Below are positions 1-64,000 of a DNA stretch of 64,000 nucleotides, in pieces. Origin of the DNA: Ptychomitrium polyphyllum (taxonomy: Eukaryota); contig OZ316775.1 of the NCBI GenBank assembly GCA_973851085.1, forward strand, positions 496,001-560,000. The letters are read 5' to 3'. The notes below the pieces were generated by a model. That model saw nothing but the letters and a program-made list of their open reading frames with translations. It was not told where the DNA came from and made no database searches. A program made the translations under genes and the position numbers. How positions within the stretch are numbered: position 1 is the stretch's first letter; each line of letters begins with the position of its first letter.

Positions 1-518
1 CACTTTTGCAAGGTTAATCCACACTGCCTCTGGAACGTTCACGATTTCATCTCCTTGACCCACTAGCCGCTGTGCAAGTAAACCTAAACCCTCTGCCACC
101 TCCGAAGGCCTGACTGCCTCACCCTGAACACCTTGGGCTTGCGCCCAGCTCCATAGCGTTTGCACATGAATCTCCGTCCCCACACTGCAGTGCACTCGAC
201 TATTTGCCGGTGATAGAACAACCTTCGGAAACGATTTCTTCAGCTGCAACCTTCCTCTTGCCGAACTCTGTACCACAGAATGCTAAATACATTGAATAAT
301 CTACCAATTCTACAAATGAATGGAAGCCAGCACATTGATGTCCATGCTCAGAACTCGCTTTGAAACAAAAGCTCACAGGTGAGAAATTCACAATTCCGTT
401 CTCAAGTTACCGTTTCTTCCTGTAAAGTTGGATGAAAGTTGATGGGAGAGCGTACCGGCACAAAGAACGCAGCAGCACAGTGTAACCCTGGTGCTGAGAG
501 CGCCATCGCCATGGTCAT
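1..518 (-). CDS. LSMT: Rubisco large-subunit N-methyltransferase-like SET-domain protein, plastid-targeted; 5' part only, gene runs off the left edge
   Basis: Not in the ORF track. Exon 518-411 (MTMAMALSAPGLHCAAAFFVPVRSPINFHPTLQEET, transit-peptide-like), GT-AG intron 410-268, exon 267-1 open to the edge: ...VQTLWSWAQAQGVQGEAVRPSEVAEGLGLLAQRLVGQGDEIVNVPEAVWINLAKV. This matches the N-terminal SET segment of plant LSMT (VQTFWxWL...EGLGLVA...EIPxxLWIN). Confidence 0.85.
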
Positions 519-765
519 AGCTGTGCAGAATCTTAATGCAAAAAATGCTCTGTTGCAGAATCCTCATTCATGAATGCAATACAAGGATGCCAACTGCAGT
601 TACGTTGTCCAAAAGAATAAGGCCCCGGTTAGGTTCCAATCCCACACGGTTACAATATAACCCGCATAAATAATAACCCCCGATTCAACCACGCATTCCA
701 AACAAAGGCCTTACCCACATCACTCGACACTCCCCACTAGTTTCCTTTCAAAGTCCACAAAACCA

Positions 766-774
766 AAACCCTAA
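766..774 (+). promoter_or_regulatory. telo-box (AAACCCTAA) upstream of the LSMT-like gene
   Basis: Exact AAACCCTAA about 250 bp upstream of the LSMT ATG. A reverse copy (TTAGGGTTT) lies at 4002-4010 upstream of PUX10. Function is inferred from the motif only. Confidence 0.4.
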
Positions 775-979
775 TCAGCTCCTGTGACGAAAAACCGAGG
801 CTCTGCTAAACCCTGATTCCTCACAACACACTGAACCTCACCTCCTCCACAACTTCCCGACATCGCCAGTTCAGACGACACAGAAATACTTATCACTGAT
901 GCCCTCCACCAAATTGCGTCACAGACACACAGACCTGAGCTTCAGAGCTGCAATCCAAATTTTCAGAAACTTGAACAGC

Positions 980-3500
980 GACGATGAGTTATACCTGAAA
1001 GAGCCGACATGAGAGACTCGACTTCAATGCCGAGGTGCAGATTCTCCAGAGCTCCAAAGCTCTCCCTTCTGAGCTCAGGCCTGGCTTGGAGATGATGCGG
1101 ACGAGGAACCATGCGGAGAACCAAGGGACCACCCTCAGACCTAATCTAGAATAACGTGAAGCTTCTCTAGATATAGAAACATCTACAGAAAAAAAGCAGC
1201 AACTAGATGTGACGAAGTTCAACTTTTTGAGGGCGATGTCCGCTGTAAATTGATCTATCCTTGCTAAAGTGGAAGCTTTCAAGGTTCTGCGTTCATTAGA
1301 GAAATTCTCAGTCCTGAGTTGGCGACAAGCTGAAGCTTGATGTAACTTAGGTTGGATATCCACATCTCTTGGCTTAAGAAGCTGCGATACTAGACCGGGT
1401 ATCACATCCAATTGGCCGGTTTTACTTTGTGACGGCGCAGATTCAATTCGCTCTATACAGCCAAGGAATTGCCGCCAAGATTGTTGGAAAACCCTCGTCA
1501 TTTCTTTCCTACGGCTCTCGTCTGTTGTTTCCTAAGTCTTTCTTTGGAAGAAAGATCGTTTACATTTGAGAATCTCCAGAGGTTTTGTTCGTCTTGATTG
1601 CATTTTGTGGAGATTTTCTTATCTGGTGGTACTGAGTTTCATTTGCTTGCCAGTTTGTCAAGCATCACTGAGGCTTTTATTCATGAGCCTTAGTCGCGAT
1701 GCAATGCAAGGGCTGAGTGTGGGTTCGCTGCGTTGGGTCTCTGGACGCGCTTTGAATGAGCATGTGAGATGCAAAGTTAGTGATATGTTGTCACGGCAGT
1801 CAAAGAGGCGGTCATCATCGTGTGTGAGCGTGTGCTTGAAGCTGGTAGTGCTACAGCAGGTTGGTAAGATCGTTGGTGGTGTCTGACAAAAGTTTTGCAA
1901 TTAGAGTCGATTTGTCTGTTTTCTGTGGGATCTTGATTTTCAACCTCTGTGTCACGTAGGAGAGAAGCTTGTCTGCTTAGCCGTGTTTCTCCATATGGCG
2001 TGTAAGTTTGACCTCCGTTGTCTGCTTGAATCTGGCAAATGTTTCGGTCAGCCTGGGTTATTCGAGGTTGATGACACGATCATGTCCAAGTTTGAGCTTT
2101 CGTTCATTGAATGGTTTACGGTGTATGATGGACCACGTTACCAGGGATCATATGAGGATGCTATGAATGCCATTGATTTCTGCTGGATGTGGATGATCCG
2201 TGATTCTGGTGAGAAAGAGGAGGGATGAGCGCGACATACAAGCTCGGATAACTGCGGTAGCAGCCCGTTCAGCTTCTTCTGAAAGCGCATAGGAGAACTT
2301 GAATCTGCGAAACAGACATTCAGCTGCGAATTATTTTTAAGGGACTCTAAAATGTGCAAGGCTCCTCTATCACGCTTTGGCCCACCTAGATGCGCAACGC
2401 ATCGACTTTTGCCCTCCCTGTGCTTCGACACGTTGAGATATGTTTACGGAGAGCTAGCATTTAATCCCAGCCATATACACATATTACGCTCCTTATATGC
2501 GTACACATACAAACTGCAAATTAATGTACACCATGTAACATCTTTAGCTGCCAGGCTTCTTATCGAAGTAGTGCAATCGTGGCTTCGGCTTGAAGGCAGT
2601 ATGCACAAGCAGACTTTCACCTTCCTCGTAGTTTGGCACGTTTGTGAAAATTTTGTTGACAAGATCGTGTCTGGACAGACAAGCAAGGTTATGAGACATA
2701 CTTGCCAGAATTGATAAGGACTCTGAAGTGGTTAGGCTTCAGTAGGTAAGTTGGTTGTGTTGCTGGCTAACTTACGAAAGGATATGAAAGGGGTAACAGA
2801 TTCACTGGACAGGCAGATAGTTGGGAGTGGAGTGGAGAAGATATGTGGTTAGATAGACGTGGTTTTGAAGTCCAGGCTATCTCATAGACGAGAAGCAGCT
2901 TCAGGCTTCTAGTTTGACTCTATCTTGTGAACACGCATATGAATCTGTTATAAAGGAGAAAATTGCAGTATGTGTATCTTGTAACGTCAGGCTAACGTTC
3001 CGATTAAATTCCTAACAAGCTGGATTTCTGAAATCAACCCTCGTTCCTCAAGGCACCCTGAAGATGTTTCTTCACCACAAGGTCAATTCAGACCGCCAGA
3101 CAAGTCAGACGATAGAAGGCTCAGCGCAGATGAGTTGTATCAAATCCTATCGTTCTGAGCTGAACTATAGTTGAGATCACAGAGAACATGAACAACGGCC
3201 ATGAAGCATCATTGCACTCGAAAGAGCTGAAATGGTAGGAATGCAGCGAACTTCATGCGAATGTATAGATTCTCTAAACCTTCACATGAATTCACGAATT
3301 GAGCTGGATTCGGGCTGGAGATGATGATCGAAGCTTGAAATGAGGAACCGCCTGAGAACCAATTTTCTGCACAGGCATCCAATGTTTTCGATTGATACTT
3401 ATATGATAGTAACGCGATAATATTACGAGACACAGGTGCTACTGAGGCGGGTATCTGGGAAAATGGACAAGAGAGGATGACTTGTAAGACTTGTAAGACT
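980..3500 (+). pseudogene. possible decayed coding region, family not identified
   Basis: Coding-like composition with many short interrupted ORFs (1566-1886, 1983-2228, 2352-2714) and no convincing splice structure. No motif recognised. Confidence 0.2.
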
Positions 3501-4341
3501 TCTTCACCATCTCCGTCGCCTCCGATGCCCCTGCTTTCCCTTCCCCGCAATCTCCATTGCAGGGTATCCGTGTGAGTGAAATTTGAAGAGTGGACATCGA
3601 AAACCGCTCATTGAGAGTGTTTTACAGATCACAATCCTGCTGCCGATTGGAGTTGTGGATGTGTGATATAGTTTCTTAGTTGTTTCGCATGCACTTTGAC
3701 ACCCCCAAAATGGCGTTTCCCATCCGCTCCCTAGTGGCCCTTGTCCAGCCCTAAGTTCTCCGTGCACGTCTCGCATTTCATCCTCGCCCATGCCTCCTCT
3801 TATGCGCTCGCTGCTGTGCTTGTGCGCTCTGGTGAGTTTCACTCTCAGGGTGCCTCCACTTCTCTTCCATTGCCAATCATCGCAGCCCTCATTTAGTGGC
3901 GAATTGGCCTATGTGGTGGGTCACGTGGTTTTCAATGGGCGTCGCTCGTGCTCGTTTGGTGTATGAATGGTCCGGGATGAGCGTCTGTTTCTGGAAAGAA
4001 ATTAGGGTTTTCCGAAGAATCTCATCAATAATTCATGATCTATTTCTTTATATCTGGGTTTTAGCTGGATTGAATGTGAATCAATCCTTTCTTCCAGTAC
4101 TTTTTACTGAGTAAGAGAGCTTGGTTTTCCGGAATCAAGATGTAAAAAAACTAAAAATGCGTACATTGGAAGTTTGTATCTCTAATGACGGTGGATTTTT
4201 GTATCTTCTATGCGCAGGATTTCCCTTCTCCTGTCTATGTACGCATGTATGTATGGAATTTGACGGGGAAGTTGTTTGAACAGGTTTGTCAGAGATGTAG
4301 ACATTTGGAATCAAGTTAAGTGGATATTTGTACCTTCCATT

Positions 4342-7098
4342 ATGGCTGATAATAAGTTCGACCGTCAGAAGTTGGCATATTTCCAAGAAATTACTGGCGT
4401 GAAAGATTCGTCTCTCTCGCACGAGATTCTAGATGCTTATGGCTGGGACCTGGACTCGGCAATTCATGTCATGGTGGACAAGAACACGAATGCAATTCCA
4501 GAGTACGAGGGGAGCACACGTGTTTCCGCGCGTAGCAGTGCAGATGTGCAACCAGAACTGCAAGCTAGCACTGCAGAAACGGGTCCTGCATTGGTATCAA
4601 GCAGTTCGTCAGCTCCGCCTGTCAATTTCTTGTCTGCTAGCATCCCTGTCGATGAACAAGGAGTTGCAGACAACAGGTCGTTATTTGAGCGAATTGGGGA
4701 TGGGGAGCACCCTCACGAGAGCACTGGAGAAGTGCAGGGTCCTGATGGTACGACGTTTGTCTGGAGAGTAGTGACACTACCCTTAATTATCTTACGGGGA
4801 AGCTATAATCTCATTTATGGGGTTGTTGGCTTAGGTGTTTTGCTGGCTGGGGGGCTTTTGAGCGCTGGTTTAGGTATGCATAACTCCTCTTGGTCTCCCC
4901 TTTCTTAATTACTGGATGATAGGTCTTCACTTCTGCATGAGTGTATCATTAATGAATGAGTGAGTAGGGCTGTGCAATTTGTTCAATGGCGAAAGTGTGG
5001 CTTGTAGCGGTTATAGTTACCTCAAACCTTATACTAACATCTCTTATTCTCTCCACTGAAGACTTTATAGTAACATCTTTTAAATTTCGTTTGCTTGTAA
5101 AGTAGGGAGTGGCTCATTTTCTGAATGCTAACTTCATCTGTAACTCGCCAGTGCTGTTTTTAGTAACTACTGTTATTGGTACCCTTTTGTGTTGCATGTG
5201 TTTTTTCTCACGGATAATTTCCTGAGTTCCGAATTACTCATTTCTTGATTTTGTACTTTTGGCACTGACAGTGTCTTTTTATTGGCCAGGTGCTTTGCGG
5301 TTGAGCGGGATTCCTAGTCTGGCTGTTGAAGCTGGTTCTCAACCAAATATTTCTCCTATTGCTTCAGTACCATCAGAGGCATCTGAAGCGGCAAAATTTT
5401 TACGAGCATACGAGAGGTGTTATGGTGAATATCATCCGGAGTTTCAAGCTGTTAGCTTTATGGAAGCTTTACGGAGAGCTGGTCAGGAATTTAAGTTCCT
5501 ATTTGTGTATTTACATGACCCACAGCATGTGAACACACCGGTCTTTTGTGAGACGACACTTCGGAATGAAGCTGTTGTAGATTTCATTGATACGAACTTC
5601 ATTGCATGGGGTGCTGATGTTCACAAGACGGAGGGATATCAAATGAGTGTTAGCCTGAATGCGTCTATATATCCCTTTTGTGCGATAATTTTGGGCTCCA
5701 CCGACCAACATATTTCTGTTGTCAGACAGGTATGAGCATGTGTCTGGTTGGGGTCAAACTGCCAGCTGAAGTCATTGGCATACAGCCATTGGCATCGTAG
5801 TAGGTTTTTGTACTTAGAACCAACCTGTAGAGGTATGTTTTCCTGCTCAGAATTCTGTTTTGGGAAGTTGTTGCTCTCTTATTCTATTGGTATTCGAGTT
5901 AGGTCACTTCTAGTTCATGCTGGCTAAAATTTGAGTCTTTCACTTAGAAGGCAGCGCTAATCAAGTAGTACCTTGTTTAATAACTTAATGTAGTTGTTTC
6001 TTTTGGTACAGGCGGAAGGATTTCGGACTGCAGGAGAGTTGATGACACTGTTACAGAATGCAATAGAAGAGCAGAGCGGTCCCTTGATTGCTGGACGGCA
6101 AGAGAAAGAAGCACGGGATTTGAACTGCCGGTTGCGTGAAGAACAAGACGAGGCCTACAGAATAGCTCTTCAGGCTGACCAGGTTCATTATTTTGGTTCT
6201 TCATTTTTTTTTTCGAAGTGGAAATTTTATGCAGTCAGGTTGAGTATGTAGTCCTCTTGCTCTTATACTTGCTACCGAGAGCTTGAAGAAAATGTTCTCT
6301 AGCACTTTGCGCAATATCGTAGAGAGCTCTTGATCTGAATTATGGGTTCTTTTGGATATTATGAAGAGTTTTCATTTGAAATCGTGATTGTTACTCTCTG
6401 CTGTATAAATAGTTTAAAGATGAATTCTCGAACCTGTTTTCACTTGAGCAATTTCATACAGGAGAGGGAACGAAGAGAGCAAGCCGAGGAAGACCGAGCT
6501 GCGAGAGATAGGTATGATGCAGACAGAAAGAAGGAACAGGATGAGAAAGAAGCTGCGCAAGCTGCTTACATTTTGACACAAAAAGAGGAAACCTTAGCGC
6601 AACTTCGACGTGACAAAGCTTTGAACCTTGGCCCAGAGCCACAGAGAGGAGCAGATGTTACTCATGTATGTCTACCTCTATATATCAGAATCAACTCTCT
6701 GCTTAATCTGTCTTACGTCACGTTCGAGATGCATGGTGTCATGTCATATTATCTGCTGCTCCCTTTTTCCAGCTTCATCCTTGTGAACTGTACATTGTCT
6801 ACTGAGAAGGTCCGCATCTTCATGTCTATAATTTAATGAAGTCTTGAAATTGATCTTTCTGCAGGTGGCAGTGCGATTGCCAAGCGGAGAACGTAAGGAA
6901 CGAAGGTTCATTAACACTACTAAGGTTCAAGCTTTGTATGATTACATAGAATCATTACGTAATTTCGAAGCTGACAGTTTTCTCCTCATTTCGAATTTTC
7001 CACGTGTAGTGTATGGTCCCGACAAGTTAGATTTGACACTGAAAGACGCAGGACTCCACCCCCGTATCAGTCTCTTTGTACAAGTGCAAGATTCCTAG
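4342..7098 (+). CDS. PUX10: plant UBX-domain protein (UBA-like, hydrophobic hairpin, UAS, coiled coil, UBX), PUX10/FAF2-like CDC48 adaptor, about 526 aa
   Basis: Exons 4342-4873, 5290-5729, 6012-6182, 6462-6665, 6865-7098, all GT-AG and in frame (1581 nt). Motifs: KLAYFQEITG..ILDAYGWDLDSAI (UBA-like); VWRVVTLPLIILRGSYNLIYGVVGLGVLLAGG (hydrophobic anchor); KFLFVYLH..FCETTL..YPFCAII (UAS); LREEQDEAYRIALQADQ; VRLPSGERKERRF..SNFPR..LKDAGLHP (UBX). Confidence 0.92.
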
Positions 7099-7510
7099 TA
7101 TGGTAGACTCCTGTTCTTGCCTACATGAGTTGATACTAACGCAGTTGCAAATCACTTAAGTCTTCTGCCAGAGCAGCCGGTGTATATGTCTGGCCAGTAA
7201 GCCAATACCAAACGGGTTGTTACTTGAGTTCATCAACTTGTACATCAGAACCAGTTTCAACTTAATTTTAGAACTCAACTCCTGCAAGTTCTCCATCTCC
7301 ATGTATGACACTCAAAAGTGAAACAATGTTCCATAAATTTTTTCTTACAGCTGCAAAAGCCTGCTGTGGAGACTATTACTTACTGAGAATCTAGGGGCCG
7401 CTCATCAAGCTGGCATTCATATCGCACGTCTCAGCTTCTACTTTATTACTAAATTTAATTTTTGGTAAACAAACCCTGGAGACAAATTTTGAAAGTTGAC
7501 CAATCTTCTT

Positions 7511-7595
7511 ACTCAAATTTCCCCACTCAATTTACCCACTCAATTTTACCCACTCAATTCACCCACTCAATTTACCCACTCGATTTACCCATTCA
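7511..7595. repeat. tandem repeat, about 13-bp unit TTTACCCACTCAA, about 6 copies
   Basis: Seen directly: ...tttccccactcaa tttacccactcaa ttttacccactcaa ttcacccactcaa tttacccactcga tttacccattca. Confidence 0.9.
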
Positions 7596-8176
7596 GCGCG
7601 AAGGAGAAAGGTGTGAAAATTATTTCTGAAATCTAGCGAATTTGGGGAGCCACAATATTCCAGTGAACTCACAAAAACACCAAGAGTAATGCATGTTACT
7701 TGCGACAACAATTAAGATTAGTAAAACTTCATTTCTGTTTCAGTTGTGGACTGTCAGTGTTCTCTCGCTCACCCCAACAGTCTTCCAATGGATCATCAAC
7801 CAGTTCCGGTAATCTTGATGATCCTCGCAACGTTGGACGTCATTTGAAACGCAAAGCCTAGTCTCACAGAAGCTCAAGTCAGGCTCCTCACAGATGAGCA
7901 CCTGGTTATCTTGCTTGTTTGCTACCAATCCCACATGCTGGTGTAATGATAGCCCTGTCTTTGCAGTGATATTAGGTTAGCCCTCTGGCCAGGCTTTTGG
8001 GTTGCGGAGATCACTCAAGCGTGTACCAGTGAAAGCGATTGTGAGCTCAGAGGGAGGGTTTTTGTTGTTGGGGTTTCTGGAAAAAGGCTGGAGTTACGAG
8101 TTCACATCGAGGTGTTAAGTCGAGCAGTCAGTGATGCGCTTCAGGGTTTGTTGTTGTGGAGCATGAGTGTAGAGCA

Positions 8177-11100
8177 ATGCAAATAGAGATGGAAGAGGAG
8201 GCTCCTCCCACGCCGGCGGTGCTCGAAGGGGCGCTGTCTAGCACGATACTGGACTTGGACCAGACGGAGCAGCACCACCACCACCACAGCTTTGGGGCGA
8301 ACCAGTATGGGCGGGAGACTCAGAACCATCACCGCGAGGGGAATATGGACGAGGGGGACGTTGGGGGGAGCAGTGGCGGAGGGGCAGGTGTTGGTGAGGA
8401 TGAGGATGGGTTGGACGCAGAGGGGAAGGAGCGGGGAGAGAAGGAAGGGGAGGGCATGGCGAGGAAGCGACGCGCGGAGATTTGGCAGGATACGGAGATG
8501 GACGCGCTCGTGAGGGCGTTCCGGGAGGTGCACATGAAGCTCACGTCGGCAGCCGGGACAGGGAAGAAGGTGAAGCAGGTGTTCAAGTCGGCGAATGATA
8601 AGTGGCAGGAGGTGCGGACGCTGCTGCTGGCGTCGGCAGTGGACAGGCAGCCGAAAGAGATTGAGCGCAAGTGGTCGAATCTGTCGACTGCGTTCAAGCA
8701 GATTGCGGATTGGAACAAGAAGCAGGGGCGCCCGAGTTACTGGGACTTGGACGAGAGTCTGAAGAAAGAGAAGACCAAGGCGAAGGAGCTGCCTGCGACA
8801 TTCAGGGTGCAGCTTTTTGATGCCATGGCTGAGTTTATGGGCGATCGCCAGGGCACTCGGAGCCGGTCTCCAGCTCAAGCTCAAGCACAAGCACAAGCAC
8901 AAGTGGGAGCCTTAGTGGCCCTTCCAGGTCCACTGCCTGGCCTCTCTCGTCCACCTCCTGCTCCAGGTGCCTACCAAACTCGTAGCTTTGTCTGCGCTTA
9001 CTTGATATTCTTTCTTCAGGATAGGGATCCTTATGAGGGTTTGTACTCATTTTAGGAGTGTTTCAGGTTCTCATCACGTTTGAGAGGTATGCAAGAATGG
9101 TGATTAAAGTTGTTCTGAATTGGAATATGACAGTGGTTGTGACTATGGGAATGTGTGCAGGGGTTGTGGAGGTACCATTGCCTATGGAGAAGCTCTCTGT
9201 CCATGCCAACCTTTTAGATGCTGCAAATCAGTACGTTCTGTTGTTGTTTGAGGAAAAATGTTGATGTTACTGACTTGACTAGAGAATTGAAGTCTCTAGA
9301 TGGGAGTTGAGAAGAAGTGCAGTTAGGTCAACAGTAAAGGTCTGTGTTTGGCCACTTTCTGAATCCACCAGAATATGTCTTCTAGGGCGTTCGGTACATT
9401 AGATAATATGTATTTAGTATTTAGGGTCAGCTGGTAACATGTCTTGAAGTGAGGCCTCATGCATCTATGATTCTTCTGTAGCAAAAGGCGACGGGTTGTT
9501 ATTCTAGCTCCAGGGAGCTTCAATCCACCGACATACATGCACCTTCGCATGTTTGGTAAGTTCATCTTCTGTTTCGCGTTTTTGCAGGTTTACTTTGTCC
9601 CATGAATACTTAGTGTTAATTATAGAATGTTTTGTTGTATGAATATTTGCTTTATTGCAGTTGCGGAAAGTAATCTACGATTTGTGCATGCAGAGTTGGG
9701 AATGGACGCACTGACAGCAGAAGGATATCATGTGCTGGGGGGCTACATATCTCCTGTTAACGATCTTTACCACAAGAAGGTGCCGTTCTATTCTTCTTGA
9801 GGAAATCTTGTTTTTTTGTGGTTTGAAGTACTTGGTTCCCATTGGTCTTGTTAATACTGTGGCAAAGATGATCCACAGAAGAAGGTTTGGACTCATCTTT
9901 TCTTAGCGCAGATTTAATTTCAATCTGGATTCCGAAGCTTCATTTCTAGTGTAACTTAGCTGTATCTAAGTTCTGATCTGTACACTTGTGAAAATGTCAA
10001 GGGTCTTGTTCCTGCAGAGCACCGTATCAGGATGTGCGAGTTGGCAGTTGCTGACTCACCTTTTATAATGGTCGATTCTTGGGAGGTGAGTTTGGCATAG
10101 TTCTTACTTCTAGTTCCATGTCAGTTCCAAGTTTATCTCTTGCATTGTTACCTGTACCGGTGTCTGAAGGTAGCATCCTGGGTGGGGTTGCTTGAAGTAG
10201 GCGAAGCAGAATTCGTATCAAAAAACGCTCACTGTGCTGGCACGCATCGATATGGTCGTCAATTTCAATAACTTTGCCTCCGACGGTAAGTCTTTTTGTT
10301 CCTCTGAATACCTTGGGTGCTTGTATTTATATGAAACCCCTAGTTCACAATTAGTTGCTGTTCCTGCTTTTTTCAGTAAATATCTTTGTGCCATGCGAGA
10401 TCTTTGTCAGATTGTGCTACTAAATGATATTGCGATTGTTTCTCAGAAAAAGTAAGAGTGATGCTGCTCTGTGGAAATGACCTGCTTGAGTCTATTACAA
10501 GTCCAGGCGTATGGATACCGGACCAGGTTAGTTTTTGTTTCTGGTTTTAGATTCTTATTGCCGATCCTCACATTGTGTACTTCAAATGGGACGACCTAAT
10601 TCTGTTCTGTTCAAATAGAATGTGATGCAACTTGCCTTTGATATTCTGTAAGGCATGTTACGTAATGGTGTGATGTTCTTGAGCCTTGCCTTCAGTCTCC
10701 TTGCTATGTGAACAAGATACGGTAGATCACTTCTCATACCTGCAGGTCCGAACCTTACTGCAAGAATATGGAATTGTGTGCATAAATCGAGATGGCAAGG
10801 ATGCACGACGCCTTGTGTTCGAACACGAAATCCTGTATAATAATCGAGTGAGTAATCTTGGTCACCAAAATTTGTTTAGAATGCAGTTATTGGTTGTTGA
10901 GCATTTATACGGATATGTAATTTTTTGAATTAGGAACAGGTTGTTTTAGAGTTTTTGAACAGATGATACTGTCGACAAGTACGTATTATGCATGTCTAAT
11001 TTTTTTAATCATATGGTTGATAAAGTTGATGCAGATTGTGGATTTCATATTAAGTCGTGGGAGCTCTATTATGTCCGTATGGTGTTCGCAATGTAGCAAT

Positions 11101-11586
11101 TTTCGAAGTTGTTAAGTAGCTGCTCATATCTCTTTATTTTGTATGCAGAGACAGATTTTGATTGTGGATGAGGTCATTCAAAACAATATAAGTGCAACAG
11201 TAATCAGGTATTTTCGGAAACCTTCTTTTCTTTTTACTTCTGGGCATTTTTTGACCATTAGCATGGCTGTGCATTTAGTGCCTCACCACACATTACTGAC
11301 ATCACTCTTGGACATTTCTGCAGAAAAATAACTGTGACGATAAGCAAATGGATATCCTTCGTATTTATCTAGTATGTAGATTTCTATTCAGCAATAACAT
11401 AGTTTAAAGCGAGGGAGACATTTTCTGCTGTTCTGCTGCGCGGCCTCCACACTAACACCCAGCATTATTTTGTGCAGGCGAAATCTGTCCCGAGATTTAT
11501 CTGTGAAGTATTTGATACCTGATGCAGTAATCAGCTATATCAAGATGCACCGACTGTACATGAATGTTCCTTCTCTTCAGTCCTGA
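8177..11586 (+). CDS. NMNAT: chimeric protein: N-terminal trihelix (Myb/SANT-like) DNA-binding domain fused to nicotinamide/nicotinate mononucleotide adenylyltransferase; predicted 512 aa, 10 exons
   Basis: Exons 8177-8966, 9161-9230, 9482-9555, 9694-9779, 10002-10085, 10201-10285, 10447-10526, 10746-10847, 11149-11207, 11478-11586. All are GT-AG with matching phases, total 1539 nt. Exon 1: RKRRAEIWQDTEMDALV...KWQEV...RQPKEIERKWSNLSTAFKQIADW...SYWDL...ELPATF (trihelix). Exons 2-10: VEVPLPMEKLS..VVILAPGSFNPPTYMHLRMFE..VLGGYISPVNDLYHKKGL..AEHRIRMCELA..MVDSWEA..VMLLCGNDLL..PGVWIPDQ..YGIVCINRDG..NISATVIR..LSVKYLIPDAVISYIKMHRLY (plant NMNAT). Each domain call is strong; the exon 1-2 join is predicted. 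Confidence 0.85.
8872..8902 (+). repeat. coding hexamer repeat GC(T/A)CAA x5 encoding an (AQ)5 linker
   Basis: gctcaagctcaagcacaagcacaagcacaa between the trihelix domain and a Pro-rich linker. Confidence 0.85.
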
Positions 11587-14500
11587 ACCTAGCGCTCAAC
11601 TTCACAGAAATTTTGATTCATGTAGAGGATTGTCATGACTGTCCCAGCTCGCTGAGAGGATTGTGGTATTAACTTAACAGCCTGGAAGTGAGCCGCACCC
11701 GTTTTTTGGACCTTTGAGTTAATGTCACAACCCTACTCAGAAATGAATCCTTCCTGTTCGCGAATGAATTTGTAAAGTTCGATTTCGCTGACTACACTGC
11801 GGGATGGCAGTGTGAGATACACAATGTACCAATTACACCACAATAAACTAACGTCGTGGATTTGATGACATTTTTTCATTATGTTACGAAGCCTGGACAG
11901 TCTTAACTTGTTTCTTGCGCTGTATGTGACCAACTTTGCTTTTCTGATATTAAGATTGGATACCTTCAGTTTGTGGCCAGGGGTAATAGGATGCCGTCCT
12001 TACATGAATTAATTTGCTGCTAATATTTTGTGTTCTATTCTGTATGCATATGGTGTCTGTAGACCTGTTTCTGCACAATCTCAGGTTGTCTGTTATATAG
12101 GTGCTACCAGCTATTTGTTCCTGAGGCGTACGATTCACAATTTTTTATATTGGAGATCTATTTGTGGCTAGAGGAAACGACGGAATGTGAAATTCTCTGG
12201 ATGTTCCCCCCTTGCCCAATAGTAGGAGCACACATTCGACTACGCTAATTGTACTTTCCAGGTTAATCAGCTTCAGAAATAGGCAAATAAAAGTACTGGG
12301 AAGTATGTTTGAGTCTAATATTTCAATAGCCATGGACTTTTAGATCTTGTTTTGGAGACAACGAAATTGCATCTGTAGTTACCTTTGCGACTAGATTAAA
12401 AATGTTGTCAGGTATTGTAGTCAGAATCTCTTAGTTCTGCACAAAACTCTCCTGTGTTGCATTTTGTGTTCTATGAAGACATGTATCCCACTCCGTTGTT
12501 TTTAACTCTTCTATGTTGGTTTCATTTCACGTATTTTCACGTCTTTGTGCCATGTCTTGGAATCTGTTGAGTCTTAAGGTCAGCATCTTACAGTTTGTCT
12601 CAAAGGCTTGCACCGCACTGCAGCGTCAATAATTTAGATCTTTTGAAGCTAATTGAGCTCAGAAGAGTCCGCACGGTTCACAAAGGAGTTCCTACAATGC
12701 TATAACTAACATGTTATACAGTTTGATTTAGCAAGTAATCTATCTTCTGTCCAATGGATAGTGCCTTGGTGTCAGTTCTGCAAACACGGCACAATCATAG
12801 CCTCATCGAAGGATAACACGTGAGCCCGAGCTGATTAGTCGTTCCTCACCCACCGTTTTCCAGTAGTTTTTCTTGCTACGGCTGAGCTCCTGCTGTTACA
12901 TTTGCAGAACTAGAATATCAAATACAAATTCAATTTTTCATGTGTACAAAGGTTGGCGATGCAGTTTCCAAATTCTTTTTAATAAAGAAAACATATTTAA
13001 GGCCTTGTCTTCGTTATCTGTTGTTCCTGTAGACTGAAATTAGAGGTAAGAGTAGTTCTAGAGTGTCACCAACCAGATTTAGATGAGTGGCAACATCGCA
13101 ATCAGCAGCTGGACGATCAACTGCAAGAATACAAGGATCTGGCAGAGATAATACCGATTTCTTGTTTTCCTCTGGTTGTAACCTGCTTACTAACGCATGA
13201 CTAAAAATTCAGGTTGTCAAAACCGTTAGTACAAAATAATTTCTCCTCCATTTGAGGATAGAACTTGTCACATTCATGGAGAAGTGTTAAAGAACCTAAC
13301 TAAGTGTAGACGTTCTAGAATCTGAATGACTTGAAACTAATTGCTTGATTGAAACTATATCTGATCTTTGACTATTGTTTAATAAATTTCATAAACTGTG
13401 TCTAGATTAGTTTTACAATTAGGATTTCAACTTCGGACTACTAAACTCATGAAACATTACTCTCCTGTTCAGAATTTCAGAAAACAATAACGCTGTAATA
13501 CTTTTAATTCTGCACCAGGATATTTGTAAAACTGTTCTAGTTTAGGTCAGCCGCCAAATACAATGTCGAATTGTATAATACAGAGGTATGTATCTGATCT
13601 AAAGACGCAAGTTGCTAGTTTAGGGCCTAAATAGGATAGTGGATGCTGCCGCCCGACCACTTGAAGAGATCCATCCAGGCCAATTGGAGTAGGAAGGTAG
13701 AACATGGGTGCATATTGATAACAGAGTCACTTCCTTTAACCTCAGTTGTGCAGGGATGTGTTTCGATTGAGCCTAGGACGGCAACTTGGAGATATGAAGG
13801 CGCGGCAGCAGTTTCTATGAAGAAGGGGTACGTACTACAGCAAGTGGTTTGCGGCGGCAAAATTCACATCCACTCGTCTGCATTGCAGTTTACTGTTACA
13901 AAGAACAATAGAGCAAGGCTCTTTCGTTTTAAGTGTCCAATTTTAGTGTGATTCAAGTAGCGAGCAAGAGGTATAGCCAGAAAGACAATTAGTTCCTCCA
14001 CGACACGGCGGTTGCATGAATATGTTCAAATGCCGCACACATAAGGTTTTGGAGTACTAACTACCTTTGAGTTTGGCGTAATACCTCTTCCTGTCTACTT
14101 GAAGTCACAATGAGATAGGATACATACGTCTCATTTATACCGGTTCTGAAGGGGTACTGAAAGTCTGAATCCTGTTAAAGACATTCGGAGTTGCTGGCCA
14201 TTCGAAGGATTTCGTCGTCAATCGTGTGGGCTGCACCTAGAGCATCATCCATTTCACAATCTAGAATGTGGATCGAGTTTCTTGTTAGGCCACAATTTCA
14301 GTACAAAGTACCTTTCCTCCATTCTCTTTGACTATAAAAATCGACGTGTTTGCAGCTATTGAAAAACATGATTACTTCATCAAGCAGGATCGAAGCATAA
14401 AACCCGATTAATTATTCTCTCGGTATTTTAGGACGTACAGTTTGTTTTACAACATGGTACGAGACTGCAGTAATCGAGTGACCGAAGATAACAGATCGCG

Positions 14501-17500
14501 TACAAATAACGGTTACACTTGCAAGACGGAAGTTGGAATATTACTAAGTAAACCTGCGTGTAGTATTGAACCTGGCCCATCTTGATCTGCAATGCTTAGG
14601 CATGAAATTGACCCTCTCCCAAGCTACAGTTGATTTCAAGCTAATTAACTTGATTAAACTAAAACCAGAGACTAAAACTAGGATTTTTATCTAGTGTACT
14701 AACTTGGACTCTTTAACAGTTGTATGCAAATTTCAATGACAACAGCAATAATTAAGTGTTTCTAACCATGTGCTTACGTTACAAGAGCATATGCCCCACA
14801 GTATAAAGGTTACCAGCTACTACTAGTAACAACAGATATAATATATTATGTATTCAAGTTGGGTTGGACAGGAAACTAAGTGTCATTTATACTAGATTTA
14901 AGCTCGACTTTCAGCTAACGTGAACGAAGCACTTTCAAGGTTCATGTCGATGCTCAAGCTACTTCCAGCTTTGTACACCGACTCTTGAAAACTTGCAGAA
15001 AGGTGAATAAAGATCATGTAAGTTCGAGTTCTTCAATTACAAAGCGGAGAGGTTCTAACTAATAAATAATTAATTACATTGCATCCCTTGCCTATCAATT
15101 GCTCTGTATTTCTGAATTGACATCAATTGATAAGGAGTAGAGATTAATAGATGAATTTAGTTGTTGTATCAAACACAGTCTAACACGACGTGTGGCTCTA
15201 TAAGCAAGGCAGAGGAAATACCAGTGGTGATGAATTTGCAGTACACCACAATGCTGAATCTGTCTTGAAGTTTGCAGAGTTTTGCAGTATTTTCGAGTAC
15301 CAAATATTTTGGCGGTATAAATTTCGAGATACATCAAACATCTGTGCACTTCCAAGTGAAAATTTTAGAATGTGCAGTCAGTGCACTACAAACGACATGT
15401 ATATGAACAGAGTCGTCCATAGTAATATTTATATATCCTAACCTCGATGTGTTAAAGCACGAGCATCACTAATCTCACCAATATTGAGATATAGGATGGT
15501 TCTAGCGCCTAAAATCAGTGACGTTCATTCTGTCAAAGTGAAATGAGACATCACCTACCTCTTGGTTGCACACAGCTTGGCACGAATCTCCTCTTATGTG
15601 ATCATTTGTGAAAGCCTCAGGAGCTCTACAACTATCACTAATTAACGCTTCGACTGCATATGTATGTCTCAACTGATTCCTAATTAAAACTAAAATTTGG
15701 TTGAAGTCGGAAAATGGAAAGCTACACTTGAACCTTAGCATCTGCGACATGGTCAAAGCGGATAGGAATTAATCGTCACATTGAGCTGAGACAAGCTGTT
15801 GGAAATAACTATAGACTGATCATGATGAAGCAGGTACCTGGAGAACTCTAATTAAATAGAAAGTGCACCTAAACCAACTACCACAGCTGATGGGTTCCAC
15901 AAGAGTGAGAGAGTCGTGCCAAGTTGTGGCAGCCAAGGAGTGGAATGCAATTGCAGTGCAACTCGGAATGTCTGCTTTGATCAAGTGCTTGCAATAGATT
16001 CAGAGTGTCCGGAGACCTATTCTTAACCTATCCATACTCTACAAAGGGTCACGATATATGAACAGTGCGAAGTACTGAAAAGACCGTTCGAATCCGCACT
16101 AACCCTCGTTCAGACCTAGTGTGGTTACAGAGCTTGCCTTCCAACTTATACAAGCAATTCAACTAGAATCATGCGTTAACAACTCTCGTTAATAATCAAG
16201 CGATTGAGTAGAACAGTCAAGATTTTCAGACAAAAATCATCACGGTGTCAATGTTGGATTCAACGATCCACAGCATGATACTTTGTGACTAGTGGTTGAT
16301 ATTTACGCCTGCAGGAGCCTGGCAACGATTACTTTCTGGCTAGTAACATTTTAATCTCGTTATATTTATCCTTATCTTTCCAGATCACTTACACAAACGG
16401 CGCCTGAGTTTGAGTTAGTAATTATCTAAACTTCAACATGTTTGTAATTATCTGCATCTCAGGTAGTTCTGGTTGTCATTTTACCTAGTGTGTAAATGAT
16501 CTGCTTGTCAAGGTCAGTTCTTGCGTGTCCACAGCGAAACATTTCAGATGCAACATGATAGTTTACCCCTTGCAATTTGTGAAGGGATCTAACTGCAATT
16601 GAAAAGCCCAGGGAGTACTTGAAATAGGAAAAATTCAAAAAAATAATCATTTCGAAGCATTAGTTCAAAGGTCTCCTCTATTTTAATGAACTAATAAATT
16701 ATTGTCGGAGTTGCAGGGGAGAGTTATCTGAAGCTGCGTGACCCGCCTACCCACATTGATCTTTCAGCTAAATGCCAGAAGTCCATTCGAAAACTTCTAT
16801 GGTCATTATGATTTTTCCTCTTATTTTTCTTTGAAAGCACTGCATTTTGCATTCTGCAGTGAGAATTCAGTTTAGAGGGCATCGGATACTCCGGGTGGGA
16901 GCCAAATTTTGCAGATATTTGAGAACTAGCTGGAAGTCAAATGGCGGGATGGCACCAAATAAGAAGAGAGTGCAATGCCGTGGGGCCGGGGCCATGGCAT
17001 GATGACACCTGATAGGCGAGCACCCCTGATTTTTCACAAGTAGCTGGCTTTGCTGGCACTGTCTCCAGCTTCTGCTCCACCTGGCGACGACAGTGTCACA
17101 GTAGCTCTAGCTAGAGAAAAAGACCCAATCAGGTGAGTGATCCCAATAGCTCCAGCTAAAGGCGCCGAACAGTTGAACTAAGCTGCATAATTGTGCCATC
17201 TAGGCGACGACATTTCCATCATGATACTAATCTACTGTGACAGTTCTTGGCTGGTACATATTTTACCCATTTTCCAAAGGCACAAATGACGGAAAGTATT
17301 TGTTCCTAATATAAAAAGGGGAACAATAAAAATGTTTTTGTCTTTTCCTGAACCAGTACTTGTCACCAATTCAACCGTACTCTGCTACAAAACAGTACAC
17401 CACGAAGTTCACACAAGATCACTTTGGATAGACCTTTGGCCCTCATTCGCTGACCAGTTGAATTCATGTCCATGGAGACCAATTTTATATACATAAACTC

Positions 17501-17920
17501 AACTGGTTTAAGTAGTAACAACAACACTGCACTTGCATACTTGATCTGCAAATATCTCCTACGTTCTATGAACATTCAAAGTATTCCGAAATGCACAACT
17601 GGGCCACAAAGTAACAAAAACCCTGCATCTCCAGCTTTGTGTCCCTCGATGATTTGAAATACTGAAAACTGGAACAATTTGAACTATTTGTACGAATCAG
17701 CAGTTCTTCTCCGATCCTACTTGAAATACTGTACAACAACCTAACCTTCATATAATGAAACAAGTACTACTTCCTCTCAATTCTTCCCCAACTAAAATAC
17801 AAATGATCCCCTGAACGCTCTCCTCCCGTAACAATATGAACATACCCACATGGTACAAACGATTAAATCTAAACCTTTGTTCCTACCTAATCGTCATACG
17901 TGTACTGAGGCAAGGGAAAC

Positions 17921-20900
17921 CTACTCAACTTTTGTGTATTCCATAAGAATATAAGGTGCTCTGTAAATTTTGATCAATGTCCAGAATAAGCCTTCCTCCA
18001 GCTCCAACTCCCCAGCTGCTCGAGCTGCATATATGTCCTCACAAATGGCAACTAACCTGCACGCGCAATATCTCTTATCAGTGAACAGCATTTTCACGAG
18101 GCTTTGTTTTCTGAAATGGCCGAAAATAAAGCTCAATCCCACGGTTCCACGTATATGAACTTGAGAGGGAAACATTTCACTTAACGGAACAAAAACGTAT
18201 ACAAACGATTAGTGGTAGATAGCACGGCACCTATCACAAGCAGGAAAGTTTTCATATGGTATTCGCATGCGAATATCAGCGCACTGCAATCGAATGAACC
18301 TCCCGACTGCCAACACAAATGTAATGTACAAGCTCCAAATGCTAAACCTACTGAGCGTCTCACCCAGAAGACCCTCTGCACATGAAGACATTGTCCGTCA
18401 ATTTGGTTCAAGCGACCAGCATCACTTGATCCTGTGTGAGGAAATAAGAATAGACAGCACTAAGCATATAGCAAAAAAGGCAAAATTCCTTACTAGGAGG
18501 AACCTCCTCAGAAACGGTAACAGCTGCTGGGCCTATCATCGAACCACAATCAGTTGCAAGACTGCTGTCCCGCTCAAAAGACCACCATGTGTGTCCACTT
18601 TCTCGCTTCAATGTCAAGTTTCCAGAGACATAGACCTGATTACAGTATTCACCACACAGGATTAACACTTTCCCTCAAAACAATGTGATTGGTAACTAAG
18701 TGTATCACTAGTAGTGCCATAGAAAGCTCTAAACCCCAGTGGAAGTAAAATCAGAAAATCAAAGGACATGTCACACTGACTAAGAACCGAGAATTCTGAA
18801 CATGTTATGCAATAACAGCCCAACTGCCAAGAGTTCAAGATGCTGCAATCGTTTCGTGTAGGTTTGACCCAGAAATGAGAAGGCATCCATCCACTTCCCA
18901 ACATATGTATTCAGGATAGCATGATAAGTATAGCTGAAAAGGGGCAGTGCGAGCTTACATCGGAACCCTCAAGCGGATGAACGTCACCAGATCCTGGTAC
19001 CCTAAAATACTGTGGGTAAAAGTTCTCAATGTAGATGGAATCTGAGGATCCATTCAGAACTGCCTTCAATTGGTCAGGTAACACATTCATTTCCTGTTGA
19101 GGTTGCAATGGGTATGAAGCCAACTCCTTTTCCTTGGGACGCTCACGGTGGAAATCCCACCAACAGCTAAACACAAGGTCATCCGAATCAATAGAATGTA
19201 TCAAACTATTTAGTGTTGCTGGAGGGATAAGCCAAAGGGAAGCCCCATCAGGTTCGCAGCAAATAACTTGCACGTCACGAGGCTCGTATCCAGCCAGGAC
19301 AATACGATGCTCATCCGGAAATTTTGTGTCCGTCATTGTGTGATTGTGACACAAGCCTGTCTCATAAAGCTTGAAAACTCCACCCGCTGTTTTCACTGAG
19401 ATACCCGCATGAACATCCATCACTAGGTTTGGTGTGTTTGTTGGATTTCCACTACTGTAGATCTGTGAGACAATCCGATTAACAAAAGTCATCAGCAAAA
19501 GCAAACGACCAAGAGATAAACCACAGAAACAACCAGATAACAAATAGACTTCCGTACTTGCAGTCAATTAGAACAGATAAATATAGACAAAGAAATCTTA
19601 GAAAAATCCACAGCAAAAACCGTTTACTATAAACGATAACAAGAAATTAGAAAGAGAAGATAAACACCAGCATGGGAGCCCAAATGACACCAATCAGGAT
19701 TGCAAAAAGAAGAACGCCACTACAGAACTTGATCCACATGCCCTGCTTCTCGCCCAGCCGATGCTTCTCTCGATTAAGCTTATTGTCACATTGTACTAAA
19801 AACAGACTCCCATAGATATCCTCCAGCTGCAGTCCACGTTCCAGGCAGATTTTGAGTATTGTAGTAAAAAAATAAACTTCACTGCCAAAATCTCACGAAG
19901 TTAATCAGCCCATCCATTTCCAGGAAAATCAAGGCAACTGTGAAGTTGAAAAATATACCTTCAGCCAATCGTACATATTGAGAGCTGTAGTGGTACAAGA
20001 CCAGTCTAGTACACATCGAAGCTCAAAGAGGAAAGGGAGTGCACGATATAAGCGGAAACAATTCCAGCTCATGAGGTTGACTTTTCTTGCCAAGAATTGC
20101 CCGTATAAAGCGCTCTTATGAGGGAGACCATATTTTATCTGAATAGCTTGTAAAGCCAAAGACAGTGCCTTCATCATATAGAATATCCTCAGCGGTAAGA
20201 GATGGAAATCGTGTTTGTTCTTTATATCTGCAGTTTCATGATCCTCAACACTCCACACGAACTGTGACACATATCCCGTATACAGCACTAGACTACAGAG
20301 ATAATAAACCACCTTCCCAGATGCAAATGAACAAAGGTAGAGAACCCGATCCACAACGATCAGGAAGAACATCGTCTGCAAAAAACAGCAGCACCAGTCC
20401 ACATAATCCGCTAGTGTCAGAATCAGTGGTTTTATCCTATCACTTTGCCACACTGCTAATACTTCAGCAAACTTGTGATAAATCACGAAGTTGTAGCATT
20501 ACATCCAACTCAATATAAAGTGAGTTGTCTATAAATGGCATACAGTAACCCTAATACTGGCAATTAACAAGATTATGAAATCTGTACATCTGAAGTGTAC
20601 AGAAAGACACAGCTTGTAAACTATTAAACATGGGTTGCACAATATTAAACACAAGTTGCAAAAAGTTGAACAAAGTACTTACCATCAGAACAATAATAAA
20701 ACCTTTTGGGAACTGGTCCTCCACTTGAGTTACGTCGAACAAACCAGAACTGTGTTTCATAAGAGGCTGATAGAAGGCCGCCACAAATAAGAATGTAAGG
20801 AGCTCAGTCCCAAAGATGTAGGCATACAAATCCACCTCTCGTTTGCCTCCAGGAATTACTGACAAGATTGGGTACGGAAATCTGGTAACTTCGAGCAAGT

Positions 20901-23900
20901 TCTCATCTTTCGCTCTCAGAAGTTCATCAGCTAGGTCGGCAGCCGGGGTGAGAGATATATGGTGAGCATCCACCAGAAATGTTTGAGATGGGGCAACATA
21001 GATTACCTCCAGCACTGCTAAAGCAGCTTCGGGCCTATCAGGACTACTCTCAATACTTTCCACCCGAACTCGACTACAATATTTCATGTCAAGACCGTCT
21101 GAATTGAACGACCTTGACTGGCGTACAGCCGCCAGTAGGCGATTGAACCCAGATTCGATTGTTTCAGGTTGTATTCCTGCCTCTGGCCACTTGCCTACTT
21201 CCATGGAGACCTGCACGAAATGGGGTGGTGCTTCACTACCACTAGTCAAAGCTTGAAAATACCTCAACATTCCTAGTCTAAGGCTTGTAAACCAACCTGC
21301 AAAATGTGCTAAGGATGCACATATTCTTTGTGATAGAGGCGACCTAGTCGATAAGCCAGTCTGATTCTCATGGTCTGACACCCGTCGACTCGATGTGAAA
21401 GAGCTGGATTCATTCACAAGCATCCACTCACCATCCCGGGCTTTAATAGAACTCTGCACCAAAGTTGCCAGATAGACCAAGAAAAGCGGGAGGACGCTCA
21501 GAACAAATGAATGCGTCATCTCACCCCCTGGGATGCCAAATTTCTTCAACCATGGAGGGATATACTGATCAGAACAGTGCTGCTGGTGGATCTGGTAGCA
21601 ATATTGCAACAGGATATTGAACTCAATGTAGATTAGCATGGCCAACCAAAAGTATTGACTCGGTCCTGGGTTAACAAGTAAGGCATAAAGGAAGAGGACA
21701 GCTGGAAACATCAGTGTCAGGAAGCTGAAATTCCAAACATACACTAGTATGAAGAAGAAGTAGCAGACGAGATCGGTGTTGGCTCGTAGTTGGGAGTAGA
21801 TGAAATAAAAGATCATAAAAAGGCGTCGCCATGTCTCGTTCATACTAGATTGTTGGTGAGAAATCTCATCCACTGAAACTTTGGGTGGAACCTTGGAATT
21901 ATCCACCAATTCCTGAATAGTAATTTCCTCTTTTTCAATAGAAACGTGATCCTCTTCTGCAGAGGACCCTTCTGTGCTGTCATCCTCATTTTCAAGGTTC
22001 AAGAGTCCAACAAGATTCGCAAGGGCCTTATTTCCAAGGTTCTGCACCTGAGCAACACCCTCCTCTAATAGCTGGACTCCTGACATGAGAACCTGCCTGG
22101 ACTGGTGCTTTCCATCTTCTCCATGATTCCTCTCATGAGCACTTAAATCAGACCCAGTTTTGCGGTGCTCGCCTGATTGATTCCCCATTAATTTCTCATG
22201 CCTCTCCATAACAAGAGCGTCTTCAACGCTCCTCGACTTCTTCTTTAAAGCAGGCTTTCTCCTCCGAACACCTCTATGCTCACTATCACTATCTTCGGAC
22301 TCATGATCTACGAACCCTCCACGTGCGGGATCATTCTCAAAGCTAAGTCGCCTTTCTGTACCAGAATCAGGCCCTCTAGTCGCAGCAGTTTCAGATGCAA
22401 TACGTTCCAAAACTCTGGAGTTGTCCATCAGGGGTCGAGGAGAATGGGAGTAGGGGGAAGCTGAAGGTTGAATACTCTTTTTCCGATCGGTGAGCTCATA
22501 TTGAGGACCATTCGAATCTAGAACATCTAATCGCAGTTGCATGTGAAGCATATCGTGCTTCATCTTGTCAACTTGTTCACGACGATGATGTTTCCGTTCT
22601 TCCATTTCTCGAATCCTCTGCAGCTGCTCTTTCTTCCATTCTGCCTTGTCTTCCTGAAAATCAGATCACAAATGATTACGTGTATATAAAATTAAAAAAC
22701 ACACACGCACGCACGCACGTATATAGAACCATCAATACGTGTGTAAATCTCAATTGTGCTAGTATTTCAGCTATCCTGCTTGCACGACCACTCGGCATGG
22801 ATAAACAGGCTTATCAATGCATCAAAAATAGCTCACCTGCGCATGTGCGCGTGCCTCCACTTGCTGGGCCTCGAGGTAACGCAAGACTTGCTCAAACTCA
22901 CGGGACCGGAATATATGGGCTTGAAGACCAACCAGGCAGAAGATGGTGATGTCAACCAATGCAGACCTTTCCGTGATGCGAAACCCATGGTCATATTTGT
23001 AGAGGCCAATGTAGCTCAACAGACCTTGAGGCAGTGTGCACGTTTGATCACCAGCAAAGCCAAAATAGGGTGCTTGATAAGTCAATGACGCAACAATGAG
23101 GATGAAATTATACAACCTTAAGAAACGGAATATAGAGTTACGACGCTCCATAATCGTGCCACGCATGCGAAAGAAAATAAGTGACATCGCCAGGTATCCC
23201 AAGTGAAGAACGTCATATTGCAGTGTCCCAGTTATAAAGACAAGCAAGAGGACAACATGTAGGAGATGGCGGTAGAAAGCGAATCGCAAATAGTCGAGCC
23301 ACGTCCACTGTGCAGTGGTTTCGTATGATATCTCCTTCCAAGCCAGTTGGTCACTCGCAGGTAATATGCCACCGTGTAATGAGCGTGGATCCAGCATTCC
23401 AGCTGCCATGTTTGCATGCAATTGGAAGCACGCTACTATAAAAACCACAAAATGAGCTACCAGCATTTGACGATCATCAACTGTGAGTCCTATCAATGTC
23501 CAACACACAATGCTCATCAGAATTAGACACTCAGTAGACAACTCATTAACACCTTTGCATTAACGATACTAATGCACCACCCAGAGACATATTGTGGCGA
23601 ACAAGAAGATCGCATTGATAATGATTTTCAAACCCAAAAAAGATTTTAAAATTTAAATATCAGACACCACTCTTCTTTCGAGAGACTTATGGCATAGTAC
23701 ATACTGATTCTATCAACGACAAGGAGCTATATGATATTCGCATTTCTTTCGCGAGCACTGACTCTTGATGCAGAAGAAGACAGGTCTACCAAAACTCATA
23801 AAAGGAAAACATACAAAAAAGGCAAGCATACGTAGTAACGTACCCAGCCAGCATTGCCAGCAAAAAAAGTTGTGGCTAGTGTAGCTGCTCCAACATTGAA

Positions 23901-26900
23901 CACACTGAAGGTGTGAATCCAGTGAATGAAGAGGGGGCACAGTCCATGGTGGAGGTGCACGGCCAAGTACAGCATACTCAATCACCATTATACATGCAAA
24001 TAGAACCACAAAGAATGGCCACAGTACCCGTAGAGTTCGTCGTTGCAGCATGATGCAAAGGGCCAAAATGAAAATGTAAAAGAGTGAAAAAATATTAAGA
24101 AGGGCAAAGCTGGATAACAGCAGGGCAAACATGCTGAGCTCAAGTCCATAGAGCTGACAGAAGTGCTCAATCCTGTGCTTGAACATAATGCTCAACGTTC
24201 GCAACTGAGCCTCATACCTCTCCTGTTAAAAATGTAGTCGACTTGTTACTTAAATAAACATCTCAATCAGAACTGATGAGAGGCAGTGAAATAGACAAGA
24301 AAACAAATATATGCATGCCTGCCTCGAGAGAACTCTGCTTAGAGACTGCCTAAAAAATTCCAACAAAATCAACTATCAAGAAACAAAGAACAAACCTGTC
24401 TTAGCAGAAGCATGCCTCTCCTTGTCCATTTTCTGCTTCCCGAAAGACTTCCCCATGGGGACTCTAGCTTTGGACGCCCATTGACATCGTTCAAATTGCT
24501 GATTGATACAGATTGCTTAGGTCGGACAACTGAGGAATTTGTGTCTGATTCAGAAGTAGCAGATGGAAGGAAGCTCTGGCTTCTGACTAGCGGTTGCTTT
24601 GCACTAGCAGGTCCCCTTTTCTGAGCCTTGTCAAGCAACGGCTCAGTGATACCAGCAGAACGCACGCTGCTACCAACGCGTCGTAGATAGGGAGCAAAAA
24701 GTAAACAGGGCTCTCCATAATGCTCATTCACACGGAAAGAAGCTGGCAAGAGTTCAAACCATCCTAATGTGGTGCATTTTAAAATGCACATCATTAATAC
24801 AATCACTCGGCTCCGCATCCCTGACTCAAGTCCCCAGAATCCCGCTTCGAATACCCTTAGACCTAGCCAATATGCAAATTCGCCATGCGCTTGGTCTGGG
24901 AACATCTCTGAATTCTGGCCCCACATCTGATATAGGTACTCAATCATGATGATGAAAGATGTATAAAGAACATACGTTTGGCCTGGAAGGGAAGAGGTCT
25001 TAGACATGTTACAAGTCACAACAAGCATAATAAGGTAGAAGAACCCCAACGCGCTGACAGGAGTAATGGCTGCATAAAACACAGCTACAGAGAGGAGCTT
25101 CCCGGTGTGAAGAATCAATAATCGCTTTATGAGGCCTACGTATCCAAAGTTGGAGTCAGCTTGGTAAATCCCTTCCTCCGTATCCTCTGGTGCAAGAGCT
25201 TTCTGATTACGCTCAAATTTGTATACCTCCATGACGATGAGAATGGCCAATGGGTCCCAAAGATGTTGAAACAGTGATGCCGCAGGATCAAATCCAAGGT
25301 AAAGTTGAAGCATTATCCGTGCATCAACATACTGTTGCAGTATTGGAAAGGCACTTAAGATGTACCGCACAATAAAGACAGCAGCAGAATACACCAAAAG
25401 CGGAAACCAGAGATGTTCTTCAGTTTTTCCAATGACCTGGCGTCCAATAATCCAAAATAGAAGAAGGAAGAGGTACCCAAAGGCTACATAGTTTTGAACA
25501 ACACTGTAGACAACAAGGAGTACGGTGCAATAAGCGATGTATGTACCAAACATGTGATAAGTACCCCTTATGTTGTCTGCCGTTGTAGCAAGAAATTTTG
25601 TGACCCAATGAGCTGCACCAACACAAGAAGACAAGACAAATGTCAGAAGGCACACAAGTGTCAGTAATAAAGAAGACAGACGCCCTTTAATTTCCTCATA
25701 AATTATTATTGTAAAATTATAATGACAAAATAAAATAAAGCTCCAACATGTTCATGGCTGCTAGTAGTTCCATTGAACCAATTACAATAAGAAAGTTTAT
25801 AGTCTCACTTCTAATTAAAACAGATTAAAAGAACTCGATCAAATTGACCTCCATCCTGCTACACTACAAAAGAACAATCAAAACAACAAGATTTTAGTTG
25901 CATCAACATGTACCTGAAGTGTCACTTTCTTGCTGTAGTTGATTGAAATTTGTCGAGGCATATACAGACAAGAGAATTGAACGCCCATTTCCAGTTCTGA
26001 GAATGCCCCACCCAAGTGGGGGTTGAGGGCTTTGCAGCACTGCAGCAGATAACGAGCTTGCAACCTTGAGTCCGTGGTTCTGTACAGATGAGAACACTAA
26101 TAAAACTGCTATGCCCACAAAGTCTTCGATCTTGGCGTTATGCCATATACCTGCAAATCGACAACAAGTATGAGCAAGCCAACTTTCTTCAAAAAAAACA
26201 AGCTCCCTGAAATACACCATTTTATAAAAATAGCAACACGATTAGCAATAAAAAAAACATGTGCTTGCATAAGAAGTGAAAAACAAAGCCAGAGGATAGT
26301 TCAACAATCAACCTAGAAGAGAGAAAATAGGCTTAAGCATCTCAGCGTGTTCAGCAAGATGTGCTGATATCCAATCCAGCTGTAGAAGGTAGAGCAACGC
26401 AAAGTGCAGCTCGCAAAGCAGGATCAGAGATTGTCTCGTGGCTTTCGCCACAGATGAACTCAGTAAATACAAAAGGAAAAAACCCACTGTAAACAACCAC
26501 GCATTCATTACTAAGTTTCTCAGTCACAAATCGCAAATTTAGGAAAAGAATTCTATTTAGTAGTAACCTTTTATTAGATGTAACCTCACTGTGATCATAA
26601 CAATATCACAAAGAAAAATAAAGTTCAGTGGACTACAAACAATGATATTTATGACCTCAAAAATATTTACAAGACTATTACAGTACTGAAGTGTGGCAAT
26701 CTCAAGTTTGAAATCAAAATCCATAGTTCATAAAGGCACAGCGTAATGATTCCCACAACGAGTCAAAACGACAGAACAGAAAGATTTTACACTTACTGTA
26801 AACTGCATGCAGCAAACCATCCTTCATGCCCACATTGAAAATGAGGATCAACGATATAACATGGGCGCTTCTGCGCACAACCCAGGCTACTACTGCTAGT

Positions 26901-38567: not shown

Positions 38568-41206
38568 ATGGTGAGGGAGGGTACGGCGCTGGTGGCGACC
38601 AAATGGGTGGGGTTAGCGGCAGCCATCTGGGTGCAAGCGTCGGCGGGAAACGCTTACATGTTTGCATTTTACTCGCCGTCGCTCAAGACAGTGCTGCATT
38701 ACAACCAGCTGCAGCTTAACAACTTGGGTGTGGCGAAGGACATCGGCGAGAACGTGGGTCTCCTCGCTGGTCTCCTCTCGAACAAGATTCCTGCGTGGAC
38801 ACTCTTGTGCATCGGTGCTCTTTTCGGCTGCCTGGGTTACGGTACCTTGTGGCTTGTCGTGAGCGGGCAGATTGCTCCCCTGCCTTACTGGCAGGTTAGT
38901 GCTTCCCTTTCTCTTTGTCCACGTTTTCATACCCTTCTTCATGTTTCGAAGCGATGGCTCTTTGAAGTTTCCAAGTTTTGAATTCGTGAGCAAGGACTGG
39001 CAATTTATTTAATTTTTTTGAGTTTGTTTTTGACAGTGGATTACAGCACTTATTCGTGACCACTCACACGTGCATTAAACCGCTTGTGAATATCCCTTCC
39101 TCACGAGAAGAAACTTATAACCGTAGCAGAGAGTTGTCATGTGGTGTTGAGATCTCAATCAAACTCTGTACCTGACGGAAACCTTGTCTGAATCCTCGTG
39201 AAATAAAAACCATAATTAGGTTTTGGATTCTTGTCGAACTCACGTGATGGTTGTATTGTGAAATATAGTTGTGTATTATTCAAGGCATTGGCAGTAATTC
39301 GGCTACATGGTTCAACACAGCGGTTCTGGTCACATGCATGCGCAATTTTCCGCATTCTCGTGGAAGCGTGGTGGGCATTCTCAAGGGTTTCGTGGGGCTC
39401 AGTGCTGCCATTTTCACCCAAATCTACACATCCCTTCTGACAGACAATGCAAACCTCCTCCTTCTCTTCCTCACAGTCGGTCCCACGGCAGTGTGCCTTG
39501 CGTCCATGCTACTCGTCCGGCCCGTGCCTGCCGTTGGTAACGTCCGAGATCCGGAGGAACGTAGCAATTTCCACTATGTAACTGCTGTGTGTGTCGCCCT
39601 GGCGGCTTACCTTCTCGCAATCAATCTTACCGAGGAGCTGCTAGAGATGAACAGATTCATCCCCGTAGTGTTGACGGCTGTGATGGTTATCTTTCTAGTG
39701 GCCCCTCTTGCCATTCCTATAAAGACCTTGTCCGAGGAGTGTTGCGGAATTAGTCCAATCAACGAGGATTTGCATGGCGTCCAGGAGCCTTTTCTGAAAG
39801 AGAATACCGACACGGATGCTCAGAACCCGAGTCCGCCTTTGATGATTCGAGGTGCGGAAGAAGACGGGAGATCCATTGACGAGGTTGCGACTTCCATACA
39901 CCCCGAAGAAGGTCACGCTTTGGATCAAGAAGAGAAAGGGAAGAAGGTCACGCTTCACGAAGACGTCGTGGCGAAACTCAACCAACAAGAGGAGGATGCA
40001 GAAACGCTTCTAGTTGTTGGGGAAGGAGCAGTAAAGAGACCAAAAAGAAGACCAAGACGGGGAGAGGATTTCAAGCTCAGACAAGCGCTAGTGAAGGCCG
40101 ATTTCTGGATTCTGTTCTTGACGTTCTTCTGTGGAGTGGGGACTGGTGTCACCGCGATCAACAACTTGGGGCAGATTGGCGAAGCTCAGGGATACAACAA
40201 CGTGAACATTTTCGTCTCTTTGATCAGTATTGCGAATTTCCTGGGACGTCTTGGCGGGGGTTCCTTGTCTGAGCACTACATTAGGTACAGTACACTTCCA
40301 GTACCTCTGAATCTCTTAGATTGAACGCACTCCTTTGTGCTCCTACGATCAACGCTGAGTATTGTTCCACTGACTGAAAACAGGTTCTTTTTTGTATTCA
40401 AGTTTTTCATCTTGTTAGTGATTTCAAGAGTATTCCGACGCTTGTATACATGTATGATTTAGATTTCGTACGAGTTAGTTATGAATTTTTGCAGTGCTGC
40501 TCTTCCTTAGAGAGCCACCTGGTTTTGTTGTACAGCTTACGTCCTCTGTAAACTGATATGTACTGAATGCCTTCAGATTTTGGTAGTTGGGCTCAACGAA
40601 TAATCAGCCCCAACTGCCTTACAAACTGTTCAAAGGAGTAATGATTTGCATTTTTACGTAACGACTTGTTTCTGTCCAAAATTTGACCTGAATGGGGATT
40701 TTGCTTGCAGGACGGATGCAATTCCCAGGACTGTGTGGCTAGCATTGGCTCAGATCATCCTTATCTTTGTGCACCTTATGTTTGCTTCTGCACTCCCAGG
40801 CACGCTCTACGTGGGATCAGTGCTACTAGGGTTATGTTATGGCGTCCACTTCTCAATTATGGTGCCCACAGCATCTGAGCTTTTCGGGCTCAAGCATTTC
40901 GGCATGATCTACAATTTTCTGACCATAGCCAGTCCTTTGGGTTCGTTTCTATTTTCGGGGCTAATAGCTGGGTACCTGTACGACCGAGAAGCTGCCAAAG
41001 ACTCGGGTGTGGACAGTTATCTTCACACAAAGGAGGTCTGCAATGGTGCCCATTGTTTCCGACTGACTTTCTATGTCATGGCGGCTGTGGCCGCTTTTGG
41101 AGTGCTCTTGACAACTGTGTTGACGTACAGGATACGACGTGTGTACATTGCTTTGTACAGGAAATCTCCCCATCCTTCTTCTTCCGACCTGAAGTCACTA
41201 GAATAA
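38568..41206 (+). CDS. nodulin-like / NFD4-like major facilitator superfamily transporter, about 612 aa
   Basis: Exons 38568-38894, 39269-40284, 40711-41206 (1839 nt, GT-AG). Motifs: KWVGLAAAIWVQASAGNAYMF..YNQLQLNNLGVAKDIGENVG; WFNTAVLVTCMRNFPHSRG..LKGFVGLS; RRGEDFKLRQAL..DFW..GTGVTAINNLGQIG; PTASELFGLKHFG; C.GAHCFRLTF. Confidence 0.93.
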
Positions 41207-42368
41207 AATTGGCCGATCGTAGAGATTGTCCTGAGCGCATTTGTACATTGATACAGACTCAATTTTGATAACCGAATTATTTGACATATTTAAACAAGTT
41301 TTTGTGCAACTCGTGGACTCGTGCTTTTAAAAAATAGAGCACTTAGTTGAAGCCGGACTCTTTAACGCTTTGGACGTGTGTAGTAGTTTCCGAGGTTGGA
41401 ACTATTCAACAAACTCAGACCAACGGTTCATAAAGGTAATGGACTGCTGAGAATGTGGATATGTACCTGCAAGTGAAAATATATTGACATGCCGGGGCTT
41501 ATTCTGCGAAACCGTGACCAGGTCAAATAGATGATTTTCTTCTCCCATGAGAATTAGCACTTTCCAATCCATGTAAGAAGTTCAAGTAAATCGCATAGTT
41601 ACATCTTTGTAGAAGCAGGTAAAGCACCCTCTAGGTGCACAATAATAGAGCACGTGAAGTACGTAAGAAGGAAGTAACATACACATCAAAGGAGAGTCAA
41701 TGTTAGCAAGTGAAACTCGCACACCATGCTTGAGACATGTTCAAACACCACGTTTGATGCATGAGGCCAGTAAGCATGTGGAACTCAAAGGAAGAAGAAT
41801 TCACACAACATCAAAGGAAGCTCAAATTCCTCTTTATCTCAGTCTGAAAACATTTCCGTCTGAAATAAGCAAGCGTTTTGGAAAACTGGAACACAGAACA
41901 TGGACGCATTACTGAGAAGATGAGAAAAAGGGTTGAAACCTTCTCCTTCAGTCGAGTATTGGACGTCCAAGACTACTGAGAAGGCAATACACGGCTTGAA
42001 ATTAATCAACGACAAGCCACGTGAGTCTCAAAATTAAAGAACTAAATCAAAGATCGTAACGAAGATCCCGAGCAGACAATCATAACGAGCTCATTGGCCT
42101 CCACAACTAAAATTCTGCATTTAAGAGATGCCAAGATTGTACAAAGTAGCCAATTGCGAAGGAGAGCCCAAAGATGGCCATCAAAAATCAACCGATACTA
42201 AATTCTAAATAGCGACCTCAAATGGCTGCAGCTCTGTTCCAGGATCTAGACTTCCAGCACAACGTCCGAGTCTGCAAGCCTCTGTCCATCTTCTCTCAGG
42301 CTCAAAACTTTTAGCTCACCCAAAAAATGCTCAGAACTCAGAACGAGAATCTGACGAATAACATGGTC

Positions 42369-42844
42369 CTACACTGCTGGTGCCGCCTTGACGGCTTGCT
42401 CTTGAACCATCTTGGGTGGCCTGACAGAAAACAAAAACTTCTTGTCATTAGGGTTTGACGACTTCTTGTCTCCCTTGTGCTGGCAAACGACGTTCACCGT
42501 CTTCCTCTCCCTCATCCACCGCAACATCATCTTCAGGTGCTGCTTGCTCTTCAACGCATGATTCTCCATCTACAACAACATCATTAAATCCCATCGCACT
42601 CGTGAGGACTTCTCCAAATGCGCCAGAGAATGTGCAGGCAAATCCTGATTGCAGAAACATGAAAAGAACAATCGGTTGCTAGAGAACTGATTACCTGAGA
42701 GGCACGGCTCCAGCATTCAGTGGCAGTGATCGGGCCGTGCTGCTCAAGAATTTTATACAGTGCCTGCGAGGCGCTCTCCACCTGCTCGCCCGCACTGGAA
42801 AGCTTCCCCGGGCGAGAACACAACCTCCTCGCAGTGGCGAACAT
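42369..42844 (-). CDS. small mitochondrial protein, At1g73940/At5g49410-like (plant mitoribosomal mL80-like family), 116 aa
   Basis: Exons 42844-42695 and 42569-42369 (phase-0 GT-AG intron). Mitochondrial presequence-like MFATARRLCSR. Core ALYKILEQHGPIT..CW..A....LKSKQHLKMMLRWMRERK.V.VVC.H.G...KKFLF matches that family from memory. Confidence 0.72.
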
Positions 42845-44242
42845 GGCTCCTCCTCCTACCTCGAACCTGCGATACAAAACCCCTAACCCAGCTCCTCTGC
42901 AATCCCAAGTATGCTCTCGCTCCGAAAAGTCAACCACACATACCCACCTTGGTCCCTCTCCTGCCCGTGGATGGATGGATGTCTTGTTCAACACTCCTGT
43001 TCTCATCTCAAGTCCAGAGCCCAACTAACTTTCTTGACCAAACTTTAGCACTGTGCTTTCTTGTTAGCACTGAGCAGCATGTGATCAGATGAACAATCGT
43101 CTTATGGGTTGCATATTTTCTTCTGGGTTTGATGTATGGAAGCTCGTGCTCTGTTCCAGTAGCGGAGGTTTGAGTTTTGCAGTGGAGCCATGCTGGGGTG
43201 TTTCAAGAATTTATTAGCGCTGTGGTGAGTAAACTTTGATGCAATTGTTAGGGTCTATAGTTTTGATGTGTGGATTTAAGTGCAAGTTCTACGGGTTTGG
43301 AGGATTTGGAGAATGTCATGACGAGAACCAGGGGGTTAATGTTAGTGTGTCTGGTCGGTTGATTGATTGAACTTTCGTGAGGATGAGTTGTTGGCTTCCA
43401 TTCTTGAAGTTTTGTTTAAATGGTGAAAAGGGAGGTCGCCTCTGTCTGGACAATGTGATCAACAAAGAGGTTCTTTTTTCTTTTTCTTGTTGGTCTGAAC
43501 CTCATACGTTCTTACATAGCATTCAATCTGATTATTTCCAGAAGTGTGAGTATTGTACATCTGCGATGGAGATCCAATTTGGAATGTCGTGAGGCACTGC
43601 TGGGTCAAATTAAGTCATTATAAACTTGAAAATGTAGAACGAGAAATTGTTGCAATCAGGAATGTGACAAATCCTCATCACAAAACCACCGTTATCATCT
43701 TCAAGGTGCAGGGGCAATGTCATGCTACATGGTGATGATTTTGGAAGCGTGACCTTGGTTGTGACTTTTCCCTGATGAATTTTCTGGACAAGTAGGTGCA
43801 TCGACTTGATCCTCGTACACAACAACACGCTGTAATTAATGTGAAATGTTAATCATTGAATTAACAAACTTGCAGGCTCTAGGTCAGTTGACAGTCACGC
43901 AAATCGATTACAAGATGGACATTTGCACTTCGTATTGATCAGTACAAATTGGATCTTCTTTTTATGAGTTATATGCTACTCAGAACAGGTTCTGATTTTC
44001 GTTTACATCGTCTCTTTCCCTTACCACGATTAGGGGTTCATGCCTTCGCTTAGCGTTCCTGTGAGATTCAAGTCTCCATCAGGATTATGTAGACTCTGAA
44101 ACATGCGACAGGAAGATTAATATCTCGATTCGAAGTTTCTTTTTCTCCTTTTTCTACTTTCGGGTAAATACTTCTCCTTGCCCCAGACGCATGACTTCCT
44201 CATGTGTGTTTGAGTTTTGCTGCGTAGTTTCCAATTCCCACA

Positions 44243-45046
44243 ATGGCAAATGTTGTGTGGACCAAAGAAGACATCCTCGCTCTTCTTGAGGCCTACAGCG
44301 ACAGATACCAGCAATTCAACATCGGAAATTTCCGCCCTCTGGATTGGGATTATGTGCTCATTTCAGTGAATGCAAATAAGCAGCCTGGTGTGTTGGACAA
44401 AACCAGGCAACAGGTGAAGAATAAGATGGAGAACATGAAGAAAAAATACAGACAGGAGAAAGGAGCACATATCCCTGGGCTTCCCATCAAGTGGTCGTAT
44501 TTCAATGATATGGACAGGATCTTTGGCAACAATCCAAGAGTGCTTCAGACCCTTGATGTTGAAAATACTGCTCCAGTTCCGAAGAGTGTTATTAAGTCTG
44601 AGGAAGGTTGCAGTCCAAATACCCCGGTCATTGAAGTTCACCTGTCTGTTGACTTGAAGGAGTCTGAAGAGTTTTTTCCAGAAAGCACTTGTTTAGCCGA
44701 AGGGGACACCCCTCCTGCTACATCTGTACAGGTTGAGAATGCGCCTGATATTCACAGCAACTCCTCGGCAAGGAAAGGCAAGAAACGGAGACACAATTCC
44801 TATCATAGCCCCGCAAAGGCACTTGCTGGGGCCATCACAAAGTTTGGGGAGTTGTGTACACAGCTGGAACGAGACAGAGCGGAACGAGAAGAGAGAAGAA
44901 CGGAACGAGAAGAGCGAAGACTGAAGGAGAACGCAGACAGAGAGGAAAGAATTCTCAAGATGCAGATGGACATGCAGTTGCGGTTGGCGGAGTTGTTCAC
45001 CCTTGGACAACACCCTAACAGAGGTCTACCTACTGGAGAGGTTTGA
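44243..45046 (+). CDS. intronless trihelix transcription factor (SIP1/ASIL-like; Myb/SANT-like domain plus C-terminal coiled coil), 267 aa
   Basis: WTKEDILALLEAY..NFRPLDWDYV..KTRQQVKNKMENMKKKYRQEK..WSYFNDMDRIFG; NLS-like RKGKKRR; ALAGAITKFGELCTQLE..ERILKMQMDMQL coiled coil. Confidence 0.88.
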   Translation: MANVVWTKEDILALLEAYSDRYQQFNIGNFRPLDWDYVLISVNANKQPGVLDKTRQQVKNKMENMKKKYRQEKGAHIPGLPIKWSYFNDMDRIFGNNPRVLQTLDVENTAPVPKSVIKSEEGCSPNTPVIEVHLSVDLKESEEFFPESTCLAEGDTPPATSVQVENAPDIHSNSSARKGKKRRHNSYHSPAKALAGAITKFGELCTQLERDRAEREERRTEREERRLKENADREERILKMQMDMQLRLAELFTLGQHPNRGLPTGEV

Positions 45047-45828
45047 CCATTACTATTAATCATCGCTATTTGCTCTTCTACTGCTATCCCGCCTGTTTAT
45101 TTATCATAATAACACCTGTGGAAGTTTTAGTGTTATGAAGGTTCTATGTATTTTGCCTAAGGTGTGGTAATGAAGATACACCTTGAGTGACGATACTGAT
45201 CTCAAGGGTACAATGTTGCTTCTTTCCAGGAAATCAATAAATGAGGCACAGACGGAGCTCAAATAATGAAATTATCTTTACGCGTCACAAACCAGGTGAA
45301 TAAGAATCAGTAATATTACCGAGCTTGTAAAACGTTCTGTACATCTTAGAAATCACCCCAACATAGTATTCTGCCCATACTAACCAACGACAATGACAAG
45401 TGCACCTTGATCAAGACTTCGTGGACACAAGATTATTACCATATCTGGCAAGCCAACCATCCATAAGGTAAGTCAAACAAACTGAAGTAGATCATGTATT
45501 CAAGTTCTATGCTGTGTGTTCTCCCCTCAAGAACGAGGTCCGTGAGTCGAAAATACAAAAACTAGGTCAAAACTTTATTAGCAGATGTATACATATATGA
45601 ACCAAAGTCTCTACTCATTTTGCCGGAGTATGATTCTAGCAAACCTATTAACCTCTAATGCAGCATGATTAGCAAACGTAACCTCCGTGGCATTGTGCCA
45701 ATCAAATTCTCAGTGAAAGCACAAGCCTTGAAAATTTGGACGTCAATTAGAGTCATCATAAATGGAAGCAGTAATGAACACCGGCCTCTTGAACACATAT
45801 TGAGCTGTTGAGATCATGTCACACGATC

Positions 45829-46732
45829 TTACACTCCACGGGTTGTGTGGCTGGCGGTTCCATGCTGGATATGAACAAACGACTGCTCTTGCGCTGCTTT
45901 GCCACCGATGACACCTCGAGAAGTGCCAATGTCGGCGGTGCCCACCGGAGGCACTATTCCCTCCCGCACATTATATGCGGCAGCGCTCTGCACTCTGGCT
46001 GCCGCAGAGCCCTTGCCAGTGCCGTGCCCTGCCTTGTCTTCCGCGCTCCGCACTTCGGCTGCAATTTGGGGAGTGATTGGGATTCCATTAATCTCCTTGC
46101 TCTGCATTGAACAAAATCAAATCGATCTCATCAGAATGAATGTAAGCGCAAAACTTACTCATTTGTTTTAATTTCAGAACCTGTTAGATACTTAGCAACA
46201 CACCTCGTAAGCCCCGCCGCCGACTTTTTCAATGTTGGGAATGTCTTCTGCTGTCAACGGAGCAGTCCTCACCACTAAGCCGGGCACATCAGATGTCAGT
46301 TTGAGCTTGGGATTCCCATCAACAATAGGCTCTTCAGCTACATGATCATCCGTGTTACTAGTTGGCTTGGCCAGCTTCACACCCTGGTCCAACAGAAAGT
46401 CCTCTGGTCGCTTGAATTTACGTCGGCATATTAGAGCATACTACATTTGTATTCAACCAAATTTTCTCTGGGAAGTGATGAGTATGGTTGCAGAAAAGAC
46501 TTCTTCAAGTACTAGCTACTAACTCAATTCCACTTACCGTAAGACGTTTCTCTCCCTGAGGGGTGGCGTGATTGGTGGTGAAGTAGTTGTCGGCGTCAAA
46601 CTTCGTTCCTGCAGATGTTCCAAATGTCACTGAATTGGCAGCTGAGGTGGTCGCATGAGCAGTTCGCTGCACTTCGTGTGTCGCAGGCTCCACAATGCGG
46701 TTAGGCTCCGCTTGGTTTCCTAGGGTTGCCAT
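45829..46732 (-). CDS. LEA-like protein with a C-terminal seed-maturation-protein (SMP) domain
   Basis: Exons 46732-46538, about 46440 (or 46410)-46204, 46101-45829, with phase-0 GT-AG introns. The last exon PITPQIAAEVRSAEDKAGHGTGKGSAAARVQSAAAYN fits the SMP motif (PIT..DAA.I.SAE...G..AA..QSAA..N). Confidence 0.7.
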
Positions 46733-47649
46733 TTTCAAGATCTGCATGCACATCATAGATCGCAGTCAAGTTACTTGACATGCTCTAGTCGACGTAGGTG
46801 TTAAGAAATTGACGGAAGAAACTCAGGAAACCGGAACTCTCAATCTGCACGAATTACCCAGGCTCATCCAAGACTCAAACGACACAAACTAACCCGTGGG
46901 TTCAAGAGTGCCACTGGCACAGAAAAGACGACAATCTTGTGAAGATTGTACGAGTACTTGCAAAATTTACCTGTAATGGTCTCTCACGATCGGACGCTCT
47001 CCACCGAGTCCTCAAGCTGGTTTCCAAAAGTCTCTAGGCTGCAGATCAAGCCTCGACAAGAGACGAGACGAGAGAGTCTAAGAAGCAATGACGACGAGGG
47101 TGAGAAAGGCCCGGGGCTCCATGATCCAATGTCATGCAGAAGCCAAGTCGCAGATTCAGAATAGAAGATGCAATGCAATGCAAACTGGCAACAGCACAAC
47201 CAGGAACGCCATGCAAAACGCCCAAGTTGCGGCATGTGTGTCATTTCAGAAGGGGGAACTGTGGGCAGAGCATGGCATGGCAGCCCCGATGACCGTGCCC
47301 TCACCAGTTCTGCAGGGCCAAATAATTGCAAACCTTCCTGTTCCCAACCGCATGACCCCCGGCGGTGCACTTCTTGGAAACCAACGCTTCTAGAAAAGGA
47401 AGCCACGGGAGGTAGGGACACGGTATCACGCCGGACTTCCCAGCCCCACCAACCATCCAACACAAGTCCCTCCAAATCCATTTGGAGCCTACTGGTTCGT
47501 CAGCCTCTGGGACAACCCAAGGAGCCACCCTATATGTGTGGCTACTTATGATTCATGATCGTTGAACCACTACCATGGAAGCCTTTTACATTGGTTCCCT
47601 CTCCTTGACAACGCAATTCAATGCTTGTTGTCATCCAGCAGTGGAATGT

Positions 47650-49790
47650 TGTTTTAAATGATTGGAAATGGAAAACGTTCCTAGATTAAAAAAATTCACA
47701 CAATTTTCAAAAAGGACATACTTTTGTGCATTAGAATTTCTTCAATAAAGCCAACAACTTTTCTTTTTTTAATCACATCCTTCTAATAATAAAAAAATAG
47801 GAATAATTTTTTTGCACTTCCTTCACATACTAACTTAGATTCTAAAAAGAAAGTTCTTCCATTTGAATTTGGATACTAGATGTGTAAACAAAAATAATAA
47901 TTAATTAGATAGTTCTTTTTGCAATTTACTTTTAGGTCACATATCATCTTCAATTGGAAATTGAAGGCACCTTACCTGACAAGATTAGTAGACTTATAAT
48001 TTTCTTGAATTACAATTTTTACATTATAATACATAAAGTATTCTTCACAATAACAAGGCTTCATTAAATCTTATTATATTAAGGAATTTTGGACTTCTAA
48101 ATTTATAAAATATTGTTCCTATTTCAATGGAATAATGACTTCTACTCTTAGGGGTCATTATCAATAACCAAATGACACTAATGTCTAAGAATTGAAGCCA
48201 ATATTTTATTTGGATGCAAGTATTTCTTCATATTTTTGGTGTTCTAAAACGTCTTAAAATTTTCAAATATAATTATACCCTTGTTTCAATTGGTTGCTAA
48301 ATTGGTTGCAATAACATGTTGCAATAACGTATTCAAAACAATTTAGCATTAAGAATTCTAACAAACTTAGTAGTAGAATTCTTTGAAACAAATGACATTG
48401 TAATATGGTCAAATTTAAAGAAGAATATATTCTTTTTAAAAACTCAAACTTTTATAAAATTTTAGTAGGATTTTTACAAAATTTAAACTTCTACTAATAA
48501 CATTGATTCTCAAACTCAAAACCATAATTTATTGAGATGAAGGCAACTTCCAATGAATTTGTATTCAAAAGTCCACAAACAATATTCAATTTAGTGAAAA
48601 TTCAAATTTTCATTCAAATTAAGGTTATTTTGTTAATTGATATTGCCAAAAATTTGTCTTTAGATGGAAAAAACAAGTAATAAGTCAATTCCAATTTATC
48701 AAGAAAACAAATTTGTATATAAAAAATTCACAAGTTGAATTTTTAATTTGCATCTTCTTAGAACTTATTATTCAATGGCATAAGATTTGCACCTACAAAA
48801 AAGAAAGCGTGGATTACTCATATTCAAAATTATTTATGTGAAGTATGTTTTTGTCCTTGCTTTATTTATACTATAGCAATTACATAATATTATTAGCCTA
48901 TGGAATTTATGACCTAGTACTATCAAATTTCTTTTAATAATACTAGTGAACAACTTCTATTGGTACTATCAAATTTTTTCTAACAATGCTATTGGATGAT
49001 AGTCATTAATCTATTAGTTCAAACAATAAATATTGATTTTAAATTGTAAGATTGGAAAATCCAATATATAAACCCTCAATAAAAAGAGTTGAGGATATAG
49101 TTTATTTTTTACTAATCAAATTGCTAATCAAATTTATTAAAGAGTATTTTCCTACAGACTGGTTGTGACTAATTGTGTTGTATATAGTTTTTATTTGGTA
49201 GTTTATAGATTGTCTTAAGTATGTTTTTTCATTTTGTGTGAACATTCAATTGTAGGTTTTGTCCCTGTTTGGTAGTTACCAAACCTAATACATAGCAACC
49301 TACATTTGCATGGTAATTTATAATTATTTCTTTTAATAATCAAGATGTTGTTGATTTTTATTAAATGGACAATTGGACTTATGAGACGTCAAGTCCAATG
49401 GATGGTTGGTGATGGTAGAAAGGATAAATAAACAACATTAAGTAAATATCTTAAATTCTTTTTGAAAATAAAAATAAAAGCTAAAAATAAAAAACAAATG
49501 AGTAAAATCATTGATTTTTACAATTAAAAATGTGGTACAAAGTGTTTATTTATTTTTTGCATCCTACCCAAAATAATCATTAAACTTTAACTTTTCAATG
49601 GAATGAAATTCTTTTTATAATTTTAAAAAAGATAGCATAACTTTGTTTGTATATAAAATCTTATAAGTGTTAAAAGGATGTAGTGTAACTTTTTTAACTA
49701 TCTAATAAGTCAAAAAATTTGCTTAAACAACACAATTTACTTTTGTCTTATAAACCCTACTATTACATGCTATCAATAGCGGCCATACTT
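47650..49790. other. very AT-rich ORF-free block, probably degenerate repeat DNA
   Basis: No ORF over 60 aa in about 2.1 kb and sharp compositional boundaries. No element motif recognised. Confidence 0.4.
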
Positions 49791-50197
49791 GTCTTTATTT
49801 ACTTTTACTTGTTTTTGGATGAATGGTGAGAAAGAAAATCACGATGCGTAAAAGCGAATCCATTTCCGCACCATCTAAAAGGGGATCGAAAAGCACAGTC
49901 AAAATCATGAGGTTAATGTGGCAAGCGGGGGCCACGACGAATGTGCTCTCAGGCAGGCCCACGGCCAGAGCAACGGATAGAGATGCCACGTCAGGGGTAT
50001 GCGCAGTGGGAACGCAGCGGAGGGGGAACCAGTTTTGCTGCCGAAGTGCAGTGGCCTCCGCTTGACGGCCGCCGAGGAAGACCACGACGACGTCGAGCAT
50101 TCCTCACGGCGGAGTGCACGCATACCCCCGCGACGACTGCGCGCGGTGCTTTCTTGGCATATTGTGCTCTTTTCCATCGCGGTGGGAGGCAGTGGCC

Positions 50198-52767
50198 ATG
50201 GCGATGTTTCTGGGGCCTGTGGCGATGCGCGTGAAGCGATGGGCTGCTGGTTCCGCTGCGGTGATAAGCGCTCTTTCTGGAAGCGTGAGTTTTTTATCGT
50301 CTTCGAGTGGTGGCAGCGGACGAGGGGAAGCTCCGGTATGATCTAGTTTGTTGCTTTTCCAACTTCGGTCATGAGAAAATCCAATTCCGATTTCTATCCG
50401 GATGGATGACCTTGGAAGTGGTTTTCCAGGATGTGGGGTTCATCGGTCTTGGCAACATGGGCAGTCACATGGCGGCCAATCTGCTTAAAGCGGGCCACCA
50501 TCTTACCGTGCATGACAGGTTCGGTTTTTCTTCTCTCTTTCGGTGATCTGCAATCTAGTTGAGCTCATTGTGACCTTGTGATGCATTCTCCTCCTGTTTC
50601 TAGAGATACGCTATGTGATCTAGGTCTAGGGCGCACAAGATCTTGTTCGGCTCACTGAATTGGATGGCTATGTGGGTAATCTTGAACAGGAATGAGGCAG
50701 TGGTGCGGGCATTTGCTGAACGAGGGGCGAGTATAGCTCAAAATCCCCGTGAAGTTGCAGAGGCTAGCGACGTTGTGATCACCATGCTGCCATCTTCACC
50801 GCATGTGTGCACCTCTCATCTTCGTTATAGCTTGTGTGCACACTTTCAGAGCTATTCTAGGGCTTCTGTAGATGGCATTGAAGTGTTGAATTGTAGTTTA
50901 GCAGTATTCCAGCTCACAGCGAGATTTTCAGTATTTTCTCGCAGTCTATACTCTAGTGACCTGACATCGTAACCTAACCTAATTGCAGAGATCAGTGTTT
51001 CTCTTGCATTTGTATTATGAATCGTCTCGGAGTTGACGTGCAGTTTGATTTGGGCAGGTTGAAGAGGTGTACACAGGGCGTAATGGAATATTGACCAATG
51101 CTGGAGCAATGAGGCCGTCCTTACTTATCGACGCATCCACCATCGATCCTCACACCTGCCGCATACTTGCAGCCAAAGTTGCCAAGTGCACACTTTTAAT
51201 AAACTCAAGTATGTAATGCTAGGGAGCTGCTAAAGTGATTTGTGTTGGAGAATTAGTGGTTCTTTTTGGAAGGCTTAATTAGTTGGTTTGATTCTGAATG
51301 CTCATGGCTGCATGGTTGTAGTTTGTGACTGATGCAGAAAACATAGGTGCTGGGGAGGTGCCAGTGGTGTTGGATGCGCCTGTTTCAGGTGGCGTGGTAG
51401 GCGCTGAAGCTGCAACTCTCACATTCATGGTACAATCTCCCTTTCTTAACCGCTAGTTTCTTATTAATTATTTGTTCTCTTTCGTTTTTCTCAGTCTATC
51501 ACTGTTAGAAAAATTCCTCCATATTGCACTGATGATGTCCTTGAAACAAGGTTCTTAAAGGATCGCCTCATAATGTTTTTGGTGTCATGAAGGTGGGAGG
51601 ACGTCAAGAAGGTCTACAAGCTGCTGAGCCCCTCCTTCGTGCCATGGGCTCACGGGTAGTTTATTGCGGAGGCACAGGCAATGGTGCTGTAAGTTTTGTT
51701 TCTTGAGTACTCTCTTCATGCTCTTATTGAGGATGAAAAGCAAAATTGTTTGTTTTTCTTTTCTTTGAGCTTAGATCTTATAAAGGTCGAGTTGGTGATT
51801 CTGCAACTGAGGTTCACCTTGTTTGACTTATTCACATTGTAGGCTGCCAAGGTTTGCAACAACCTAGCCTTGGCGATCAGCATGGCAGGGGTTTCCGAAG
51901 CTCTGGCGCTTGGACAGCAGCTTGGCATTGACGCGCACACACTCTCAAACATATTCAATTCTTCATCAGCCCGTTGTTGGAGCAGGTAGGCTTTGAAGAA
52001 TCTAGTGATAAGCTGTAACGATTTAAATCAATTGTACTTATTCATTGTGGATGTAATGAAACTGGCATTTACTTGTCTCATCGCCCTGCAGTGACACATA
52101 TAACCCAGTTCCAGGCGTCATGGCCAATGTACCTGCCTCCCGTGATTACAAAGGCGGTTTTTCTTCCCAGTTGCTGGTATGATCAATTTACATTATTCCA
52201 TCCATACGTTGATTTGAGTGTTTGATTTTGCAGAACCTTGGGTCTTTGCCCCTTCGACGGTTACAGTGCACTAAATTCTCCTTGGATCGACTGTACCCAT
52301 CATGATACACCTGCTTCGAAGTTTGAATACCGCATACTAGCTTGAGAGCTAGGAACGTCTTGCTGTATGTGGGTACTGACGTTATGAATAATTTGTGTGG
52401 CACTTACACATGGCAGGCAAAAGACGTGGGATTGGCGCTTGCAGCTGCCGAGGAATCCGGAGCGGCAGTCCCGTTAGGGAAGAAGATATTGGAAATGTGA
52501 GTTTATCCAGCAGCAATTTTCTGTGAATTGCTGCTGGATGATTCTGGTATTTTCTGGCCTATTTCATTCGTGTATATTTCGAAGTGCAATAGCTTTTGCG
52601 CTGATCACTTAACTGGAGTCATCCTTTACAGTTCTGTGTCTGATTAGTATCGATGACAATTGTGTAGGTACTATATTCTTTGCAAAGCTGGACACAGCAG
52701 CTTGGATTTTTCAAGCATTTTTCAGTATTATTACGAAGGCAAACCTGAGGGTAAGCCCAGAGACTAG
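50198..52767 (+). CDS. HIBADH: 3-hydroxyisobutyrate dehydrogenase, mitochondrial, about 359 aa
   Basis: Exons 50198-50335, 50430-50518, 50690-50804, 51058-51208, 51347-51429, 51593-51688, 51843-51985, 52092-52176, 52417-52496, 52668-52767 (1080 nt). Motifs: [100 protein letters not shown]. Confidence 0.95.
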
Positions 52768-53717
52768 TTTTGAATTGCTGTAACAAAAGTGCTGCAACGA
52801 TACGGTATACATTCGAAATAACAGAGGATGCTTGATGTTTCACGCACGCTTAGCGTCGCTTACCTTGATTGTGCTTCGGTTTGCTTTCTCTCTGCTTTCA
52901 ATATTCATCGAGTGTGGAAGCGCTGACGATATATACGCCTGTCGCCAGAAAAGAGAACTGAAATCGAAGATACAGTGAGAACGCTATAAGCATAGTGTAG
53001 TGCATACTGACCAGATCTTAAACAAACAAATATCGAGGAATAGATCCGAGCTTTGTGACAACAGCATGTTTCATGAATTTTTACATGAGTTACTCAGACT
53101 CGATGAGTTAACACTTTATGTTGTTTGAATGTGTTTGAAGTATGGCTGGTTGCACCACTTCCTTTAACATTGAGATTCTGCATTTAGTTACAAATCTATG
53201 TTCTGATGGTTGAGCCTGATTGTCCCAAACTGGGTATCAGTTAAATATCAGCTAAAAAGTATCTTGAAAAAATAACACATTGAAATCAGATCACTGATCA
53301 TGGCACAAGACAAACGCGTCAGTATATGAAAAATGCAAAGGTTGAAACTCATTTCCCAATCGTTTTATACCCATGTGTTGAGACAGAGTTGGATTTCAAT
53401 TTAATATGAATGAGAACTCTCACTATAAGTTCCATGATCCAACTTGTTTTCCTGCCGTTTGCACGCATGCTCATATTCGTTATATTGGGAAAAAATGCAC
53501 GTTTTGAGGCTTCCATCCCTAGTCTTGGGAAGTCTAAAATGTTTTAAATTGGGACTCTCAAATGTCCCAATTTAATGAATATGGTGTTATGCGGTCTAAT
53601 AACAGAGCATATGCCACTGGTTCTCCTGATTATTCATTGTTCTTCCTATGGTTCTGTACTTGAAATCTCACATTCCGGCGGATGGGCTCATTGCAGGCTT
53701 TAGCTCGTACTAGAAAA

Positions 53718-54500
53718 TTAACAGGGAGGGAACTGTCTGCGCCGGCACGCTTTGCCTGCTACTCTCGTACCGCCTCTCTCAGCTTGGAAAGGCAGGTCTT
53801 CAGCAGGCTTCTCGTGATACATATTGTCAACAAACAGCACGACAGGACGCGAACCAGTTGGGCAGGCATAGGAAAGCCCTAAAACCCCCCATTGGGTGGC
53901 AGCCTTCTCCTCATCCCCCAAAAACTCAAATGCTCTATTTGCTGTGACAAGGCGCCTTCTGATGTCAAAATATGCGTCGACGACGTGAAAATGAAGTGGA
54001 AGCTACGTTGCGATGGTGTCGTGGAGAGAAGGGTAGTTCACGGCATAGGAGCCCAAAGAAAGCCTTTCGAACACGCACCGCACGCTCTGAGTGCCGAAAG
54101 CGGCAGTTTTGAGGTCGGGAATGAAAACCTTCCATCCGCAAACTAATTCGACATCGACCGTGGTGCACGTCCACAGATGCCTGGCCGCCAGCTGCTATTG
54201 CACCCAGGCGTCCAGCGGGGATGGCCTCCCGTGACGGCCTTCACCATGATCCGCACTTCAGATTGATCGCAGAGATACGACAGCTTGCTCTTCTCGAGGA
54301 GGTTTTGTTTGTGTTTTTCCCGCTCTGCCTCAAGGATGCGATTGGCTTGGCCCGGGAGGAGGTAACACCCACAGGATCACACGGCAGAACTAAAGGCCGT
54401 GGATCAGTGACCGTGAGACAATCCTCCATGTCTGCAAGTCCAGTACTCATTGAATCCTCCCGGGCTGGCATTGCGTGAATTTTTCTATAGCCTGCTCTGC
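53718..54500 (-). pseudogene. intronless degenerate ORF of unidentified family
   Basis: One frame runs about 170 codons with only two internal TAG stops (PLDAWVQ*QLAARHLW..WKVFIPDLKT..YPSLHDTIAT*LPLHFHVVDAYFDIRRRL..AFEFLGDEEKAATQWGVLGLSYACPTGSRPVVLFVDNMYHEKPAEDLPF). A frameshifted upstream part reads GQANRILEAEREKHKQNLLEKSKLSYLCDQSEVRIMVKA. Confidence 0.4.
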
Positions 54501-55906
54501 TCATAATCGAAGGCGCTTGTGCTTGCATGCACTAAGAAAGAAATCAGGCTGCAGGCATGGATACGGGCAGCCAAACCTATGTTGTGCCTCAAAAACTTAC
54601 TTGATTGCGAAGCGGAATGGCTTAGTGAGCTTGAATCCACCACAATTGCAGCAGCAGATAGCTAATAGCGGGAATAGAAGTGTCACTATTAGACAAACTT
54701 GAAGTACACATGCGCAAACCCCCCGCTCTTATGCGAGAAATACTCTAGGTACTTCTTTCTTTGCTAAATCTGCTAGAGACACTAAGTGTTGTTCGAGTAC
54801 ATAATTTGTCTAAGTACTTCTCCTTTGATCTGAAGTTAATGCATCAGATCAGTTCAGTATGGCAGGGATTTCCGGAGCTCTGACGCTGGAACCGGAGCTG
54901 ATTAATATGTTTAGCTCATCATCTGCCCGAAGTTGTTTCTCAAGAAATTTGCAGCACTAGTTTTGTAAAGGCAAACTTGATCGAATCTCCGTAGATTAAA
55001 TCTTGAATTTTCTGCATCAAAAGAGCTGCATCGAACAAGGTACACATCCGGATTCTGGAAGACCAGAGGATGCTTTGTGATTCACGTACACTAAGCGTCC
55101 ACGTATCATGTGCAGAACGAGGCTGCAGAAAGCTTACCTGCTTCGAACATTCATCGAATGTGAAAGGAGAACTGGAATTGAAGACCGAGAAACGCAACAC
55201 TTTAAACATACAAATTTCAAGCATTCGAGGATCTTGAAGAACACGTACATAGCCTGTAAAGGTAAACATGCGCTTCACAGGTCTTCATATCTGTGGACAA
55301 GAGTGTGAAAATTTAAATTTCGTGTTATCTGGAGTGCTCGAACAAGTACTGCCAGTAGCTCAAATTCTTTCCACTGTGACAACATTTGATATACCACTGT
55401 GCAAGATTACTTCAACTGTTCAAGAAGGAACAATAACACTTGAATCTCAATGTTATGACTTTCTTGAAGAAAATGACATACAAAACTCAGATCACTTTTG
55501 TTACGAGATAAATAAATCTTTATATCAAAATGCAAGGGTTGAAACCTCATTCCTAAATGCTGTATGGCACGTGTTGAGATGTCACTCTCATACAATTATA
55601 TTGAGATTCAAATCGATAGGAAGCTAACTCTCGGTGTGCAAAACTTGAGGTGAGAGCATTCTCTTGATCAAGACCTTAATTGCACCCGTCCGTGCACTTG
55701 GTACTAGCTAGTTAACTTTGTGAAGGCCTTGAGTTCAAACTCCCGGATGAGTAAAATTGGAGAAAGGCTAGAATTAAATCTGCCCTTCAATAGGAACTTT
55801 CAACTCCTGTATTTGAAAGTCGAAAATCATCGGCAAGATGGCCATCTAATTGTTTGGTGGAGAAACGTCCCAGATTTTCGTTAAAATTTGACATTCCCCA
55901 TAATTC

Positions 55907-58900
55907 TTATGAGCTGTCGTCGTCATCGCTATCGCTGGAACTCTTGACTTTCTCATTTTTCTCGTCCTGATCGTGGTGATGCTCATCATCATATGTTCTG
56001 TACTTTCTGAAATCTCGAGCTGCTTCTGCTGCTTCTTGGCGCTCAGTGAAGGTGTTGAGGCCTTCTATTAGGGCAGCTGGTGCAAATAGTGCCGTGCCTT
56101 TGTTTTCTTCAGCGTCAATGCAAAACGATAGGAGCACAGTATCCAGTGCCATTTCCGCGGCTGCAAAGAAAATCGATGCGGTGATGTAGGCAAACCCCCA
56201 AGAGAACTGTAACAGCCACAACATGAAATCAATTGGACACGTCCAAGACAAAGCACTTAATAGATTATTTAAGACACAATGAGAACGATATGAAAATTGT
56301 TAAGGCTACTTAGATCAAGCACAACCTTTTGATAGTAATTCAGATTAGGAAAAGAGAAGACTAACCAGCACAGGAAAAAGTGGTGATGACACCCTGCTTT
56401 GGGTGGTTTTGTAACGATGTGTGTCAAGCATGAGGAAGGAAAATAGCGCGCATGCAAAACTAACACACAGCTTGCCCAGGAAGAGTATAAGGTCTCCAAT
56501 TACAATGACATCACCCACTTTAGTTGCATTGTTCACTACTAACTTGGTAGCCTTCTCTGCTGCCTTCCAGAACTCCTTCCCTGAAACCGCTATCTGCATT
56601 TGAAAACCCAGATACCCACTGTCATTGTTAACTACTTCAAATGATCTCATCAGCTTAACTCCCGTGTAAAATAAACCGTGATGGGCTAATTATGATTCCA
56701 CAGTTTTAGACAGTTACCACAATGAAGGCGTTCCGGTTTATGTGAGTGAGTGTCCAGTCAAGACAACCCAAGCAACATGAACCAGAGCGGCCGTGGGTTG
56801 AAATTACTGTTCCATTGGGCATGGTCACTTGGGAACTCTTCAGCTTCGTCCTTAAGTTTTGAAGGAAAAACTGTGCAAATTCAACAGGTGGAACAACAAG
56901 TGACCCAAGTGCCATCGATCCAAGATTAAACTTCGTTACATGCTTCGCCGTGGAAACTACAGGAAGCCAACCCATTCCCTTCCAGCTCGTTCCATCACCT
57001 CCATTCCATACCTGCCACAGCACATCAGACCTTCAAATTTCAATTATAGACATCATCGCCGACAAATTCTGCACAATAATCTGCGTAATATTAAATGCTG
57101 GTCAAGATTTGGTTCAGAAGCTTACAGCAGTTTCACCTTTCGTCCAATAGTACGAGGCAATGGCACCAGCAACAGTCGTGAGCGTACTCGCTAGTACGAA
57201 CTGGGTGACCCAGTAAAGGCTGAAAAAATGGTATAAAATAGCCCAGACAATGTGTTTCCTATGATGAAACTTGAATCCACAACATAATTTTGTTGCTTGA
57301 ACCTCCCCAGCACTGAAGAGGTATAATGTTGCTGCTACCCAGTAGATGAGAAAGATTCCCAAAATGAAGAAGGGAACGAGAGGATAGATTAAGAGGCTTG
57401 GTATAGCAACAACAGATTGCAAGGACACCTACAAAACAAACAGAACAGACCTAAAGAGTCAGATATCTGAGTTGGACTTCACTATACATCTAATCATAAC
57501 AATGACACATTTTGTAACTTCATTGCATCCTACTAACTGCTAAGCGGTTAGCTTACCTTGATGATTTTAATGGCAATAGAAATGCGGTGAAGCAGAGCTA
57601 CCGTCACTAGTACAGTCAGTATAAGCGCGAAGGTCACAAACACAGCTACGATTTTCATGTGGCTTTGTTCCTGCAAAATCAGAAAAATAGGAAATTTGAA
57701 GCCATGGTCATACCCATGCTTCCAGACGGTTGTCCGGCAGGCTACATACCAAATATCATAATGTATAACCAACAAGATTAAAGCACAACATTCAGTTGAG
57801 TCTGATATGGCCTTTAGTTGATGCAATCAATCGCCTTCCTCCTGTATATTGTAGCATTTGAAATAACACACAATTGGAGAATGTGGCTTACGCTTGAGGA
57901 GGCCCAGATAAGAGAATCTGAGGCTTTAGATCCAATAACGGCTGTAATAGCATCATGACCTATCCACCCCACTGTAGAGAGAGGCAAACGAATAAGGCCA
58001 TAAGCACTGTAAAAACAATCAATGCACTAATCGACGAAGCATTCTGTGCAGGAACTTCTTGAAAACTTTGGTTCAAATTTAGAAGAGCGAAACTTCAAAA
58101 TATCTAAAACAAAACGGCATCAAAGACCTTGAATATCAGAATTGGTCTACAAACCTTTTACATAGAAGAAAAGGGTGACAAGCAGGGCAAGTATGTTCAG
58201 AAGCAAAAGTGTGATCCACACTGTTGGTCGTATGAAGTAACAGAGGAGGATGAGCCAGGAAACAGAGAACAGTAGCGGAACTAGGCCTCCAAATAAGAGC
58301 AAAACAGGCCAGGCTCTTCCCAGATCCGCAATGTAACGCTGCATTCCATACGAGCTCAAATTCAGTACAGACATCAACTCCAAGCAACTAACAACATAAA
58401 CTTTGCTTACGCTATTTATATGTCTTTAAATGAGATAGCCAATCTAACAGGACTGTGCCGACACACTGGTGCTATTCACGTCATTTACCTGGAAGGTGGC
58501 AGATGAAGAGGTCAAAACGCGATCAACTGCTTTTACTATGAGGGGTCCCGAGGAAACGTCTGTTCCGTTGAGACTCTTCCAAATACTCATCGTCCGGTTA
58601 TCGGGAAATGGCGCCAATTGACACCTCCAGAATACTGGACATCCAACAGGAATTATTTTGATGTTCAACGACGACGATTTCAGTCCTATGAAACTAAACC
58701 AGAACGAATTTCTGTGTCAAAATATTAATGCCAGAAAACTGTTACACCTGCTTTATATATACCCAAGAAGCTCATTTTTATTCATTCATATTAGAAGTTC
58801 AAATGACTGAAGCCTGTGTAATTCAAAGTCAGGTATTGCTTCAAATACCATTAGTGCTTTGGAAAAGCACGGGATAACAGGGTCCTCCGAATTTCATTGA

Positions 58901-59628
58901 CGAAGCTTGCTGGTCCGTTGATAACAAGTTGAAGTAGTTGTAGTCCCGCTTCACCCATTCTGCCATTGAAACGTTTTTCATTGGTCCCTCAGGGTAATCA
59001 CATATCCAAGCAATGGTGTTGTTTGATCCAAGTCTCGGGCAATCTCTCAAACAAACACTCCTCGAGTTTGTAAGCTTGAATGGGTTCGCCCTCTCCCCGG
59101 CAAGGAACAACTGAGAGGGATTCACCCAGTACAAGACACCGAGCCCCTTCAGGCCTGGCGTAGCCCTCTTGTTACCACAGACATTACCTTTGTAATCAAG
59201 CCCATGCACCAGTCTGCAACAGTCATTAAGGAACTAAACATGAGAAACCATAGCCAAGCATTGATATTTAAAAGAAAGATGGCAAGGTAGAGATTGGTCT
59301 AAACATCGGATTTTCCAAGACCTAAACTTCAGCAATTGCCAGATTTGGACAGAATACTATCAATGATGGCGCAAGGAGCTCACCTCAAAGGATTTCCCTT
59401 ATTGAATCCGAAGCTAGTCTCCACAATGAAACCAACACAAAACACAAGAAAGACGACCAGGAAAACAATGTCCTGGCATTTGTGGATCCTTTTGATGCCT
59501 GGTTTGCGTCGATCTCCACCCGCTTCGTTTTCTGGCCCAGTGGATGCAGCGGATGGGTAAAGAGGTGTGGAGTTTGGTCCCTCTCCCCTAGGAGTCCCGG
59601 TTCTGGATTCGTCATGACCGTCGACCAT
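55907..59628 (-). CDS. CTL1: choline transporter-like protein (SLC44/CTL family), CTL1/CHER1-like
   Basis: ATG at 59628. Motifs across about 10 GT-AG exons: HKCQDIVFL..SFGFNKGNPLRLVHGLDYKGNVCG; SVCLRDCP..WICDYPEG; GPCYPVLF; FWRCQ; RYIADLGRAWPVL; YWVTQF..TVAGAIASYYW; FNLGSMALGSL; INRNAFI..IAVSGKEF; VIGDLILFLGKL; EMALDTVLLSFCIDAEEN.GTA.FAP. Stop at 55907-55909. Confidence 0.93.
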
Positions 59629-61849
59629 TCTTTGACGTAGCACTCACGGCTATTTAAAAGATTGAGTCTTCTTCAATTTCACCCACACAATCCAGTCACA
59701 AAGATATCATTCACGTGACCAGTGAACAAGTAGCATCACTGCAAATTACCTTTTAGGTTTGAAGCGAGCGACAATGAACAGCAAACCACAGCTCGTGTAC
59801 TAATTGAGCTGCAGCATCATGATCGTCTCTAGTCCCCTCCTCTATGTATAGATGAAACTCAACCATGCCCAGTCACACAGCAGGCTCAAGACAATGTACG
59901 TCACAAACATTGACTTATCTCCCTCCTCAATAATAAGTGTTACAGAAGGCCACAATGCCCATCTCCATGCCAGGCGGAATTTGAACCGAGGCAGAGCTCT
60001 AACATTCTAACAACAACAGGAGCCAAGAAGGACAATGTCCACTACATGATCAATCAAGTCTTTTCCTGAAGCTTGGAACAAGGAGCAACCAATAACTTCC
60101 ACAGCAGCCAACAACGTCACTATTCCAAACTCAACAGGCACAGGAGTAGTTCATGAAAAGCAGCGCCATGGTCCATCATAGTACACACCCACACTCATCA
60201 CCAACAAAAACTTGGTAAGAGAACGGCATGAAGTGGAAACAGAGGGAAGCATTTGCTACCTTAATACCCACCAACAGTGGTTATATGCAAAGCACTGTTC
60301 AACAAGCGAGAACAGCAAAAAACAAAACTAGTCCGAAATGGAAGTCAATTTGTACTGAGCAAGCCAAGCTCCTGCTCCTCATGACACACACACTTGCAAT
60401 GAAGGAATTTGACCTTGCAAGAGAAAGAGTATGAAGCAGGGGGGGGTGTCAGTGCGAAAAACTGGAAGTTAAAGCAGCGTGAGATGGAGAGGACAAAAGA
60501 GTAAGGGCAGCCATGAAGATGATTGAAGGCGGCAACCTGGACGTCGTCTCACACACGTCAAGGACAAAGACACAATGGGGCAGATCTCATGCTGCAGGGA
60601 TGGTACCCCAGACCGCATCACACGATCCAAATTTTCCCATGCAGTCAAGATATCACCAGCAGGAGGCCGCCGGACGGATCTCCCCGACCAACGGTAACCG
60701 CTCTGCACGCGTGCGACCAGGGCCGGTTCTGCCCTCTGCAAGCGGCGGAGCTCCGCGTCCAGCGGTCAGAGGGTTCAGATCGTCCTGCCTCACTTCAACT
60801 CGCGCTCTGCTGCCGCCCCGCGGTCGGGGTCTGGTTGGGCTGTGGTTAGAATTGAGCTCGCTCCCGTCCGGTGGAACGTGGCTTCCACCGCCGGTCCGGG
60901 AATCCAACAAAGATTTAGGCCAATTTATCGACCTGGAGCCGTGCGGAGGCTGCCATTACTCGTTCCATCACTTGTCTTAAAATACTTTTAATTCCTGCCA
61001 TTAAGTAAATGCAGCTATTTCTATTTGAGCTCTAAACCGTCAGCTTCATGGTGTGTGGTAATTGGTGGACGGATTTAAAAATTGGGATTCAATTTGAAGG
61101 GGCTAGGCTTTGTGAAGGTCACCCACTTCATCAACGTTGGACAGTTTGAATGCGCCGTCAAATTGAAAACTCTACTGGCGGTTCCCGGTTCCTCAGGGTT
61201 GGTGACTGGGTAACACCGGTGCAGCTCTTTGGGTCTTGCAAGTGGTAGCTCCGTTGAAGGCAATTTATGGTGAAATTCCATTCCAGAGTTTTACTGTGAT
61301 CGAAAAATTTATTTTCTTCCGGAAGTAAGTTACTGAGTAGGTAAATCTTGTTCAAAGTTATTAAAGTGTAAGATATGAGTGTCTCATATGATTGTGGTAC
61401 TGAGTGACTTTGACAGTATGGGTTTCTCCCATTTATGTACATCTTCATGACAGGTTGTACAATTCCGGGTGGTACTGATCAAAAGATAGGTACCTACACT
61501 GATTCAAAAGCCTACTTGAAACTTGAAACTTCAGGTTCAAAGTAGTCGTATAATTCTTCCATATTTTGACAAGTTCAGGTAAAGTATCAATATTCAAAGT
61601 AATGGTTTAAATTATAATTATTAAATACTTTGGAGCAGTGTTTGAATCCAATATTCCATATCTTAGAGACAAGTTTATCATTTCATTTTTCTTATACTAA
61701 TCTTAGATAGAAATTTTGAATTTTTATGTTTACCTTGTTAATTTATTGATATTGTCACCTAAAGTGTTAAAAGAAGCTTGTGGACTTTATTAGCATGCCT
61801 TAGGAATCTCTATGATTGTCCACTTCTAAAGTATTATTCTACCTTAACA

Positions 61850-63300
61850 AATATGATGAATTAAAAACATAACTTAGATGAATTATATTCATCTATTTTC
61901 AGTACTATAGCTTTGATATTGTAGATGCCTTTTTTACAACCCAGCCAATAGTTCATCGACTTCCAATACCAACAATCCTATTGATGCTTCAATATTTATA
62001 ATAGAGCCCAAGTGGTATCTACCATTGCCAATTATATTTGTACGAGTAATTTTTCCACCAACTCTACGTTTAAACACCGCAAGCATTTAGCTTTCAAAGC
62101 TATTCCATTCATATTTATTGACAATAGCTTCTACCGCCAAGGCAAAGATCTCATTCTTTGCCGCTACGTATCTTTTATCGAGATATCGTAGATCCTTACT
62201 AAACTCTATAATGGTACTTCCAGTAGACACATTTTGGTCAACATCACTGTTAAAAAATCCACAATGCTGGTTATTGGTGGCTAACCTTTTACAAAGATAC
62301 TTTCAATTATTATCAAACTTGCCTTACATGTCAACAAACTGGCAACCTTACAAAATTAGTCACCACCAAATTAATTGCACATTTACCGACTGAACCTTTT
62401 ATGGAATGGAGCTTGGATTTCATTGGTTACTCTTCCTTCTACCTGACACCATGGTCATTAGTTCATACTATTTGCTATCAATTATGCTATTAAGTGGATC
62501 AAAGGCATTACTTGAAAAAACAATACCGCCTTCAAAACTGCCCAATTCCTCTATGAGCACATCCTCATCCGCTTTAGCTGCCCCTTCCACATTGGTAGTG
62601 ACCAAGGTGTACATTCCAACAACTCGGTAATCTAAATACTAATGGAACATTTCTTTATAAAACATACAACATTGACAACATACTACTCCCAAAGAAATGA
62701 ACAGGCTGAGTCTACCAACAAGGTTATTTTTGGCATGTTCCAAAAACTTGTGGATGAGCACCGCATGGGTTGGAACATTTATCCTTCTACAGCCATGTTG
62801 GCCTACCAGATTGCGTACAAAACTTCTATTAGCGACTCTCCATTCCAACTTTTATATGGCCTACTTCTCCTCATGCCAATTGAATACCTAGTACCTACCT
62901 CTTATACCTCTAGTAACCAAACTTTCAACCATCACCATATTCTTGCTGCTCAAATTATTGACTTGAAAAAACTGGACAAAAATTGCTTACATGCCCAAGA
63001 CCATCAAGGCACATCACAATAGAACCGCACTCAACTCACCATAGCTTGAAGTAAGAATATCACTTTTAATCTTGGTGATTATATTCTTTGGTATCCAAAA
63101 GGAGCCAATTTTTATATTGGTAAACTAAACAACAAATGGTATGGTCTATACCGCGTCCAGTACCTATTACTAAATAGTACAGTCTCACTCGTAGCCTTAA
63201 ACCACTTTGTTCCTAATTGTATCATTATAAATGTGAATAAATTCAAAACCTATTGATCTTGAAGAATCTCAAATCCGCCTAGTTGTAGCTTCCAATCTAT
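61850..63300 (+). mobile_element. degenerate Ty3/Gypsy LTR-retrotransposon pol fragment (integrase), with stops and frameshifts
   Basis: Zn-binding remnant (THFGQ..AGYWWLTFYKD..YYQTCLTCQQTG), PFMEWSLDFIG, AQFLYEHILIRFSCPFHIGSDQG, TTYYSQRNEQAESTNK..W......LAY.IAYK..ISDSPFQLLYG, and a GPY/F-like KWYGLYRV near 63135. No LTR boundary identified; the element may continue to the window end. Confidence 0.85.
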
Positions 63301-64000
63301 TTAAATCTGTCATTAAAGCAGCTAATCCCAAAAATGATAGTTTATGTTAAGATTCTATACTAGTCATGATGGTTTGAATTAGCCATTAACAACAACCGCC
63401 TACTCAAACCAATTATTCATTCTCTCCACTGCCACTCCAATCCTAATAGTATACAACTCCTCCTTAGTAGTCCTTAACCATTCCTTCATCAGTAGTCCCT
63501 AGCCGTTTCTTAAAAATTATTGGATCTGTGACTAAAGCAAAAGAGGGTTAGGGAGTCCAACAAGAACCCAAACATTTAGTTCCTTACAAGCGCGTTCTTC
63601 TTCAAGGTATCTTTTTTCAAAAAAATGTCACCTCTATGTTGGATAGAAATATTTTTTTTCTATCAATACTGACCGACCTAGTTACCAAACCTAATTAGTG
63701 GGCTTGGCTCACTACTATATACAATAATCTTGCCACTGAACTTCTTAAAATTGAAAAGAGCACATCTCTTTATGCATTCCTGCCAAGATTTGGCACAAAT
63801 TCATTTTTTTTTATAGATACCACCTCTCAATCCAATTTTCGAACAATACTGCATCTATCAAACCTTGTTTTCAACCACCCAAAACATCGACTACCACTCC
63901 TACCGATATAGGACCATCTCAAATGCAAATTCAAACCCAAACCACACATGCCTCAGCGCCAAACAAGCCCGGGAGTCCCTTGAGGATCTAGTATAGAAAT

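What the first reader, a model, noticed from the sequence alone, without database searches (positions are those of the whole stretch)
8177..11586. Trihelix DNA-binding domain fused in frame to a complete NMNAT: a possible NadR-like NAD-synthesising or NAD-sensing transcription factor
Seen in sequence: the trihelix ORF has a donor CCAG|GTGCCT at 8966/8967 (phase 1) that joins acceptor TGCAG|GG at 9161 in frame to GVVEVPLPMEKLS and the rest of a full NMNAT through nine consistent introns. The residue matching the start Met of angiosperm NMNAT (MDVPLPVEKLS in Arabidopsis, from memory) is Val here and follows an acceptor, so the NMNAT part looks dependent on an upstream exon. Only 194 bp separate the parts, leaving little room for a separate promoter. 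Catalytic motifs look intact (GSFNPPT-x-x-H, VDxWE, CGxDLL, ISAT). Basic NLS-like patches (RKRR, HKRRR) and an (AQ)5/Pro linker are present. The trihelix has a GT-1-like start (RAEIW) and an SH4/ASR3-like extension (FKQIADW..SYW..LP.TF). Established: bacterial NadR couples an HTH to an NMNAT domain to repress NAD genes, and animal nuclear NMNAT1 supplies NAD+ to PARP1/SIRT1 at promoters. Inference: this protein could make or sense NAD+ at specific chromatin sites, a convergent eukaryotic NadR analogue. I know of no functional description, but cannot search.
Basis: partly seen in the sequence, partly recalled or inferred. Interest (0 to 1): 0.92.

Follow-up and report, generated by a model that had tools for sequence, protein, structure and literature searches.

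The report
DNA-binding domain fused to NAD enzyme
In this moss, as in other mosses, liverworts and gymnosperms, the enzyme for a key step of NAD synthesis is encoded joined to a trihelix domain predicted to bind DNA, which would likely put that step of NAD synthesis at chosen genes; flowering plants likely lost the link.

Summary
No RNA run of this organism was available, but relatives show the fusion. Fifteen of 17 long homologues carry both domains (Physcomitrium x4, Sphagnum, three liverworts, Cryptomeria, Taxus, a Gb_ model). An intronless contig joins the two parts at the same phase-1 junction. Two paralogous fused lineages share all nine intron phases. In a rooted tree, angiosperm stand-alone NMNATs nest among gymnosperm fused ones (100/99; AU p 8e-5 against the alternative), so flowering plants likely lost the trihelix. 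The trihelix is better conserved than the enzyme in 17 of 17 comparisons, and the enzyme keeps 66 of 72 near-invariant residues. Best reading: an active NMNAT tethered to DNA; NadR-like ligand sensing is the close rival. It is not a NadR family member. DNA binding, nuclear location and activity are untested. Ten literature searches found no description; other trihelix-enzyme chimeras are known.

The parts
8177..8966 (+). Exon 1 (coding): acidic/Gly/His-rich N-terminus, basic arm, trihelix domain, linker; ends at phase-1 donor
8462..8473 (+). Basic arm RKRR before helix 1 (K/R-K-K/R-R in all fused relatives); candidate nuclear signal or DNA-contacting arm (inferred)
8471..8845 (+). Trihelix (Myb/SANT-like) domain, residues 99-223, three Trp helices plus a conserved extension; KEIERKWSNL invariant in 21 of 21 rows
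8846..8966 (+). Linker with RSRSP, AQ run and Pro-rich stretch; poorly conserved, low model confidence in the homologue
8967..9160 (+). Intron 1 (194 bp, phase 1); holds the unspliced stop 9053-9055 and four ATGs in frame with exon 2 (9097, 9127, 9145, 9151)
   Evidence: same junction spliced in relatives
9161..9230 (+). Exon 2: start of the NMNAT part (VEVPLPMEKL; angiosperm start Met position is Val)
9482..9555 (+). Exon 3: GSFNPPTYMH nucleotidyltransferase motif at 9513-9542
9694..9779 (+). Exon 4 (NMNAT)
10002..10085 (+). Exon 5: ends in VDSWE (10071-10085)
10201..10285 (+). Exon 6 (NMNAT)
10447..10526 (+). Exon 7: CGNDLL and PGVW motifs
10746..10847 (+). Exon 8 (NMNAT)
11149..11207 (+). 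Exon 9: ISAT motif at 11188-11199
11478..11586 (+). Exon 10: C-terminus and stop

Best explanation
The gene encodes a trihelix domain joined through a linker to a complete NMN/NaMN adenylyltransferase, and the spliced protein likely binds specific DNA sites through the trihelix and so likely carries an active NAD-pathway enzyme to its target genes. Shown: the gene model, the conservation of the fusion, splicing in relatives, the Myb/trihelix fold of the model, retention of enzyme residues, nesting of angiosperm enzymes among fused ones. Inferred: splicing in this species (about 0.95); catalytic activity (about 0.9); nuclear location and DNA binding (about 0.75); that the two halves work together by tethering, with NaAD or NAD+ made beside NAD-consuming chromatin enzymes such as sirtuin and PARP, rather than by allostery. 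In liverworts the fused gene was the only NMNAT my searches named, so it probably also does the housekeeping job.
For: Fusion: 15 of 17 long hits and 2 of 20 shorter hits carry PF13837 plus PF01467. Four Logan contigs of 1874-2341 bases hold 498-568-aa fused proteins, too short for nine introns (the window's introns total 1871 bp). P0022 reads through intron 1 while the near-identical P0002 lacks it at the same place. L001 is one uninterrupted match over residues 1-481 and maps on genomic L007/L008 with five introns removed, intron 1 included. In L002, L003 and L007 a stop lies two codons before the exon-2 acceptor with no ATG, and exon 2 of L002 has no Met. Selection: trihelix identity exceeds enzyme identity in 17 of 17 comparisons; 48 of 131 columns invariant in 21 rows; dN 0.096 in the trihelix, 0.23 in the enzyme, 0.51 in the linker against L001 (synonymous sites near saturation). 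Fold: model pLDDT 75; best Foldseek row Arabidopsis GT-1 (prob 0.99 but E 0.18); VIA top rows Sap1 Z 8.1 (rmsd 3.0, 91 aligned), NgTRF-DNA 7.2, GT-1 5.6, Zeste-DNA 5.3. Enzyme: 66 of 72 columns near-invariant in 117 stand-alone NMNATs are kept; close homologue P0002 passes TIGR00482 (152.7 vs 112.45) and matches Arabidopsis NaMNAT structure 9rpk at E 4e-81. The linker is variable in sequence and low-confidence in the model, which suits tethering. Human NMNAT1 binds PARP1 and raises its activity (PMC12470169, passages).
Against: No binding site, location or activity was tested. [quoted passage not shown] Structural matches are middling and include protein-binding SANT domains. Three annotated records carry one part only: Selaginella P0030 and Cryptomeria P0032 (trihelix only) and Diphasiastrum P0039 (enzyme only, 270 aa); they may be split models or real. 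This locus has four in-frame ATGs in intron 1. Angiosperms live without the fusion.
Confidence: 0.45

Rival explanations
1. Ligand-sensing transcription factor, a convergent NadR analogue: NAD+, NaAD, NMN/NaMN or ATP bound in the enzyme domain changes DNA binding or oligomer state and feeds back on NAD-pathway or energy genes.
For: DNA-binding domain plus NMNAT in one chain, both under purifying selection. Clade B copies drift at active-site columns (P0036 differs at 10, P0033 at 20 of 72, the latter with an aberrant C-terminus) while keeping the trihelix, as a sensor might. A 13-bp array with the GT-element core lies 580-665 bp upstream of this gene. NadR's behaviour is recalled, not from a call.
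Against: The linker is long, variable and low-confidence, a poor path for direct allostery. Clade A keeps a full active site. The upstream array's GGTAAAT word is absent from 6 of 6 related upstream regions.
Confidence: 0.25
2. Two jobs on one chain without coupling, or a trihelix used for protein contact, assembly or nuclear import rather than for reading DNA; an enzyme-only isoform may do the housekeeping.
For: Trihelix-enzyme chimeras exist in plants (lactamase and kinase types, PMC4195496; PMC6134603). In-frame ATGs in intron 1; a paralogue in the same sample stays alike for 22 bases before the acceptor; Diphasiastrum P0039 is enzyme-only. Loss in angiosperms was tolerated.
Against: No enzyme-only start just upstream of exon 2 in L002, L003, L007. 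The fusion was kept in both paralogous lineages and in four Physcomitrium paralogues; all five trihelix loci lacking a full enzyme part are broken by stops (three translated; L011 and L012 give the same match as L010). The invariant stretch lies on helix 3, the recognition helix of this fold (recalled).
Confidence: 0.22
3. Two neighbouring genes in this species: the trihelix frame ends at 9053-9055 and NMNAT starts at an ATG in intron 1 or at 9184; the fusion is a modelling artefact.
For: No RNA of this organism was seen. The donor GTGCCT is a weak match to consensus. ATGs 9097-9151 are in frame.
Against: End-to-end 81% identity with a fused Physcomitrium protein, spliced contigs of relatives at the same junction, same phase in both paralogous lineages, no conserved sequence after the donor in read-through products.
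Confidence: 0.04

Closest known systems
Arabidopsis NaMNAT/NMNAT (PDB 9rpk, 9rpm) and other angiosperm NMNATs
   Same: Orthologous enzyme domain: nests with gymnosperm fused copies in the tree; starts MDVPLP at the Met that is internal in gymnosperm fused proteins; same motifs.
   Different: Angiosperm enzymes are 217-267 aa and stand alone; no trihelix.
Plant trihelix (GT) factors, GT-1 (PDB 2jmw, 2ebi)
   Same: PF13837 above cut-off, three Trp helices, best structural rows are GT-1 and other Myb-type DNA-binding domains.
   Different: Only 24-26% identical to GT-1; the C-terminal dimerisation region of GT factors (PMC4195496) is replaced by an enzyme; no angiosperm-named orthologue among 37 hits.
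Trihelix-enzyme chimeras At5g63420 (metallo-beta-lactamase) and Os04g33300 (kinase)
   Same: A trihelix fused to a nucleotide-handling enzyme in plants (PMC4195496, passages).
   Different: Different enzymes; these persist in angiosperms, this one is missing there; neither is an NAD enzyme.
Bacterial NadR (features recalled)
   Same: DNA-binding domain N-terminal to an NMNAT domain.
   Different: Trihelix rather than bacterial HTH; enzyme of the NadD/eukaryotic class; no ribosylnicotinamide kinase domain; analogy by convergence only.
Human nuclear NMNAT1
   Same: Homologous enzyme (1gzu, E 1e-52); acts in the nucleus and binds PARP1 (PMC12178909, PMC12470169).
   Different: Has no DNA-binding domain of its own; recruitment is through partners.

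Membership tests
NMN/NaMN adenylyltransferase (NadD/eukaryotic NMNAT) | CTP_transf_like domain and TIGR00482 above curated cut-offs | tested here: met
   Tested on close homologue P0002 (88% identical over the enzyme core): PF01467 63.1 bits vs 21, TIGR00482 152.7 vs 112.45; two single window exons hit PF01467 just below cut-off.
NMN/NaMN adenylyltransferase (NadD/eukaryotic NMNAT) | Active-site motifs GSFNPxTxxH, KxxL, WE, CGxDLL..W, IS(S/A)T | tested here: met
   66 of 72 near-invariant columns kept; six changes L294I, A314G, R376K, S407N, F413I, S473A; aligned to human and Arabidopsis structures.
NMN/NaMN adenylyltransferase (NadD/eukaryotic NMNAT) | Adenylyl transfer from ATP to NMN or NaMN | not testable with these tools
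   Needs an assay.
Trihelix (GT) transcription factors | Three helices each with a conserved Trp; Myb_DNA-bind_4 | tested here: met
   W103, W143, W166 invariant in 21 rows; PF13837 36.3 vs 27; helices in model.
Trihelix (GT) transcription factors | Fold like GT-1 | tested here: inconclusive
   GT-1 is Foldseek rank 1 (prob 0.99, E 0.18) and VIA rank 3 (Z 5.6, rmsd 4.5, 79 aligned); other Myb-type domains score as well or better.
Trihelix (GT) transcription factors | Fourth helix motif (F/Y)(F/Y)xx(L/I/M)xx(L/I/M) and a C-terminal dimerisation region (PMC4195496) | tested here: inconclusive
   LFDAMAEF fits the motif only in part; the region after it is linker and enzyme.
Trihelix (GT) transcription factors | Binds GT elements, nuclear | not testable with these tools
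   Needs EMSA, DAP-seq, localisation.
SH4/ASR3 trihelix clade | Groups with SH4-clade proteins in a tree | not tested
   No SH4 sequence was retrieved; the likeness of the extension is recalled only.
NadR | Bacterial N-terminal HTH (recalled) | tested here: not met
   The domain is PF13837 Myb/SANT-like; no HTH family in Pfam scans of the fused homologues.
NadR | NadR-class NMNAT domain (recalled) | tested here: not met
   P0002 and P0036 pass TIGR00482; no NadR-named model among their 9 and 5 NCBIfam hits.
NadR | C-terminal ribosylnicotinamide kinase (recalled) | tested here: not met
   The model ends 38 residues after ISAT; only two Pfam domains in fused homologues.
NadR | NAD-dependent repression of NAD synthesis genes (recalled) | not testable with these tools
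   Needs ligand-dependent binding assays.

The most novel reading that the evidence does not exclude
Ancestral land plants had an NAD-sensing transcription factor: their NAD-pathway enzyme NMNAT is itself a sequence-specific DNA-binding protein whose ligand state sets gene expression, a eukaryotic counterpart of NadR that arose by convergence, was duplicated before mosses and gymnosperms split, and was cut back to a plain enzyme in flowering plants.
Probability: 0.27. Interest if true: 0.92.

Novelty: new variant of a known kind. Interest (0 to 1): 0.78.

Why it matters
A 2025 review says evidence for NAD recycling in the Arabidopsis nucleus is not yet available (PMC12178909, passages). This fusion offers a hard-wired link between NAD synthesis and DNA in non-flowering land plants, and makes the question directly testable in Marchantia and Physcomitrium by removing one exon. 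It also suggests that the much-studied angiosperm enzyme is a trimmed, derived form. Both domains are known, the architecture already sits unremarked in automatic annotations, and other trihelix-enzyme chimeras are in print, hence 'new variant' rather than 'categorically new'.

Tried and rejected
No whole genome is held for the window, so a stand-alone NMNAT in this species could not be sought. No RNA holder listed; the two runs listed are unspliced contigs of one sample. Cluster membership could not be looked up. ESM Atlas gave no usable hit for P0002 or P0001. The full-length AlphaFold model was poor (pLDDT 53) and served only to show the enzyme fold and a low-confidence linker. The two-domain complex job gave no answer (score 0.00). 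No synteny between the window's flanks and the 16 loci by tblastx. Three look-ups of earlier findings returned nothing. Trihelix-only hits as true stand-alone genes: rejected for most, as they stop just after the exon-1 linker like intron read-through or are broken; left open for P0030 and P0032. HKRRR as a nuclear signal: not conserved. Autoregulation through the upstream array: not supported in relatives. Stand-alone NMNATs of 273-461 aa were not searched in the 90% collection, and no fern, hornwort or named alga appeared among hits, so those groups are open. Literature: searches gave 0 papers; one gave 19 (listing only, none about a fusion by title); 20 of 859 listed; 25 of 5,702 listed, none holding NMNAT; 1, a cancer review; 2; 1; 20 of 35; 20 of 24. 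The supplements of PMC4195496, which list moss trihelix genes, could not be read and may bear on prior notice.
Full report
Observation. The window holds an intron-rich plant gene at 8177-11586 (+). Joining ten exons at GT..AG boundaries gives one open frame of 512 aa, with intron phases 1,2,1,0,0,1,0,0,2 (a first try with three boundaries off by one failed). Exon 1 passes Pfam Myb_DNA-bind_4; exons 2-10 give a complete NMNAT. The organism is a moss by likeness: 81% identity over 511 columns to Physcomitrium patens P0001 and a place among moss rows in the trees. Only one copy lies in the window.

Is the fusion real? No RNA run of this organism was listed, so the junction here is inferred. Relatives settle the kind. 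Searching the trihelix among proteins of 462-2000 aa gave 17 hits, 15 with both PF13837 and PF01467: Physcomitrium (4), Sphagnum fallax, Calypogeia, Marchantia paleacea, Riccia, Cryptomeria, Taxus, a Gb_ model (Ginkgo by its prefix, my inference) and four Logan contigs. Of the other two, one is trihelix only and one (Picea) has the trihelix, the first NMNAT exons and then a hAT domain. The Logan contigs are 1874-2341 bases for 498-568 aa, too short to hold nine introns. Among proteins of 144-461 aa, 2 of 20 hits carry both domains; P0028 runs on into the first enzyme motif, P0022 reads through intron 1 where near-identical P0002 lacks it, and most others stop just after the exon-1 linker, as intron read-through would. 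Selaginella P0030 and Cryptomeria P0032 are annotated as trihelix only and stay open.

DNA of relatives. A metagenome scan (44 of 64 parts scanned) gave 16 loci. Eleven show the trihelix followed by NMNAT sequence on the same strand, one of them cut by its contig end after exon 2; five (L010-12, L015, L016) lack a full enzyme part, and the three translated are full of stops. L001 is intronless, matches residues 1-481 in one piece and maps onto genomic L007/L008 at 95-100% with five introns removed, among them intron 1 in phase 1. In L002, L003 and L007 a stop lies two codons before the acceptor, and exon 2 of L002 has no Met, so the enzyme part there cannot start just upstream. L013, of the second paralogous lineage, has all nine introns in the window's phases; 7 of 9 were resolved for L002. 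Several of these loci are near-copies from like samples, so they stand for about three genes. The window's own sample holds a paralogue with the trihelix end 165 bases before the exon-2 region.

History. Among proteins up to 272 aa, the best 120 of 443 NMNAT hits were angiosperm-named or unnamed, apart from a 270-aa Diphasiastrum model; no bryophyte-named record was listed, and the top row is a 163-aa fragment. A profile search of cluster representatives (best 150 of 5,191) supplied outgroups; of its 139 new proteins, 2 matched my trihelix profile: P0187 (trihelix only) and P0160, which starts with the second half of a divergent trihelix (E 3e-7; 28% over 53 aa; not seen by Pfam) before an NMNAT. 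In a 43-row enzyme tree rooted on two fungal-like rows (8 angiosperms of those held; P0182 and P0196 dropped for lack of the anchor motif; P0003, P0015, P0017 not used), all 16 fused rows fall in one clade of 26 (96/89), and the angiosperms (100/100) sit with gymnosperm fused copies (100/99). Holding angiosperms outside that set is rejected (p-AU 8e-5; group named after seeing the tree; one search agrees without outgroup). The trihelix tree shows the same two lineages, A and B, each with Sphagnum and gymnosperm members (97/97). Gymnosperm fused proteins have Met at the point where angiosperm enzymes begin. So: one gain before the moss/seed-plant split, one early duplication, loss of the trihelix in angiosperms. 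Ferns, hornworts and algae were not resolved; P0158, stand-alone with a long N-terminus, is sister to the fused clade.

Anatomy. The trihelix is more alike than the enzyme in 17 of 17 comparisons (for instance 70-75% against 60-64% for the four complete seed-plant-type clade A rows), and KEIERKWSNL is invariant in 21 of 21 rows. Against L001, dN is 0.096 for the trihelix, 0.23 for the enzyme part compared and 0.51 for the linker. The domain folds with pLDDT 75; its best matches are Myb-type DNA-binding domains (GT-1 first by Foldseek, E 0.18; Sap1 Z 8.1, NgTRF 7.2, GT-1 5.6, Zeste 5.3), which are middling scores. The enzyme keeps 66 of 72 columns that are at least 97% fixed in 117 stand-alone NMNATs; liverwort and complete gymnosperm clade A copies differ at 1-3, clade B at 10-20.

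Mechanism. The simplest use of a strongly conserved trihelix on a flexible linker with an intact enzyme is tethering: the protein binds chosen DNA sites and performs adenylyl transfer there (0.45). Human NMNAT1 binds PARP1 and raises its activity (PMC12470169, passages). Against it, the Arabidopsis enzyme prefers NaMN, the last de novo step is cytoplasmic and NAD+ enters nuclei through the pores (PMC12178909, passages). Ligand sensing in the manner of NadR (0.25) and an uncoupled or protein-binding role (0.22) are the rivals; two separate genes is unlikely (0.04). None of the functional steps was testable here.

Comparison. It is an NMNAT and a trihelix-domain protein by profile tests; it is not a NadR (three recalled defining features not met). 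Trihelix chimeras with a metallo-beta-lactamase and with a kinase are in print (PMC4195496, passages; PMC6134603, passages). Passages searched in PMC12694506, PMC4195496 and PMC6134603 hold no mention of an adenylyltransferase; PMC7075366 and PMC2936527 were read as passages for background, the latter describing a 524-aa Chlamydomonas NMNAT with low-complexity additions and no DNA-binding domain mentioned in what I saw. Ten searches found no description of the fusion in a library that lacks most subscription papers. Verdict: real, ancient, apparently undescribed; new variant of a known kind; interest 0.78.

Noticed in passing
window 7511-7595: 13-bp tandem array, 6.4 copies, whose minus strand holds the GT-element core G-Pu-W-A-A-W (PMC4195496), 580-665 bp upstream of the start; GGTAAAT occurs 3 times against 0.1 expected in 1.5 kb, but 0 times upstream of 6 related loci.
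   Followed up: partly
window about 5226-7098 (+): Upstream neighbour has Pfam FAF1 and thioredoxin-like hits and looks like a UAS/UBX-domain (PUX-type) gene; no synteny with the related loci.
   Followed up: partly
window 9139-9160: The last 22 bases of intron 1, with ATGs 9145 and 9151, stay alike in a paralogue from the same sample and in another moss's read-through product P0019: splice signal or a short alternative start.
   Followed up: partly
P0201 (unnamed representative, 384 aa): A non-plant-type NMNAT with an N-terminal HTH_psq domain above Pfam cut-off: a possible second, independent DNA-binding NMNAT, or a merged gene model.
   Followed up: no
P0012 (Picea sitchensis, 478 aa): Trihelix and first NMNAT exons joined to a hAT transposase dimerisation region: likely a transposon-captured splice form.
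   Followed up: no
P0004-P0017 N-termini: Long forms share a basic-then-WW motif upstream of the trihelix from mosses to gymnosperms; the window's short subclade lacks it.
   Followed up: no
L010, L011, L012, L015, L016: Decayed trihelix copies with stops and frameshifts in Sphagnum-like contigs.
   Followed up: partly
P0158 (unnamed, 397 aa): Stand-alone NMNAT with a long N-terminus resembling a targeting peptide, sister to the fused clade; may show the state before the fusion.
   Followed up: partly
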